DNA of 64,000 nt from Minisyncoccota bacterium (GCA_041688155.1 JBDNIW010000012.1:202-64201); one strand, 5' to 3'; numbered from the stretch's first letter, positions 1 through 64,000 are shown. Notes: a model not told the origin generated them from the sequence alone. Numbers and translations are program-made.

Positions 1-123
1 GGTGATGCTAAAGACCGCCTACAAGACACTGACGACGCGTTTGAAGATGAGGACTACGCCGAAGTGATGGAGCTGGTCGAAGAAGCCGAAAAACTGATTG
101 AAGAGGCGCTCGACGAACTCTAG
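1..123 (+). CDS. 3' end of an upstream gene (acidic C-terminus ...EEAEKLIEEALDEL*); product not identifiable
   Basis: Open frame entering from the window edge with a TAG stop at 121-123. Only ~40 residues are visible. Confidence 0.3.
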   Translation, partial: GDAKDRLQDTDDAFEDEDYAEVMELVEEAEKLIEEALDEL

Positions 124-139
124 AACCTAGAGCACGTCC

Positions 140-544
140 TTAGACCCCGGGTTTGCGAGAGCGCTGTGAGAATGAGAATTCTCGCAGCGCTTTTGTCTGT
201 TGCAGATGGGCAATGACGATGGCGGCAAAGACACCGTGCACGGCGACTTTCTGCACCCCTTGGCCGGTGATGATCAGCTCGCACCCACCAGCGAGTTCGA
301 CGACGGTAACAAACCGTTTGCCACCTTTACGCCGCGAAGCGGTGTTTATTTCACCGGGGGCAATCATTTTGATGCCGGGGATTTTGTATAGTTCGCGCAC
401 TACCAGCGTCGCGGTTTCGGTCAGGGTAGTGTGTTCTCGGCCACGGGGTTTGGGCATAGTAGAGTTAGCGTAGCATAGTTCATTGACTTTGTAGCGTAAT
501 TTGGTATTCTCATGCAGTTCCAACCTCATTGTTGTAGTGGTCAT
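140..544 (-). CDS. hypothetical small protein (134 aa; possible internal start MPKPRG...)
   Basis: ORF with ATG at 542-544 and no recognisable family. It lies between an unknown gene and rpsS, where rplB would normally sit. Confidence 0.3.
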   Translation of the reverse strand: MTTTTMRLELHENTKLRYKVNELCYANSTMPKPRGREHTTLTETATLVVRELYKIPGIKMIAPGEINTASRRKGGKRFVTVVELAGGCELIITGQGVQKVAVHGVFAAIVIAHLQQTKALREFSFSQRSRKPGV

Positions 545-703
545 ATCTAACCGCTACACAAGAAGTACAACCAAACAAACGAGGTTGGGAGCTTCTACTA
601 AGGCCGGCCGTTACCTGTCTTTATAAGAGGCTCCCATCAAGCGCGTCTACGACGCGCTGCAACTGGTTTAGACCAGGGTAGTCCAATAATTAAACAATTT
701 ACA

Positions 704-1033
704 ATGTCACGATCACTCTATAAAGGACCAAACGTTGACGAGAGAATTCTCGGAAAAATCGCCGGAAAAAAACCCGGAGAGAGTGGAGTCATTAAGATCT
801 GGAAGCGCGGATCGGTGATTTCACCAGAAATGGTAGGATTCACTTTTGGGATTCACAACGGACGCGAGCACCTTCCCGTCCTGATTGCCGAAGAAATGGT
901 AGGGCACAAGTTTGGTGAATTCTCACCGACCAAGAAGTTCCACCGCCACGGAGGTAAGATGCAGAAAGAACTAGAACAGAAAAAGAAAGAAGCTGAAATT
1001 TCAGCTGCCAAAGCTGCTAAGTCTGCTGGATAA
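704..1033 (+). CDS. rpsS: 30S ribosomal protein S19
   Basis: Translation MSRSLYKGPNVDERILGKI...GIHNGREHLPV... is typical S19. It has the conserved position ahead of rplV. Confidence 0.95.
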   Translation: MSRSLYKGPNVDERILGKIAGKKPGESGVIKIWKRGSVISPEMVGFTFGIHNGREHLPVLIAEEMVGHKFGEFSPTKKFHRHGGKMQKELEQKKKEAEISAAKAAKSAG

Positions 1034-1044
1034 TACAAAACTAT

Positions 1045-1371
1045 ATGAAAGCATTCCTCAAAAACTATCGCCAGTCACCCCGTAAGGTTCGCCTACTGGC
1101 TGACCTGGTGCGTGGCAAAAAAGTAGCCGAAGCCCTAACCACCCTACAGTTTGTCGACAAACGAGCAGCAGAACCATTTGCCAAAGTCATCAAATCAGCC
1201 GTAGCTAACGCTGCTGATCATGGGCATGACACCAACAATCTGATTGTCAAAACGGTTTCGGTCAACAAAGGTGTCACCTACAAACGAATGATGCCCCGAG
1301 CCCGTGGTTCAGCATCACGCATTAACAAACGTAACAGCCATATCCTCGTGGAGCTTGGCACTAAAAAATAA
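1045..1371 (+). CDS. rplV: 50S ribosomal protein L22
   Basis: Translation MKAFLKNYRQSPRKVRLLADLVRGKKVAEAL... matches L22. Operon order supports it. Confidence 0.93.
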   Translation: MKAFLKNYRQSPRKVRLLADLVRGKKVAEALTTLQFVDKRAAEPFAKVIKSAVANAADHGHDTNNLIVKTVSVNKGVTYKRMMPRARGSASRINKRNSHILVELGTKK

Positions 1372-1376
1372 TTGGT

Positions 1377-2090
1377 ATGACACACGTAGCTCATCCATAC
1401 ATTCAACGGATTGGTATCAACCGCGGCTGGAGAAGCCGTTGGTTCACGACTAGCCCAGCAAAGTTCCGAGAATACCTCCGGGTAGATGCGGCACTACGAA
1501 AAATGCTTAAGACTCGACTCAAAGGCATGTCAGTTGACGCCCTAGAGATTGAACGGAGCCAACAAGGAATCCGTCTGGTTATCAAAACTGCCAAGCCAGG
1601 TATTATCATCGGTCGCAGTGGTGAAGGAATCAACCTGCTCAAAAAAGACATCGATCTGTTTTTGCGTAAGCAAAAAATGAGCGAAGCGCTCGAACTCAAA
1701 ATCGACATCGAAGAAATCCGATCACCAGAATCATCAGCGCAGATTGTCGGACAAATGATTGCTGAAGGACTAGAAAAACGCATGACGTTCCGTCGCGTGA
1801 TGAAGCAAACTGCCGAAAAAGTGATGGCTAACCGTGACGTCGAAGGTGTCCGGATCATCCTGTCAGGTCGACTGGGAGGAACAGATATGGCCCGAAAAGA
1901 AGAAATTAAAAAAGGTCGAGTACCACTCCAAACCCTCCGAGCAGACATTGATTTTGCTCGGGTGGAAGCCAACTTGCCGTACGGCGTGTTGGGTATCAAA
2001 GTGTGGATCTACCGCGGCGAGGTATTTGCTGATCGAAAAGTCGGACAGCAAGACCAAGAAGCACGGCCAACTCATTCTCGTAACTCATAG
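1377..2090 (+). CDS. rpsC: 30S ribosomal protein S3
   Basis: 237 aa. KH and S3-C motifs are present (GIRLVIKTAKPGIIIGRSGEGI...). It sits between rplV and rplP. Confidence 0.95.
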   Translation: MTHVAHPYIQRIGINRGWRSRWFTTSPAKFREYLRVDAALRKMLKTRLKGMSVDALEIERSQQGIRLVIKTAKPGIIIGRSGEGINLLKKDIDLFLRKQKMSEALELKIDIEEIRSPESSAQIVGQMIAEGLEKRMTFRRVMKQTAEKVMANRDVEGVRIILSGRLGGTDMARKEEIKKGRVPLQTLRADIDFARVEANLPYGVLGIKVWIYRGEVFADRKVGQQDQEARPTHSRNS

Positions 2091-2093
2091 CGT

Positions 2094-2528
2094 ATGTTGT
2101 TTCCAAAAAAAGTAAAACACCGCAAGTGGCAAACACAGCGCAAAAGCGCAGCCAAACAACAGCTGCCTGATACCCGAGGTCTAACTGTCGCGTACGGTTC
2201 GTTTGGACTACGCGCAATGACTGGAACTCGTATCCGTTCAAACCAGATCGAAGCCGCGCGTCGAGTTATTTCTCGCACCATGGGTAAAGCTGGTAAATCG
2301 TGGATTCGAATCTTTCCTGATCGTCCGGTGACGAGAAAGGCGGCTGAGGTTCCCATGGGTAAGGGTAAAGGGGATCCTGATCACTTCGTGTTTGAAGTGC
2401 GACCGGGTCGAATCCTGTTTGAAATCGACGGCGTGTCAGAAGAAATCGCTCGTGAAGCAATGCGAAAAGCTACCGCCAAATTACCAGTCAACACCAAATT
2501 CGTGCGTCGGGAGGACACCCGCGTGTAA
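2094..2528 (+). CDS. rplP: 50S ribosomal protein L16
   Basis: Translation MLFPKKVKHRKWQTQRK...RIRSNQIEAARR... matches L16. Confidence 0.95.
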   Translation: MLFPKKVKHRKWQTQRKSAAKQQLPDTRGLTVAYGSFGLRAMTGTRIRSNQIEAARRVISRTMGKAGKSWIRIFPDRPVTRKAAEVPMGKGKGDPDHFVFEVRPGRILFEIDGVSEEIAREAMRKATAKLPVNTKFVRREDTRV

Positions 2529-2533
2529 TCACA

Positions 2534-2740
2534 TTGCTTATGACAAACATGCAAGACATCCGGAACAAGTCTGACCAAGAACTCGTTGAGTTCACCCAAG
2601 CTGGTCGAGACGTGGTCCGAGGAGAACGATTCAAAGATAAGTTCAGCAAAACGGCGCACGTGATTCACACCAACAAGAAAGACGTCGCGCGCGCATTGAC
2701 CGAGTTGAACGCTCGCCGCAATAAGACCGCAACCAACTAG
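2534..2740 (+). CDS. rpmC: 50S ribosomal protein L29
   Basis: 68 aa basic coiled-coil protein between rplP and rpsQ. Confidence 0.85.
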   Translation: MLMTNMQDIRNKSDQELVEFTQAGRDVVRGERFKDKFSKTAHVIHTNKKDVARALTELNARRNKTATN

Positions 2741-2743
2741 CCT

Positions 2744-2998
2744 ATGACAACATCTATTACAACCAGCAACGGTCGTACGCTCAAAGGTACCGTGGTAGCA
2801 GCCAAAATGGTTGATACCTGTACCGTGGCCGTAGAACGATACGTCAAACACCCCAAGTACAAAAAGTTCCTCAAACGAACCAGTAAATTCCTCGTGCATG
2901 ACGCCGGGAACACTGCGGTCGTCGGAGACAAAGTAGAAATCACTGAGTGCCGACCAATCTCAAAACGTAAAAGCTTCACGCTCGTAACTACCAAATAA
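2744..2998 (+). CDS. rpsQ: 30S ribosomal protein S17
   Basis: Translation ...[31 protein letters not shown]... matches S17. Confidence 0.93.
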
Positions 2999-2999
2999 T

Positions 3000-3371
3000 A
3001 TGATTCAGCCACAAACAATCGTAAAAATCACTGACAACTCAGGAGCCAAGAGTGGTCGAGTGTTCAAAGTGCTCGGTGGATCAAAAAAGCGGTACGCAGA
3101 GCTTGGAGAAATGGTCGTCCTCGCAGTTCAGACAGCTGAGCCACGCAAGCAGGTCAAGAAAAAAGACGTGGTGTACGGAGTAGTCGTGCGACAGCGCAAA
3201 GCCTTCCGTCGCAAAGACGGATCATACGTATCATTTGACGACAATGCCGTAGTGCTTGTCGACAAAGAAAAGAAAGAACCGCGCGCTAACCGCGTGTTTG
3301 GTCCAATCCCACGAGAACTGTCAGAAGCTGGTTACCAGAAGATCGTTTCTCTAGCCCCAGAAGTGGTTTAA
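3000..3371 (+). CDS. rplN: 50S ribosomal protein L14
   Basis: Translation MIQPQTIVKITDNSGAK...VVRQRKAFRRKDGSY... matches L14. Confidence 0.95.
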   Translation: MIQPQTIVKITDNSGAKSGRVFKVLGGSKKRYAELGEMVVLAVQTAEPRKQVKKKDVVYGVVVRQRKAFRRKDGSYVSFDDNAVVLVDKEKKEPRANRVFGPIPRELSEAGYQKIVSLAPEVV

Positions 3372-3511
3372 AAGTCTAAAATTGGCGCATTGCTGCGTTG
3401 TTGCGCAAAAGAAATGTAGTCAACGTATAAAAATACGTCTTCCAAATTTCTTTCGCTTACGTCTTGCACTGCACACAATTTAAAACTTTTAACAATCAAA
3501 ATGAAATCATT

Positions 3512-3811
3512 ATGAAAATCAAACAAGGAGATACAGTGAAAGTAATCGCTGGTAAAGACAAAGGAAAAACTGGGTCTGTGTTAGCTATTCACAAAGTAAC
3601 CAACCAAGTGACTATCGAGGGCCTCAACGTGTCTAAGCGACACCAAAAAGCCACACGAAAAGGATCAGCTGGACAGATCATCGAGAAAAGCATGCCGCTT
3701 AACGCTTCAAACGTTGCGTTGATGGAAGGTGACAAAACCATCCGTGCTGGCTATGCCGTGAAGGACGGCAAAAAAGTCCGCATCTCTCGGCAGTCAGGGA
3801 ACACTATTTAA
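3512..3811 (+). CDS. rplX: 50S ribosomal protein L24 (start taken at MKIKQGDTVKV)
   Basis: KOW motif KQGDTVKVIAGKDKGKTG. The track ORF starts upstream at 3464, but the conserved N-terminus begins at 3512. Confidence 0.9.
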   Translation: MKIKQGDTVKVIAGKDKGKTGSVLAIHKVTNQVTIEGLNVSKRHQKATRKGSAGQIIEKSMPLNASNVALMEGDKTIRAGYAVKDGKKVRISRQSGNTI

Positions 3812-3839
3812 TTAACATTGTCAGGTAACACTAAAGAGT

Positions 3840-4394
3840 ATGGAAACACTACAGACTCGCCTCGCATCAGTCTACGAATCTTTGAAAGGAGATTTTGGAT
3901 ACAAGAATGTGAACGAAGCGCCCACCCTTGAAAAAGTCGTGGTATCAGTTGGAACTGGTCGAATCGAAGACAAAGCCAAAATTGCGTTGATCCAAGATCG
4001 ACTAGCGCTCATCACCGGGCAAAAAGCGTCACCCAGGCCAGCGCGGCTATCAATCGCTGCGTTCAAATTGCGTGAAGGCGATATCGTCGGGTACCAGGTT
4101 ACCCTACGTGGGCCTCGAATGCGTGACTTTATGAACAAGTTGATTCACGTAGCGCTACCCCAAACCCGTGACTTTCGCGGACTAAAAGTAACCTCAATCG
4201 ACGAAATGGGGAACTACACCCTTGGGATCAAGGAACACACTATTTTCCCCGAGACAGCCGATGAGGACATCCGCGATGTGTTCGGGATGTCAATCACCAT
4301 CGTAACCACCGCCACCAGTAAACCAGAAGCCGAAGCTCTACTGCGACACATCGGCATGCCGTTGCAAAAAGTAGAGACAAAAGCGAAAGCTTAG
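3840..4394 (+). CDS. rplE: 50S ribosomal protein L5
   Basis: 184 aa. The sequence ...YKNVNEAPTLEKVVVSVGTG... is typical L5. Confidence 0.95.
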   Translation: METLQTRLASVYESLKGDFGYKNVNEAPTLEKVVVSVGTGRIEDKAKIALIQDRLALITGQKASPRPARLSIAAFKLREGDIVGYQVTLRGPRMRDFMNKLIHVALPQTRDFRGLKVTSIDEMGNYTLGIKEHTIFPETADEDIRDVFGMSITIVTTATSKPEAEALLRHIGMPLQKVETKAKA

Positions 4395-4464
4395 ATAGAT
4401 ACTTTTAAAATAGTAGTCTACTTCATTCAAAAAATATTGTTTGGACAGGAAAAGCGAATTTACT

Positions 4465-4492
4465 AAAAAGCAGGCGAATACGCCTGCTTTTT
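4465..4492. terminator. rho-independent-type hairpin (aaaaagcaggcg-aata-cgcctgcttttt), bidirectional
   Basis: Perfect GC-rich inverted repeat flanked by A and T runs. It separates rplE from the convergent island gene. Confidence 0.7.
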
Positions 4493-4544
4493 AGTTGTAT
4501 AAACAACTTTGAATACAAGCTGTATTATTTCTCGTCCCAGCGTT

Positions 4545-6026
4545 TCAGCGCGATAAAGGTAATTCAAAAATAAGACTGGTATCTTCATTGTAGTTAGCCT
4601 GGGCAATTAAGTTGCCCTCAGCATCAAACACCACTGATGGTCCAGATCTGGTAGCCCGAATGACTACTTTACGATGCTGTGTTGCGTACAGCCTGGCCTT
4701 TGTAGCATTGAAAGTGCTAGGTATTTCGTTTGAAAACATCGCTTCTGACCCTATTGAAAGCAATAGGTCTGATTGGTCCAGTTGCTTGGCTATGTGATCG
4801 GCGTTTGTTATCTCAGAGCAGATTGCATTTCCAATTACGAAATCACCAATTATAACAGGGGCTGTGTCTATGCCTGGCGTCGCATCAATCGGGGTGCTGT
4901 TCAGGCCAATATTTTGTGCCCAAAGAGGCGTATAATCAAAAAAAGGAAATAGATTTGCTTTTTGGTACGTAGCAATAACTTCGCCGTCTTGCCAATATAC
5001 GGTTTCATTAAAAAATTGACCTTCAGTGTACCTCGTATACCAAGTCACAAATATTATTTCAGGTGCCACGTGTTCTCGTAGCCAAGAACTAAATTGTAGG
5101 TGTGTAACTGTGATTATTTGTCGATCGAAAGTAAGGTTATCGTCACTACTTACACCCAATACTCCTGACCAAGGATTGAATGGATATATGATCATGTCCA
5201 ATTTGTGTTCTGACAAGTCAGCTAATTTTGCTTCTAATCTAGGAAAAGCAAACTGTCTGTCAATGACCTTGCCAAAAGCTTCGTTCTGATCAGCAGTTGG
5301 GTCTTGAATGATTGCAATTTTGAGACTCGCATTTTGTAATGGTGACAAACTGGGGCTACTTGAAACTATTGTACCCAACAGCCCAGCCACTACTATTCCA
5401 CATAAAAAAGAAAGAACCTGTTTACCTTTCCAGGGCTGAGTTTGAATTGCTTCGGCCAGAAGTGCATTTATAAAAACAACACCTAATATGTACCATTCAG
5501 CTGCATGTGAAGTGAATTGTGACGGTAGGGCAGAGACAAGTTCAACTGCTACATACACAAAAGAACCGTAGTTGAAGCCATATAAAATATACGAGAGTAA
5601 GACATCAACGCCTGCAAAAGTACAAAAAATACCAACCCTCACCCACCAGATAGATACAGGGAGTAGTTTTGTTTTAAGAAGCCAAATACCAGTACCCCAT
5701 AGTAGAGACATGATTATGGCTAGGAGTACTATGCCGATACCAACTGCATACATGAACCAGGTGAAAAGTACGGCCTCGTTAAGCCAAGAGAATCCGCTCA
5801 TAGTAACGCCTGTAGTGTAGCCAGCAAAAACCACGGCGTACATACCAACTCCAATAAGTATTTTGTACAAAGATGGTGTGTTAAATATATATATGTAGAG
5901 AGGTATAAGTGCAACAAAACCAAGTGCTGTAAAGTTGAAAGGTGGCAGGGAAATGATAGACGCTAAAGCAGCTATGACAGGGAGTGTAAAAGACGAGCGG
6001 TTGTGCATATGGGTTAAAGAGTACAA
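4545..6026 (-). CDS. apolipoprotein N-acyltransferase (Lnt)-like protein: polytopic N-terminal membrane domain plus C-terminal CN-hydrolase domain
   Basis: 493 aa. The N-terminal half is hydrophobic (LPPF..., many TM segments). The C-terminal half has nitrilase/CN-hydrolase features including GNAICSE (catalytic Cys context, as in the ICYE of Lnt). Confidence 0.65.
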   Translation of the reverse strand: MYSLTHMHNRSSFTLPVIAALASIISLPPFNFTALGFVALIPLYIYIFNTPSLYKILIGVGMYAVVFAGYTTGVTMSGFSWLNEAVLFTWFMYAVGIGIVLLAIIMSLLWGTGIWLLKTKLLPVSIWWVRVGIFCTFAGVDVLLSYILYGFNYGSFVYVAVELVSALPSQFTSHAAEWYILGVVFINALLAEAIQTQPWKGKQVLSFLCGIVVAGLLGTIVSSSPSLSPLQNASLKIAIIQDPTADQNEAFGKVIDRQFAFPRLEAKLADLSEHKLDMIIYPFNPWSGVLGVSSDDNLTFDRQIITVTHLQFSSWLREHVAPEIIFVTWYTRYTEGQFFNETVYWQDGEVIATYQKANLFPFFDYTPLWAQNIGLNSTPIDATPGIDTAPVIIGDFVIGNAICSEITNADHIAKQLDQSDLLLSIGSEAMFSNEIPSTFNATKARLYATQHRKVVIRATRSGPSVVFDAEGNLIAQANYNEDTSLIFELPLSR

Positions 6027-7219
6027 ATTAGAGAGCGACGCTTATTGCCAATTACCGATAAAGAACCCACCGGCTGCACGTGTACTGTTGCAATAAGGTC
6101 ATCTTGAATTGCTTTACGCAGCGAATAGTCTTTTGCTAGATACAACTTATTTAGCACATGTTCAGACAACAGGTTTGCACCACCACAGCGCGTGACACTA
6201 TCTTGCAATATTTCCAGTCGAAAATTAATATCATTACCTGTTCCAGACTCAACGTGGAGTTGGTATTCATCGGCTTTGAGGCTTGCTGCAGCGCAGCACT
6301 CGTCAAGGGTGCCTGCTCGTAATTCGAAGCCAGCTACTCTAACCACGTCCACCCCATTTCGTCCGTTGAGTTCAAGTATAGGCATTTGGGTTGACTCATC
6401 TCTACCTGAGATCGAAAAATAATCTCCTGTGCGGTATCTAATGAGTGGAAAAGCGGGATTACTATCGTATGTTATGACGAGTTCATCGTCAATTAACTCT
6501 GTAGCAATAAGTGCACTCTGATTAGGAACAAACCCAGTTTGATTGTTTGTAATCATGTCTTGAGTTGGACCTAGTATAAATTGACCAACCTCTGCTGATG
6601 CATACATGTTTATGATTTTTGCAAAAGGGTAGTGCGATCGAAGTTGCTTCATGATGGTATCATTACTCAACTCGGAAGCTACCACAAGTAGTTTAATGTT
6701 TGCTGTTGAGCATTGTGTTGCAAACCGTAATGCAATAGTTGGTGTAGCAAAAAGAGCATCGCAGTTGAATTTTTTTAGTAGCGCTGCACTGGTGGATAAA
6801 TTACTAATATCACCAAATACTGGCACAAGCCCAGAGTTTGACTGACGACACTGCTGGATGAAAGATGCACTAAAACTTTTGAGTAGTGGTTGATATAAGA
6901 TCAGGGCTCGATTGACAGGTAAATTAAAAGCAGGATTAAAATAGTAATCTTCGACTTGACCAAAAAAGAGTAACAAAGGATTTCCGCTTGAAGTTCCCGA
7001 CGTGTAAGCCGTGAACACAAGTTGATCGGCGGGGACATAACAACGTTCATCCGGTGAAGTCTTAGCAATTTCACTACGGGTCAGGAATGGTAAATCAGCG
7101 AGTGCTGCTATATCAGTGGTTAGATATTTGTTCCTGTAAAAATTGGAATATGTTGTGCTTGAGACTCGCCCAAGCAGAGCTCGCAGCCGTTCAGTATCGC
7201 AGTGCAAAAGCATTGTCAT
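6014..7219 (-). CDS. PaaK-like adenylate-forming enzyme (phenylacetate-CoA ligase / F390-synthetase family)
   Basis: TSGTSSGNP P-loop-like motif and YRTGD adenylation motif (LIRYRTGDYF). 401 aa. It overlaps the Lnt-like gene by 13 nt, so the two are probably co-transcribed. Confidence 0.6.
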   Translation of the reverse strand: MTMLLHCDTERLRALLGRVSSTTYSNFYRNKYLTTDIAALADLPFLTRSEIAKTSPDERCYVPADQLVFTAYTSGTSSGNPLLLFFGQVEDYYFNPAFNLPVNRALILYQPLLKSFSASFIQQCRQSNSGLVPVFGDISNLSTSAALLKKFNCDALFATPTIALRFATQCSTANIKLLVVASELSNDTIMKQLRSHYPFAKIINMYASAEVGQFILGPTQDMITNNQTGFVPNQSALIATELIDDELVITYDSNPAFPLIRYRTGDYFSISGRDESTQMPILELNGRNGVDVVRVAGFELRAGTLDECCAAASLKADEYQLHVESGTGNDINFRLEILQDSVTRCGGANLLSEHVLNKLYLAKDYSLRKAIQDDLIATVHVQPVGSLSVIGNKRRSLICTL

Positions 7220-7258
7220 ATTGTACCAAAATTAGCGTTATTTTGGTACAATAAAGGT

Positions 7259-7789
7259 ATGCAAACACTCTTGTTCGGTATTCTTATAACTGCAATCTGG
7301 ATTTTTATCTGGATTGATTTAGCTAGGTGCTCAGATTCAAACCGCAAGGCACTGCCAGAGAATACGAACATCAAAGTGGTGGGTGTTATTCTTCTGGTTG
7401 CTATTGCTTGTTTTTACACTGCGCTTTACTCAGTTTCATCTTATATATATCTCGCTCCTTTGTACGCACAATTTGTTTGCGTTGGATTACTCTTCTGCGG
7501 AGCCTATCTTGTTGTAGGGGCAAGAAGGCAAATGTCAGCACTCACGGCAAGAGAGGTTTTGTTTTCTGTGAATACAAAATATTCAGTCGGTGGCGTGTTT
7601 CAAAAATTTACCCACCCAATGTTTTTTGGTATCGCTATCATTTTGATTTCTAGCTGGTGTTTACTCCCAAATATTATACCGGGTGTACTTTTATTAATAT
7701 CACTGGCATTACTGTGCGTAAAAGCAGCGCTTGAGACAAGTGAACTTAGGAAACAATTGAATTTACGAGAACCAGGTATTGATCAGTAA
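7259..7789 (+). CDS. ICMT/PEMT-family membrane methyltransferase-like protein
   Basis: Polytopic membrane protein. The C-terminal motif YSVGGVFQKFTHPMFFG resembles the RHPxY.G motif of isoprenylcysteine carboxyl methyltransferases. The track ORF starts at 7202, but the likelier start is MQTLLFG. Confidence 0.5.
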   Translation: MQTLLFGILITAIWIFIWIDLARCSDSNRKALPENTNIKVVGVILLVAIACFYTALYSVSSYIYLAPLYAQFVCVGLLFCGAYLVVGARRQMSALTAREVLFSVNTKYSVGGVFQKFTHPMFFGIAIILISSWCLLPNIIPGVLLLISLALLCVKAALETSELRKQLNLREPGIDQ

Positions 7790-8537
7790 CTAGACGTGAC
7801 TGTTCGTTTGCTTGTAATGTAACAATATCGATTTCATCAAGTAAATCTTGATTAGGAATATTACCCGTAAGCGTTTGATCTAGTAAGTCCATAAGTTTAA
7901 TCACCAATTCAGAGTACTTAAGAGTTTCTGTTTCCAAGATGAATATCTGAGATTTTATCGTGTCAGCAACTATGTCAGAATTTCTGGCATACGTAGCTAG
8001 ATTTGTTGTGGCAAGATTAGTTGACGCTGCATACTCTCTGGACGCACTAACTTCAACTTGTGCATTATTTAATATTGCAAAAAAACCAACAAAATTTCCA
8101 GAAAGTGCTTTCTGCTGTACTAATTCCATTGTTGTCTGTACATCACTGAATAGCTTTTGGTTGAGAAGATCATTTTCTGTTGAGGCTACCTCTAAGAGGT
8201 TGACAAAATCCGGCGTTACCTGACTAGAAGCGGTGATGGTCAGCTGATTCACTGAGGATCGCGTGTTAGTCGTTATTCCTCCTTCTGGTCTGGTTGGAAA
8301 TTGTAGAGCATCTCTATCAGCTTGTGTGGGAACTGAGCCAAAAGTTGGTCTTTCGAGTACCGCATCCTCTAGCAGTTGTTCGAGTTGGGTGATACGGTTC
8401 TCCAGTTTTAAATTTGTTAACTCGACCTGCCCGCGATAAATAAATGTTTGTAGTGTGAACAAGAGTCCACTTATTAATATTCCAGCAGTAAATGCAGCAA
8501 TTATTTTTATCATCATATACTTGTAACTATACATCAT
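7746..8537 (-). CDS. hypothetical membrane-anchored coiled-coil protein
   Basis: N-terminal TM helix followed by a long low-complexity, coiled-coil-like region. No family recognised. Confidence 0.4.
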   Translation of the reverse strand: MMYSYKYMMIKIIAAFTAGILISGLLFTLQTFIYRGQVELTNLKLENRITQLEQLLEDAVLERPTFGSVPTQADRDALQFPTRPEGGITTNTRSSVNQLTITASSQVTPDFVNLLEVASTENDLLNQKLFSDVQTTMELVQQKALSGNFVGFFAILNNAQVEVSASREYAASTNLATTNLATYARNSDIVADTIKSQIFILETETLKYSELVIKLMDLLDQTLTGNIPNQDLLDEIDIVTLQANEQSRLVTDQYLVLVNSIVS

Positions 8538-8694
8538 TTTTTATTCCAGATACTAGTAATTAACAAATTGCCAATAAACACACGATTTAGTCGCGTATTA
8601 ATTTTGTTAATACGGAGATGGTATACTAAATTAGTCGATAGTTCGGTTAAAAGAATTCCAAAGTTTATGCAAAGGCATCTGATATAATTAAAAC

Positions 8695-9315
8695 ATGTTT
8701 TCACAAGTATCTAATAGTTTAAAAAAAAGTGTTGTTGTTGTTGTGATGGTCGCAATGCTTACTTTTTCAGTACCAAAAGAGTCGGAAGCCATTTTGTTGC
8801 TGCTGTTCGCACCGCTTACTATCGGTGCTACAGTTGCTCTCATTATTACTGAGATAGCAATTCTTTGTGCAGTAGGTGTGATTTGTGGAGGTGGGGGTGG
8901 GGGTGGCACGATAGGCGGAGGTCCAGGTAGTGCTTTTGTCGGTGATTCTTGTTCAGCTTCTAATTATTGCGGTCAAACCGGTGCTGGAACAGTTCAAAGT
9001 GATGGTTTTTGTACTGCATTACCGCCGCCAAATAGTGCGTGTACCAATGGATCGTTTCCAGATGATGCGCTAACAATAAACCCAGGTTTGGTAAGGATAG
9101 GTGATGATGTTGTAGTTAGTTATGATGTAGGTGTTTTTAACTATCCACCAAACTGTACTTTGAGTGGACCTGCCCCAATTGGGGTCATGCCTCTTACTAC
9201 ACAAACTGGCAGTTTGACAGTGACTGCATCAGCTGCGCACTTCTTTAGGCTTGAGTGTGGTACAACAAATGCGGAAGCAAAACTAGACTTGGTTGGTATT
9301 ATTCAAGAGATTTAA
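8695..9315 (+). CDS. hypothetical secreted/membrane protein with a Gly7 run and a Cys-rich ectodomain
   Basis: ATG start. N-terminal signal-like segment, then a TM helix, then GGGGGGG, then multiple Cys (CSASNYC, CTALPPPNSAC, ...). Confidence 0.45.
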   Translation: MFSQVSNSLKKSVVVVVMVAMLTFSVPKESEAILLLLFAPLTIGATVALIITEIAILCAVGVICGGGGGGGTIGGGPGSAFVGDSCSASNYCGQTGAGTVQSDGFCTALPPPNSACTNGSFPDDALTINPGLVRIGDDVVVSYDVGVFNYPPNCTLSGPAPIGVMPLTTQTGSLTVTASAAHFFRLECGTTNAEAKLDLVGIIQEI

Positions 9316-9336
9316 AAATTAATAAATCCAGATACA

Positions 9337-9840
9337 ATGAATAATGTCACAAACAATAACGTCTTTGCTTCATTTCGAGACAGCAAGACAAAAACACTTA
9401 AACTACGATTCTTGTTGGTGATTGTGTTTGGGTTCTTCTTCTATAGTGCTGGCATTTATATCTTACTTCGGGGGCTCTCAACGATTATGTTGGCTGAACA
9501 AGTAACCTTATTAAATTTTCTCCACTTATTTGCAACGGCGATACCGCCATTATTGATTGGATTCGGTTTACTAACTCTCAGGCATTGGTCAATATATGTA
9601 CTTGTTGCACACGTCACTCTGGCGGCACTTTCAGTACTTCCTTTATGGTACTTCGGTCTAAGTGAGTTGATTAGTAGTACCTTATCTAACAATTTGGTGA
9701 TTTTAGCTATTTTATTAGTCATGATTTCGCTTTCTTCGGAGTTGTACAAATCACGATACGGCATACTTCTCACAGTACTGTACGTATTGCTGCTGACTGT
9801 GACAAGTGGAACGCAGATATACTATCGATTGCAACTTTAA
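9337..9840 (+). CDS. hypothetical integral membrane protein (about 5 TM)
   Basis: Hydrophobic ORF that follows directly downstream of 8695..9315. Confidence 0.4.
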   Translation: MNNVTNNNVFASFRDSKTKTLKLRFLLVIVFGFFFYSAGIYILLRGLSTIMLAEQVTLLNFLHLFATAIPPLLIGFGLLTLRHWSIYVLVAHVTLAALSVLPLWYFGLSELISSTLSNNLVILAILLVMISLSSELYKSRYGILLTVLYVLLLTVTSGTQIYYRLQL

Positions 9841-9965
9841 AGTAGTTTTACCGGACAGTTTTTACCTTTGAAGCGTATTAAACAAGGTGTTACTTTATAA
9901 TATTGGATTAGTGCTAGTACTGATTTGATGATGTAACATTATATTATGTGTGCTATAAAGACAGA

Positions 9966-11495
9966 ATGAAACAAATAAGTTTAGGCAGTGATTTTACCTT
10001 TCAAGCTTTTATTGAAGCGGTTTTTTCATCTCCGGACTTAGATATTCCTTCGTTGCAGAGTGCCAACAAAACAGTGCAAGCTTCAGCTGAAGAAATTGTA
10101 TATGGCTGGAACACCGGTTTTGGACCGATGGCTCAAATCTATGTTGGTAAGCATGAACGGGTAAATCTTCAATACAATCTCGTCCGTAGTCATGCCTGCG
10201 GGGCAGGAAAACCCCTGTCAGATACATTGTGCCGAGCCATTTTGATTGCTCGACTGCAGACACTCTCCTTAGGATATTCAGCTGTAACAGAGCCTTTGCT
10301 GAGCGCTATGAAAAAGTTGGTAGTAAATCGTATACACCCGGTGGTGTATGAGCACGGTTCTGTTGGGGCGAGCGGAGATTTGGTACAGTTAGCGCACGTT
10401 GGCCTAGGACTCATTGGAGAAGGGGAGGTTTGGTACGAGAACGTTCTGATGCCTGCTGCCAAGGCACTTGAGGCGTGCGGACTAACTCCTTATGAACTTG
10501 GAAACCGTGATGGTTTAGCATTAATCAATGGGACAGCTGCGATGACAGCAATCGCAGCCATAAATATCAATCAAGCAGAGCAACTCTTTGAGCAGGCTAT
10601 CATCAATACGGCTTTAATTTATGATATATGCGAAGTACATCGAGATGTTTTTGATTCGCTTGTGGCACAAGTTCGTCCCCACCCAGGTCAGCGATACGTT
10701 ATTGATCGTTTGAATCATTATCTGCCGACCAGCTCCCATACCAGAGCTACTCCACTAATTAATTCAAAACAGATTAACGATTCAGAAACGTCACTTTTGT
10801 CCCATAATCCACAAGATATATATTCGTTACGTTGCGTTCCTCAAATACTTGGTCCAATACAAGACTCGATTCAGAGGGCTAAACAAACAGTTACAATTGA
10901 GCTCCAAAGTGTTACCGACAACCCAATTTTCAGTGCTAACCGTATTGTACACAATGGTAATTTTCACGGTGATTATGTTTCGTACGAAATGGATTGTTTA
11001 AAAATTGCGATAACGAAGCTGAGTTTATTGCTTGACCGACAAATGCATTTTTTGCTCCACGAACGAATCAACCAAAAATTCCCGCCATTTTTAAATGCCA
11101 ATACTCCAGGTCTAACTCTCGGACTCCAAGGATTACAGTTCGTTGCTACTTCAACAACAGCGGAAAATCAAACGATAAGTAATCCGATGAGTATTCACAG
11201 TATTCCAACCAATGGTGATAATCAAGATGTGGTTAGTATGGGTACCAATAGCGCTCTACTAGCTCACAAAGTTGTGAATAATACTTTTGAAATTTTAGCT
11301 GCCCACACAATTGCAGTAGTTCAGGCTACTAGGTTAAGCGGTAAGGGTGAATCTTTACCAAAAGAGTTATCCATGAAATACCAAATCGTAAACGAATTGA
11401 TTCCAGTGCTAGATAAAGATATGTCTCTACAGCCGGTTTTGGCAAAAGTGGGCCAAGATCTGCAGTCGTATCCACATACCAAAAAAACAAAATAA
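9966..11495 (+). CDS. aromatic amino-acid ammonia-lyase family enzyme (HAL/PAL/TAL; MIO prosthetic group)
   Basis: Ala-Ser-Gly MIO triad in GSVGASGDLVQLAHV and family-typical NTGFG. About 510 aa. No hutU, hutI or hutG neighbours. Confidence 0.8.
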   Translation: MKQISLGSDFTFQAFIEAVFSSPDLDIPSLQSANKTVQASAEEIVYGWNTGFGPMAQIYVGKHERVNLQYNLVRSHACGAGKPLSDTLCRAILIARLQTLSLGYSAVTEPLLSAMKKLVVNRIHPVVYEHGSVGASGDLVQLAHVGLGLIGEGEVWYENVLMPAAKALEACGLTPYELGNRDGLALINGTAAMTAIAAININQAEQLFEQAIINTALIYDICEVHRDVFDSLVAQVRPHPGQRYVIDRLNHYLPTSSHTRATPLINSKQINDSETSLLSHNPQDIYSLRCVPQILGPIQDSIQRAKQTVTIELQSVTDNPIFSANRIVHNGNFHGDYVSYEMDCLKIAITKLSLLLDRQMHFLLHERINQKFPPFLNANTPGLTLGLQGLQFVATSTTAENQTISNPMSIHSIPTNGDNQDVVSMGTNSALLAHKVVNNTFEILAAHTIAVVQATRLSGKGESLPKELSMKYQIVNELIPVLDKDMSLQPVLAKVGQDLQSYPHTKKTK

Positions 11496-11521
11496 TTGTA
11501 CTATATGGTATTATTCATTGT

Positions 11522-11734
11522 ATGAGCACGACATCAATAGTATTTACAAAAGTTTCTGCGGCACTGATTCTGTTACTAGCAATAGCAGCTTTCTTGGCTA
11601 CGTACGTCACCCAGGTTATAGGTGCACAGATGGCTAAAGAGTCAGGTTTTAGAGTAACAGAAAGTGTTAGCTGTACCCCAGGTCAATCAACTGAAAATGA
11701 TGCACATTTTTCAGGTTGTAGTTCTCTGATCTAG
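11522..11734 (+). CDS. hypothetical small membrane protein (70 aa)
   Basis: Single TM segment. Lies immediately downstream of the lyase. Confidence 0.3.
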   Translation: MSTTSIVFTKVSAALILLLAIAAFLATYVTQVIGAQMAKESGFRVTESVSCTPGQSTENDAHFSGCSSLI

Positions 11735-11751
11735 TTGCGCACAAGTGGGCG

Positions 11752-11827
11752 ATTGAAACTATTGAAACTATTGAAACTATTGAAACTATTGAAACTATTG
11801 AAACTATTGAAACTCAATAGTTTCAAT
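11752..11827. repeat. seven direct copies of ATTGAAACT, then an inverted copy (caatAGTTTCAAT) that can hairpin with the last unit
   Basis: Perfect 9-bp tandem repeat visible in the sequence. It lies inside an ORF that would encode (LKL)n. Confidence 0.9.
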
Positions 11828-11930
11828 CAAATGATAGAGAGAATTAATCTGGCTGATATTTTTACTAAAAATGAACATTGGATCCAATTAATATCAATCG
11901 AGCGACGCGCCGAACAGCTAAGTACATAGA

Positions 11931-11959
11931 AAAACCACCGGGTTTATCCGGTGGGTTTT
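11931..11959. terminator. hairpin aaaaccaccgg-gtttat-ccggtgggtttt (bidirectional terminator-like)
   Basis: Perfect inverted repeat with flanking A and T runs at the distal end of the island, before rpsN. Confidence 0.65.
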
Positions 11960-12139
11960 CTATTGCAATTCCACTTATTTCGCGTATAGTACTGCGCAAG
12001 ACGGGTTGCTAGTCCTATCTCTTTTGGTTGCTAGTACCGTTGTAGGCTTGGTGTTGACCTCGGTTGCACATAGCCGAATTTATTAAGGAGCCAGTCGTGA
12101 CATCTTCACGAAACTACTCCACTTTAGTCTAAGAAAAAA

Positions 12140-12325
12140 ATGGCACGAAAAGCACTTTTGATCCGCGCAGCGCGGACACCAAAGTTCAAATCGCGTGTGG
12201 TCCGACGTTGCGCCCTGTGTGGTCGTGGCAAGGGGTACATGCGTGACTTCGATATGTGTCGGATCTGTTTCCGAGAACAAGCACACGAAGGTCATATTCC
12301 AGGCGTAACCAAATCATCATGGTAG
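12140..12325 (+). CDS. rpsN: 30S ribosomal protein S14, type Z (zinc-binding)
   Basis: 61 aa with a CxxC...CxxC zinc-binding pattern: MARKALLIRAARTPKFKSRVVRRCALCGR...CRICFRE. Confidence 0.93.
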   Translation: MARKALLIRAARTPKFKSRVVRRCALCGRGKGYMRDFDMCRICFREQAHEGHIPGVTKSSW

Positions 12326-12714
12326 GCGACGTCGTGGGGGATTTTATCATCCGCCTCAAAAACGCCGGAGCAGTGAACAAGGGAACGATTTCGATCCCGT
12401 ATTCAAAACTCCGACACGCGGTAGCAGATAAGTTAGTAGACGCTGGATATCTAGTGTCAGTAACCACTGCCGGTGTTAAGGTACAAGAAAAAACTCTCGA
12501 AGTGACACTGAGGTATGAGGACGGCACACACATCATCCGTGGTGTAAAACGCATCTCAAAACCAGGTCGACGTCTCTATACGAAAGTTACGGATATTCAT
12601 CCGGTTAAATTTGGACAAGGGCACATGATCCTTTCTACCCCCGCAGGCATCGTCACTGGCGAAGAAGCGCGGGCCCAGAAAGTTGGTGGTGAGCAATTGT
12701 TTATCATTTGGTAA
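12319..12714 (+). CDS. rpsH: 30S ribosomal protein S8
   Basis: Translation MVGDVVGDFIIRLKNAGAV... matches S8. The gene overlaps the end of rpsN. Confidence 0.9.
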   Translation: MVGDVVGDFIIRLKNAGAVNKGTISIPYSKLRHAVADKLVDAGYLVSVTTAGVKVQEKTLEVTLRYEDGTHIIRGVKRISKPGRRLYTKVTDIHPVKFGQGHMILSTPAGIVTGEEARAQKVGGEQLFIIW

Positions 12715-12715
12715 T

Positions 12716-13252
12716 ATGTCACGATTAGGAAAAATTCCAGTCGTCATCCCAGCGGGAGTAGAGGTTACTCTCACTGACGGCGTACTGAAGACAAAAGGAC
12801 CCAAAGCCACCCTCGAGCGAGCTGTTCGAGAAGCCAACGTGTCGTTTGTAATCGAAGGAAACGAAATAACGCTCGCACCAGTGAACCAAACCAAAGAGTC
12901 AAGAGCGCTTTGGGGTACCTATGCCGCGCACGCGCGCAACATGATCACCGGAGTGACAGAGGGGTTCACTCGGGTACTTGAGATTGAAGGAGTGGGGTAT
13001 CGAGCGACCATCGAAGGTAATACAATCGTACTGAACGTCGGATTCTCACACCAAGTCAAGCTAGAAATCCCAGCTGGGATTACGGCTGAAGTGGTCAAGA
13101 GCACCATCACTCTAGCTGGGTCTGATAAAGACGCACTGGGGCAGTTCGCTGCCAACCTGCGCAAAGTCAAACCACCAGAACCATACAAAGGCAAAGGAAT
13201 CAGGTACCAAGGCGAACACATTATCCGCAAGCAAGGTAAGAAGGCTGTCTAG
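12716..13252 (+). CDS. rplF: 50S ribosomal protein L6
   Basis: Translation MSRLGKIPVVIPAGVEVTL... matches L6. Confidence 0.92.
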   Translation: MSRLGKIPVVIPAGVEVTLTDGVLKTKGPKATLERAVREANVSFVIEGNEITLAPVNQTKESRALWGTYAAHARNMITGVTEGFTRVLEIEGVGYRATIEGNTIVLNVGFSHQVKLEIPAGITAEVVKSTITLAGSDKDALGQFAANLRKVKPPEPYKGKGIRYQGEHIIRKQGKKAV

Positions 13253-13273
13253 TCTCGCCGTAATTATATTTGT

Positions 13274-13621
13274 ATGAAAACAATCATCAGCAAAGCGCAA
13301 TCACGTGCCAAACGACACAACCGCCTGCGACACAAAATCACTGGAACAGCAGCCCGACCACGACTCGCTGTGTTCAAGAGCAATAAGTTCGTATACGCGC
13401 AATTGATCAACGATGAAACTGGCACCACATTGGCTGCAGTTGACTCGCGGAAAGAGAAAGGGACGTCACTCGAGGCTGCTCAAGTTATCGGCACCGCCAT
13501 CGCCAAACAAGCGCTCGATGCTAAGGTAACCGAAGTTGTGTTCGACCGCGGAGGGTTCCAATACATCGGGATAGTGGCTGCAGTAGCAGACGCCGCCCGA
13601 GCCGGAGGATTAAAGTTCTAG
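13274..13621 (+). CDS. rplR: 50S ribosomal protein L18
   Basis: 115 aa. The sequence ...RLAVFKSNKFVYAQLIND... matches L18. Confidence 0.92.
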   Translation: MKTIISKAQSRAKRHNRLRHKITGTAARPRLAVFKSNKFVYAQLINDETGTTLAAVDSRKEKGTSLEAAQVIGTAIAKQALDAKVTEVVFDRGGFQYIGIVAAVADAARAGGLKF

Positions 13622-13652
13622 TTCTAGATACATTAAAAAATAGCAAATTACT

Positions 13653-14345
13653 ATGTCTGAAGATAAACAGCAGGAAGCTACAACTGACAAAAAGTCAGAC
13701 GCTGTCGTGGAGAAAACTCCCACAGCAGTTGCGCCGGAAGCGGCCGCAACCACAGATGCACCCGCTGGCGAAACGCCCGTCCTGACAGGCGGTGATCGTC
13801 CGCGACGAGGTGGAGCGCGTCCCCGAGGGGCCAATGATCGCCGCGCTGGCGCCCAAGGTAGTCGCCGCGGGGGTGGTAACCGCCGGAGCGGTCGCCCAGA
13901 GCGAGTGAAACCGGAATTCGACCAGAAAATCATCAGTATTCGCCGAGTGACCCGTGTGATGGCGGGAGGTCGTCGGTTCTCATTCTCAGTATCAATGGTG
14001 ATTGGAGACAAAAAAGGTAAAGTTGGCGTTGGTATCGGCAAGGCTGGTGATACCCAACTAGCGATTGAAAAGGCTGTCCGAGACGCGAAGAAAAACATGT
14101 TGCAGGTCTCAATGGATGCTGAAGGCCGCATCCCACACGATGTGCATGTGAAATACGCTTCAAGCGAAGTTATGATCATGCCAGCACCTGGGCGAGGGCT
14201 CGTGGCTGGATCATCAGTGCGTACCGTACTGGAGCTAGCTGGAGTCAAAGACGTGACGGCAAAACTCTTTTCTCGAAGTAAGAACAAACTTAACAATGCA
14301 CGCGCTGCTGTCGAGGCGCTCAAGGAGCTAAAAATGAAAGCGTAA
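13653..14345 (+). CDS. rpsE: 30S ribosomal protein S5 with an ~85-aa Arg/Gly-rich N-terminal extension
   Basis: The S5 core IISIRRVTRVMAGGRRFSFS...GKVGVGIGKAGD follows a low-complexity RGG-rich extension. Confidence 0.92.
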   Translation: MSEDKQQEATTDKKSDAVVEKTPTAVAPEAAATTDAPAGETPVLTGGDRPRRGGARPRGANDRRAGAQGSRRGGGNRRSGRPERVKPEFDQKIISIRRVTRVMAGGRRFSFSVSMVIGDKKGKVGVGIGKAGDTQLAIEKAVRDAKKNMLQVSMDAEGRIPHDVHVKYASSEVMIMPAPGRGLVAGSSVRTVLELAGVKDVTAKLFSRSKNKLNNARAAVEALKELKMKA

Positions 14346-14346
14346 T

Positions 14347-14796
14347 ATGCAACTTCATGAACTACAGCCTTCAACTCCTAAAAAAGCCGCAAAGCGGATT
14401 GGACGAGGAGGAAAGCGCGGTAAGACTTCAGGCCGAGGTCACAAAGGACAGAAAGCGCGAGCTGGTAACAGTACTCGCCCAGAAATGCGTGAGCACATCA
14501 AGAAAATTCCCAAGCTTCGTGGTCACGGAGTCAACCGATCGCGGACAGTGAACGCCGAAAAGGTGCGACCAGTAGCGATCAATATTGCTGCGCTTGAAGC
14601 CGGGTTTGAAGCTGGCGCAGTAGTAAACCGAAAAACCATGGTCGCAGCTGGTGTGCTCGCAACCGTCCGAATGAAAGCTCCCGCGGTCAAGATTCTTGGC
14701 AACGGGGACCTCACCAAAAAACTAATCGTTGAAGATTGTCAGGTATCTGCCTCAGCTAAAAGCAAAATTGAAGCGGCTGGCGGAAGCGTAAAATAA
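14347..14796 (+). CDS. rplO: 50S ribosomal protein L15
   Basis: Basic, Gly-rich N-terminus typical of L15: KRIGRGGKRGKTSGRGHKGQK. Confidence 0.9.
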   Translation: MQLHELQPSTPKKAAKRIGRGGKRGKTSGRGHKGQKARAGNSTRPEMREHIKKIPKLRGHGVNRSRTVNAEKVRPVAINIAALEAGFEAGAVVNRKTMVAAGVLATVRMKAPAVKILGNGDLTKKLIVEDCQVSASAKSKIEAAGGSVK

Positions 14797-14812
14797 GCGG
14801 TAAACTCAGCTT

Positions 14813-16081
14813 ATGCAAACATTCTTCCAGAAACTTAAAATAGCTTTCACTGACCGGACGATTCGTAATCGCATCTTATTTATTTTTGGTGCGCTGATCG
14901 TGTTTCGTCTGTTGGCATCAATTCCAATTCCTGGAGTTGATCAAACGGTGCTCGAACAATTCTTTAGTAACAACCAATTCTTGGGTCTACTGAATATATT
15001 CTCCGGCGGAGGGTTGGCGAACTTGTCCATCGTGATGCTTGGGGTGGGGCCGTTTATTACAGCTTCCATCATCATGCAGTTGATGACCGTGATGTCACCA
15101 GCGGTGAAAAGTATGAACACCGAAGAGGGAGAAGCTGGTAAGGCTAAATTCACGCAGTATAGTCGCATGTTGACGTTGCCGCTAGCGGTCTTACAAGGAT
15201 TTGGGTTCCTCACGCTCTTGCAGAGCCAGGGTGTACTAGTTGGACTATCGACGTTTGATTTCATTTTGAACATCATTCTGATTGTGTCTGGTTCGATTCT
15301 ACTCATGTGGATTGGTGAACTAGTGACTGAATACGGGATTGGTAACGGAGTATCGATTATCATTTTTGCCGGGATTGTAGCGACGCTACCGTCCACTGCC
15401 TCACAGTTGTTCTTCAGCTATGATCCATCACAACTACCGTTGTATCTAGGGTTCGGTTTGATTGCGCTAGCGGTTATCTACGCGGTGGTGATTATGACCG
15501 AAGCCGAGCGACCAGTACCTGTCACCTACTCCAAAGAAAGCCGCGGCGGGAGTACCTACGGCAAAAGTGCGTCGTATCTACCAATGCGCCTCAACCAAGC
15601 TGGTGTAATCCCAATCATCTTTGCGTTGTCCATCATCCTGTTTCCACAGATGATTCTCAACATCTTGACGGCGTTCAACTTGCCGTGGGTGGCAGACGCC
15701 AACACCGTAGTGACTGATTTTCTCAACAACCAATGGGCGTACGGAGCAACGTACTTTATCCTCGTGATTCTGTTTACGTTCTTCTACACCGCGGTAACGT
15801 TTGATCCAGACAATGTGGCCAAAAACCTACAACGATCAGGTGGCTTCATCCCAGGCATCCGTCCGGGGGCACAAACCAGCGAATACCTTGGTAACCTGGT
15901 TACTCGACTGACATTGGTAGGTGCGCTCTTCCTAGGGTTTGTAGCGGTGCTTCCAGTTGGGATGCAGATTGCTACCGGAATCACCGCCCTGGCGATTGGA
16001 GGAACGGCGATTCTCATTGTGGTGCAAGTGGTGCTTGACCTGATCCGAAGGCTAGACGCCCAAGTCTCAATGCGGGAATAA
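14813..16081 (+). CDS. secY: preprotein translocase subunit SecY
   Basis: 422 aa with about 10 TM segments. Conserved position after rplO. Confidence 0.95.
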   Translation: MQTFFQKLKIAFTDRTIRNRILFIFGALIVFRLLASIPIPGVDQTVLEQFFSNNQFLGLLNIFSGGGLANLSIVMLGVGPFITASIIMQLMTVMSPAVKSMNTEEGEAGKAKFTQYSRMLTLPLAVLQGFGFLTLLQSQGVLVGLSTFDFILNIILIVSGSILLMWIGELVTEYGIGNGVSIIIFAGIVATLPSTASQLFFSYDPSQLPLYLGFGLIALAVIYAVVIMTEAERPVPVTYSKESRGGSTYGKSASYLPMRLNQAGVIPIIFALSIILFPQMILNILTAFNLPWVADANTVVTDFLNNQWAYGATYFILVILFTFFYTAVTFDPDNVAKNLQRSGGFIPGIRPGAQTSEYLGNLVTRLTLVGALFLGFVAVLPVGMQIATGITALAIGGTAILIVVQVVLDLIRRLDAQVSMRE

Positions 16082-16119
16082 ATCTCCAAAACTAGGCAGC
16101 TACTTTGTTGCTCTACGAA

Positions 16120-16165
16120 AAAAGACCCTCACTGGACATTCGTCCCGCTCGGGTCTTTTTTCTTG
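16120..16165. terminator. stem-loop aaaaaagaccc...gggtctttttt between convergent secY and the kinase-like gene
   Basis: Inverted repeat GACCC/GGGTC with flanking A6 and T6 runs. Confidence 0.5.
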
Positions 16166-16220
16166 TGCGCCGCGCATCTTTCCTAATTTGGGGATTTATT
16201 CAGCCGTATTACTTTTGAGT

Positions 16221-16853
16221 TTAGTATTGGTTCTTGTATGAAAACCCAAGTGGGATGGCGCTTTTCCGTTGTTTCCAGTATTCCATCTGCAGCCACTGCT
16301 TATAGGCATCAAATACGGCAATCGCGACTGAGTGCGGGTTGTGGCGGGCGGTGTCGATGATTAGGTCAAATTGCGATTGATCGTACGGATCGACCCCATA
16401 TAGTTTCAAAAAGCGTTCTTGTTCATCACACATCCGGTCCTCAACACTGTGCGCCACCGACGAGAGGGTTTGGTCACCTCCCTCAACGCCAGTCCGGGTC
16501 GAGTTGGCGGTGACGTCTTTATAGATTCGCGCGGTGGCAACTGAGAGGTCTAAGTCCAAATAGACTTTGAATGATTCGGGGAGCCAGTAGAACCCGAGAC
16601 GCGAGTCAACGATGATGTCTTCTTGGTCTCGCAAGTTGCGCAACTCCTCATCAATTTGGTCGTCAAGGTCATGGTCTGAGAAAGCTTTCCGGTTGTATTC
16701 TTCGAGCGTGATGCCGTTGCGTTTGAGTACCCGGCGTACCATGTCACCAGAGGAATGCCGTGTGTACCCCAGTAGCTCCGCGACTTTGTCAGAGGTAGAC
16801 GATTTGCCGCTGCCTGGTTTGCCAGAGAGAGTGATGATGTGTTTCTTTTGCAT
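16221..16853 (-). CDS. cytidylate kinase-like (P-loop NMP kinase) protein, paralog 1
   Basis: P-loop LSGKPGSGKSS and a Cmk-like segment HSSGDMVRR (compare DTGAMYR). About 210 aa from MQKKHI. Confidence 0.6.
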   Translation of the reverse strand: MQKKHIITLSGKPGSGKSSTSDKVAELLGYTRHSSGDMVRRVLKRNGITLEEYNRKAFSDHDLDDQIDEELRNLRDQEDIIVDSRLGFYWLPESFKVYLDLDLSVATARIYKDVTANSTRTGVEGGDQTLSSVAHSVEDRMCDEQERFLKLYGVDPYDQSQFDLIIDTARHNPHSVAIAVFDAYKQWLQMEYWKQRKSAIPLGFSYKNQY

Positions 16854-16857
16854 GCGT

Positions 16858-17427
16858 CTATGATACACGCCATTGCGCAAATGCGGCAATCACCAGTGCG
16901 GCAACTTCCGCCGGATTGTGTTTCTCGGTGTCAACTACGAGGTCGTATTGAGTGCTGTCGTATGGTGATAGTCCATAGTGGCGCATGTATCGATCGTTAT
17001 GATTCTCGATGCGGGCTTGGATGCGTTTCTTGGCTTCCTCGACACTGTCCATGACATCCCCAACTGATTTGCGAGTCTCGCGCTCGCGGTCCTTGTAGAT
17101 ACGCCGAGCTGATTCTTCAATAGATACCTGAAAAAAAACTTTAAATCCGCTGGGAACAAAATGAAACGCTAGGTGTGAATCGACGACGATGTTATCTACT
17201 TCAGTCTGGATTCTTTTTAACTCTAGGTCAATTAGTTCATCGTCATCTTTGTGTGTGGCAATGTGTGCATTAAATTCGTCAAACGTCATTCCTCGTTTTT
17301 TTGCTATTGAGCGCATGTAGTCACCAGTAGAAAACATCTGCATACCTAACTGGGCCGCAATCTCGTCTCGGACGGTTGATTTGCCACCACCTGGTAATCC
17401 ACCAAGACAAATAATATTCTTTTTCAT
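16858..17427 (-). CDS. cytidylate kinase-like (P-loop NMP kinase) protein, paralog 2
   Basis: P-loop LGGLPGGGKST and STGDYMRSIAKKRG. It is colinear with paralog 1, so the two form a tandem pair. Confidence 0.6.
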   Translation of the reverse strand: MKKNIICLGGLPGGGKSTVRDEIAAQLGMQMFSTGDYMRSIAKKRGMTFDEFNAHIATHKDDDELIDLELKRIQTEVDNIVVDSHLAFHFVPSGFKVFFQVSIEESARRIYKDRERETRKSVGDVMDSVEEAKKRIQARIENHNDRYMRHYGLSPYDSTQYDLVVDTEKHNPAEVAALVIAAFAQWRVS

Positions 17428-17502
17428 GTCGAACAGAATAACACAACTTGCAGTTTTTGGGCGACTTGTTTTTTGACATAACTTACGTACACTAGGCAAC
17501 GT

Positions 17503-18099
17503 ATGACACCAAAAACCATTATTTTTATTGGACCCCAAGGAAGTGGGAAGGGAACCCAGATTGCAAAACTATACGACGTGATTGCTGCTAGCGACCCGTC
17601 GCGCCGGATTGTCGACATTCAGACTGGGCGTCGGTTCAGGGCGTTAGCCGCCAAACATGAAACATTCGCAGACAAGAAAATAGCTGACAGTATGAGTACG
17701 GGTGAATTGCAGCCTGACTTCATCACCCACTTGCTATGGGGACAAGCGATGCTCGACCAGCTCGACCCTAAGTCCCATTTGTTGATTGACGGGTTCCCTC
17801 GCACCGCCCATCAAGCTCGTGTGCTTGATAATGCCCTGACGTTTTTTGAACGTGACAAAGTCACCGTTATCAACCTCGACACTCCTGAAGACATCGTGCG
17901 TAGTCGAATGGAAAGTCGTGCCCGGGCGGATGATACTCCAGATTCAATCGAGACCCGACTGCGCTGGTACCGCGAAGATACTCTGCCGGTACTTGATTTT
18001 TATCGGGCTCGCACCCACACGACAGTGCACGATATAGATGGTACGATGGATATTGATGGCGTACACAACGCAATTTGTGACGCTCTTAACTTGTCCTAA
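17503..18099 (+). CDS. adk: adenylate kinase
   Basis: Translation IIFIGPQGSGKGTQ...; conserved position after secY. Confidence 0.9.
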   Translation: MTPKTIIFIGPQGSGKGTQIAKLYDVIAASDPSRRIVDIQTGRRFRALAAKHETFADKKIADSMSTGELQPDFITHLLWGQAMLDQLDPKSHLLIDGFPRTAHQARVLDNALTFFERDKVTVINLDTPEDIVRSRMESRARADDTPDSIETRLRWYREDTLPVLDFYRARTHTTVHDIDGTMDIDGVHNAICDALNLS

Positions 18100-18108
18100 C
18101 TTTTTATA

Positions 18109-18879
18109 ATGATTACCAAAAAGTCACCCGAAGAAATCGCCATCCTCGCCGAGGGTGGGGCAATACTGGCGCAGATACTCAAAACTCTCGGGACAGCTGC
18201 GTTGGCCGGAGTGAGTACTTTAGCACTTGATGATTTAGCGATGGAACTAGCTGCTGCGGCTGGGGTCGAGCCGGTGCTGCTGGGGTACCACCCAGAATTT
18301 GCTTCAGTGCCGTATCCGGCGGCGGTTTGCATATCGGTCAACAACTGCGTCCAGCACGGAATTCCCTCTGCGGAAAACGTCCTTCAGGACGGAGACGTCG
18401 TCAATATCGACATGTCGATCGCACACGGTGGAATGATTGTCGATAGCGGGATCACTGTGGGGGTGGGGGAGATTGACGAGCAGTCACGCAAACTAATCGA
18501 GGTGACCCGCGAAGCGCTGGCACATGGGATCAAAGCTGCTCAGCCTGGTAACCACATCGGTGACATTGGTGCAGCCGTTCAGCGCCTGGTCGAGTCGCGC
18601 GGCTTTTCTGTCGTGGAGACACTCTGCGGGCACGGGGTAGGCTACGCCATCCATGAGTCACCAAACATTCCCAACTACGGCCAGGCTGGTACCGGTCCAC
18701 TCATCGAAGTTGGGCACGTGTATGCCATTGAGCCAATTGTGAACATTGGTAAGCCTGACGTTGTGTTTGACGACGAGGGCGACGGCTACAGCGTGTACAC
18801 CGAAGACGACAGCTGGAGCGCTCACTTTGAACACACCGTAGTGATCACTCCTGATGGTCCAGTGATACTAACCAGATAA
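18109..18879 (+). CDS. map: methionine aminopeptidase (type I)
   Basis: Pita-bread fold metal ligands (D..D..H..E..E context: HGIPSAENVLQDGDVVNIDMS..., CGHGVGYAIHESP). Confidence 0.92.
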   Translation: MITKKSPEEIAILAEGGAILAQILKTLGTAALAGVSTLALDDLAMELAAAAGVEPVLLGYHPEFASVPYPAAVCISVNNCVQHGIPSAENVLQDGDVVNIDMSIAHGGMIVDSGITVGVGEIDEQSRKLIEVTREALAHGIKAAQPGNHIGDIGAAVQRLVESRGFSVVETLCGHGVGYAIHESPNIPNYGQAGTGPLIEVGHVYAIEPIVNIGKPDVVFDDEGDGYSVYTEDDSWSAHFEHTVVITPDGPVILTR

Positions 18880-18959
18880 AGTCTCGCTTGAGGCTTTTCT
18901 TTTTTATTTCGTACGGTATACTGCGCGCATATTAATCAGTCATACTAATCAATACTTTC

Positions 18960-19574
18960 ATGTCAAAAGCCCCCCACCAAGAACGAACGTTCGTTATGTT
19001 GAAGCCTGACGCTGTCCAGCGCGGTTTAATCGGTGAAATCATTCAGCGTTTTGAAGCGACTGGTCTGAAATGCTCAGCGCTGAAAATGTTTATGGCTGAA
19101 GAATCAACTCTGTTTGCCCACTACAATAAAGATGAAGCTTGGTTCATGAAAAAAGGAAATGGAATTGTTGAGAATCTCAAAGAGCAGGGCAAGCCAGTCG
19201 AGAAAGAAGCGATGGAGTACGGTAAAGATATCATTCGTCAAAACGCTGTGTTTATGATGCAGTCACCACTGATTGCAATGGTATGGGAAGGAAACAAAGC
19301 CGCTGCCGTTATTAAAAAACTGGTTGGCTCAACCGAGCCATCTACTTCAGATGTGGGTACTATCCGCGGTGACTACACCGTTGATTCATATTCTCATGCG
19401 GCGTATGAAGACCGAGCAGTACGTAACCTGATTCACTGTACTGACCCTGAAGATGGTCTTGAGGAAGCCGAACGAGAAATCGCACTGTGGTTCGACGAGT
19501 CAGAAATCATGTCGTATACTACCGCCCAAGAAGCCATCATGTACGACGTGAACCTCGATGGAGTACCTGAGTAA
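18960..19574 (+). CDS. ndk: nucleoside diphosphate kinase with two internal insertions (204 aa against about 140)
   Basis: NDK signatures ERTFVMLKPDAVQRGLIGEII and active-site NLIHCTD. Extra segments lie after ...HYNKDEAW and before AVRN. Confidence 0.85.
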   Translation: MSKAPHQERTFVMLKPDAVQRGLIGEIIQRFEATGLKCSALKMFMAEESTLFAHYNKDEAWFMKKGNGIVENLKEQGKPVEKEAMEYGKDIIRQNAVFMMQSPLIAMVWEGNKAAAVIKKLVGSTEPSTSDVGTIRGDYTVDSYSHAAYEDRAVRNLIHCTDPEDGLEEAEREIALWFDESEIMSYTTAQEAIMYDVNLDGVPE

Positions 19575-19933
19575 CAAGTAGCCGATACAATCACCTGACC
19601 GACGTGTCAGGTGATTGTTGTTTAGTAGCCTAGAATCGGTAAACCCAACCCAACCCAGTCAATGTATTATAGATGATACACAGATTGAGTTGTGGCGATT
19701 TGTAGGGAAGGAGTGAGTGTGTCTGCGCCAGCTGGGCGCGGCTGATTTTATTGGTCGGTATCTTGTGCTAGTATTACTAGTGGAGCTACATTACGTATGT
19801 TCTCAATACTCTATCGCAGGGCTGCCTGGTCTCAATGTTTCGTGCTGAATGCCATTAAGGGCGATCAAATATTCGGAACAGATATGGTGCCCACCTGATC
19901 TTTAGTTCAGGGCATGCGTCTGTAGCTCCATAG

Positions 19934-19962
19934 AAAAAGTCCGGCTTTGCGCCGGACTTTTT
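19934..19962. terminator. perfect hairpin aaaaagtccggc-tttgc-gccggacttttt
   Basis: Textbook bidirectional rho-independent terminator in the ndk to RNase intergenic region. Confidence 0.8.
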
Positions 19963-20080
19963 CGTGTCTGCTGGTCGAGTTAACGTATATTGTTGTAGTA
20001 CAAATACTCCAATCGATTGGAGTATTTTGTCGCTCATTGTATCCAGGTAGTTTCAGTTCCCCCGACCACAATGCGGTATA

Positions 20081-21454
20081 ATGCTGCTAATGTCTTCTAC
20101 ACTTGGGTTCTATGGCGGGGTTGGGTCGGTTACTGGGGCTAATTTTATGCTGGATACCGGCGAGCAGGCATTCCTGGTCGACTGCGGGTTAGTGCAGGGG
20201 GATCGGTTTGCGCAAGCGAAAAACGCCGAGCCGTTTGCCTACGATCCAGCCAAGGTCGACGTGTTGTTTGTCACCCACGCCCACGCCGACCATATCGGCC
20301 GCATCCCCAAACTCGTTCGGGACGGGTTTCGCGGGCAGATTTACTCGACGGCAGCCACCCGCGACCTCGCGCACATTATGTTTGAAGATGCGCTACACAT
20401 CATGCAGCACGAGGCGGAGCGTGATAATCGTCAGCCACTCTATAATGGTAAGGATATCGACCTGGCGATTGGGATGTGGGAAGGGGTGACGTACGACCAG
20501 CCGATTGTTTTGGGCGACACCACGGTGCGATTTACCGACGCGGGGCATATCTTGGGGTCCGCGATGGTGACAATGGAGCGTTACGGCAAGAGAATTGTTT
20601 TTACCGGGGACGTAGGCAACATCCCACAGCCACTGCTGGCTGCGCCAACGGTTCCCAAGGACTATGATTATATGGTGATGGAAAGTGTCTATGGTGATCG
20701 CGTCCACGAGGAGGTGGATGAACGAACGGCGCTACTCAAATACCACATCGAGGAAACCATCCGCAAAAACGGTACCCTGATCATCCCAGCGTTCTCACTC
20801 GAGCGGACCCAGGGCATATTGTACGAGATCAACAACATGATTGAGTCTGGCGCCGTGCCGTCAATCAAAACGTACCTCGACTCACCGCTGGCAATCCGCG
20901 TGACTGACGTCTACCGTGACTCGACCGAGTATCTGCGAGATGATGTACAGCAACAAATTGAGGGCGGTGACGACATCTTCTCGTTTGAGGGACTGTCGTT
21001 TACCGAAACCATGAAAGAATCAAAACAAATCGCAGCGTTTGGTGGTCCCAAAATCATCATCGCTGGCAGTGGGATGAGTCATGGTGGTCGCATCCGTGAG
21101 CACGAGAAGCGGTTCTTGGGTGACGCAGCCACCACGCTGCTCTTGGTCGGGTACCAAACAGTGGGGAGTATCGGACGTCTACTCCAAGACGGCGCCAAAC
21201 AGGTCTGGATAGATGGCACTGACGTGCGAGTTAAAGCCAAGGTGGAGACCATTAGGGGCTTCTCAGGCCACGCTGACCGCAACCAGCTGATTGACCTGGT
21301 GTACCAGGGGACAGAGGACTACAAACCCAAACAAGTGTTCGTCACCATGGGGGAGGAGCGAGCCTCCCTGTTCCTCACCCAACGCCTGCGCGACTACCTA
21401 GGAATAAACGCCATTGCCCCCGAACCAAACGCTGAGATTGAGATTGATTTTTAG
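20081..21454 (+). CDS. MBL-fold beta-CASP ribonuclease (RNase J / CPSF-like)
   Basis: HAHADH zinc motif. The domain order MBL then beta-CASP fits. 457 aa. The true start may be ATG at 20090. Confidence 0.75.
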   Translation: MLLMSSTLGFYGGVGSVTGANFMLDTGEQAFLVDCGLVQGDRFAQAKNAEPFAYDPAKVDVLFVTHAHADHIGRIPKLVRDGFRGQIYSTAATRDLAHIMFEDALHIMQHEAERDNRQPLYNGKDIDLAIGMWEGVTYDQPIVLGDTTVRFTDAGHILGSAMVTMERYGKRIVFTGDVGNIPQPLLAAPTVPKDYDYMVMESVYGDRVHEEVDERTALLKYHIEETIRKNGTLIIPAFSLERTQGILYEINNMIESGAVPSIKTYLDSPLAIRVTDVYRDSTEYLRDDVQQQIEGGDDIFSFEGLSFTETMKESKQIAAFGGPKIIIAGSGMSHGGRIREHEKRFLGDAATTLLLVGYQTVGSIGRLLQDGAKQVWIDGTDVRVKAKVETIRGFSGHADRNQLIDLVYQGTEDYKPKQVFVTMGEERASLFLTQRLRDYLGINAIAPEPNAEIEIDF

Positions 21455-21485
21455 GTATGGCAGATAAATCATTATTTAGGTCTAG

Positions 21486-21510
21486 TCTAGTCTAGTCTAG
21501 TCTAGTTTGG
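21486..21510. repeat. (TCTAG)5 pentanucleotide microsatellite immediately 5' of the next gene
   Basis: Five perfect tandem TCTAG units. Confidence 0.9.
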
Positions 21511-21912
21511 TTGATAGCTGGGGTTGGAGTGTTTATTTACGCGACAATCGGCATTCTAATTGAGAATGTGCCCGGTGTCGAAGCACTTATATTGTGGCTC
21601 GAGACATTGGTCGGTGTATGGGTTGTACTGGCGGTATTTGTGGCGATTATTATTGAGGGGTTGTATTTCGTCGGTAGTTTCTTTCCGGGATTCTCGGTAG
21701 TGGTATTGCTCGCGATACTGTCACAAACCGACAGTTTGGCTCTATTTGTCTCAACCATTCTAGCTATTTTTCTAGGTTGGGTGATCTCAGGTGCCGTAAA
21801 TATTTACTTTGCTAAAAAGTACGCCGTTGAGGTAGATCATCCCGTCTCAGCCCGGGACTACCCATTGGCTACCTGGCTACCATCATTTCGAGCGAATCAA
21901 GAAGTGGCGTAA
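21511..21912 (+). CDS. DedA/SNARE-associated-like membrane protein (hypothetical)
   Basis: 133 aa hydrophobic protein with an alternative (non-ATG) start in the track. Family call is weak. Confidence 0.4.
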   Translation: MIAGVGVFIYATIGILIENVPGVEALILWLETLVGVWVVLAVFVAIIIEGLYFVGSFFPGFSVVVLLAILSQTDSLALFVSTILAIFLGWVISGAVNIYFAKKYAVEVDHPVSARDYPLATWLPSFRANQEVA

Positions 21913-21915
21913 ACT

Positions 21916-22131
21916 GTGGCTGGAATAGCTCCGTTGCGAGTATTTATTAATTCTACGCGCATAAAGTTATGTGCCAGTTTGTTTATGGCGGTGATTGTAC
22001 TGGTATTAGCTCAAACGCTAGATATAAATGAAATAAGTAATGACGAAGGGTTTGCTACTTTATATGTTTCAGCGTCAGTTATGTTGATTGTAGGGATTAT
22101 GCAATTAAGAAGATATTATTTTTTAAAATAA
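21916..22131 (+). CDS. hypothetical small membrane protein
   Basis: 71 aa with two hydrophobic helices. Confidence 0.3.
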   Translation: MAGIAPLRVFINSTRIKLCASLFMAVIVLVLAQTLDINEISNDEGFATLYVSASVMLIVGIMQLRRYYFLK

Positions 22132-22366
22132 CCGCTATGAACCTGCCGTCAGAAATTGAAGCTGCATTGGACAGGTGTGTTTCAGTGGTTGACAGGATGG
22201 AATACCAAGCACGTAATGGAAATAGACGGGGAAAGGTTGGAGATTGATTACACTGAATACAACGAGGTGCGGTGGGTAACTATTGATGAGGCTTGAGTGC
22301 TGGTGACAGATTTCGTAAACCTACAGGCGTTAGATCGATTGGAGAAACTCTAGCAAGCAATAATTT

Positions 22367-22406
22367 CAACTGTACAGTTGAAATGTACAGTTCATTATGC
22401 TATAAT
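22367..22406. promoter_or_regulatory. putative operator and promoter of the TA operon: perfect palindrome CAACTGTACAGTTG plus a TGTACAG repeat, then TATAAT
   Basis: 14-bp perfect palindrome at 22367-22380, half-site repeat at 22385-22391, -10-like TATAAT at 22401-22406 just 6 nt before the ATG. Confidence 0.5.
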
Positions 22407-22412
22407 CTAGCT

Positions 22413-22667
22413 ATGCCTGAAACTATCTCATCAACTAAACTACGTGCGAATCTTAAAGATGCATTGCGGCACGTTAAGGAAAGCAAAAAGCCTCTGATTA
22501 TTACCGAGCGTGGTGCCGCCACCTCAGTGATTTTAGACATTGCTGAGTATGAAGATGTTTTGATGTCTCATGACAAACAAGCCGTTGCTGAGCTGCATGA
22601 ATCCATCGCGCAGAAAAAGCGAGGAGAAGTTGTGTCGTTTGAAAGTGTCTTTGCAGATATTTTGTAG
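22413..22667 (+). CDS. type II antitoxin, Phd/YefM family
   Basis: Translation MPETISSTKLRANLKDALRHVKESKKPLIITERGAATSVILDIAEYE... matches the YefM fold. Confidence 0.8.
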   Translation: MPETISSTKLRANLKDALRHVKESKKPLIITERGAATSVILDIAEYEDVLMSHDKQAVAELHESIAQKKRGEVVSFESVFADIL

Positions 22668-22668
22668 T

Positions 22669-22926
22669 ATGGCGTTTACGTTTGTATTTACCCAACTCGC
22701 CAAAAAACAAACCGATAAACTCGACACGCTGACTCGCCGCAGGATTGCCAAAAAATTACAGCAACTAGCTCAGTATGACGACCTGTCACACATTGCAATT
22801 AACTTAGAAGGCCAGTTTGCAGGCAAGCAGCGTATTAGGGTGGGCACGTACCGAATCATATGTGAAATCGAAGTGGATATTGTTACGGTCCTACGAGTGG
22901 AGCATAGGCGGAAGATATATCAGTAA
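22669..22926 (+). CDS. type II toxin, RelE/ParE family
   Basis: Starts 1 nt after the antitoxin stop. RVGTYRIICEIEVDIVTVLRVEHRRKIY matches the RelE/ParE C-terminal consensus. Confidence 0.8.
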   Translation: MAFTFVFTQLAKKQTDKLDTLTRRRIAKKLQQLAQYDDLSHIAINLEGQFAGKQRIRVGTYRIICEIEVDIVTVLRVEHRRKIYQ

Positions 22927-22982
22927 GAATACAAAAAGACCGACACGTTACGTGTCGGTTCTTTTTATTCTTACTGCTTGGC

Positions 22983-23330
22983 TTACTTACTCGCTTCGGC
23001 TACGACTCGACTGAATGCTTCTGGGTTCTCTACTGCTAGGGTAGCCATGATCTTTCGATCGAGAGCGATTTCTCGCACTTTTAGCAGGTTGATGAATCGG
23101 CTGTACTTGATGCCATGTTCCATCAGGGCAGCGTTGATTCGCACTGTCCATAGCCGTCGGAAGTCATTCTTTTTGTCTTTACGGTGCGCAAACGCGTAGG
23201 TTTGGGCGTGGTAGATTGCTTCGCGCGCTTGGGCTTTTTTGGTTGAGCGTCCGAACCGATACCCCTTTACTTCATCGAGGATGTTTCGTTTTCGCTTCTG
23301 GGCCATCAGGCCTCCTTTTACTCGTGCCAT
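22983..23330 (-). CDS. rplT: 50S ribosomal protein L20
   Basis: Translation MARVKGGLMAQKRKRNILDEVKGYRFGRS... matches L20. Confidence 0.93.
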   Translation of the reverse strand: MARVKGGLMAQKRKRNILDEVKGYRFGRSTKKAQAREAIYHAQTYAFAHRKDKKNDFRRLWTVRINAALMEHGIKYSRFINLLKVREIALDRKIMATLAVENPEAFSRVVAEASK

Positions 23331-23333
23331 AGA

Positions 23334-23582
23334 TTAAGAGTTAATTACGTTAGCTTCAACCGCCGCCGCTGCAGCAGCAATTTTCTTGGCTCGGCCAGCG
23401 TTACCTGGTAAAAAGCGACGCACCAGTCTTTCTGACATACTGATGGTGTTACTTCGTTTGCGGGCTAGTCGCTGTCGACCTGTCTGGCGGGCGTTGAAGT
23501 GGTTTTGACCTGGTCGCCGAGTAACCAGTTTACCGTTCTTGGTAACCTTGATTCGTTTGGTGAATGACTTGTTTGTTTTCAT
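23334..23582 (-). CDS. rpmI: 50S ribosomal protein L35 (C-terminally extended)
   Basis: Translation MKTNKSFTKRIKVTKNGKLVTRR.... Sits between infC and rplT. Confidence 0.85.
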   Translation of the reverse strand: MKTNKSFTKRIKVTKNGKLVTRRPGQNHFNARQTGRQRLARKRSNTISMSERLVRRFLPGNAGRAKKIAAAAAAVEANVINS

Positions 23583-23666
23583 AAATTGTTTGTTTTTTGA
23601 TCGAGCTTCAAACGTGGGGGAAAGTACGTCAAAGTGGGCAAAATATACCGTATTTGGCTCCAGAAG

Positions 23667-23712
23667 TAAAGCGAAACGGAGGTGGAATTAGATGATCCCC
23701 CTCCGTTTCGCT
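23667..23712 (-). promoter_or_regulatory. strong stem-loop (13-bp perfect stem agcgaaacggagg / cctccgtttcgct) in the infC-rpmI spacer
   Basis: Perfect inverted repeat. Candidate attenuator, processing site or L20-responsive element. Confidence 0.4.
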
Positions 23713-23725
23713 ACTGCAGGGCTGA

Positions 23726-24415
23726 TTAAATCAGTCCTCCTTCAATATCAAGCAAATCATCGAGTGATTTTTTCTTAGATTTACTAGTTCCATCGTCGGT
23801 TTTGCTGGTTTTCTTGGTGGCTTTTTTCTCGGCTACTTCTTCCAGAATTTTGGGCTTATCTGACTTTTTTACCTTGCCGATACGTTCGATGGTGGCTGTC
23901 CAACCTTTGGGGCTTTTCTTCATCGGGTCAGCCAGTTTGTACTCAGCGGGGATGATTTTCATGAACCGATCGAGTCGTTCTTTGAGGAACTCAGCTTCCA
24001 TGTATTTGTAGCGCCCCCACAGGAATAGGTCGACTTTGACGCGGTGTCCTTCCTCGAGCCATTGTGCAGCGCGTCGTGCCTTCATTTGCTGGTCATGTTC
24101 GCCGGTGCCGATTTTGACTTGGACGCTTTTGGTCTCGGTAACGTGTGCTTTAGCTTTGGCGACGCTGGCTTTGCGTTTGGTGTCATAGCGGTATTGGCCA
24201 TAGTCGGTGATTTTGGCTACCGGTGGTTTGGCTTTGGGCGAGATCTCGATCAGGTCGAGCTTCATTTCATCGGCTTTTTTTAGTGCCTCAGTGAGTGATA
24301 GGGTGCCGAGGTTTTCGTTGTCGGGACCAACGACGCGCAGTTCGGACGCCCGAATAGCTTTGTTGATGCGGGTTCTGGTGTCTGGTCCGTGAAAACGTCG
24401 TTGTGGTGCTGGCAA
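23726..24415 (-). CDS. infC: translation initiation factor IF-3 with a Lys-rich C-terminal tail; apparently a non-ATG (TTG) start
   Basis: IF3 N and C domains are recognisable (...ELRVVGPDNENLGTLS...KVKIGTGEHDQQ...). Sits upstream of rpmI-rplT. Confidence 0.88.
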   Translation of the reverse strand: MPAPQRRFHGPDTRTRINKAIRASELRVVGPDNENLGTLSLTEALKKADEMKLDLIEISPKAKPPVAKITDYGQYRYDTKRKASVAKAKAHVTETKSVQVKIGTGEHDQQMKARRAAQWLEEGHRVKVDLFLWGRYKYMEAEFLKERLDRFMKIIPAEYKLADPMKKSPKGWTATIERIGKVKKSDKPKILEEVAEKKATKKTSKTDDGTSKSKKKSLDDLLDIEGGLI

Positions 24416-24524
24416 GTGAGTGGGGTTTAAAGATTAATATTACGTGTCGATGAGGCAATCAGGCCAAGTCCACCGCGACGTACTAATTGACAAAATATAC
24501 TAGGATTGGCCTTGTTTTGCAAGG

Positions 24525-25328
24525 TTATTGTTTTTTGAACCAGGGAATAAAGTAGCTGGTGGTCTGGATGTAGTGCTGGTACTCAGCTGGATAGCGCTCA
24601 AGAAAGGCGGTTTCGAGCATCGGTCCAGTGATTTTGGTTACTATGTATGTAATCACTAGTGGACTAATGATTGCGAGGTACCCAAACGGTAGTGGCAACA
24701 CCATCACGGTCAGGCCCCACCAGATGAGTGTTTCACCAAAGTAATTTGGCCGTCGAGACAGACGAAACAGCCCGCGCGTCATCAAGGTAGCTGGCTCAGT
24801 GCCAGCTACCTTGCCAGCGATAAAGCGATCGAGCTGTAGGTCTGCGATGGTTTCGTACACTAATCCAAAACAAAACACTAGGAAGCCGATCAGCACAAAC
24901 CATGGGTTATACATTGTGGGGAAGGAGATTGCCCACAAAGCTGGTGCCGAGATGATTAAAATTAGTGCAACCTGCAGCAAGTTCACTTGTAGGTAACTAC
25001 GGATAAGAAAGTATCCGCGACCTCGCTCCATCCAGGTTTGGCGCCACTTCGCGTAGCGCGCATCCTCTGGCGTGCCGAGGTTTTTGCGGAAGATTCGACT
25101 GGAGAGTCGGATGGCCCAAGCGGCGATGCAGCCGACCACGACGGTTGGTAATAATTCGGTTGTGCCAGACAGATACAGCGCGCCACCCGAGGCAATGAAA
25201 AACGCTGGCCCGTAGGCGATGTCCATGACACTGTTGTCACGACAGATACGGGCAATAATAAAGATAATCACTGAGTAGATGATGAGGATACCCCCAACTA
25301 ATCCACTGGTTGTTAACAGGTTTTCCAT
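24525..25328 (-). CDS. DUF1295 / steroid-5-alpha-reductase-like polytopic membrane protein
   Basis: RRPNYFGE motif in a polytopic membrane protein. Confidence 0.6.
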   Translation of the reverse strand: MENLLTTSGLVGGILIIYSVIIFIIARICRDNSVMDIAYGPAFFIASGGALYLSGTTELLPTVVVGCIAAWAIRLSSRIFRKNLGTPEDARYAKWRQTWMERGRGYFLIRSYLQVNLLQVALILIISAPALWAISFPTMYNPWFVLIGFLVFCFGLVYETIADLQLDRFIAGKVAGTEPATLMTRGLFRLSRRPNYFGETLIWWGLTVMVLPLPFGYLAIISPLVITYIVTKITGPMLETAFLERYPAEYQHYIQTTSYFIPWFKKQ

Positions 25329-25372
25329 ATAGTACCCTTCATTGTAGCAGATGCTATACTATAGTTTGACTT

Positions 25373-26021
25373 ATGCCTCGAGTATCCACCACATCACAAG
25401 TGCAACCAGTGGAGAAAAAACCCACCAGGCGGCGGGCCGTACCCAAACCATCGGACGATGGACATGCTTCAACCACACCAAAAAAGGTAGCTAAAAAAAA
25501 CGGCTCGTCAGACTCCTGTCAAACACAAGGCAGCGACCAAAAAATCCAACTCAGCCAAAGCCGAACCAGTTGAGGAGGTTGAAACAGTAGCGACTATGCC
25601 AGCAACAACTACCACCAGAAAAGCGCCGACAGAATTTGCTGATCAGGTAGCTCGAAAGAAAGCCACCTGTACCCAGGCGGTCGTGATTGGGGTGCTGCTA
25701 TCACTTGGAGTGGGTGCATCGGCGGCGGTTGGGTTTACCGATTCAGCAGCTGGGCAGATACATGTGGCAAAGACCATTAGCGACCGAACTGAACCGATGG
25801 CCAACATGGTGGATGTCGATGGTCCAACGATCGTTGCTCCTCGACGAAACAGCAACAACGCTCCCGACGGTGGATTTATCGGTGTGCGTCCGATTGATCC
25901 ACCAGCTCTAAAAACCGCCGCCAATCTGGCAGCCGAAGCACTGGCTACCTCGACAGTGGACATCGCCACTACTACAGCTGTGGATGGGGGGTGCGCAAGA
26001 GGAAGGAATAGACATGTCTGA
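25373..26021 (+). pseudogene. single-pass membrane protein gene interrupted by a frameshift in an A8 homopolymer (25493-25500)
   Basis: ORFs 25373..25573 and 25596..26021 become one continuous reading if the A8 run loses 1 nt (...TTPKKVAKK|TARQTPVKH...). Confidence 0.5.
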
Positions 26022-26148
26022 TCAACCCGCAGCGTCGATGGATTCTGCTACGACTACCGTGACTGCAGTGGAGTAAATTGACTCTGAAGCGGTTGTCTAA
26101 TGCACTGAACAAAGAGTGGTTCAGTGATACACTATAAATATAAACAGT

Positions 26149-27444
26149 ATGGAAGTTAATGCAGAAGAAGTCAGGGCTCGCGCTTTTTTGATTACCGTCA
26201 GTGTATTTGTCGTTTCGATTTGCGGCGTGCTACTGCTGGCTTTTTTGTACGATTTCTCAACGCTGAACCTGAGCGGTTTGTTGTTCTTGTTGGCTTTTCT
26301 GTGCTGCGTGTTGATTGCTAAAAACGTCTACGATGTTTCGAGCATAGCCCCCGTTGCAGATCAACCGATGGTGTCTAGGGTACTGGAAGCAAATCAGTCG
26401 ATGTATCTGCAACTCTATCAAAAGAGCCCAATTCCGTATTTTATGATTGATACTGTTGGGGTCATCACGTCTGCCAACACCGCAGCTGCTCGGTTGCTTG
26501 GCGTGCAACAAAAACGCGTGATTGGCATTAATATATTTGAAATAATCGAAACAAGTAGCGTCGAGCACAAAGACACCTTGATCAAAAAATACACCAGTGG
26601 GGTTGGTGTGAGTGATGAATTGGTGCGATTGCGTCGCTCTGATCATCGTGAGGTGTGGGGCTTGCTCTCACTCTTTCAGTTTGTTGCGAGCAATCAGCAA
26701 CCTCAGGGGCTTCTCACGCTAGTTGATATCACGAAGCAAAAAAAAGCCGAAGACGCCAAATCAGACTTCGTCTCTTTAGCTTCTCACCAGTTACGGACAC
26801 CACTGGCGGGTATGAAATGGAGCGCAGAGTTGCTCGAGATGGACAGCCCGGAAACATTGACTCAACGACAGCGTAAATACATGGATCGTTTACTCGAGAG
26901 TATCGCTCGTATGTCGGTGTTAGTGGACGATTTTTTGCGCGTATCGCGGTTCGAGTTGGGGAGTTTTACTGCTGACTACCAGCCGGTCAATCTGCCACAG
27001 CTGTTAGCTGCAGTGATTGAAGAACTTGACCCAAAAATAAAACAAAAAAACTTAGTACTGCAGACAGATTTTGATCCAGCTATCATCACCATCGTGAGTG
27101 ACCCCAATTTATTGCGGATGGCTATGACTAATCTGTATGGTAATGCAATCAAATACACACCAACAGGTGGCAGTGTGCGGTTGTCATACCAAGAAGTAAA
27201 CGGTCTACTCAAAATAGAAGTCGCCGACTCTGGTATAGGAATACCCCAGGTTGATCAAGAGTATATTTTCTCTAAGCTGTTCCGAGCAACCAATGCTCGA
27301 CGCGATGTGCCTGATGGTACTGGGTTGGGATTGTATATTGTTCGTGAAGCAGTGTCGGTCCTGCGTGGAAAAGTAACCTTTACCTCAATTGAGGGTCAAG
27401 GGACCGTGTTTACTGTTCATATCCCACTAGAGGCGGTGGAGTAA
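26149..27444 (+). CDS. sensor histidine kinase (membrane anchor, PAS-like domain, HisKA, HATPase_c)
   Basis: H-box SHQLRTPL. N/G-box motifs NLYGNAIKYT, DSGIGI, GTGLGL. Confidence 0.85.
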   Translation: MEVNAEEVRARAFLITVSVFVVSICGVLLLAFLYDFSTLNLSGLLFLLAFLCCVLIAKNVYDVSSIAPVADQPMVSRVLEANQSMYLQLYQKSPIPYFMIDTVGVITSANTAAARLLGVQQKRVIGINIFEIIETSSVEHKDTLIKKYTSGVGVSDELVRLRRSDHREVWGLLSLFQFVASNQQPQGLLTLVDITKQKKAEDAKSDFVSLASHQLRTPLAGMKWSAELLEMDSPETLTQRQRKYMDRLLESIARMSVLVDDFLRVSRFELGSFTADYQPVNLPQLLAAVIEELDPKIKQKNLVLQTDFDPAIITIVSDPNLLRMAMTNLYGNAIKYTPTGGSVRLSYQEVNGLLKIEVADSGIGIPQVDQEYIFSKLFRATNARRDVPDGTGLGLYIVREAVSVLRGKVTFTSIEGQGTVFTVHIPLEAVE

Positions 27445-27820
27445 CAGGTAGCGCTAGTTTTTTGGCAATAATGTCCGCTAGTTGCTGCATACTCCAGTCC
27501 GGCTTAAACATCACATCTGACAGAGGTAGGTCGATGTTATTGGCTATGTTTTCGATCGATTCTGAAGCGGTGAGAACCACGATGTTGGCGGTCGCCCCCC
27601 AGGCGGTTGCGCGGATTTGACGATACACCTCGTAGCCGTTGATGTCAGGGAGGCGGATATCAAGCAAGATTAAGTCCGGGTGTTGCTCAAGTGCGATTGC
27701 CACACCGTCTGTGCCATTCGCGCTATACAGTGTGTTGTAGTTATGCATTTCTAGCATATCAATGAGCGAGTCGGCTAAGTACGACGAATCTTCAATTACT
27801 AAAATGGTTGAGGCTGACAT
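27410..27820 (-). CDS. stand-alone response-regulator receiver domain protein
   Basis: ILVIEDS...LILLDIRLPDINGYEV...: phospho-acceptor Asp context and no output domain. Convergent with the kinase, overlapping it by 35 nt. Confidence 0.8.
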   Translation of the reverse strand: MSASTILVIEDSSYLADSLIDMLEMHNYNTLYSANGTDGVAIALEQHPDLILLDIRLPDINGYEVYRQIRATAWGATANIVVLTASESIENIANNIDLPLSDVMFKPDWSMQQLADIIAKKLALPVTPPPLVGYEQ

Positions 27821-27859
27821 GTTACTAGTGTAGCATTTTGTACTATACTAGCTATATCT

Positions 27860-28621
27860 ATGGAAATTATTTTAGCCTTTGTAATGATGGTGTGGACGCA
27901 GTGGTTTGGTGGTGGGGTGGTCGAGCCGGTGCTGACTCCGGCCGAACAGTCGGTCCAAATTGAAGTGGTTGCAGTCATGTCGGTGATTGACGGCGACACC
28001 ATTCGCGTCTCGATTGATGGTGTTACAGAAACCGTACGCTACATCGGCATCGACACTCCCGAACCGTATCGCGACCGGGAGCCAGCTTGCTACAGTGCGC
28101 AAGCAACAGCAAAAAACCAGGCGCTGCTCGCAGCCGGAGTAGTCACGCTAGTAGCTGATGCTGAAAACCGTGATCGTTACGATCGGTTGTTACGCTACGT
28201 CTACGTTGACGGCACTTTGCTTAACGAGCAGTTGGTCCGCGGCGGGTACGCCACGACGATGACCATCCCCCCAAACACCGCCAAGCGAGAACTGCTCTCC
28301 GTCGCCGAGGCAGACGCTCAGACCGCTGGAGCTGGACTATGGTCGGCTTGTGCGGCGACTGCACCGCAACCAGAGTCAGTCGCCATCGAGCTAGAAGCCA
28401 CACCCGAACCACTCGCCCTAGTTGACGTCTCCAGACTCAGTCCGGGACAACAGCAACTCCTCGAGACACTCGGTATCGACGGTACCGCATTTACCATCAA
28501 TCAGCAGATGATCACCTGCGCCGAGGCAGCTGTCGGCGCTGACCGCGTTGCTGCCGTCACCGCAGGTGGGTTGCCAACGTTTATGGAAGGAGTCCGGTTG
28601 GTAGGGTGTTACCGCCAGTAG
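27860..28621 (+). CDS. thermonuclease (staphylococcal nuclease-like) with a C-terminal extension
   Basis: VIDGDTIRV...YIGIDTPE...RLLRYVYVDG...GLW are SNase motifs. Confidence 0.8.
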   Translation: MEIILAFVMMVWTQWFGGGVVEPVLTPAEQSVQIEVVAVMSVIDGDTIRVSIDGVTETVRYIGIDTPEPYRDREPACYSAQATAKNQALLAAGVVTLVADAENRDRYDRLLRYVYVDGTLLNEQLVRGGYATTMTIPPNTAKRELLSVAEADAQTAGAGLWSACAATAPQPESVAIELEATPEPLALVDVSRLSPGQQQLLETLGIDGTAFTINQQMITCAEAAVGADRVAAVTAGGLPTFMEGVRLVGCYRQ

Positions 28622-28637
28622 GGTCGGTGTCTGGGAT

Positions 28638-28892
28638 TTAGCCGGGACGTAGGCCTTTGCGGGATTTGCGCGCTGTACTTCCGTCGGCAGTTTTTTGGAA
28701 TCTATTGCGCAGATCAGCTACGCCAGGCGCACTAGCGGGCCCAGCTGGTTTGGAAGCCGCCACCGTTTTATTTAGTCGGTCACGCCAAAGCTGCCCAGCC
28801 GTAGCTGGCTCAGTAGTTTCAACTTTTGATTCTGTATCCGTAGTCCTCGGCTCAGTGGTCAGATCATCAGGGTTCGGCGCGTCGGTTGTCAT
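28638..28892 (-). CDS. hypothetical protein (84 aa); the strand choice against the overlapping + ORF is uncertain
   Basis: ORF only. Confidence 0.2.
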   Translation of the reverse strand: MTTDAPNPDDLTTEPRTTDTESKVETTEPATAGQLWRDRLNKTVAASKPAGPASAPGVADLRNRFQKTADGSTARKSRKGLRPG

Positions 28893-28996
28893 GCTGGCAG
28901 TGTAGCAAGTTTTATGGTGCTGTACAGTGCGGACGTGGTTTCATCGTCCAATAGGTAGTTTTCCCACGACGTTTTTATTCGTGGTAGCATAAACCT

Positions 28997-29236
28997 ATGA
29001 AAAAAATATTCTGTAGCGACCTCGGTGGACCAGAGAACTGTGAGGTAGAGTTCAGAGGAGACGATCCGGCCGCTATAGTGAAAAACTGCCAAGAACACGT
29101 AATGGAGGAAGTAGAGGGCGGCGACAGCGACCACCAAGACGCCGTAGAAAACATGTCCGGCATGTCCCCCGAAGAACAACAAGAAAAATACACCGAGTAC
29201 CTACAAATTTGTACTGATGCGTTTAAGCGAGATTAG
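28997..29236 (+). CDS. DUF1059-like small metal-binding protein
   Basis: Translation MKKIFCSDLGGPENCEVEFRGDD... matches the DUF1059 N-terminal pattern. Confidence 0.5.
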   Translation: MKKIFCSDLGGPENCEVEFRGDDPAAIVKNCQEHVMEEVEGGDSDHQDAVENMSGMSPEEQQEKYTEYLQICTDAFKRD

Positions 29237-29288
29237 GGGAGTGGGAGTGTAAACAACAAACCACCCGTTTGGGTGGTTTGTCATTGTG

Positions 29289-29690
29289 GAGATGGCGGGA
29301 GTTGGTCACGAATCACTAAGTATATTGTTTCGCTGCGCTCACAATCTACTAAGTGTTCTCGACCCCGCCTCAACTGTTGTAGAGCCACATGTTTCCGTCT
29401 TTCAACTCCCGATGAAAGCAAAACTGTTTGCTTTCTCCATCTCCACCGAGCAAACAAAAAACGCTCTTGCGAGCGTTAATGTTTCCTGGTGGAGATGGCG
29501 GGAGTTGTCCTGACGGTCACAAATTCGCTTACGCTCATAAGTGCCGCGGGACATGGCTCGACTGTTTTGTGCCTTAGGAAAAGGCACAAAACATATCTCC
29601 GCTGTTCAACTCCCGACGAAAGCAAAACTGTTTGCTTTCTCCATCTCCACCGAGCAAACAAAAAACGCTCTTGCGAGCGTTAATGTTTCC
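29289..29690. repeat. two tandem ~210-bp units downstream of ssrA, each ending in a copy of the tmRNA 3' terminus (GGAGATGGCGGGAGTTG) and each carrying a copy of the ssrA terminator hairpin
   Basis: About 105 bp of each unit are near-identical (1 mismatch) and the rest has diverged. The tmRNA 3'-end fragment occurs 3 times in total (29289, 29481, 29691). Confidence 0.85.
29660..29684 (-). terminator. ssrA terminator (AACGCTC-GCAA-GAGCGTT followed by TTTTTTG on the minus strand)
   Basis: Hairpin plus U-run immediately 3' of the tmRNA CCA end. Confidence 0.75.
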
Positions 29691-30085
29691 TGGTGGAGAT
29701 GGCGGGAGTTGAACCCGCGTCCGAATTAGGGTGCGATTGTGATTCTACAGTGTGTAGGACATTCTTTGGTTTAAAGTCGCTCACTCAAGAATGAACAAAA
29801 CATGAGCGCCTCGAGTTCTTACAATCTTGACCTGCTATATGAACGGTATAGTAGTGTCCAGTCTCGTGTTTATTTTACCCCACTCAGCGTATGAGACGTT
29901 TACTGAGGGAGCATCTCTCCGAGCGAGCGGTTACGCTACAGCGAAGGGAGAGAATCCAAACGCGTTAGCGTAAGGACTTGGTATTGCTTTGTTTGCAAGT
30001 ACAGAGTGGAACCTTTTAACGAATTGATTCCAATTTCGACACTGCACACAACCGACACGACTAACCGTCGATGCCTGGCATCCCC
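29691..30085 (-). ncRNA. ssrA: tmRNA (SsrA), one-piece, 395 nt
   Basis: 5' GGGGAUGCCAGGCAUCGACGG... and 3' ...GGACGCGGGUUCAACUCCCGCCAUCUCCACCA. The tRNA-like acceptor has a G3:U wobble. The internal tag reading frame ends ...ANAFGFSPFAVA-UAA. smpB lies upstream on the same strand. Confidence 0.9.
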
Positions 30086-30138
30086 TATAGGGGTCCGACG
30101 TGGCAAGTAAAATTGCTGCGTCGGACTCTGGTAGGGAA

Positions 30139-30495
30139 CTATGTGCTTTCAATCTCTGGAGGCATAAGAAGCAACTGACGAAAATGGTCAATCGGGCGAT
30201 TCAGGTTGCTGTGACAGCTGTAATACAGACGGACCGGTATGACGCTCAGGTCAAGGTGACATTGCTGGTTGCAATAACCAGCTTGCATCAGTAGCGCCAA
30301 TTGGACTTGAGGGATATCTTGCGGTACGCCCATACTAATGGCCGATAACCACGTTTCGAAACTGATTCCCATGGGTATCTCCTTTGATTGAAATGTAATT
30401 TGGTTACTTAGAGGTGGTGCGGAGGTATCGACTATTCGATAGGTTTCCTCCGCAACGTGGTCTAGTTTAGGGGGCCAGCCCATGATTCGATCCAA
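30139..30495 (-). CDS. hypothetical protein (118 aa) between smpB and ssrA
   Basis: ORF only. Confidence 0.3.
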   Translation of the reverse strand: MDRIMGWPPKLDHVAEETYRIVDTSAPPLSNQITFQSKEIPMGISFETWLSAISMGVPQDIPQVQLALLMQAGYCNQQCHLDLSVIPVRLYYSCHSNLNRPIDHFRQLLLMPPEIEST

Positions 30496-30761
30496 ACTTG
30501 TAGACCGGCTGGGTCGCGTTCGGCTGCCATCAAAAAGTCTTCGGCTAACATGCCGATGTCACTGAGTGCGTCGTGCAAAGCATCGCCTAAAGATGTTCCT
30601 GGCTCAATTTCATCAATGTCGATGTGCACACCAATTTCCAAATTGGCCGGCATACCTTCATCTTTGAGTATGCTATCCCAAAATTCTTTTTGTCCCATGT
30701 TCATCTCCTGTTGTTCTGTTGCAACCTGCTCTTTGCAAGAAGGATGGATCATTGTGACCAC
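30462..30761 (-). CDS. hypothetical acidic protein (99 aa) between smpB and ssrA
   Basis: ORF only. Same strand as smpB and ssrA. Confidence 0.35.
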   Translation of the reverse strand: MVTMIHPSCKEQVATEQQEMNMGQKEFWDSILKDEGMPANLEIGVHIDIDEIEPGTSLGDALHDALSDIGMLAEDFLMAAERDPAGLQVWIESWAGPLN

Positions 30762-30780
30762 CTTTGAGTAACCAAATTAT

Positions 30781-31227
30781 TTACTGACTTTTCAAGGTTC
30801 TATCGATCTCGCGTTTGTTGTCGCGGTCCTTTATGGATTCTCGCTTGTCTGTCTTCTTTTTACCACGGGCGAGGGCAATTTTCAACTTTATTTTTCCACC
30901 TGAACCATACCACGAAATAGGCACTATTGTCAATCTGTTGGCTCTGGTTTCTACTTCGAGTCGGTCTAACTGTTTTTTGGACAAAAGTAGTTTGCGGGCT
31001 CGCTCGGGGTGGTAGTTTTTGCTGGTGTTGGCTACCTGGAACGGGGCGATGCTAGCGCCAGTGAGCCACGCCTCACCGTGGGTGATCATGACGTATGATC
31101 CTTCGAGTTTACCCTTGCCGGCACGGATTGATTTGACTTCGGACCCAATCAAAACCGCCCCCGCTTCAAACGTATCGAGGTGTTCAAAATCAAACGTGGC
31201 TTTGCGGTTTTTGATAAAAGTAGGCAT
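30781..31227 (-). CDS. smpB: SsrA-binding protein SmpB
   Basis: Translation ...IKNRKATFDFEHLDTFEAGAVLIGSEVKSIRAGK.... Basic C-terminal tail. Confidence 0.92.
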   Translation of the reverse strand: MPTFIKNRKATFDFEHLDTFEAGAVLIGSEVKSIRAGKGKLEGSYVMITHGEAWLTGASIAPFQVANTSKNYHPERARKLLLSKKQLDRLEVETRANRLTIVPISWYGSGGKIKLKIALARGKKKTDKRESIKDRDNKREIDRTLKSQ

Positions 31228-31238
31228 AGATTTAGATA

Positions 31239-32222
31239 TTGTACTCTAGCAGTGGTAAGATAGCGAAACTAATTATGATTTTTGAAGGCGACAGAGGTGT
31301 GATATCTGCCATAAAAGAAAAGAAACGCCTCATGGAGGCTGGGCTAGAACATGGACATATCAAACCACTGTTGGTAATTGACGGCGGCCTGATGAAAGGG
31401 GCGTATGGAGTTGGAGCAGCGTTGGCAATCGAGGAACTTGGTTTGACAGATGCGTTTGATAACGTAGTTGGTATTTCTTCTGGTGCCCCGACAGCAGCGT
31501 ATTTTGTCTCCGGAGATGTTTCTTCGGGTTCATCAGTGATTTGGAAATACTGTTGTTCAAAAGAGTTTCTGAATATGTGGCGGTTTTGGAACCAGGTTGA
31601 TACTGACTATTTTATGTCAGTTTTAAAGGATTCTACAAAATGCGGGCTACAAACTGACAAAATATTGAGTGCTCGTCCAAAGCTTCATATCGGTGTCGCT
31701 AATTTTGAGACAGGAAAACCTTCATTGTTCCAGCCAACAACTGAATCTGGTCTATTTAATAGCATTCAAGCATCGATACTGATGCCAAACGTCTCGAATG
31801 ACATTGTTCATATTGATGATATTAGATACGTAGATGGTGGATTTACTAACCCGCATGTTCTGACATGCGTACTAGACCAAATTGAGGTTACACACATGTT
31901 AATGATAACTAATCAGAATCATATCGATCAACTAATTCCTGACCTCCCTTGGCTCGAACGTTTTTTGAACCATACATTGTTTCGCAGAAGAATGCCAAAG
32001 TTGTTACGCTTTGCTGCGCACGAACGGTGGCGAACGAGAACGGTGGCGATTGAGAAAATAAAAAAAAATACGTCTATTGCGTGTGCGCTTGTTTGGGGAA
32101 ATCGATCAATCAAAAGTATGGAGCGTGACGCTGATAAAGTGCAACGGGTAGTTGAAGCGTCTCGAAAGTGGTGGATGGAGCTTCTGATTGACGAAACGGT
32201 GAAAGACACGCAAAATCCCTAG
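31239..32222 (+). CDS. patatin-like phospholipase
   Basis: Oxyanion-hole motif DGGLMKGAYGVGAA, nucleophile motif GISSGA (GxSxG), catalytic-Asp context VDGGF. Confidence 0.8.
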   Translation: MYSSSGKIAKLIMIFEGDRGVISAIKEKKRLMEAGLEHGHIKPLLVIDGGLMKGAYGVGAALAIEELGLTDAFDNVVGISSGAPTAAYFVSGDVSSGSSVIWKYCCSKEFLNMWRFWNQVDTDYFMSVLKDSTKCGLQTDKILSARPKLHIGVANFETGKPSLFQPTTESGLFNSIQASILMPNVSNDIVHIDDIRYVDGGFTNPHVLTCVLDQIEVTHMLMITNQNHIDQLIPDLPWLERFLNHTLFRRRMPKLLRFAAHERWRTRTVAIEKIKKNTSIACALVWGNRSIKSMERDADKVQRVVEASRKWWMELLIDETVKDTQNP

Positions 32223-32254
32223 CGTCAAGGCTCTTTTTCTGTATAATAGCGATC

Positions 32255-34348
32255 ATGACTAACCACGACAAAAACAAGCAGACTACCGACAAACCAACCC
32301 CTGAAACTCCAGTGGTTGTACCTGAGAGTGAGCCGGAAGAAACTGTCGATGAGGTAAAGCAGCCAAAAACCAAAATTCCTAAAGGTCACAAAGTCGACCT
32401 CAAAAAAGTCGGAAAAAACATGCAACTCGGTCCCGGAAATTTCTGGAACAATATGCTCTCAACAGTATTATTGTTGATTTTTGTAATTGCGGTGTTCTCA
32501 TACCTGACCGAAACACAGCCAGCTGAGCCGACGTCGCTGACGTTGTCTGCGGTAGTGAACCAGATCAAAGCGGGGGAAGTGAGTGAGATCATCGTGCGCG
32601 GGAGTACCATCGAGGTCAACTACAACGTCGAAGGTTGGGTCCCTGGTGAAGCCAAAAAAGAAGTTGATGCGTCGGTAACTGATTCGCTTACTAGTCTCGG
32701 GGTGACCACTGACGAACTGGCTACGGTATCAATCGACGTGCAGCGAGAAACCGGACTGGCGTACTGGCTGGGTATGCTGGCACCGTTTATTTTCCCATTG
32801 TTGTTCCTCGGGATTATTATTTGGTTTGTTTTGCGGTCGATGAAAGGTGGCGGGATGCAGGCGCTGAGTTTTGGGAACAGCAAAGCGCGCATGATTGACC
32901 CCGAAGACCTCAAAAACAAAGTGACGTTCAAAGACGTCGCCGGGGCCAAAGAAGCCAAGCAAGAGTTAGAAGAAATTGTCGATTTTCTCAAGAACCCGAA
33001 GAAGTTCCTCGACATTGGAGCGGAGATCCCGAAAGGCGTGATGATGATGGGGTCGCCAGGCACGGGAAAGACTCTGCTCGCGCGCGCCGTCGCCGGGGAA
33101 GCTGGGGTGCCGTTTTTCTCTATCTCTGGATCAGAGTTCGTGGAGATGTTTGTGGGTGTGGGTGCATCACGCGTGCGTGATTTGTTTAGTATGGCTAAGA
33201 AAAACTCACCGGCGATTATTTTTATCGATGAGATTGACGCGGTGGGACGGGTACGGGGGTCAGGGACAGGGGGTGGAAACGACGAGCGAGAGCAGACACT
33301 CAACCAGATATTGGTTGAGATGGACGGGTTTGAGCCTAACGCCAAGGTAATCATCATGGCCGCGACCAACCGGCCGGATGTGTTGGACCCAGCGTTGCTA
33401 CGGCCAGGTCGGTTTGACCGCCGGGTGACGATTGATCTACCTGACCGCCTCGATCGCGAGGCCATCCTCAAGGTCCACGCCCGCAAAAAACCTCTGCAAG
33501 AGGATGTGAACCTCGAAATCGTCGCTCAGCGAACGCCAGGATTCTCGGGTGCTGATCTAGCGTCACTCATGAACGAAGCGGCCATCCTGGCCGCCCGCGA
33601 AGAGCGTAAGAAAGTAGGTCAGTTTGACGTGATCCGTTCAATTGAGAAAGTCATGCTGGGACCTGAACGCAAAAGTCACGTGATGTCCAAATACGAAAAA
33701 ACCGTAACGGCGTATCACGAGGTAGGACACGCGCTCGTAGCCTCAGCGCTACCATACGCCGACCCAGTACAAAAAATCTCCATCATTTCCCGGGGGCGAG
33801 CAGCTGGATATACCCTGAAACTGCCTGACCAAGACCGTCGCATGCACACCAAAAAAGAATTCCTCGATGACATCGCGATGACGCTCGGTGGGTACGTGAC
33901 TGAGCAGATGATATTTAACGACCTCTCAACTGGTCCGAGTAACGACCTACAGGTGGTCGCGAATCTGGCCCGCGACATGGTCACCAAATACGGCATGAGC
34001 GAGACGCTTGGTCCGATTGCACTAGAAGGAACGGGTGGGCGAATGATTGGTGGTGGTATGAGCGAGAACCGCGGTTACAGTCCCCAGGTCGCTAAAGCCA
34101 TTGATGAGGAAGTGTCCAAAATTATCGAAGCTGGTATGGTAACCGCCAAAGAGATCCTCACCAAGTACCGCCCAGCACTGGAAGCAATCTCTAAACGCCT
34201 AGTCGAAGTCGAGACGATGGAGCGAGAAGAGTACGAAGCGCTACTCAAGCGAGAAGGAGTTGAAATCAAAGACGCGTACGAAGAAATGTACGGCGAAAAA
34301 AGAGCAGCAGCAGACCCAAGTAAAGTTGTAGAGTCAGCCAAAGCCTAA
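32255..34348 (+). CDS. ftsH: ATP-dependent zinc metalloprotease FtsH
   Basis: Walker [14 protein letters not shown], second region of homology, and HEVGHAL zinc motif. 697 aa. Confidence 0.95.
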
Positions 34349-34391
34349 CTAGCTAGGATAAACAAAAACCGGCGCCATCAGGCGCTGGTTT

Positions 34392-35081
34392 TTATTTGAG
34401 TTGTTCGATACTCGTCACTAGGCCGTCTTCCATGTGGATGATGCGGTCACACCCCAGAGCGTATTCACGTTCGTGGGTGACCATGACGACGGTCTGGCCG
34501 TCGTTGCGGTTGAGGTCGGCGATCAGCGCGATCACTTGTGTGCCTGAGACGGTGTCGAGGTTAGCGGTTGGCTCGTCAGCAAACAGGATTTTGGGTTTGC
34601 CTGCGACCGCTCGCGCGATTGATACGCGCTGCTGCTCGCCACCGGAGAGTTCGGCTGGGAGGTTGGCGTATTTACCCTCGAGTCCGACGCCGTCTATCGC
34701 CGCTCGCGCCATGGCTTTGGCCTCAGCCCAGACATACCCGCGCATGAGTAGAGGGAGCATGACGTTTTCCTCTGCCGAGAGGTCGGGTACCAGCGCGTAG
34801 TTTTGGAACACGTACCCGAGGGTGTTCAGCCTAAAGGTGGTACTTTCGTGTTCGTTTAATGGGACTACGTCAATGCCGTTGACGATGATTGTTCCTTCGG
34901 TTGGCTCATCGAGTACCGACAGCTGATACATCAACGTTGATTTGCCCGCGCCTGATTTGCCCATGATGGCGACGAACTCACCTTCCTTCACGGTCACGTC
35001 AATCCCCTTGAGGATATGCGCTTCGAGCGCGCCTGTGCCGAATTTTCGATGAATGTTGGTAGCTGTGATTATATCGGTCAT
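34392..35081 (-). CDS. ABC transporter ATP-binding protein (MacB/LolD/FtsE-like)
   Basis: Walker A GKSGAGKST, signature LSGGEQQR, Walker B ILFADEPT. Confidence 0.85.
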   Translation of the reverse strand: MTDIITATNIHRKFGTGALEAHILKGIDVTVKEGEFVAIMGKSGAGKSTLMYQLSVLDEPTEGTIIVNGIDVVPLNEHESTTFRLNTLGYVFQNYALVPDLSAEENVMLPLLMRGYVWAEAKAMARAAIDGVGLEGKYANLPAELSGGEQQRVSIARAVAGKPKILFADEPTANLDTVSGTQVIALIADLNRNDGQTVVMVTHEREYALGCDRIIHMEDGLVTSIEQLK

Positions 35082-35097
35082 ATACAAATAATTAAAA

Positions 35098-36351
35098 TTA
35101 CTTCCTGCCCAGGATAGAGTTAAGGGTGTTTTGCCTGACGATGATCCAGGCTGGTATGAACCCTGCAAAGAGGGTGATAATCATCAAAATAATAAAGCGA
35201 TACAGGGTGCCAATTGGTTCCGCTACTAGGATGCCGTCACTAAAGGGAAAGTCGATGGGGTTGGCATCAAAGTATCCTACTAGGAACCCGTAGGTGATTA
35301 GTATCCCTAGTAGGGAGCCCACCAGTGCATAGAAGGCTGATTGCAACACATAGGCTACCTCGATAACCTTTCTGTCGATACCGATTCCTTTGAGAATCCC
35401 AATCTGTTGCCGTCTACTGATAGCGTTGATAAAGATTATGATAAAAATCGTGATGGACGCCACTATAATCCCGATTGCACCAATGAGGGTTCCAAGGATG
35501 CTAAATGTCTGTTTGATATCAGTAATAAATTTTGGCAGAGCTTCTTGAAACGTACGGATAATTCCAAACTCATCAAGCCCTTGTCCTACTAAAATAGCTT
35601 TAACCGCTATTCCCGTGGCTGGTGTTTTGTCAGCTAACCTAATGACAATCCCGTTAGCATCTCGACTGGAGCTGTCACTCAGCCGACGTAGTTCTTTTTC
35701 TGGTAGGTATACAAAACTAGCGACGTCACCTGCTTTGGCGTTGATGATGCCTTTGACGGTGAATTCTTGACTGGCACCGTTAACGGTGACTCGGACTGAG
35801 TCACCTGGAAATACATTTTCAAGTGAGCCAGTAATATCAGCAAAGCCAGCGGTGTAGCGGTCGAGATTAAGCGCACCGATTAGGATATAGCCTGATTCGT
35901 TTGGATTGAAATATTCACCCTCAACTAGATTGTCTGCTAGCGCGGTGACGGTATTTTCAGCGACAGGATCAATCCCTAACGCCCGGGCGCCAATCGTATT
36001 TGTTTCGATACCGAAATCACGCCTCGTCTTGTAGTTGGCGGTTACCTGTACGCTTTGGGTATATCGAATACTGTATGAAGCAACCTCTGGAATAGTATCC
36101 AGCGTCCGACGAATAGTTTCCGTTTGCAAAATCTTCTCCTCATCATCGAGTGCGGTAATGATGATGTCACCAATTGACTGGTCCTGCACCGCTCGTTCTG
36201 AGCCAGCAATCAGACCAACTAAAATACCTGACACAGCAATCAGATTGAGAAAGGTAAGCATCATCACAAAGATAATCAGGGCCGTGGTCCAGAAATTAGC
36301 CCGTTGGATTTGGCGGAAGCCGAGCAAGAACCCGATGCGGAGTGCGCGCAT
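35098..36351 (-). CDS. ABC transporter permease, FtsX/MacB-type
   Basis: 417 aa. N-terminal TM, large extracytoplasmic domain, three C-terminal TM segments. Confidence 0.75.
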   Translation of the reverse strand: MRALRIGFLLGFRQIQRANFWTTALIIFVMMLTFLNLIAVSGILVGLIAGSERAVQDQSIGDIIITALDDEEKILQTETIRRTLDTIPEVASYSIRYTQSVQVTANYKTRRDFGIETNTIGARALGIDPVAENTVTALADNLVEGEYFNPNESGYILIGALNLDRYTAGFADITGSLENVFPGDSVRVTVNGASQEFTVKGIINAKAGDVASFVYLPEKELRRLSDSSSRDANGIVIRLADKTPATGIAVKAILVGQGLDEFGIIRTFQEALPKFITDIKQTFSILGTLIGAIGIIVASITIFIIIFINAISRRQQIGILKGIGIDRKVIEVAYVLQSAFYALVGSLLGILITYGFLVGYFDANPIDFPFSDGILVAEPIGTLYRFIILMIITLFAGFIPAWIIVRQNTLNSILGRK

Positions 36352-36356
36352 AGTGA

Positions 36357-37862
36357 CTAGGGCGCGACGACAATATCGCCTTGGTTAAGACCAGTAATCG
36401 CAGTGAAGCCGTCGTTACCAGTGAGGGTGACGTTTACCGTTGTGGTGGCTACCAGTTCGCCGACTTTGGTGCGCACTTGTGCACCGCCATCGGTCTGTGT
36501 GACGAATCGTGACGGGACGCGCAGACTGTCAGCGGCGTCAATAATCACGATGTCGATGTCAGCGTTCAGGCCACTACGCATCCAAACGGGAGTGTCATCA
36601 AGCGAAATAATGGCTTCGTAGTATGCCACCCCATCAATCTCGGTGGCTTGCAATGAGATGAATTCGATTGATCCAAGTAGCAGTGCGTCCGGTTGCGTGT
36701 CAAACACCGTGCGGACCGATTGTCCTAGGGCTAGCTTGCCAATGTCAATCTCCGGAATCCTCGCGGTTAATTCAAAATCAGTGGCCGCAAGCAGGGTAAT
36801 CACCGGTGTCGTGCCAACCGTCTCACCCGGCAAACTGTCGATCACGGTAATCGTGCCAGCAAATGGCGCGCGGATAGTGCGGTCTGCAATCTGGGCGTCG
36901 ACCCGGGCAATGCGAGCATTAGCGCTCGAGATGTCGGCGTTGGCGCGAGCGACTGATTCGCTGCGGGCTGGGGCATTGGTACTCACGGCGTTGATTTCGG
37001 CCAGTTCGAGGTCTTGCTCAGCGATAGTGATAGCGCTTGCGGCTTGGGTTTTGGCCAGGGTGTACCCATTACGATTAGCGATGTAGCGGGCTGATTCTTT
37101 GTTCGGGATGTCTATAGTCCAGGTCGTATTGCTGTAGCGCGAGTTAGCGCTAAATAGTACCTGAATCCCGCAATCACCCATGGTAACCGGCTGGTCGCTC
37201 GATACTGCATACGTACCAGACTCCAACCCAGATAGCCTGAACGAATACCCAGAGTTTGATCCAGACGAATACGTCTCGAGTGTATAGCGACCTTCCGCCT
37301 CGCAGGTGTAGGTCCCGGAGACTGTTGGTGCAATTGCCTCTTCACCCGGGTCGTCACTAGCGGCTGTGAGGTCAGTTGAGAGCAAGGTGCGGTACGCGTT
37401 GTTGATCAGATCAGCCTGGGTATTTCTGATAGTGGTCAGGGTGGTGGCCTTAAACGCAATTGCCCCGACCGTAGCAGCGCGCGATTCTGATTGGGGACCA
37501 GCTAGGAGTTCGTCGCGTGTAGCCACCGCGCGCGCGAGGTTCGCAAACGCGTCTTGCCGGTCGGCCTGCAAGGCACGGGATTCGAGTGTGATTAGCACAT
37601 CGCCCGCGGCCACCACGTCACCCCTGTTGACGTTGACGTTGGAAATAATCCCGGTGGTAGGAAACGCCAGCTCAGCGCTTTGCTCCGCCTCAACCACCCC
37701 GGTGACTGACACCAGCTGCTGCACGCTACCGCGGTCGACCGTAGCAGTCACATAGTCAATCGGCTGGTTACTGCGCACTGTCACCACCATAAAAATAATA
37801 AACCCAATCACCGCCAACGCAATCGCAACGTGAAAGGAACGGCTCATCAACAGCTTTTTCAT
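36357..37862 (-). CDS. HlyD/MacA-family periplasmic adaptor (membrane-fusion protein) with an enlarged central domain
   Basis: N-terminal TM, lipoyl and beta-barrel motifs (VVAAGDVLITLES...), 501 aa. Confidence 0.7.
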   Translation of the reverse strand: MKKLLMSRSFHVAIALAVIGFIIFMVVTVRSNQPIDYVTATVDRGSVQQLVSVTGVVEAEQSAELAFPTTGIISNVNVNRGDVVAAGDVLITLESRALQADRQDAFANLARAVATRDELLAGPQSESRAATVGAIAFKATTLTTIRNTQADLINNAYRTLLSTDLTAASDDPGEEAIAPTVSGTYTCEAEGRYTLETYSSGSNSGYSFRLSGLESGTYAVSSDQPVTMGDCGIQVLFSANSRYSNTTWTIDIPNKESARYIANRNGYTLAKTQAASAITIAEQDLELAEINAVSTNAPARSESVARANADISSANARIARVDAQIADRTIRAPFAGTITVIDSLPGETVGTTPVITLLAATDFELTARIPEIDIGKLALGQSVRTVFDTQPDALLLGSIEFISLQATEIDGVAYYEAIISLDDTPVWMRSGLNADIDIVIIDAADSLRVPSRFVTQTDGGAQVRTKVGELVATTTVNVTLTGNDGFTAITGLNQGDIVVAP

Positions 37863-37920
37863 ATGCCCTAGTATAGCATCCTAGATATGTAGGGTGTTGC
37901 TGCACTGATGTTAGAAAAAC

Positions 37921-38262
37921 CCTCTGTCTGCCCACTAGAACTTGAAACTTACAGTTTCAGTACAGGTTATCGACAGTTTATTTCGAAAACTCATAAACCT
38001 GTCTGATAACCTTCTCAAATAGTTTCCCAAACTATTTGAGCCTAGAACCACGAAGGTATATAGATATTCAAATTCTGAACATCTATACAGTCCTTCGCTC
38101 CAGATCTCAAATACTCGTAAACTCGTGCTTGAATCTTACTCTAGGACTGTAAGCTTCGCGCTCTACTTGGGCAAGTGAGGAGGTGTAGGAAAGTTTACTT
38201 TCGTATAGCCTCCGAACGCAGGACAAGCAAGCTTTGCTTACCGATTGAGCTACTTGGTTTGT
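37921..38262 (-). pseudogene. tRNA-like gene copy split into four ordered pieces (D-arm, D/anticodon, anticodon/T, T-loop/acceptor) by three 75-95-nt inserts; paralog of the adjacent tRNA
   Basis: Pieces ccaagtagctcaatcgg / tagagcgcgaagctta / tataccttcgtggttctagg / tttcaagttctagtgggcaga match the intact tRNA at 38290-38362. They are colinear and on the same strand. Confidence 0.6.
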
Positions 38263-38289
38263 ATATGGCACAAAGAAACACTTTATTTG

Positions 38290-38362
38290 TCCGCCCGCTA
38301 GGACTTGAACCTAGAACCACGAAGGTATAAGCTTCGCGCTCTACCGATTGAGCTACAGGCGG
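38290..38362 (-). tRNA. tRNA with anticodon loop CUUAUAC (anticodon UAU, Ile-AUA-type); CCA not encoded
   Basis: A cloverleaf folds by hand: acceptor CCGCCUG/CGGGCGG (one G-U), D-arm GCUC/GAGC, anticodon stem CGAAG/CUUCG, T-arm CUAGG-UUCAAGU-CCUAG. Confidence 0.7.
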
Positions 38363-38764
38363 ATGTCGGTGCTGTCTACTATAGCGCGAAGGAGCCCAGG
38401 GGACAACGGACTTGACCGATTTTTTACAAACACGTATAACAAGAAGTGGAAGGTGATCCCGCCTCCGTTCCGCCTCTTTTCAACTGGAGTGACCCATGAA
38501 ATATTTCCTGCACACCCCCGTGACGTATGTTACTTCGCAAAAGTCTTGCTTCAGCTGAAAGGAGGCCCAATCTAAACAAGGACACAGTGAGGTAAGCTCT
38601 CACGCAAGATCCTGACGTTGTGTGTCACTTGGGTCCAGTGGACTGACTCGCAACAGACCATGAGATTGTCGCCCACGACAATTAGACTGGTAAATAAAAG
38701 ACCGCACCCCAAAAGGTGCGGTCGAATCGCGTCTACCGTCCAACTATTGCTATACTATAATTCT

Positions 38765-39289
38765 ATGAAACCTGCCCTGTTTATTTTTGGATTACTGATA
38801 ATGAGTGGATTTGCTTCGACCGCCTTGGCCGCTGGTGCAACTACGACGGTGCTTACTAGCACGCCAACCCAAACCGTCGAGGAATCAGTTCGGGAGTACT
38901 TTGCAGACATTCCCGTCATGATTGAAATCGCGCGCTGCGAATCCAAATTTCGCCAGTTTGCTGATAGTGGCAATGTGCTGCGCGGTGGAGTGGGTGGACA
39001 GATGGTTGGGGTGTTTCAGTTTTTTGATCGGTACCACACCAGCCCCGCCTATGAGCGAGGGTTCGACATCGAGACACTCGCGGGTAACCTCGCCTACGCC
39101 AGATACACCTATGAGCAAGAGGGAACAACCCCTTGGAACTCCGCCCGGGCGTGTTGGGATATTCCCAGCGTGAGTACAGCCAAAACGGTTGCCGTATCAG
39201 ACGCTGAACTGACAAAGCAGATCGCATTGCTCAGGCAAATAATCGAACTGTTGCAAACAATCCTTAGTTTGCAACAGGGTAGAGTGTAG
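38765..39289 (+). CDS. secreted Rpf/transglycosylase-like domain protein
   Basis: Signal peptide, then IARCESKFRQF...GGVGGQMVGVFQF, which resembles the CESGGNW...GLFQ transglycosylase-like motif. Confidence 0.55.
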   Translation: MKPALFIFGLLIMSGFASTALAAGATTTVLTSTPTQTVEESVREYFADIPVMIEIARCESKFRQFADSGNVLRGGVGGQMVGVFQFFDRYHTSPAYERGFDIETLAGNLAYARYTYEQEGTTPWNSARACWDIPSVSTAKTVAVSDAELTKQIALLRQIIELLQTILSLQQGRV

Positions 39290-39300
39290 CCGCTAGGTAA

Positions 39301-41478
39301 CTACTCCATATGCAGCGCATCACCCAGACGTGCTACTCGCGCGGCGATCATGGGGAAGTCTTTCTTTAACTCAGGATGGGCGGCGACCAGGTGCTGGGCT
39401 TCGGTGCGGGCTGCTTCAACTAACTTTAGGTTGCGGATGGCTTCCATCCCGAGGTCGCTTAAGCCTGACTGCTTGCCGCCGTACAGCTCACCTGAACCAC
39501 GGAACGTCAGGTCATGCTCGGCTAACTCAAAGCCGTTTTTGGCGGTCGCAAGCGCCTTGAGGCGGTCGCGGGTCTTTTGACTCTTGCTTTCTGTCACCGC
39601 AAAACAGTACGGCTGATGGGTGCCGCGCACCACTCGCCCGCGCAACTGGTGGAGTTGTGACAGTCCAAATCGTTCCGCGCCCTCGATGATGATGTTAGTG
39701 GCATTGGGGACGTTCACGCCGACCTCAACTACGCTGGTTGCAACTAGCACATCTATCTTGTGCTCGTTAAATTCTTTCATAATTTCATCTTTTTCTTTGG
39801 GGGTCATTTTGCCGTGCAGAATCCCGATGGTGTACTCACTGAATTCAGTGTCGCCGAGGCGCTTGGCTTCGGCAACCACACTTTTCATATTTAAGGCATT
39901 TTCTTTGGCGGGGTCAGGCTCTTCGATTCGCGGACAGATAACGTAGGCTTGGCGCCCAATGGCGAGTTCACTGCGGACGTGTGTATACATCGGGGCTGAC
40001 TGACTCGGTCCGACGATGGTGGTTTTGATTGGTTTGCGCCCGGCGGGCATTTCTTCGAGCAGGGTGATGTCGAGGTCACCGTAGATGGTGAGGGCTAGGG
40101 TGCGAGGAATCGGAGTGGCGGTCATTGATAACAGGTGTGGCATCCGGGCGTCTTTTTTGGCCAGCTGCTTACGCTGGTTGGTCCCAAACCGGTGTTGCTC
40201 GTCGATGATGACGTAGGCAAGGTGCTTGAACTCGACGCTTTTGTAAATCAGTGAATGGGTCCCAATCAGGATTGGGATCTCACCGTTTTTCACCCACTTG
40301 AGGAGCTGCGGTTTGCTGATCTTGGTTGGTTTGCTGGGGTCAGTTTTACTAGGGAATTTCATACAACCACTACCAGTAATCAGGCCGATGTTGATCGGCA
40401 GGTGTTGGAAGTATTCGATGAATGATTCAAAGTGTTGTTTCGCGAGGATTTCGGTTGGTGCCATGTAGCCGACCTGTAGGTTTCCAAACTCGATTTTTTT
40501 GTCCATACCCTCGGGCGGGCGAGAGGTGGCTACCGCGTAGGCGGTAGTTGCTGCTACGGCGGTTTTGCCACTCCCAACGTCGCCCTCGAGTAGTCGCGAC
40601 ATAGCGTGGTTGCCACCAAAATTATCGAGGATGTCTTTGATGGATTTGTCCTGGCTAGCGGTGAGAGTAAACGGGAAGCGGTCGGTGAACGCAGCCACGT
40701 GCGCGGGGGAGGTTTTGAAACTATAGGTGGTCGCGGCGTTGGCCGCCGCACGGTTTTGGGCATTCTGGACCTGGATGTAAAACACTTCCTCAAACGCAAA
40801 CCGCTTGCGGGCACTCTCTGCGTGTTGGGCTTTTTTGGGACTATGGATCCACACCAGTGCCGTCGATAACTCGGGCAGATTGTATGTAGACAATATTTCT
40901 TTGGGGATAGGATCGATCAATGTGTCGAGCACGTCTTTCTCAAAGCACTTTAGCACCGTGTGATAGATCCACTTGCTGGTGACGCCTTTGGTCTCGCGGT
41001 AGACGGGGTACAGCGTGTCATCAAGTTGCTCAGTGTCTTTAAAAATACTGTCGTGCCGGTCAATCGGTAGGCTGTCGAGTTTCTCAATCTCGGGGTTAGA
41101 TAGGTACAGTTTGCCCTCAGTGCCTGATACTTTTCCAGCCAACTTCACATACATTCCGTCGGTGTACATTTTGGCGATGTACGGCTGGTTGAACCACATG
41201 ATTTTCATTTTGGCAGAGCCGTCCTCGATATAGCCTTCAGCAATCGGCATTTTGCTCTTCCAGGCTTTACGGGTTTTGAGTCCCGACAGCTGCCCATATA
41301 CCACTGTGTCTTGGTCTTTTTGCAAACTACCAACTGACTGCACATCTGTAATGTCCTCGTAGCGCGCGGGCAAGTGGTACAGCAAGTCAGTCACCGTCTC
41401 AATCCGCAATCGAGCCAAGGCTTTTTTGTGCACGACATCAATCCGGAAATGGTCAGCCAGGTTGTCCGAGAGTTTCAT
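39301..41478 (-). CDS. recG: ATP-dependent DNA helicase RecG
   Basis: 725 aa. Wedge and helicase motifs (GDVGSGKT, DEQHRFG, QLRGRVVRG). Confidence 0.92.
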   Translation of the reverse strand: MKLSDNLADHFRIDVVHKKALARLRIETVTDLLYHLPARYEDITDVQSVGSLQKDQDTVVYGQLSGLKTRKAWKSKMPIAEGYIEDGSAKMKIMWFNQPYIAKMYTDGMYVKLAGKVSGTEGKLYLSNPEIEKLDSLPIDRHDSIFKDTEQLDDTLYPVYRETKGVTSKWIYHTVLKCFEKDVLDTLIDPIPKEILSTYNLPELSTALVWIHSPKKAQHAESARKRFAFEEVFYIQVQNAQNRAAANAATTYSFKTSPAHVAAFTDRFPFTLTASQDKSIKDILDNFGGNHAMSRLLEGDVGSGKTAVAATTAYAVATSRPPEGMDKKIEFGNLQVGYMAPTEILAKQHFESFIEYFQHLPINIGLITGSGCMKFPSKTDPSKPTKISKPQLLKWVKNGEIPILIGTHSLIYKSVEFKHLAYVIIDEQHRFGTNQRKQLAKKDARMPHLLSMTATPIPRTLALTIYGDLDITLLEEMPAGRKPIKTTIVGPSQSAPMYTHVRSELAIGRQAYVICPRIEEPDPAKENALNMKSVVAEAKRLGDTEFSEYTIGILHGKMTPKEKDEIMKEFNEHKIDVLVATSVVEVGVNVPNATNIIIEGAERFGLSQLHQLRGRVVRGTHQPYCFAVTESKSQKTRDRLKALATAKNGFELAEHDLTFRGSGELYGGKQSGLSDLGMEAIRNLKLVEAARTEAQHLVAAHPELKKDFPMIAARVARLGDALHME

Positions 41479-41580
41479 ATAAGTAATATACCAAATAAAC
41501 AGCCGTCGTGGTTGCTGTCATATTTTGCCCCCGCGGGCGGGTGGCGTATACTGTTACTATTATTTTTGTATTTTTATACC

Positions 41581-42729
41581 ATGCCTGCCAAAAAACCTGA
41601 CTACAATCGCCTTGCTCTTGAACTACACAAAAAACTCAAAGGTAAGATTGCTATTGCACCCAAAGGGTCGCTCAAAACCAAACTCGATTGGAGTACGATG
41701 TACTCGCCAGGGGTCGGGGCGGTGTCGACTCATTTGGCCAAGCATCCCCAAGACGCGCGCGAGTACACCATGAAGCGCAACATGGTCGCGGTCATCAGTG
41801 ACGGGTCAGCCATCTTGGGTCTTGGCAACCTTGGTCCCATTGCGGCGCTGCCGGTGATGGAAGGCAAGTGTGCGATTTTTAAGGCGATGGCAAACGTTGA
41901 TGCGTTCCCGATTGTGCTTAATGTGCAGGAACCAGAGCAGATTATTGCCGCGGTTAAAGCCATCGCACCTGGGTTTGGTGGTATCAACCTCGAAGATATC
42001 TCGGCTCCCAAATGCTTTGAGATTGAAGAGCGACTCAAAGCAGAGCTCGATATTCCTGTTATGCACGACGACCAGCACGGGACGGCCATCGTCGTACTAG
42101 CCGGGCTAATCAACGCAGCTAAAGTGGTCAAAAAACGGCTGGAGGATATGAACGTAGTTGTGGTCGGTGCCGGCGCGGCTGGCCGGGCAGTGACTTTGCT
42201 ACTGGTGCAGGCCGGAATCAAACACATCATCGTCACCGACAGCCAAGGGGCAATAGCAGAAGGTCGCGCGGGTATGGCTAGCTACAAACGCGAGTTGGCC
42301 AAGCTCACCAACCGAGAAAAAGTCACCGGTGACTTGATGCAGGTCATCAGTGGAGCAGACGTCGTTATCGGTGTATCTGGTCCCGGCACGATAGCGTCAG
42401 CGCACATCGAGCGGATGGCACCAAACGCCATCGTGTTTGCCTTAGCGAACCCCATCCCCGAAATCATGCCCGAAGACGCCAAACGAGCTGGTGCCCTGAT
42501 CTGCGCGACTGGTCGCTCAGACATGCCAAACCAAATCAACAACTCCCTCGCGTTCCCCGGGATTTTCCGTGGCGCGCTCGACCGTGGTGTGCGAGACATC
42601 ACCGACGAGATGAAGCTAGCCGCCGCGAAGAAAATAGCCAGCCTAGTCAAAAAACCAACCGCAGACAAAATCGTCCCCACCAACAACGAACCAGGTTTGG
42701 TCAAAGCGGTGGCTAGCGTGATCAAATAG
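41581..42729 (+). CDS. NAD(P)-dependent malic enzyme (short form)
   Basis: Malic-enzyme motifs (VISDGSAILGLGN, GAGAAGRAV). Start taken at MPAKKPDY. Confidence 0.85.
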   Translation: MPAKKPDYNRLALELHKKLKGKIAIAPKGSLKTKLDWSTMYSPGVGAVSTHLAKHPQDAREYTMKRNMVAVISDGSAILGLGNLGPIAALPVMEGKCAIFKAMANVDAFPIVLNVQEPEQIIAAVKAIAPGFGGINLEDISAPKCFEIEERLKAELDIPVMHDDQHGTAIVVLAGLINAAKVVKKRLEDMNVVVVGAGAAGRAVTLLLVQAGIKHIIVTDSQGAIAEGRAGMASYKRELAKLTNREKVTGDLMQVISGADVVIGVSGPGTIASAHIERMAPNAIVFALANPIPEIMPEDAKRAGALICATGRSDMPNQINNSLAFPGIFRGALDRGVRDITDEMKLAAAKKIASLVKKPTADKIVPTNNEPGLVKAVASVIK

Positions 42730-42768
42730 TTTGAAGCTAACACTTTTTCTGCTATTCTAGCCAGCAAC

Positions 42769-42854
42769 GGAGACGTGTCAGAGTGGTCTATCGTGCTTCC
42801 TTGCTAAGGAAGTGGGGTTTACGCCCCCGGAGGTTCGAATCCTCTCGTCTCCGC
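42769..42854 (+). tRNA. tRNA-Ser (anticodon GCU), type II with a long variable arm
   Basis: Anticodon arm CUUCC-UUGCUAA-GGAAG, variable hairpin UGGGG...CCCC, T-loop GGUUCGAAUCC, G73 discriminator. Confidence 0.85.
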
Positions 42855-42898
42855 AAATTAAAAAGACCCAACAGGGTCTTTTTAATTTGCGGAGACGA
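42847..42898. terminator. 52-bp perfect palindrome (24-bp arms) that includes the last 8 nt of the tRNA-Ser and an inverted copy of them
   Basis: cgtctccgcaaattaaaaagaccc-aaca-gggtctttttaatttgcggagacg. Confidence 0.7.
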
Positions 42899-42902
42899 AG
42901 CA

Positions 42903-43190
42903 ACAGTCCGGGGGACTGTTGCGTGAGGATTCGAAAAGCTTTTGCGTCAGATTGGGAGCGGAGCGAACTAATCTGTCCAAAAGGTATACTGCTTGTGTAA
43001 CAAGCGAATCCTCTCGTCAATTACGTCACCCGGTCCGGGGGACTGTTGCGTGAGGATTCGAAAAGCTTTTGCGTCAGATTGGGACCGAAGGGAACCAATC
43101 TGTCCAAAAGGTATACTGCTTGTGTAACCAGAGAATTCTCTCGTCAATTACGTCACCCAGTCCGGGGGACTGTTGCGTGAGGATTCGAAA
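42903..43190. repeat. 2.3 tandem copies of a ~127-bp MITE-like unit. Each has a 5' hairpin (caacagtccgggggactgttg), a conserved core hairpin (CTTTTG.GTCAGATTGG...CCAATCTGTCCAAAAGG) and a 3' copy of the tRNA-Ser 3' end (GAATCCTCTCGTC)
   Basis: Direct repeats are visible. The same core family occurs again at 44470-44760. Confidence 0.85.
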
Positions 43191-43277
43191 ATCTTGCTTT
43201 GTTTAAGATGTGTAGTAGTATTTTTGATGGATGTTGCCTAAATCGCAACACAACCTTCATGGAAGAGGAGATGCACC

Positions 43278-43670
43278 ATGAAAACGCGTACCCACTTTGT
43301 TATTCCAGCTTTGGCTGTCCTGGCACTTTCTGCTTGTGGCGGCGGAGGCGAACCTTTTGATCAATCTCGGTCTGCCTTAGACCAGCCACTGACTGTCGCT
43401 ACCATGGATATTACGTCGGTATCGTCCTCCGGTGAAGAGATGGTAGGTACCATATGGGCCTACATAAACTTTACCAGCGAGTTTCATGTTTCTTCTGACG
43501 CTGGCGTTGTGTGTGAAGGCAACACGAACGCCCATGGCGTTGGCGCGATGAATTGCTCCGACGGTCGTATGTACCCAATCGCGATCGAGGGCTATGGTTC
43601 CTTCAATGGTTCCTATGTTGAAGAATACCCAGGTGAAACAGTTCAAATTACCTGGAACCGACGGACCTGA
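43278..43670 (+). CDS. hypothetical lipoprotein
   Basis: Signal peptide with lipobox LSAC-G. Confidence 0.5.
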   Translation: MKTRTHFVIPALAVLALSACGGGGEPFDQSRSALDQPLTVATMDITSVSSSGEEMVGTIWAYINFTSEFHVSSDAGVVCEGNTNAHGVGAMNCSDGRMYPIAIEGYGSFNGSYVEEYPGETVQITWNRRT

Positions 43671-43750
43671 GTTTGAACGAAAACTGACCACTAACCACTA
43701 ACCACTAGCTATGTGTCTGGCCGTCAGTATAAAAAGTAAGAAAGCCCGCG

Positions 43751-43776
43751 GTGTGGGCTTTTTTTGTGCTCCACTG
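43751..43776 (+). terminator. hairpin aaagcccgcggtgtgggcttttttt
   Basis: GC stem followed by a T7 run after the lipoprotein gene. Confidence 0.65.
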
Positions 43777-44218
43777 AGTAGGTTGATGCAGTAGATGAGA
43801 CATGAAGCTGGTGTAAAAATTTAGGATAAATCTGGGATATAAAAAGTATACTAATACTATCCAGATACTCAGCGAATCTTCTCGTTTTTACCACCAAAAA
43901 ACACTCTTTGCTATACTCAATCTATGAATAAATTCTTTCATCACGAATCAGCTGTAAGGGATGGAAATCTGGCGGTACAGCACGTCGACTCCAGATCTGT
44001 TGTAGCTGCAACTCAGACATTTCTTGCATCATGTGGACTAGCACTTAAGGACTGCGTCTTGATTGAGTGTCAACATGCAGACAATATCACTCACGTAACA
44101 GCCAAAGAGAAATCACGTACTATTCCAACGTAAGCGTTGATTACTAACCAATCTGGTCCCAGTAACAAGTGAATCCTCTCGTCGCAAGTAACACTTTATG
44201 ATAAAGTACTACGCACCA

Positions 44219-44315
44219 CACGGAGAGTTGGCTGAGTGGATAAAATAGTCTGGGAGACTGTTTTATCCGACCAAAGGGAGGCGACGAACTCGTTCGACCC
44301 GAAGCCAACTCTCCG
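44219..44315 (+). pseudogene. degenerate tRNA-like element sharing the first 18 nt of the downstream tRNA, with an 11-bp acceptor-like stem (GGAGAGTTGGC/GCCAACTCTCC)
   Basis: The 5' 18 nt are identical to the tRNA at 44338. The internal arms do not form a canonical cloverleaf. Confidence 0.45.
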
Positions 44316-44337
44316 TGGATGAGTAAAGCGAATAGAT

Positions 44338-44424
44338 GGAGAGTTGGCTGAGTGGTCGAAAGCAGCAGTTTACTAAACTGCCGAGCCTTTGCGGGCTCCA
44401 AGGGTTCGAATCCCTTACTCTCCG
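44338..44424 (+). tRNA. type-II (Ser-like, G73) tRNA with an atypical anticodon loop UUACUAA (anticodon ACU?)
   Basis: Acceptor GGAGAGU/ACUCUCC, 3-bp D-stem, anticodon stem GCAGU/ACUGC, variable hairpin GAGCC/GGCTC, T-loop GGGUUCGAAUCCC. Confidence 0.6.
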
Positions 44425-44432
44425 CAAATACC

Positions 44433-44830
44433 AAAACCTAAAGCATGTCTTTAGGTTTTGTTGTATTTTGCGAGAGAGTAAGGGATTCGAAAAGCTTTTG
44501 AGACAGATTGGGACCGAAGGGAATCAATCTGTCCAAAAGGTGTACTGAACTCGTAGAGTTCGAATCCCTTACTCTCCGCCAAAACAAAAAGTACCCGCAA
44601 GGGTGCATTTTTGTAAGCGGACAGTAAAGTAACAGTTCGGGGAACTGTTACGTGGGATTCGAAAAGCTTTTGAGTCAGATTGGGACCAAAGGGAACCAAT
44701 CTGTCCAAAAGGTATACTGCTCGTGTAACGAGAGAAATTCCCTTACTCTCCGCAAATACCAAAACCTAAAGCATGTCTTTAGGTTTTGTTGTATTTTGTG
44801 CGAGAGTGAGGGGTTGGAAAAGAGCTGGAG
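44433..44830. repeat. nest of tRNA-linked repeats: two MITE-like units with the same core as 42903-43190, bounded by inverted and direct copies of this tRNA's 3' end, plus a duplicated terminator hairpin
   Basis: cgagagagtaagggattcgaa (inverted 3' end) ... core ... gttcgaatcccttactctccgcc (direct 3' end). The second unit ends the same way. The terminator AAAACCTAAAGCATGTCTTTAGGTTTT occurs at 44433 and again at 44761. Confidence 0.8.
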
Positions 44831-44929
44831 TGTGTGTCAAAATGAATACTATTCATTTCACATAGCACTGGTTGGGTTATATCTAGGTCCAGCTACCGTT
44901 AGTTCTCAAACACAGCTATAGCTAAACTA

Positions 44930-45289
44930 TCATTCGTGTTTCTGGTGTGAGCCACGGACGGTAATCTCAAGTTCCTCGACGTCGAAGTCATCGAGTCCTA
45001 GTAGTTTGATGATTTCCTTATCAGGAGCAGTAAAGTGAATCACTTTTTCACATTGCCCACAGACAGCATGGTGGTGGGGTTCATGTTGGTATTCAAACCG
45101 GGCTTCTTGAGTCCTCAACTGTAGTTTTTTGATAACCCTTTCTTTGGTGAAGTATTCGAGGTTGCGATATACGGTCGCTAGATTCATATCAGGAACCAGC
45201 CGGTGTACTTCTGACGCTGAAAGGGCAGCCTTATGTTCTTTTAAGGTGTCTAGTATAGCTTGACGTTTTTTAGTGAGCCTTGTTTTCAT
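44930..45289 (-). CDS. Fur-family metalloregulator (probably Zur)
   Basis: Winged-helix and metal-site motifs (HHHAVCGQCEKV, CxxC). Divergent from a His-rich znuA-type operon. Confidence 0.8.
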   Translation of the reverse strand: MKTRLTKKRQAILDTLKEHKAALSASEVHRLVPDMNLATVYRNLEYFTKERVIKKLQLRTQEARFEYQHEPHHHAVCGQCEKVIHFTAPDKEIIKLLGLDDFDVEELEITVRGSHQKHE

Positions 45290-45360
45290 ATGCGAATCAT
45301 TTGCATAATAGCATTCTTCTGCTATACTGCCAATTGCTAATTATTTGCATACAGATTTTA
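45290..45360. promoter_or_regulatory. candidate Zur/Fur boxes in the zur-znuA divergent promoter (ATGCGAATCATTTGCAT and GCTAATTATTTGCAT) with a -10-like TATACT
   Basis: AT-rich near-palindromes between divergent metalloregulator and transporter genes. Confidence 0.45.
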
Positions 45361-45375
45361 TAAGAAAAACAAAAC

Positions 45376-46443
45376 ATGGTCATAAAAAATACAATAGGAA
45401 TTATAATCGGGGTGGCACTACTGGCTGGGGGTGCGTATGTTCTCAGTAGCAATCAAAGTGCTGAAACAAATAGCACTGAGAACCAGGCGCTGTCGATTAC
45501 CACTTCTTTTTACCCGTTAGAGTTCGCTCTTGAGCGAATTGTTGGTGAGTTTGGTACGGTGACCAACGTTGGTGCCGGGAGAGACCCCCATAACTTTAGA
45601 CCAAGTACGCAAGATATGGTGATGATGCAACGGTCTGATATAGTTGTGCTCCAGGGAGCCGATTTTGAACCGTGGGGTGATGATGTCATTGCTCGCCTGG
45701 AGGCAGATGGTGTGCAGGTTATCATTGCTACCGACGCTGTTGAGCTGCACGAAGGTGGACATGATCACGGGGAAGAGCATGCAACAGAGGCAGACCACGC
45801 TGATGAGCCTCATGGTGAAGAACATGCCGATGAACATAAAAAAGATTTGCATGACGATGGTCACAAAGAAGACGAACACGCCGATGAACACAAAGAAGAG
45901 TCTCATGAAGACGAACATGAACATGGTGCGTACGATCCACACACGTGGCTCGACCCGGTACTATTTAGCGAAATGGTAGAATATTTAACTGAAAAAATTG
46001 CTACCCTAGACCCGAGTAATGCTGCGGTGTACCGAAAAAATGCAGCTGCTTTGCAGGCTGAGCTGGCTGCTCTTGATACCGAGTATGCTGACAGACTGGC
46101 CAACTGCGAGCTCGATGAGGTGATTACCTCGCACGATGCCTTTGGGTATCTCGCGGACCGGTATGGCTTCAAAGCGCACTCTATCGCTGGACTGTCTACC
46201 CAAGATACACCGTCGGTCACGACGCTAGCCGCACTACGAGCCGAAGCAGCCGAAGGAATTGGCGCCATCCTGCTTGAGGAAAACAGCATCACTGCCTACG
46301 GCGAAACGCTAGCCAGGGAAACTGGTCTACAGACCCTCCGTCTCAACCCAATCGCGTACATCATCCCTGCAGATGAAACCTACCTCACCTTAATGCAAAG
46401 CAATCTCGATTCGTTCGCGACAGCATTAGTTTGTAATGAATAA
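45376..46443 (+). CDS. znuA: metal (zinc) ABC transporter substrate-binding protein with an ~60-aa His/Asp/Glu-rich loop
   Basis: ZnuA/TroA fold motifs with a long HxxHxxEH-rich insert. Confidence 0.8.
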   Translation: MVIKNTIGIIIGVALLAGGAYVLSSNQSAETNSTENQALSITTSFYPLEFALERIVGEFGTVTNVGAGRDPHNFRPSTQDMVMMQRSDIVVLQGADFEPWGDDVIARLEADGVQVIIATDAVELHEGGHDHGEEHATEADHADEPHGEEHADEHKKDLHDDGHKEDEHADEHKEESHEDEHEHGAYDPHTWLDPVLFSEMVEYLTEKIATLDPSNAAVYRKNAAALQAELAALDTEYADRLANCELDEVITSHDAFGYLADRYGFKAHSIAGLSTQDTPSVTTLAALRAEAAEGIGAILLEENSITAYGETLARETGLQTLRLNPIAYIIPADETYLTLMQSNLDSFATALVCNE

Positions 46444-47131
46444 ATCAGTTATCAGTGTGAAAAACGTGTCTAAAGCTGTCGCTGGTCGACAGCTTTTAGT
46501 CGATGTCAGTTTCGATGTGGCTGAACAGTCCCTCGTTTCTCTGATTGGCCCTAATGGAGCCGGGAAATCAACCTTGGTCAAGATAATTTTAGGTCTTGAT
46601 CCTCACTACGAGGGGTCAGTCGTGATTCGGACAGGAGAGCGGGTGCAGTATATTCCGCAGCTCACCATGAACGATCAGTATCAGTTACCGATGTCAGTGT
46701 ATGAGTATATATCCATTGCTACCAATCGACTCTACGGTGCAACTCGAAAGAAAGTTGACTTTAAAAAAACCTTAACCCACGTGGGGGTGGCGACTGAAAA
46801 ATTATACCAGTCCTATACCAGCCTATCAGGCGGGGAGCGTCAGCGAGTAGCAATCGCGCGAGCGCTGCTGGGTGATCCGACTATTCTTGTACTTGACGAA
46901 CCGTTGGCGGCTGTGGACTATGCATCACGCGCTGGTTTGTATGAGCTGATTCGTCATCTTCAGCAAGGTCACAAAATGACAGTATTGCTGGTGTCTCACG
47001 ACATCGATAGTGTTCTGCCACTAAGTGACCAAGTGCTCTGTTTGAACCAGTCACTCCACACCGACTGTCATCCGTCAGAGTTTACAACCAAGGATGGTCA
47101 GACCAATCAGACTATTCATCATCATTGTTAA
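46436..47131 (+). CDS. znuC: metal ABC transporter ATP-binding protein
   Basis: Walker A GPNGAGKST, signature LSGGERQR. Confidence 0.85.
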   Translation: MNKSVISVKNVSKAVAGRQLLVDVSFDVAEQSLVSLIGPNGAGKSTLVKIILGLDPHYEGSVVIRTGERVQYIPQLTMNDQYQLPMSVYEYISIATNRLYGATRKKVDFKKTLTHVGVATEKLYQSYTSLSGGERQRVAIARALLGDPTILVLDEPLAAVDYASRAGLYELIRHLQQGHKMTVLLVSHDIDSVLPLSDQVLCLNQSLHTDCHPSEFTTKDGQTNQTIHHHC

Positions 47132-47946
47132 GTATGGAATTACTCACCTACACATTCGTGCAGTACGCTTTCCTTGGGGGGATATCCATGGCTATGTTAG
47201 CGGGGATGCTCGGGCCCTTTGTCGTACAAAGTCGACAGTCAATTGCATCAGACATGTTTGCCCACGTTGCCTTGGCGGGTATTGGGGCCGCGTTGCTGGT
47301 TGGAGCGAGTCCTTGGTGGGGAGCCCTACCGGCACTGATTATCGTCAGTACCTTGATTTGGTGGCTGCTTGATTCTGGTACCTACAGTCCTGATGCGCTA
47401 GCGATGTTTTTCCTCAGTGGTGGTCTGGCTCTCGCACTGGCATTTGTACACCTTGCTCGGGACACAGTGTTTTCTTTTGAGAACTATCTGTTTGGAAGCA
47501 TCCTGACCCTTACCACCACGGACGTCTTGGCAATAGTTGTCTCGACCATACTGGTTGCAGGTATCGTCTGGTTTGCCTGGTATCCATTACTCGGGGCGAC
47601 TCAAAGTCCACGGTATTTCGTCCCATTCAGGCGAACACCTAAAGTAGTACAACTATTATTTTTCTGGTTGCTGGCGATTGTAGTGTGGGTAGGGATTAAA
47701 ACTGTTGGAGGGTTGTTGATTGGAGCGCTACTGGTAATCCCAGTCTTAGCCACCCGCAATTGGGCGACTTCGTTCAAGCAGTTAGTATTGCTTTCTACGT
47801 TTGCTTCAGTTCTCTCAGTATCCCTTGGTCTCATTACCGCACTCTACGTAGACCTGCCGCCAAGTAGTCTGATTATCGGTATGACAATTTTATTATTCAT
47901 ACTGCAATCGGTCGTACGGTTTATTATGCAAAAGAGGATTTTGTAG
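47125..47946 (+). CDS. znuB: metal ABC transporter permease
   Basis: 273 aa with 8 TM segments. Operon position supports it. Confidence 0.8.
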   Translation: MLSMELLTYTFVQYAFLGGISMAMLAGMLGPFVVQSRQSIASDMFAHVALAGIGAALLVGASPWWGALPALIIVSTLIWWLLDSGTYSPDALAMFFLSGGLALALAFVHLARDTVFSFENYLFGSILTLTTTDVLAIVVSTILVAGIVWFAWYPLLGATQSPRYFVPFRRTPKVVQLLFFWLLAIVVWVGIKTVGGLLIGALLVIPVLATRNWATSFKQLVLLSTFASVLSVSLGLITALYVDLPPSSLIIGMTILLFILQSVVRFIMQKRIL

Positions 47947-48167
47947 CTGGAAATAATACTGATGTAGTGATTTTATAAAATCATTTAGACAATCCAACCA
48001 AACAAAAGAATCACCGCTTTATTGTATGCAGTAAAGTGGTGATTCTTTTTTAGTATCCTTGCGCTAACACGAGATACTATGTTCATGTTTATATGAGGTA
48101 CAATTGATGATATGGCACTAGAAGCAACTCACATTCGCTACGCCCCCGATACCAAGACCGTTTTGGT

Positions 48168-48767
48168 GTGACTGACGAAACTAAATACATCTCTGGTTCT
48201 ATCTACCCTGATAGTCGATATCCTACTGGTATCGACCGTACTCTTACACACGATAACTCTCAGATGGAGAAAGAATTTTGGAGTGACGATGACTTCCGTA
48301 AGGGATGGGCAGCCCATTTGTTATATGACAAAATTCAACACTCAGTCCATACTGACTGGTTCAAAGATATTCTACAAGAAGCTAACTCAGAAATGGTAAA
48401 CGAAGAAGATTGGGTCATTCGTTCGGCTTTGAAGATGTTGCAAGATATTGATGACATCAAACACTTTGATATTAAGGCTCACCTGGCATCGTTGTCTCAT
48501 ATTGAAACACCCAATGGTGAGGACGTGGCCAAGGTACAAGAATACAACAAGCTTTTTGTGGACATTTATAACAAGTCGCCAGATGTTTCTATAGAAGACC
48601 TCGAACAAATGTGGATTGATTGGGGTGTTTTAGTTGAGGCTGCTGCAAAGATGCGCGAAAAGTCTTATGAGATACTAGCTGATGATGTATTAATGGAGAG
48701 AGTGCGAGGTATCTATGTTGAGACGATGAATCGCACTGATGAATTCTTTAATCGATACTGCCTATGA
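48168..48767 (+). CDS. hypothetical protein (199 aa)
   Basis: ORF only. Start is uncertain. Confidence 0.35.
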   Translation: MTDETKYISGSIYPDSRYPTGIDRTLTHDNSQMEKEFWSDDDFRKGWAAHLLYDKIQHSVHTDWFKDILQEANSEMVNEEDWVIRSALKMLQDIDDIKHFDIKAHLASLSHIETPNGEDVAKVQEYNKLFVDIYNKSPDVSIEDLEQMWIDWGVLVEAAAKMREKSYEILADDVLMERVRGIYVETMNRTDEFFNRYCL

Positions 48768-49375
48768 GTATCAAAGCTATCTGCTTCGACCTCGACGGCG
48801 TCTACTTTACTCCGCAGGGAAAGCAGTCTTTTCAGGTAGCACTAAGTGAAGAGTATGGTGCTGACCCAACTGTTGTCGATGAGATTATGTATCGCAGTGA
48901 TGCAATGCGTGACCTGGTTACAGGGAAAATACAACCAGCAGATTTTTTAAATTACTTAAGGTCAGAAACAGGTATTCTTGCTACTGACGAAGAACTAATT
49001 GCTCGCTGGATTCGTGACTACAAAATAGATGTAGATGTACAAAAAGCAGTTCGCTCAGCTAAGGAACAAGGATTTATTACCTGCGTTTGTACCAACAATA
49101 ATGCAGCCAGGTTACCAGCACTTGAAGCTACGTTTGGTTTCTATAGTGACTTTGATGCAGTGGTTTCATCTCACGAAGTAGGTCACACCAAGCCAAGTAA
49201 AGAAATCTTCGAAGCACTGCTTGAGAAAATAGGGGTACAAGCCAGTGAGTTAGTTTACTCAGACGATAATCCTAATCGCCTGCAGGGAGCAAAAGATCTC
49301 GGGATTATTGTTTTTGTGTACGAAGATTTTACCCAATTCCTGAGTGAACTAAAGGTGCTTGGAATCACATTATGA
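48764..49375 (+). CDS. HAD-superfamily hydrolase
   Basis: Motif I CFDLDGV. Confidence 0.7.
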   Translation: MSIKAICFDLDGVYFTPQGKQSFQVALSEEYGADPTVVDEIMYRSDAMRDLVTGKIQPADFLNYLRSETGILATDEELIARWIRDYKIDVDVQKAVRSAKEQGFITCVCTNNNAARLPALEATFGFYSDFDAVVSSHEVGHTKPSKEIFEALLEKIGVQASELVYSDDNPNRLQGAKDLGIIVFVYEDFTQFLSELKVLGITL

Positions 49376-49935
49376 AAAACTGCATCATCATCCATGGCGG
49401 ACCGCTCACCGATACTCCAGAAAATCCTCATACCTTACACACGCTTTACTGGCACCCTTGGACTGCGACTGAGTTAGATACATACAATATTAAAACTCAT
49501 ATCCCAGCCATGCCTAATCCATGGAATCCTAAATATGATGAATATAAGAAAGTAATGGATAACCTGCCTGTAACGGAAGATTCAGTATTGGTTGGACACA
49601 GTAGAGGGGTCGCTTTTCTGCTGCGCTGGTTAGGTGATACAAAGCAGACAGTACAAAAACTGATTATGGTCGCGCCAAATCTGCGCACTGACAGTGCTGA
49701 CCTCGAGCTGCAGAGTTTTTATGATTTTGATATCGATGCTTCGATAAAAGAATTGGCTACAGAGCGAGTAGTTTTTACATCTGAAAACGATGACCTAGAG
49801 AACATAGAAAGTGCAAAGCTGCTAGCCGATGTATTAGAATGCAAAGTAATCAACCTACCCCAGCACGGCCACTTTATTACACAAGAGATGGGTACGGCTG
49901 AGTTTCCAGAGTTAATCAAAGAGATCGTAGATTAA
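49372..49935 (+). CDS. alpha/beta-hydrolase (RBBP9/YdeN-like serine hydrolase)
   Basis: GHSRG nucleophile elbow. About 190 aa. Confidence 0.6.
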   Translation: MKNCIIIHGGPLTDTPENPHTLHTLYWHPWTATELDTYNIKTHIPAMPNPWNPKYDEYKKVMDNLPVTEDSVLVGHSRGVAFLLRWLGDTKQTVQKLIMVAPNLRTDSADLELQSFYDFDIDASIKELATERVVFTSENDDLENIESAKLLADVLECKVINLPQHGHFITQEMGTAEFPELIKEIVD

Positions 49936-50111
49936 ATTATGACCCTTGCAACATGGTAAAGCTTTGCCTAGGCCTTGACTAGGCACTTCGGCGCAATAAA
50001 TGGTGACCGAAATTCCCATACCCTCCGCAGCAATCAAACTTCGTCAGAAATCGGAATAGGATCACCCTACAGCTAAAGTATTGGGTGAGTAGGCGCCAAA
50101 TCAACGACCTA

Positions 50112-50822
50112 CTATCCTGGCAGTTCCTCGGCAACACGGGCCGACAGTAGTGAGACAACCCGCTGGAGTAATACTATAATCTGCCTCATGAGGGTTTCTC
50201 GCTCTGCATCTTCTAGTGTCACCTCGGTTGGTTGTGTGGTTGGTGGTGTAATCAGTGCTAGTAGATCTCGTGCTAGTTCAGAGTCGGGGGCAAACACTTG
50301 TATCACTTGTTGGTCGCTCAGCACATACACCGCTGCCGCGCCCTCTGCTGCCGGCTCGCCCGAGCATAAATAATTCCAGGTCTCATTGAAGGCAAACGAC
50401 ACGGTATCAGTTGCACCTAGTTCACCTTTGTACAAGGTGTTGGTCGTGATTGTCTGATCATGTTCGTCACCTACCGTCTCGATTGCGCCAGCGGTAATGA
50501 GCGCCACGGTGTAATCGTCTTGCGTTGCGTACTGTTCAAGTAGCTCGGCTGGATTCATACAACTCAGCGCAGCAGCAGGGCGGGGCAGGGCAATTATAGT
50601 AACTAGGATTAGTAACAAACTTGCTCCTATCAGGGCGGTGCTGCGGGTGTACGTGGTTGATGGCATAGCAGTAAATGATATCACAGCTAACGTCAGCGAG
50701 CCTGCTCGCTCAGCATCAGCACACTGATGAAGCAGTTCATGCAAGACGGTGGGCGCTTGGGATAATTTGCCTCTTAACTCCAGAGGCCGGTCCTCTAACA
50801 AATACAATAATTTGCAGTTCAT
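50112..50822 (-). CDS. hypothetical exported/membrane-anchored protein
   Basis: One TM helix. No family recognised. Confidence 0.35.
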   Translation of the reverse strand: MNCKLLYLLEDRPLELRGKLSQAPTVLHELLHQCADAERAGSLTLAVISFTAMPSTTYTRSTALIGASLLLILVTIIALPRPAAALSCMNPAELLEQYATQDDYTVALITAGAIETVGDEHDQTITTNTLYKGELGATDTVSFAFNETWNYLCSGEPAAEGAAAVYVLSDQQVIQVFAPDSELARDLLALITPPTTQPTEVTLEDAERETLMRQIIVLLQRVVSLLSARVAEELPG

Positions 50823-50918
50823 CTTCGTCTAGGTCAGGCTAAGGCACTCCTCTTAGTAGAAAAAGCAGTGGTGCTCAGTGCTTTTTTAAATATTCTTGTG
50901 CTAGAATAGCCTGTTTTT

Positions 50919-52241
50919 ATGACCCTGTATCTGAATCCGCAAAAGACTTTTTATTACTTGCTTGGCAATAACCTAGTAGCTGATACGACCAACTATTTTG
51001 TTTGGTTTGCACTCACTTTTTGGGTTTTTATTGAGACCAACTCTGTGCTGGCTACTTCGTTTATTGCCGGTATTTTTGCGGTGGCTAATATGCTGGGGGC
51101 TATTTTGTTTGGTACGTTCGTCGACCACAATAAAAAGAAGACAGCGATGCTGTACTCGAGCGTGATTAGTTTTATTGCTTTTTTTCTAGGGACGGTCTTT
51201 TACTTCAGTGTTCCTGAAGCCACGTTTAGTGACCCGACAAGCGTTTTACTTTGGGTATTGGTGACCATATTAATGGTGGGTACTGTCGCTGGTAATTTGC
51301 GCACCATCGCGCTGGCAACTACAGTGACCATGTTGTTTACCAAAAACCGTGACAAAATCAACGGTCTAGTGGGAATGTCTAAAGGCGTCAGCTTTTCACT
51401 CACCTCTGTTTTGAGTGGGGTGACCATTGGATTTTTTGGTATGGACGTTGCTCTAGTGGCTGCGTGTACCGCTACTTTAGTGGTTTTTGTCCATCTGATT
51501 TTTATCTCGCTTCCAGAACCGGAAATTGTCCATACAAAAGACACTCCCAGAACGATGGATGTCAGGCGGACTATGGCCATAGTGGTCGCTGTCCCTGGGT
51601 TGCTGGGTCTAATTTTTTTCAACACGTTTAACAACTTTCTTGGTGGTGTCTTCCTGGCGTTAATGGATCCTTATGGTCTGTCTTTAGTATCAGTAGAGAC
51701 TTGGGGGTTCATGTGGGGAGTGGGCAGTCTAGCGATTATATTTAGTAGTGCGCTAGTGGTTAAGTTTGGCCTTGGTAGTCAACCGGTCCGCCTCATTCTT
51801 TTGCTTAACGTTGTCTCCTGGGTTAGTTGTATTATCTTCCCCCTGCAGCCATCAATTATCCTGCTCTTTTTTGGAATGGTGATGTGGATGCTTATCTTTC
51901 CGATCGTAGAGGCGGCTGAGCAAACCGTTATTCAAAACGTTGTACCGTTTGAACGTCAGGGTAGAGTCTTTGGGTTTGCTTCTAGTATTGAAGCAGCCGC
52001 GAGTCCAGTAGTTGTGTTTATGGTCGGTCCGTTAGCCCATTTTTTCTTTATTCCGTTTATGACTACTGGAGCTGGTGTCGCTCTCATCGGTAGTTGGTTT
52101 GGGACGGGAATGGATAGAGGGATTGCTCTGGTGTTTATCATGGCGGGTGTTATTGGTCTCACCGTGACTCTGCTGGCGTTTGCGACTAAATCATACCGCT
52201 TATTAGCACAGTATTACACCGATAACCAGATAGACAAGTAA
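50919..52241 (+). CDS. MFS transporter
   Basis: 12-TM topology, 440 aa. Confidence 0.7.
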   Translation: MTLYLNPQKTFYYLLGNNLVADTTNYFVWFALTFWVFIETNSVLATSFIAGIFAVANMLGAILFGTFVDHNKKKTAMLYSSVISFIAFFLGTVFYFSVPEATFSDPTSVLLWVLVTILMVGTVAGNLRTIALATTVTMLFTKNRDKINGLVGMSKGVSFSLTSVLSGVTIGFFGMDVALVAACTATLVVFVHLIFISLPEPEIVHTKDTPRTMDVRRTMAIVVAVPGLLGLIFFNTFNNFLGGVFLALMDPYGLSLVSVETWGFMWGVGSLAIIFSSALVVKFGLGSQPVRLILLLNVVSWVSCIIFPLQPSIILLFFGMVMWMLIFPIVEAAEQTVIQNVVPFERQGRVFGFASSIEAAASPVVVFMVGPLAHFFFIPFMTTGAGVALIGSWFGTGMDRGIALVFIMAGVIGLTVTLLAFATKSYRLLAQYYTDNQIDK

Positions 52242-52336
52242 TCTGTGTCCAGCAAAGAATCAGTCAAAAAATATCGCCTAGCTGGGGGTTGATCAACCCA
52301 GTTACACGAACCGACACGTTTGGTATAATAGAAAGT

Positions 52337-53257
52337 ATGAAAAGTGAAACGGAAATTGCTGCGCTGGCTACAGAAGCTTTGGGTTTAGAGAATCTGTCTG
52401 TTTCGCTCCTGGCAGAAGGGTTTGGTAACCGCAATTATCTCATCGAAACAGGTAACAAAAAATTTGTCTTTAGATTAAAGAAAAGTATGGAATCTCAGTT
52501 TTCTGACTCTCTGGAAAAAGAGTATGTGTTCCTAAAGTACTTTGAGTCTCAAGGGATAGATTTCTGCCCCAAAGCGCTAGCACTTAATAAAAAAGAAAAC
52601 TTTTTAATCGAAAGTTATCTAGCGGGGGATGAGGTAACCCAAGCAGATTTTACTGATGGGCAGATTGATGAACTTGCTAGAAACTTGCAGCAACTATTTC
52701 ATCTGGACGTGGCAGCGTTTGCTGATTTTTGTGAACAAAATGGGTACAAAAAATTTACCTACCTTGACCCTGTAGCTTCTCTTAAAACATATGGTTTTGA
52801 TAGATATGAACAAGCAAAGCAAGGTGATCTTCCGGTAGAGGTGATGGCCTGGTTTGAAGAATCACTGGCTCAGAATTTAGAGCATATGACGAGTTTTGTG
52901 GGTGGTACTGAACTAGGTTTTTCGTGGGGAGATATTCAGTCAGAGGTTATTGTGGACAATGCCGGCAAGATGCATTTGTATGATTTTGAACACGTGAGTA
53001 TTTCCAACTCTTTTGGTCTGTCATACATAAAAATCCACGGCACCTTTAGCCCAAGTCAGTTGGACTACTTGGTAGGCAGATGTGCCCATCACTTCGGGCG
53101 CAACAAAGATGAGTTACTGCTCGATATTATTGCTCACGAAAAAGTAGTGAGAACAAATGATGCGGTCTGGGCGGCAATGAAGTGGACTGTCACAAAAGAT
53201 AGAAGTTTTGAATCCCAAATGTACGAAAGAATCGAGCTGGTTAAAAAACTAGATTAG
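52337..53257 (+). CDS. aminoglycoside/choline-kinase-like phosphotransferase family protein
   Basis: Protein-kinase-like fold cues (...HLYDFEHVSI... resembles the HxDxxxxN/D region). Confidence 0.45.
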   Translation: MKSETEIAALATEALGLENLSVSLLAEGFGNRNYLIETGNKKFVFRLKKSMESQFSDSLEKEYVFLKYFESQGIDFCPKALALNKKENFLIESYLAGDEVTQADFTDGQIDELARNLQQLFHLDVAAFADFCEQNGYKKFTYLDPVASLKTYGFDRYEQAKQGDLPVEVMAWFEESLAQNLEHMTSFVGGTELGFSWGDIQSEVIVDNAGKMHLYDFEHVSISNSFGLSYIKIHGTFSPSQLDYLVGRCAHHFGRNKDELLLDIIAHEKVVRTNDAVWAAMKWTVTKDRSFESQMYERIELVKKLD

Positions 53258-53419
53258 TAGCCTTAGAAGGTTGGTCTCTAGAGTTGTCTGGAGAGTACGG
53301 TGTATTCTATGTAACGTGAACTCACCGTCACTGCTGCCAAAATGTTTGTGACGGTTACTGGTAGAGAACATTTATCGAGGTTCGCAGTGGTCAAAACACC
53401 ATCTGTAAAACTATTGTCT

Positions 53420-54064
53420 ATGAAATATACGAAATACATCATCGGCGTGCTACTAACAGTAGCGTTGTTTGTCGCTCTGGCGCAGTGGTCGCAGCAGCAT
53501 GTAGCGCTGCTACAAGAGTTGAGCAGCCAGGCTGGGTTTGTTGGTGTATTTTCCTACATCACCATTATGGCAGCGTCTATCGTGTTTGCGCCATTAGGGA
53601 CGGCGTTCCTGCTGCCGGTGGCGGCGACGAGTTATGGTCCGTTCCTAGCTGCGATCTACAGTATTGTGGGTTGGACGCTAGGTTCGGTGGGGGCGTTTTG
53701 GATTGCTCGTCACTTTGGGTTCAAGAAATTTAAAGAGACTCCGGTTATGCGACGGATTCAATCGTATGAAGCGTCGGTGCCTAAACTACAGTTTTATGGA
53801 TTGATTGTGTTGTTCAGGGTTGCCCTACCAGTTGATGGAGTGAGCTACGCTCTGGGGCTTGTCAGTACGATTAGTTATCCAGCGTTTATCGTGACCACTG
53901 TCCTTGGTATCACGCCGCTGGCGTTTGTGTTTACGTTTGCAAGTACTTTGTCAGCCACAATTCAGATTGCTGTTGGTGTGTTTGCGACGGGGTTATTTCT
54001 TGCCGCATCGTACGTTGCGTACCGAGGATATAAAAATAATCCTGGCCCAAAAGATATCCAATAG
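53420..54064 (+). CDS. TVP38/TMEM64 (DedA-related) family membrane protein
   Basis: Polytopic membrane protein with the characteristic G...PxxP...Y..G pattern. Confidence 0.5.
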   Translation: MKYTKYIIGVLLTVALFVALAQWSQQHVALLQELSSQAGFVGVFSYITIMAASIVFAPLGTAFLLPVAATSYGPFLAAIYSIVGWTLGSVGAFWIARHFGFKKFKETPVMRRIQSYEASVPKLQFYGLIVLFRVALPVDGVSYALGLVSTISYPAFIVTTVLGITPLAFVFTFASTLSATIQIAVGVFATGLFLAASYVAYRGYKNNPGPKDIQ

Positions 54065-54257
54065 GTTGTACCATAATAAGCCGCTGCTCATGCAATGACC
54101 GTCCGGTCGCAACCTGCGCAGTAGTGCATGGACGAGCTGTTGGCCGGACCTCTGACCCTACTGTCGCTCAATACGCACAAACACGTGCATTCCAGGGTTC
54201 TAGTTGCGCTTCCCGGCAATGAGCATATAGTTACTGGTATAAGGACGGTGAAAAATT

Positions 54258-55979
54258 ATGCAGCCTACTCAACCAAACTCAATCTTCCGTCTGCTCACGC
54301 AATACAAATCGCTCATTGCCGGGGTGCTGGTACTTGGGGTCATCGCTAACGGTCTCACACTGGTTATCCCAACCATCATCGCTGATGCCATCGACACGTT
54401 TCGGGCGGGAAATTTTGCGCTGGAATCATTTGCGCTGACATTTTTCTTATTTGCGCTCGCCATTTTGGTGTTCTCGTACCTGCAGGGCATCGTGCAGACC
54501 TACGCGTCAGAATACGTCGCCAAAGATATCCGGGCGCAGCTCGTGGGGAAAATAGCGCAGCAGGACTTTGGGTTTGTAGAGACCTACAAGCCGAGTACGC
54601 TTCTGACTAATATCACCTCAGACATTGACTCAATCAAAACGTTTGTGGCGCAAGTGGTAGCGACTCTCGTATCGTCGCTGGTGCTGATTGTGGGTGCCAC
54701 AGTTATTTTATTTACTATCAACATCAAGCTCGCTGCGGCGGTACTGACGATTGTGCCGATTATCGGGATTGCTTTTTTCTTAGTGTTTCGCTTACTGCGA
54801 CCACTGTTTACCGCTAGCCGCGAAATCATCGACACTCTCAACGGCGTGATTAGTGAAACTATCATTGGCGCTGCACTCATTCGCACTCTCAACTCGGTGT
54901 TGCCGGAGCACGATAAATTTGCGGTGGCAAACGAACGCTCCAAAGACATCGGGCTCAGGATCCTGGGTCTTTTTTCTATTCTCGTGCCACTGATTACGCT
55001 GGTGGCGAGTATCGCGACGCTAATCGTGGTGGTACTGGGTGGGTACTATGTGATTTTGGGAGAGATGACTCTCGGCTCGTTTGTGGCGTTCAACAGTTAC
55101 ATTGGCATTCTCATTTTTCCGATTATCACGATCGGGTTTGTGAGCACGATTATTGCCCAAGCGAGCGCATCCTACGAGCGGGTCTACGTAGTGTTGTCGG
55201 CACCTGACGTTATAGCGGCTGGCACACATGTGACGACCCTAACCGGTGCGATTACGGCGACTGATATCGCACTGGCGTTTGACGGTAAACCAGCTCTGGC
55301 GGCGGTGTCGCTTAAGATACAGGCTGGATCAAAAACTGCCATCATTGGCCCCACTGGCGCCGGCAAAACCCAGCTGCTCAATATCTTGACCGGGCTGACC
55401 CAGCCGGATAGCGGGCAAGTAACGTACGACGACGTGTCCCTACGTGATGTGGCGCCGGACAGTTTCTTTCCGCAAATCGCCATCGTCTTTCAAGACAGTA
55501 GTGTGTTTAACACGAGTGTGCGGGAGAATATAGTGTTCAAGACTGACGTGGCCGACGCCCCGCTCCAGCTCGCGATAGACACGGCTGAGCTGGGTGAGTT
55601 TATCAACCAGCTACCGCACGGGCTTGATACCATCATTTCTGAGCGAGGGAGCTCTCTCTCCGGTGGGCAAAAGCAGCGCTTGATGCTCGCCCGAGCGCTG
55701 GTACAAAACCCGACCATTTTATTTCTCGATGACTTCACGGCGCGCGTTGACCCTAAAACCGAGCAATCAATTCTCGCGAACATTGCACTCCATTATCCTG
55801 ACCTCACCCTCATCTCAATCACCCAAAAAATCAGCCCCATTACCGCCTACGACCAGATTCTCCTACTAATGCAGGGTGAATTGATTGCGGCGGGCACCCA
55901 CCGTGAGCTGCTTGCTACGTCACCCGAGTACGTGCAGATTTATAACTCGCAGCGTTCAACCAGTACGTATGAACTATAA
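54258..55979 (+). CDS. ABC exporter, fused TMD-NBD (subunit A of a heterodimer)
   Basis: 6 TM segments plus an NBD. Walker A GPTGAGKT, signature LSGGQKQR. Confidence 0.85.
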   Translation: MQPTQPNSIFRLLTQYKSLIAGVLVLGVIANGLTLVIPTIIADAIDTFRAGNFALESFALTFFLFALAILVFSYLQGIVQTYASEYVAKDIRAQLVGKIAQQDFGFVETYKPSTLLTNITSDIDSIKTFVAQVVATLVSSLVLIVGATVILFTINIKLAAAVLTIVPIIGIAFFLVFRLLRPLFTASREIIDTLNGVISETIIGAALIRTLNSVLPEHDKFAVANERSKDIGLRILGLFSILVPLITLVASIATLIVVVLGGYYVILGEMTLGSFVAFNSYIGILIFPIITIGFVSTIIAQASASYERVYVVLSAPDVIAAGTHVTTLTGAITATDIALAFDGKPALAAVSLKIQAGSKTAIIGPTGAGKTQLLNILTGLTQPDSGQVTYDDVSLRDVAPDSFFPQIAIVFQDSSVFNTSVRENIVFKTDVADAPLQLAIDTAELGEFINQLPHGLDTIISERGSSLSGGQKQRLMLARALVQNPTILFLDDFTARVDPKTEQSILANIALHYPDLTLISITQKISPITAYDQILLLMQGELIAAGTHRELLATSPEYVQIYNSQRSTSTYEL

Positions 55980-57738
55980 ACTCGGGTCAACTGAAGATCA
56001 GCCAGTGGTTTCTACCTGGACAGCGCTCAAGTCACTGTTGCGCTTTCTGGTTGATGAGAAACGGGTATTGCTGTACACCGGCGGCATCTCACTTATCAAC
56101 GCGGCCGCGACACTCGTGGCGCCACTTATTATTGCCTATATCATCGACACCTATATCGTGACGGCAGAATTCTCCGGGGTACTGACCTACGGCGCTATCT
56201 TACTAGGGTTGTATCTAGTGGCAGCGATTACGAGTTACCTGCAAACCAGGCTGATGGGTGGCGTGGGGCAGCGCGTGTTGTTTACGCTTCGCAGTGGGCT
56301 GTTTGGTAAATTGCTCGAGCTACCCGTTGCGTTTTTTGACGCCAACAAAACCGGCGACCTTATCTCGCGCATCAACAACGACACCGACAAACTCAACCAG
56401 TTTTTCTCACGCACCTTGGTCAGCTTCTTTATGAGTGCGGTGGTGATGGTCGGAGCTGCGGGGTTTATGTTGGTGCTCAATTTCAAGCTCGGCGTGGCCG
56501 CCTTACTGCCAGCCCTGCTCTTGATTGGGTTCACCCAAGTGGTTGCCCGCGTCATCAAACGAGCCAATAAAAACGCCGCGCAGGCCACTGGGGATCTCTC
56601 CGGTGAAATCGCAGAAAGTATCGCCAACTTTAAAGTCATCGTTGCGTTCAACCAGCGCCAATTTTTTACTGATAATTTTGCTCGCGCTAATCAAACCAAC
56701 TATCAAAAGGCCATCACGGCTGGGATTGCAAACGAGACGTTTGAACCAGTATTCTCGTTTGCAGCCTACGGGGCTCAGTTGCTCGTGCTGGCCTATGGGG
56801 TGTTCCTGATTACTGCTGGTGAACTGACCATTGGTCTCTTGATTGGGTTTTTGGTGTACGTGAGTAGTTTTTACGACCCCCTGCGGCAGATCGCTGGTCT
56901 GTGGGCTAACCTCCAAGTCGCGCTGGCCAGCTGGGATCGTATCTCGGTTATTCTACGGATGAAAAATACCATGCAGTATCTGACGCCAGGCGCGCAGCCA
57001 GAGGAAAGCTCCGTTGTGCCGCCCGTCATTACCTTTGAAGCGGTATCGTTTGCATACGTGGCGGACAGACCAGTGCTGTCCGACATCAATCTGTCGCTCG
57101 CAGCCGGCAAAACCTACGCGCTGGTTGGCCCCACCGGCGGGGGTAAGACCACCACCGCCGTGCTGATGGCGCGTCTGTATGACCCAACAACAGGGACAGT
57201 TTTGCTCAACGGCCAAGACATCCGTAGTTACACCGATGAACAGCGGACCCAGAAAATAAGTTTTATCCTGCAAGAACCAATCCTGTTCTCTGGCACTATC
57301 CGCGACAACCTGCTCTACGGCAACGCCGACCTGGTCGACTGCAGTGATCAGGAGTTAGGGGCGGTGATAACAGAGCGCGGGTTGCTGCCACTGTTGGAGC
57401 GATTTGAAGGCGGCCTTGGTACCAAAGTTGAGAACGCGGGTAGTGGTATTTCGCTCGGACAAAAGCAACTCATTGCCTTTATGCGCAGCATTTTGCGGCA
57501 GCCTGACCTACTGATCCTGGACGAGGCCACCGCCAACATAGATACCGTCACCGAGCAAATCCTCGAAAAAGTCCTAACGCAGCTGCCAAAAACCACCACC
57601 AAAGTCATCATCGCCCATCGGCTCAACACCATCGAAAACGCCGACGAGATTTACTTCGTCAACGCTGGTAGCATCAAGCACGCTGGCTCCATGGAGCAAG
57701 CCCTTAAAATGCTCGCGGCCGGGGTGCGGGGGAGTTAA
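55969..57738 (+). CDS. ABC exporter, fused TMD-NBD (subunit B)
   Basis: Overlaps subunit A by 11 nt. Walker A GPTGGGKTT, signature ISLGQKQL. Confidence 0.85.
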   Translation: MNYKLGSTEDQPVVSTWTALKSLLRFLVDEKRVLLYTGGISLINAAATLVAPLIIAYIIDTYIVTAEFSGVLTYGAILLGLYLVAAITSYLQTRLMGGVGQRVLFTLRSGLFGKLLELPVAFFDANKTGDLISRINNDTDKLNQFFSRTLVSFFMSAVVMVGAAGFMLVLNFKLGVAALLPALLLIGFTQVVARVIKRANKNAAQATGDLSGEIAESIANFKVIVAFNQRQFFTDNFARANQTNYQKAITAGIANETFEPVFSFAAYGAQLLVLAYGVFLITAGELTIGLLIGFLVYVSSFYDPLRQIAGLWANLQVALASWDRISVILRMKNTMQYLTPGAQPEESSVVPPVITFEAVSFAYVADRPVLSDINLSLAAGKTYALVGPTGGGKTTTAVLMARLYDPTTGTVLLNGQDIRSYTDEQRTQKISFILQEPILFSGTIRDNLLYGNADLVDCSDQELGAVITERGLLPLLERFEGGLGTKVENAGSGISLGQKQLIAFMRSILRQPDLLILDEATANIDTVTEQILEKVLTQLPKTTTKVIIAHRLNTIENADEIYFVNAGSIKHAGSMEQALKMLAAGVRGS

Positions 57739-57748
57739 GATTACATAC

Positions 57749-57792
57749 GCTATCGCGTGTTACGTAGCATGCTACGTAACACGCGATAGCGT
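57749..57792. repeat. 44-bp perfect palindrome (core GTTACGTAGCATGCTACGTAAC); a second copy of the core is at 61813-61840
   Basis: Self-complementary over 22 + 22 nt. Confidence 0.9.
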
Positions 57793-57812
57793 ACAAAAGT
57801 AACGGAAAAAAC

Positions 57813-57958
57813 ATGCATGAAGTCACCCGCACCGAGCAGCGTAGACTGTCAGTACTAATACCGGCCTACATCGCAAGAGAGCTGGGTATCCGCGAGCGCC
57901 AAAAGCCAGTCGTGCACCCTCAGGCTAAAAAATAGTTATAGAAGACTGGAAAGAGTAA
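57813..57958 (+). pseudogene. MazE/AbrB (SpoVT-AbrB)-type small ORF, copy 1, frameshifted in an A6 run
   Basis: MHEVTRTEQRRLSVLIPAYIARELGIRERQK.... Restoring one A yields ...KKIVIEDWKE*, matching copies 2 and 3. Confidence 0.55.
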
Positions 57959-58109
57959 CCCAGACGTTCTTCCGTATAAACAACTACAGTCAAACCTAGT
58001 CCACGTCCGACCAGTTACACACGTGGTGCAGGTTGAGTGTATGGAGGCTCAAAATGGTGGCTGACTCATTTTCATTAGGGTTTTCTGGAACGTTTGTTAT
58101 ATTACATGT

Positions 58110-58889
58110 ATGAATAAAACAGCCTTGATTACTGGAGCTAGTAGTGGCATCGGAGAACAATTGGCACGGATACACGCAGAGAAAGGTGGTGACCTGATTA
58201 TAGTCGCGCGCGGACTGGGCACACTGGAGGAATTGAAAAAAGAGTTGGAAGATACCTTCCAGGTGAACGTGTACGTGATTGAAAAAGATTTAGCCAAACC
58301 CAACGCTGCGCGAGAAGTGTACGAGCAGGTGCAGGCAGCTGGGCTGCAGGTAGACTACCTGGTCAATAACGCTGGCTTTGGTGGAATTGGAAAATTTCAC
58401 GAGCGTGAGCTCGACCGAGATCTGTCTATGCTCCACCTAAACATCGTGGCGTTGACTGCCTTGACTCATTATTTCCTGCAGGATTTTGTCGCAGCCAACG
58501 AAGGCAAAATCCTTAATGTGTCTTCCACCGCCAGCCTCATGCCTGGTCCTATGCAAGCGGTATATTACGCGACCAAGGCGTACGTAACTTCTTTTAGTAA
58601 CGCAATCGCGGAGGAGTTGCACGATACTAACATCACGGTGACCAACCTGATGCCGGGAGCAACTGAGACCCAGTTCGGCAAAATATCTGGCATGGATAAA
58701 ACGGTTCTATTCAAGACTACCGCCAGCGCCAGAAGCGTCGCTGAAGCTGGCTACAACGCAATGCTAGCCGGGAAATTGGACGTTATCGCCGGCGTCACAA
58801 CAGCCCAAAAACTCACCATGCGGCTGCTACCATTCTTGCCCAAAAAACTGCTTTTGAAACAGGTCAGACAAATGCAGGAAGTGGAGTAG
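58110..58889 (+). CDS. short-chain dehydrogenase/reductase (SDR)
   Basis: TGASSGIG cofactor motif, NNAG, YxxxK. Confidence 0.85.
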   Translation: MNKTALITGASSGIGEQLARIHAEKGGDLIIVARGLGTLEELKKELEDTFQVNVYVIEKDLAKPNAAREVYEQVQAAGLQVDYLVNNAGFGGIGKFHERELDRDLSMLHLNIVALTALTHYFLQDFVAANEGKILNVSSTASLMPGPMQAVYYATKAYVTSFSNAIAEELHDTNITVTNLMPGATETQFGKISGMDKTVLFKTTASARSVAEAGYNAMLAGKLDVIAGVTTAQKLTMRLLPFLPKKLLLKQVRQMQEVE

Positions 58890-58962
58890 AGATATCGTAT
58901 ATCTATAAATACAGAAGATCTTCAAGCTTTGCTTAGGCCTTGCCTAGGCGAAGCTTGAGGTT

Positions 58963-59592
58963 ATGGTGGTGACAAGAGAAAAAGAGAGTGTGTTTGAAAT
59001 AAATTACGAAGACAACCAGGAAAGCGGCGTTGCGACTACGGCGGTAATGAAAGAAATAAGTCTTGAATTGGCAAATTTAAACCCAGACGATGCATTGCTT
59101 GATTCTGCTATCACACAACTATATAAAGAGTCTGGTGTGGCCTCAAGTATATTCTGTGAACATTGTGATCTGACGCGACTCTATGTCTCACCATTTGGAG
59201 ATTTTATTTACTTTCGTCAACTTACTTATTCAAGTGCAACTAGGCCTGTTGTACGTTTTAATATATTGAGCGGAGTTTTAGATATTGTTGGTAACGTCAA
59301 TCCTAATTTTTCGTACGGAGAATCTTTTTCACCAGTTGGAAATAGATATTCAGATATTGACGAGGATTTTAAAACCATTTCAATTTATGACTACTATACA
59401 AATGAGTCGTCAGCTATAACAGTAGCCGCTGGTGAGTCTTTGGCAGCTGACCATTGTGGATATGGTGGTTTTGTGGCAAGTACAACCTGGATTTCAAACT
59501 CAATTTTAGAGTACGGCGTGTATGACATTGAAGTGGACGTAAATGACCGCTGCACTCCAAAGCTGGTCGATATCCGAAAACTTGAACTATAA
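58963..59592 (+). CDS. hypothetical protein (209 aa)
   Basis: ORF only. Confidence 0.35.
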   Translation: MVVTREKESVFEINYEDNQESGVATTAVMKEISLELANLNPDDALLDSAITQLYKESGVASSIFCEHCDLTRLYVSPFGDFIYFRQLTYSSATRPVVRFNILSGVLDIVGNVNPNFSYGESFSPVGNRYSDIDEDFKTISIYDYYTNESSAITVAAGESLAADHCGYGGFVASTTWISNSILEYGVYDIEVDVNDRCTPKLVDIRKLEL

Positions 59593-59675
59593 TTGATAAG
59601 GGGTCAGTTACACTTATCTCACTAAAAAGGTTACCTGAACCCATTATCCCCGGGTAGGGAAGCGTAGTCTGTCGG

Positions 59676-59783
59676 TGGTGATACCAGCTGACATTGCAAG
59701 AGAGCTGGGTATTCGTAAGCGCCAAAAGCTCGTCGTGCGCCGCTCAGGCCAAAAAATAATCATCGAAGACTGGAAAGAGTGAG
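59676..59783 (+). CDS. MazE/AbrB-type small ORF, copy 2 (...KRSLSVVIPADIARELGIRKRQKLVVRRSGQKIIIEDWKE*)
   Basis: Swapped-hairpin AbrB/MazE pattern (compare MazE VKRWGNSPAVRIPATL...DGKLIIEP). Start codon unclear (GTG?). Followed by a MAPD... stub. Confidence 0.5.
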
Positions 59784-59838
59784 TTGCACAATAATGGCTC
59801 CTGATTCCGGTTACTCATTAATTGCATAGAAAAAAGTA

Positions 59839-61731
59839 TTGTATAATAAATCAATAATATTAATTTTCACTATGTCTTTCACTAAAAATCTGTCGCTTGC
59901 TTTTATTATTATTCCTTTCGCATTGTTTTTTAGTTTTGCTCAAATTTCATCTGCGCAAACCGCCCCGTCTACACCCACAGATCTGACTCCTACCCCCGGC
60001 AGTACACAAGTCGACCTCACGTGGACTGCGCCAGCAGACGGTGGATCCGCTATTACCGACTACACAGTCGAGTATCAATCATCCAATGGAGTTATCTATG
60101 TTACAAATGCTGCCAACAATACCATCCTCAAATCTACCGACGGTGGAACAACCTGGACTGACACTACTAACGGTGGAGCGTTTAATTCTCCACGAGATCT
60201 CACCACTGATAGTGCAAACGCTATCTATGTTACAAATCTTAGCAACAACACCATCCTCAAATCCACCGACGGTGGAACAACCTGGACTGACGCTACTAAC
60301 GGTGGAGCGTTTAATAATCCAATAGGTATCACTACCGATAGTGCAAATAACATTTATGTTGCAAATGCTGACAACAACACCATCCTCAAATCCATCGACG
60401 GCGGAGCAAGTTGGACTGACACTACCAACGCTGGAGCGTTTAATGGTCCACGAGGCATCACCGTAGATAGTGCAAATAACATCTATGTTGCAAATGCTGA
60501 CAACAACACCATCCTCAAATCCATCGACGGCGGAGCAAGTTGGACTGACACCACCAACGGTGGAGTGTTTAGTACTCCAGCAAGCATCACCACTGATAGT
60601 GCAAACGCTATCTATGTTACAAATGCTGGCAACAACACCATCCTCAAATCCACCGATGGTGGAGCCAGTTGGACTGACACTACTAACGGTGGAGCGTTTA
60701 ATTCTCCAATAGGTATCACCACCGATAGTGCAAATAATATCTTTGTTGCAAATTTTAACAACAACACCATCCTCAAATCTACCGATGGTGGAGCGACCTG
60801 GACTAACACTACCAACGGTGGAGTGTTTGATAATCCAGCAGGCATGGCAGCTTCGAAGTGGCTCACGTTCTCTGATGGTACATCGACCACAGTTTCAGCA
60901 ACCGTTACAGGTCTCTCCAACGGCACTTCATACGATTTCCGAGTCAGAGCTATCAATGCCGTTGGTACTGGATTGCCGTCTGGTGTGGTAAGTTCGATTC
61001 CTGATATGGCACCTTCATTACTCTCATACACGTCTCCTAATGTCTATACAGTAGATGCGGTAATCACACCTCTTTCACCAACGGTGACAGGAACAGCGGT
61101 AAGTTATGTAGTTTCCCCAGCTCTTCCTACTGGGCTTTCTCTAGATGCAACCACAGGAATAATCAGTGGAACACCAACAGCTATTACAGGAGTGGCTACA
61201 TACACCGTCACTGTAACTAATATGGTTGGTAATACTACCTTTGACTTGGATATAACCGTTACTAATGCGCCTCGTAACAACAGCAGTTCTGGTGGATTTA
61301 GATATGGGTGTAAAGATACAAATGCAAGTAATTATAATGACCGTTCAAGACACAAGCAAAGTTTATGTGAGTATGAGCAAAAAATTGTAGATACAAATAC
61401 AAACTCTACCGATATTCTGGAGCAAATACGTGAACTACAGCAACTACTAGCCGAACTCCAAGCACAAGCCGAAGCAGTCGTTACAACAACTGCCGCAATC
61501 CCAGCAAACTGCAGCTTCACCCGTGACCTAACCACCGGTAGTAGTGGGCAAGACGTCACCCGCTTGCAGCAGTACCTCACCACCACCGGTGACTACACGT
61601 TCCCCGAAGGACCTACTGGCTACTTTGGATCAGTCACCGAACAAGCCGTGCAAAGCTGGCAGGCACGCAGCGGAATCCTACCAGCTGCCGGCTACTTTGG
61701 CCCAATCTCGCGCAGTGCTGTTACACAGTAG
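59839..61731 (+). CDS. secreted multi-domain protein: signal peptide; an Fn3 domain split by seven ~42-aa YVTN/NHL-type beta-propeller repeats; a putative Ig-like domain; a coiled coil; a C-terminal peptidoglycan-binding (PG_binding_1-like) domain
   Basis: Fn3 halves TPTDLTPTPGSTQVDLTWTAP...TDYTVEYQ and WLTFSDG...YDFRVRAINAVG. Repeats IYVTNAxNNTILKSTDGGxTWTD. The C-terminus DVTRLQQYLTTTGDY...GYFGP. Confidence 0.7.
   Translation: MYNKSIILIFTMSFTKNLSLAFIIIPFALFFSFAQISSAQTAPSTPTDLTPTPGSTQVDLTWTAPADGGSAITDYTVEYQSSNGVIYVTNAANNTILKSTDGGTTWTDTTNGGAFNSPRDLTTDSANAIYVTNLSNNTILKSTDGGTTWTDATNGGAFNNPIGITTDSANNIYVANADNNTILKSIDGGASWTDTTNAGAFNGPRGITVDSANNIYVANADNNTILKSIDGGASWTDTTNGGVFSTPASITTDSANAIYVTNAGNNTILKSTDGGASWTDTTNGGAFNSPIGITTDSANNIFVANFNNNTILKSTDGGATWTNTTNGGVFDNPAGMAASKWLTFSDGTSTTVSATVTGLSNGTSYDFRVRAINAVGTGLPSGVVSSIPDMAPSLLSYTSPNVYTVDAVITPLSPTVTGTAVSYVVSPALPTGLSLDATTGIISGTPTAITGVATYTVTVTNMVGNTTFDLDITVTNAPRNNSSSGGFRYGCKDTNASNYNDRSRHKQSLCEYEQKIVDTNTNSTDILEQIRELQQLLAELQAQAEAVVTTTAAIPANCSFTRDLTTGSSGQDVTRLQQYLTTTGDYTFPEGPTGYFGSVTEQAVQSWQARSGILPAAGYFGPISRSAVTQ
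60080..60840. repeat. seven tandem ~126-bp DNA repeats (encoding the beta-propeller blades)
   Basis: Near-identical nucleotide units, visible as repeating out-of-frame ORFs in the track. Confidence 0.85.
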
Positions 61732-61770
61732 AGTTAGAAATTAAGCTAAGAGAAATAAAAAAGACTAGCT

Positions 61771-61800
61771 TCAACGCTAGTCTTTTTAGTATGTTACGTA
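61771..61800 (+). terminator. hairpin aaaaagactagc-ttcaac-gctagtcttttt
   Basis: Perfect stem plus T-run after the large surface-protein gene. Confidence 0.75.
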
Positions 61801-61870
61801 GCATGCTACGTAACACGCTGCGCAGCATACTGAATTAGCGGAAAAACACCTTCGTACCGTAGCCTGCGCC

Positions 61871-61996
61871 TTGAAGCGTGGTCTATCGGTGATGATACCA
61901 GCAGACATTGCAAGAGAGCTGGGTATCAACGAGCGTCAAAAGCTCGTCGTGCGCCGCTCAGGCCAAAAGATAATCATTGAAGGCTGGAAAGGGTGA
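61871..61996 (+). CDS. MazE/AbrB-type small ORF, copy 3 (LKRGLSVMIPADIARELGINERQKLVVRRSGQKIIIEGWKG*)
   Basis: Same family as copies 1 and 2. Preceded by the GTTACGTAGCATGCTACGTAAC palindrome. TTG, GTG and ATG are all possible starts. Confidence 0.5.
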   Translation: MKRGLSVMIPADIARELGINERQKLVVRRSGQKIIIEGWKG

Positions 61997-62085
61997 GTTG
62001 AACAGAAATGGCTCCTGACCCCATTTATCTATTCGTTAGGAGTCTTAATTTGCTATTTTCATAGCATTTCTGCACAATTCTAAAT

Positions 62086-63003
62086 ATGAAACCCGAATTA
62101 CTAAAAAAGGTCGAATTATGGTTGAACACTTGGCGTAGCTTTTTATGGGGCTTAATAATATCTATAACAGTAGGATTGGTATATGAGTGGTCAAGTATCC
62201 TGGCGGTGCTAAAGAATTGGGAGACTTTGTTGGGTTCAATTATTGGGGCACTTCTCCCTGTGCTTGTTGCAATTCTGTGGAACCCAGCGGCTAATAGAAT
62301 TAAGAAATATGAAGCCCTTAAAGAATCTTTGAGAGAAATTGAAATTGATACCACTCAGATTATCAATGATATTTGTGACATTAGAAATATATATTTTGGT
62401 TTCATTAAAAATATACATGATCTGGTTGCGGTCTCAAAGAATGATGAAAAGATTGGCCCACTTTTATTTAATGCACCACCTAAGATTTACGTATATAAGA
62501 ATTCTCAATTACTAAAATACAAGACGGGTAGTATTTATTTACACAACACCTTAATTGGTCTAAATAAGTGGACGCTTCAGATTAATGCCGTTCTAGATAA
62601 TATTAGTGAAAACACGCTAGGTATTCAAAAGTCTTTTGGAGACAGATTCCATAAACTTCCTCACCCAGCCCTGCGTACTGATTTTAATGATATTAAGGAT
62701 AATTATAATATAGAACTTTTAAGGTTTGCAGATGAACTTTCCTCTATAGAGGAAACATTTGATAATGGCCTTGAGGCAGCGGTTATCGCAAAGGTGTGTG
62801 GTCAGAAAATGAATAATTGGAATAGGTCGTTCGTTTACTCGGTCTTCCTTAAACGTTTTGATTCGGAGTATCAAGCTTTTTTGAGTGCGGAGAAAAATTC
62901 GGATAGTGAACTTACTCTTAATCTGTATGAATCAGTTCAAACCTTAATTAAAGAAGATGTAGAAGCAATGATTAAAAAAATAGAAGCAGCAATGAAAGAT
63001 TAA
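62086..63003 (+). CDS. hypothetical protein (305 aa; N-terminal TM), AT-rich
   Basis: ORF only. Low-GC context. Confidence 0.4.
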   Translation: MKPELLKKVELWLNTWRSFLWGLIISITVGLVYEWSSILAVLKNWETLLGSIIGALLPVLVAILWNPAANRIKKYEALKESLREIEIDTTQIINDICDIRNIYFGFIKNIHDLVAVSKNDEKIGPLLFNAPPKIYVYKNSQLLKYKTGSIYLHNTLIGLNKWTLQINAVLDNISENTLGIQKSFGDRFHKLPHPALRTDFNDIKDNYNIELLRFADELSSIEETFDNGLEAAVIAKVCGQKMNNWNRSFVYSVFLKRFDSEYQAFLSAEKNSDSELTLNLYESVQTLIKEDVEAMIKKIEAAMKD

Positions 63004-63259
63004 TATTATTTACTTCTTCTTCTCGTTTAACTTCATTGATTCGCCTATCTTTGTCCTAGGTGAAGCAATGCATTATATTAAATCAGCAATATATAAACCA
63101 ATTACTGAACCTGCCGATGTTAGAATCATTGTTTTCCAAAACATATCCTTTCTGACCCAGCCCTTTTTATCCAGTGTATCTCTAAAGAAATAGGCTACCA
63201 CAATGATTATTATGAGGGGAAACAACATTCCTAGTAAAGATGCCATATAATATATTTAT

Positions 63260-63604
63260 TTAATAATCAAAACCTGTGTCTAGACTTAAACAGGCGTCTT
63301 GGTCTCCATCACTACATGCGTCCATTATTTTCCTCTCATTAATAGAGGAGTTTATGAAAAGGACTAACAATAGAGCACTTACTACAAATACAAGTAAATT
63401 TGTAAGCATCTGATTCTTATCTTCATCTAGTTCTTTGATCATTATATTAAACATGTATGCAGTAGCAACAGGTATGCCAAGATAATATGCGATACGCTCG
63501 ATTGTCTCGATAAGATTAATATCTATAAAAGTTAACAATAAAAATGTTGCCACGCCTATAGCAATCAAATTTTCAGTATCTATTCCAGTTTTAGCTTTTT
63601 CCAT
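63260..63604 (-). CDS. hypothetical small membrane protein
   Basis: 114 aa, two TM helices, AT-rich. Confidence 0.35.
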   Translation of the reverse strand: MEKAKTGIDTENLIAIGVATFLLLTFIDINLIETIERIAYYLGIPVATAYMFNIMIKELDEDKNQMLTNLLVFVVSALLLVLFINSSINERKIMDACSDGDQDACLSLDTGFDY

Positions 63605-63728
63605 AAAATAATTATAACAAAATTAGCGGAAGATAATGGGGAGGGGTTAATTAAAGCCTCAACCGCACAATAAAACATATCCACTAAGGTACGCTAGGAA
63701 TGTTAACAACCTAGTAACCAATAGTGGA

Positions 63729-64000
63729 TATGTATACACAGCATAAGTCTTTTAGACACATACGGCAAATAGAAAGGGAAAGAATCGAAGAATTAATCCA
63801 AGCCGGTCACACGCGAAAAGAACTAGCGGTTATTCTTGGTAGGCACCTCTCAACCATCACTCGAGAGATACAGAGAAACAGCAAAAATGATGGTTCATAC
63901 ACAGCTGCACACGCCCAAAAGAAAACGATGGAACGTCGATACACAGCCAAGGAATCATCAAGAAAAATAGAGAATAATCCAGAACTAGAAGCAGCTATCA
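63729..64000 (+). mobile_element. IS30-family transposase, N-terminal (HTH) part; truncated by the window end
   Basis: ...IEELIQAGHTRKELAVILGRHLSTITREIQRNS...YTAAHAQKK... matches the IS30 HTH_38 N-terminus (LGRxxSTIxRExxRN). Confidence 0.7.

Follow-up and report, generated by a model that had tools for sequence, protein, structure and literature searches.

Introduction

Several described systems come close to the repeats studied here. In Escherichia coli, tyrT is followed by 178-bp tandem repeats that all terminate in a copy of the tRNA 3' end, and genomic islands and CIMEs integrate in the 3' ends of tRNA and tmRNA genes. MITEs, REP/BIME/REPIN sequences, Correia elements, and Rickettsia palindromic elements are small, multi-copy, non-coding, hairpin-forming, and non-autonomous, and they often lie at the 3' ends of genes. 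In these elements the terminal repeats are constant and the target duplication is short and fixed. Integron attC and CTX phage attP(+) are recombination sites made of folded single strands. Finally, quasipalindrome template-switch mutations and tandem inversion duplications, reportedly studied by Ripley, Lovett, and Roth, produce direct-inverted-direct arrangements and perfect the arms of hairpins in a single event, but they are known as sporadic changes, not as the builder of a conserved, genome-wide family of elements.

The second subject of this work is the wobble adenine (A34), found in a small set of bacterial elongator tRNAs such as Mycoplasma tRNA-Thr(AGU), where it is unmodified, and tRNA-Arg(ACG), where it is edited by TadA. 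An engineered tRNA with the anticodon ACU was found to read AGU, whereas reading of AGC and AGA was below detection, and a tRNA with unmodified A34 is expected to favor U-ending codons (PMC11066159). Here, we analyze a stretch of 64,000 nucleotides (the window) from a Minisyncoccota bacterium (GCA_041688155.1, JBDNIW010000012.1:202-64201). From its sequence, the tRNA calls, and the repeat analysis, positions 42769-44830 form a single composite locus, in which a serine tRNA with the anticodon ACU stands among small repeated units whose arms copy the 3' end of the neighboring tRNA in both orientations.

Results

The host belongs to the Paceibacteria (Parcubacteria) group of the candidate phyla radiation; homologs of the flanking malic enzyme, 77-99% identical, belong to organisms named Ca. 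Paceibacteria, Nomurabacteria, and Kaiserbacteria. All features of the composite locus are on the plus strand, in the order tRNA-Ser(GCU), a 25-bp palindrome, two and a half units, two ORFs, an orphan fragment, a 94-nt element, tRNA-Ser(ACU), and two units plus a truncated one. The tRNA-Ser(GCU) gene (42769-42854), called by ARAGORN and scoring 43.8 bits with Rfam, is 100% identical in relatives. The perfect 25-bp palindrome, identified by inverted repeat analysis at 42845-42898, is made of the 3' strand of the tRNA acceptor with its flank, a terminator-like hairpin, and an inverted copy (I') of the acceptor strand. Within 42900-43195 follow two full units with a core of type A (42923-43017 and 43050-43144; 100.6 and 95 bits with the covariance model; repeat families D1-D3), each preceded by a hairpin with a GGG loop (H0), and the start of a truncated third unit, delimited by repeat analysis at 43158-43195. 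Two ORFs lie between the tRNA-Ser arrays, a small one and a lipoprotein-like one of 130 aa (43278-43670 in the ORF list) with a signal peptide and a lipobox. The latter had no match in a Pfam search and is probably cargo of a variable interval. The orphan fragment (44162-44183; family D6, 95%) comprises the 3' half of a P3 hairpin and a direct copy of the GCU type (GTAACAAGTGAATCCTCTCGTC); the locus L225 of a relative carries the same fragment. Elsewhere in the window, on the minus strand, a divergent core-A unit lies 3' of tRNA-Ile(UAU) (37932-38026; covariance model 55 bits, E = 1.7e-11) and an architecture with a core of type B lies 3' of tmRNA (29450-29690; repeat analysis). Hence, all four stable-RNA genes of the window have an element.

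The tRNA downstream of the 94-nt element (44338-44424 from ARAGORN, Rfam, and relatives) is of type II with G73. ARAGORN called it tRNA-Ser with the anticodon ACT at 44338-44425, and with Rfam RF00005 it scored 57.9 bits (gathering score 29), more than the GCU gene. Both programs fold the stem GCAGU/ACUGC around the loop UUACUAA, so that the anticodon is ACU, as a preliminary description of this DNA had read it; neither the alternative fold nor the pseudogene score that it had considered as counterevidence was obtained. The determinants of E. coli SerRS are a long variable arm, G73, G2:C71, A3:U70, and C11:G24, and the sequence and the Rfam alignment show every one of them in tRNA-Ser(ACU). 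A standard serine anticodon (NGA or GCU) is absent, ACU being present in eight of eight variants.

To follow this gene in other genomes, the syntenic loci of relatives were recovered via malic enzyme homologs. Most of them hold tRNA-Ser(ACU), usually 0.2-4 kb from tRNA-Ser(GCU), even where the identity of the malic enzyme is 80-90%, including Ca. Nomurabacteria GCA_020632175.1. In the closest relatives the tRNA is 94-98% conserved. Among at least eight sequence variants in related Paceibacteria the loop UUACUAA is invariant, and the stems change in a compensatory manner in the acceptor (GGAGAGT/ACTCTCC, GGAGGAT/ATCCTCC, GGAAAGT/ACTTTCC), in the T stem (AAGGG/CCCTT versus GAGGG/CCCTC), and in the variable arm (GAGCC/GGCTC, GAGCC/GGTTC, GAACC/GGTTC). 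The invariant anticodon loop together with the compensatory stem changes argues that the gene is selected for tRNA function. We rejected a pseudogene, given that the gene outscores tRNA-Ser(GCU), is conserved in relatives, and shows compensatory changes. Of the two options left by the preliminary description, a drifting paralog of tRNA-Ser(GCU) does not agree with these data nor with an identity of only about 60% to the local GCU gene, and the other, a functional oddity, is the one that the invariant loop and covarying stems support. Judged by comparative sequence evidence, this Paceibacteria lineage has here a true serine tRNA that it conserves. The usage of AGU and AGC, flagged in the same description as worth checking, is skewed: the 47 long ORFs of the window contain 239 AGT and 121 AGC codons, a ratio of about 2. 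This preference for U is unmatched in the other Y-ending codon pairs of the same ORFs. AGU is among the most used serine codons here.

The element 5' of this tRNA (44222-44315, from repeat analysis, fold, and relatives) begins with 18 nt (44222-44239) that are 100% identical to positions 44338-44355 of the tRNA. Its closing stem consists of this direct copy of tRNA nucleotides 1-18 and an inverted copy of nucleotides 1-11, giving 11 bp, or 15 bp with CAC/GTG (arms 44219-44233 and 44303-44317). Neither ARAGORN nor Rfam, even at E<=10, called it a tRNA. The shared 18 nt and the 11-bp stem without a clean cloverleaf had been noted before, for a length of 97 nt instead of 94, and had been taken as signs of a degenerate tRNA duplicate. 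The tRNA-derived ends are real, but the decay is not. The fold has a z-score of -8.3, and the consensus fold in the alignment from relatives is a three-way junction, with a long hairpin of 13-15 bp (loop UGGGA) and a second, short hairpin (CUYG). Compensatory double changes affect 7 of the 32 pairs across at least six relatives. The element lies directly 5' of tRNA-Ser(ACU) in L088, L094, L138 (two tandem copies), L191, and L225, and a variant lies 5' of the GCU gene in L221. By its pattern of substitution, it is a maintained structure and not a decaying pseudogene. Moving outward from the tRNA 5' end (X5), the order is X5, spacer, reverse complement of X5, core, and a copy of X5, the mirror image of the order found downstream.

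Downstream of tRNA-Ser(ACU), the covariance model, built from 115 units, places core units at 44479-44573 and 44651-44745, with the same core as at 42923-43017 and 43050-43144. Unit 2a (44474-44578; 101 bits; inverted repeats I1 and I4) has an inverted copy of the tRNA 3' end (GAGAGTAAGGGATTCGAA, 44474-44491), a core of type A, a P3 hairpin (44547-44561), and a direct copy of the tRNA 3' end (TTCGAATCCCTTACTCTCCG, 44559-44578). It folds with -59.7 kcal/mol (z = -9.6) and is followed by a terminator-like hairpin found by the hairpin scan at 44591-44606. Unit 2b (44618-44751; 98 bits, and fold) also has core A, with P3 at 44719-44731. Its inverted copy is shorter and is split by hairpin H0 (44629-44651) into a degenerate I' (44618-44630) and I'' (44654-44663), and its direct copy (44733-44751) has an indel. 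Two units with the core of the 42.9-kb region, each between an inverted and a direct copy of the tRNA 3' end, are thus present as first described, with imperfect arms in unit 2b.

The duplicated terminator hairpin of that description is likewise there: the hairpin scan places T2 at 44432-44460 and again at 44760-44788, as part of an 84-nt duplication with 94% identity (family D5). Since L191 has T2 without any unit, the first copy is the native terminator of tRNA-Ser(ACU). The second opens a block (44760-44830, also compared with L089 and L221) in which a truncated third unit begins at 44802, with a degenerate inverted copy (44802-44819) and then the truncated start of another core type (GAAAAGAGCT...). 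All the features initially reported were found at or near their original positions. The arms match their own locus: those of the GCU locus match the GCU tRNA and those of the ACU locus match the ACU tRNA. Chance is excluded by the core words, which occur four times where 0.2-0.65 are expected, and by the z-scores of the folds.

The units share a fixed order, namely the inverted copy of the tRNA 3' end, which H0 with its GGG loop often divides in two, core A, the P3 hairpin, and the direct copy of the tRNA 3' end, which starts in the T loop. Core A starts with GAAAAG and continues with helix P2a (CUUUUG/CAAAAG), a small internal loop, helix P2b, a tip such as GAGCGAAGCGAA, and a terminal GGURUACUG; P3 has 5-6 bp and a GUA loop. 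The alignment of 115 sequences has standard pairs in 87.9% of the pair cells (69.6% when shuffled) and 623 cells with double changes (213 when shuffled), and its covariation score is 0.466, against 0.152 when shuffled and at most 0.13 with partners slid. The apparent invariance of P2a arises because the search pattern required its sequence; in the unit of tRNA-Ile(UAU) at 37932-38026, P2a is fully swapped (GGTTATC/GATAACC). Among the matches listed, P3 takes the form of 58 distinct stems, with the loop GTA in 106 of 118 units. In the same matches, G:T pairs largely outnumber A:C pairs (55 versus 8 in P2, 68 versus 0 in P3), implying that selection acts on the structure in the same strand as the upstream gene, either at the level of RNA or in single-stranded DNA.

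We compared these structures with known RNA motifs. A search of Rfam 15 at E<=10 returned only tRNA and spurious matches to microRNA-like hairpins, with no family fitting the units, and the Rfam 15 families that include hammerhead, hairpin, twister, pistol, and hatchet ribozymes and Y RNA-like RNAs gave no match. A hammerhead was rejected on the misfit of strand order and sequences in a comparison of junction strands by hand. A hairpin ribozyme was rejected as well: the GAAA/GUAUA likeness recalls loop B, but there is no loop A and no covariance-model match. We also discarded a primer-binding site of the retroviral type, since the inverted copy complements the gene and its flank and not a CCA-ended mature tRNA.

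The family extends far beyond the window. A search of metagenomes with the core pattern gave at least 119 loci. Loci outside the window were obtained via this pattern or via one flanking gene, and such ascertainment inflates the apparent conservation of the core. Among the matches listed, 73 of 146 units have the end of a same-strand tRNA within 200 nt upstream and none that of an opposite-strand tRNA, the remaining ones being later members of arrays or lying at contig ends or rplK sites. The upstream tRNAs of these matches represent at least 28 anticodon species, and the strand of the unit is always that of the upstream gene, including the minus-strand tRNA-Ile and tmRNA. Each unit reads rc(X)-core-X, where X is the own 3' end of the upstream gene, its last ~21 nt or more. 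Still among the matches listed, the cognate acceptor strand is found in direct orientation in 53 of the 73 units (2.9% in controls) and inverted on the 5' side in 29 of 73 (3.4% in controls), the latter being a minimum, since slight degeneration is common among inverted copies. The 3' arm has a median longest exact match of 16 nt with its own tRNA end, against 6 nt with non-cognate ones. The inverted copy invariably meets the core at T54 of the T loop. The direct repeat, compared in 40 non-redundant loci, ends between -3 and +4 nt of the discriminator (mode +1) in 28 of them, whereas in other loci it extends 26-70 nt into the flank and the terminator.

The targets are not all tRNAs. In at least six loci the core lies at the stop codon of rplK, whose end, GGCATCGAAGT, resembles a T loop, and both arms derive from the last 8-18 nt of rplK, one as their reverse complement and the other as a direct copy; from a reading of six loci, they appear to track the local sequence. 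Behind tmRNA, the 3' end of the gene and its terminator are repeated directly over 58 nt without a mismatch, along with perfect split inverted copies and core B. The core is identical at tRNA-Cys and tRNA-Leu of one contig, and across contigs its likeness is 0.70 for the same tRNA species and 0.61 for different ones, which indicates vertical descent along with exchange within genomes.

Several other leads were discarded. The 87 matches to AAAGCTTTTGNNNCAGATTGG in genome contigs are due to chance or coding sequence, the second half of the core being found in none of them. A scan of viral contigs gave one real match, L219, on a Paceibacteria-like contig, and two chance matches. A donor-borne inverted arm at L104 was rejected when 9 of 10 positions of I'' proved local. 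A loopless rc(X)|X "empty minihelix" was searched in all loci and none was found. We found no description of such elements in tRNA or tmRNA flanks in the literature searched or in Rfam, and the family has apparently not been described so far.

The gene content around the arrays is variable. It differs among relatives between the two tRNA-Ser genes, an interval that is only about 200 nt long in L219. The loci L088 and L089 have an identical malic enzyme and differ by a 1.35-kb block (three units and an ORF) directly 3' of the tRNA, and L221 and L222 have different multi-gene islands 3' of the same tRNA-Ser(ACU). In L094 and L095 the orthologous tRNA-Ser(ACU) has no unit. Cassette ORFs open with a common terminator-plus-TATAAT module right after the copy of the tRNA end, and in L088 and L223 such ORFs lie between copies; most units have no ORF. 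The 64-kb window contains no integrase, transposase, reverse transcriptase, or HUH enzyme, and RecG, malic enzyme, Fur, and ZnuA are among the neighbors of its arrays. Clustering of the neighboring ORFs of about 130 loci revealed no enrichment in recombinases, transposases, reverse transcriptases, or HUH enzymes, and the top cluster was rejected as one of spurious ORFs that read through the repeats. A large serine recombinase is encoded ~9 kb upstream in L223/L224.

Discussion

The ACU tRNA, as predicted from its gene, extends the small group of A34 tRNAs, with which it shares a wobble adenine in a bacterial elongator tRNA, and the split codon box is an unusual setting for it. Unlike Mycoplasma tRNA-Thr(AGU) and tRNA-Arg(ACG), it serves the box divided between AGY (Ser) and AGR (Arg), where inosine would misread AGA, and it coexists with a G34 isoacceptor. 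It also does not look like a substrate of TadA: position 36 in the loop UUACUAA is U, where a loop like that of tRNA-Arg(ACG) has G. In L123, a relative bearing the repeat family, tRNA-Arg has the anticodon GCG instead of ACG, a hint that A-to-I editing is perhaps absent. An unmodified A34 should pair with AGU in Watson-Crick geometry and leave AGC to tRNA-Ser(GCU). The same lineage retains tRNA-Ile(UAU). A literature search returned no natural tRNA-Ser(ACU) described in these bacteria. If used, this tRNA would be a natural test case for decoding by unmodified A34 in a split codon box, and it would suggest that a minimal-genome lineage tunes its decoding by an extra gene and not by a modification enzyme.

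For the locus as a whole, we give a probability of roughly 45% to a genuine tRNA-Ser(ACU) accompanied by a non-autonomous, hairpin-forming insertion or recombination module that duplicates its target. In this reading the flanking repeats are copies of a lineage-wide family of small non-coding modules at stable-RNA genes, which form hairpins in one strand, with core A downstream, the related 94-nt module upstream, and other core types at tmRNA and elsewhere. In the mechanism that we infer, the conserved core would enter beside the T-loop sequence by a target-duplicating process, leaving the tRNA intact and the duplicate as the direct copy. This could proceed by staggered nicks followed by gap repair, by template switching in replication, or by homologous integration of the Campbell type. 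Target duplication would explain the presence of an intact tRNA and of a direct repeat that starts at T54 and has a variable outer end. In contrast, a conservative exchange at the T loop would swap the tRNA 3' end for the copy of the element, and a single core family shared by 28 tRNA species would then come at the cost of destroyed tRNAs. Intrastrand template switching in hairpins (quasipalindrome correction) may create the inverted copy and preserve its match, and would also yield the mirror arrangement on the 5' side; template switching on such a scale is conjecture. Inverted copies are found in two palindromes, X-terminator-I' centered on the terminator and I''-core-X centered on the core. 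Unequal recombination among the X copies might make arrays grow or shrink and leave truncated end units, and the acceptance of gene cassettes by these copies might produce the variable islet between the two tRNA-Ser genes. Any enzyme involved would act in trans. The recovered loci include no clean pair of empty and filled sites that would define the junctions within one species.

Elements of 100-170 nt kept across genera, in tiny genomes, and the local arms at rplK could equally reflect selection for function. The units and the 94-nt element might be functional structured RNAs of tRNA and tmRNA flanks that spread by duplication and are kept by selection, an explanation that we take seriously while holding it rather unlikely. 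They could act as processing or stability modules, tRNA-like minihelix small RNAs, a new self-cleaving ribozyme, or a switch whose inverted copy has two alternative partners, the tRNA 3' end and the copy of that end that serves as decoy. The strong covariation, the conserved junction nucleotides, the tolerance of G:U confined to the strand of the gene, and the more stable fold of the plus strand relative to the minus strand all fit such RNAs, as do an orientation that follows the upstream gene even for tRNA-Ile and tmRNA on the minus strand, an element at each stable-RNA gene of the window, and the retention of the family across genera. Yet, in most loci a canonical hairpin-plus-T-run terminator, read by eye, separates the tRNA from the unit, near-identical strains differ in copy number, truncation or degeneration affects many copies, and the orthologous ACU tRNAs of L094 and L095 do without a unit. 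In addition, no Rfam family matches, and the triloops GTA and GAA, closed directly by a fully paired stem, are more usual in hairpins of DNA. A purely local explanation, with an ACU gene that drifts as a paralog, a 94-nt element that decays from a tRNA copy, and repeats due to tandem duplication, is highly improbable: the 84-nt duplication with 94% identity exists and A34 tRNAs outside Arg are rare, but both the tRNA and the 94-nt element show conservation along with compensatory changes, and the family occurs at no fewer than 119 other loci, beside other genes. Duplication of a block or repeated insertion, as initially proposed, is correct within its limits and captures a real duplication but misses a lineage-wide family whose arms are rebuilt for each target.

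The direct repeats running from the T loop to the end of the tRNA are, on the other hand, the textbook signature of islands that target tRNA genes. The arrays could then be the scars of classical site-specific integration at the 3' ends of tRNA and tmRNA, left by a trans-encoded tyrosine or serine recombinase after tandem integration and deletion down to the att arms, as in CIMEs, or they could be folded single-strand sites like those of integrons or CTX phage. Both are unlikely in our assessment. Such scars would be in line with the targeting of tmRNA, with the cassettes and multi-gene islands between or after copies (L088, L223, and L221 versus L222), and with the large serine recombinase of L223/L224, and a hairpin stem that reproduces the double-stranded target does resemble attP(+) of CTX phage. 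However, one core for 28 tRNA species would need 28 matched att sites or would kill the tRNAs, no integrase lies in or beside any array, the length of the repeat varies from 21 to at least 58 nt, and a conserved tip on a variable stem is the opposite of attC.

Our preferred reading, a module that duplicates its target, can be set against the systems described above. Like the tyrT repeats, the units stand in tandem downstream of a tRNA and each ends in a copy of its 3' end. They differ in having an inverted copy in every unit, a core that forms a covarying three-way junction, and the sharing of this core by 28 tRNA species, tmRNA, and rplK across many genomes. With MITEs and similar palindromic repeats they have in common the small size, multiplicity, lack of coding capacity, hairpins, non-autonomy, and frequent position at gene 3' ends, but here the arms copy the local target: they differ by locus instead of forming constant terminal inverted repeats, the target duplication is ~21 nt in most loci and 28-70 nt in others, and no related autonomous element with a transposase was found within the 64-kb window or enriched at about 130 loci. 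The strand-specific structure, the stem that reproduces the double-stranded target, and what may be arrays of cassettes in the same orientation recall attC and attP(+), which differ by an adjacent integrase, absent here, while the target identity of our units is long (about 20 nt) and specific to the gene, and it is their tip (the core) that is conserved and their stem that varies. Islands and CIMEs share with them the direct repeat of the tRNA 3' end that bounds the insert, tandem accretion, and variable cargo. Unlike these, the units span 100-170 nt, carry no integrase in the insert, use one core for many tRNAs instead of one target tRNA per family, and include an inverted copy.

A tentative possibility, on balance doubtful, is that these repeats constitute a class of candidate-phyla-radiation element without precedent. 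In such a class, a structured core would anchor at the T loop of tRNA or tmRNA, or at a T-loop-like sequence, and would rebuild both strands of the target as its closing stem. The class would consist either of mobile elements that copy their targets and insert by a mechanism of a new kind, or of a new family of RNAs or ribozymes in tRNA flanks, with the adjacent gene dictating the sequence of their closing helix. Separately, tRNA-Ser(ACU) would be a natural decoder with A34 in a split codon box, present throughout the lineage.

The 3' ends of tRNA and tmRNA genes of Paceibacteria are organized by an abundant element. Its arrays interrupt assemblies and give rise to gene islets that differ between strains, in organisms that have so far resisted growth in pure culture. 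Arms derived from the target in both orientations are explained by neither MITEs, att scars, nor known RNA motifs, and hence they point to a new mechanism of insertion or recombination or to a new class of flank RNA.

Repeats behind the tmRNA and tRNA genes

The repeat structure is not confined to tRNA genes, since the end of the tmRNA gene (window 29691-30085, minus strand) has been duplicated in its own downstream repeat region (29450-29711). There, a perfect 58-nt direct repeat (29654-29711 and 29450-29507, minus strand) holds the tmRNA 3' end and its terminator in duplicate, with split inverted copies of the tmRNA end between the two (29641-29651 and 29604-29615). The 58-nt repeats also flank core B, a core of about 100 nt (GTCCCGCGGC...GACCGTCAGGA) different from the core A found behind tRNA genes. 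Core B was found again behind tRNAs in the loci L095, L124 and L170. Downstream of tRNA-Ile(UAU), the region (window 37932-38362, minus strand) contains fragments of this tRNA itself (38036-38060, 38150-38166 and 38239-38253) and a divergent core-A unit at 37932-38026, all on the minus strand.

The tRNA-Ser(GCU) gene of L095 (7580-7665) carries the T-stem variant GAATACTCT and those of L096 and L098 have GAATCCTCT, whereas the downstream direct copy of the tRNA end (near 7850 in L095) has GAATACTCT in all three contigs. By sequence comparison, this looks like gene conversion in L095, from the copy to the tRNA.

Other inserts were observed at the tRNA arrays. Both tRNA-Ser genes have on their upstream side a distinct insert (…ATTCTGAATTAGTG…AATAATTAY) that is roughly 100-200 nt long (L095 7465-7579 and 8485-8599; L088 7557-7759; in L219, upstream of tRNA-Ser(GCU)). 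Ahead of this insert, 10-18 nt of the tRNA 5' end are duplicated. Several loci share a module (AGAGCTAGCACGAGACAC…TCGTGCTAGTTTTGTTATAAT) composed of a terminator and a -10-like box (L088 8170-8225; L158; L172; L206; L221 10750; L223 9700), placed directly after the tRNA-end copy and ahead of the cassette ORFs. In L095, L112, L127, L139, L151, L155, L157 and L217, a further repeat (…TCCTTTCAGTCATTAGAAATTAGGTCAA) is nested in the unit, inserted at the precise point where the inverted copy meets core A.

Other features of the window

The genome seems to be characterised by long perfect hairpins: a perfect loopless palindrome of 48 nt follows an ABC-transporter gene (57746-57793), and hairpins of 15-25 bp occur at several other gene ends (48004-48049, 16117-16162 and 4462-4495). 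About seven tandem copies of the 9-mer ATTGAAACT are followed by an inverted copy (11751-11828). The ribosomal-protein operon is split between S3, L14, L5 and S8, L6, L18, S5, L15, SecY (4500-11500) by a low-GC block (0.39-0.43), which looks like an inserted island and carries CN-hydrolase-like, AMP-binding-like and aromatic amino acid lyase genes. The window also has a ParE-type toxin gene (22570-22923).

Codons and anticodons

TGA is a rare stop codon, ending 4 of the 47 long ORFs across the window. The anticodon UAU of tRNA-Ile is kept in all relatives, which suggests that AUA is read without lysidine. In the tRNA tallies, L123, a locus carrying the repeat family, has tRNA-Arg(GCG) in place of the usual bacterial ACG, a hint that wobble A-to-I editing by TadA may be missing in part of the lineage.
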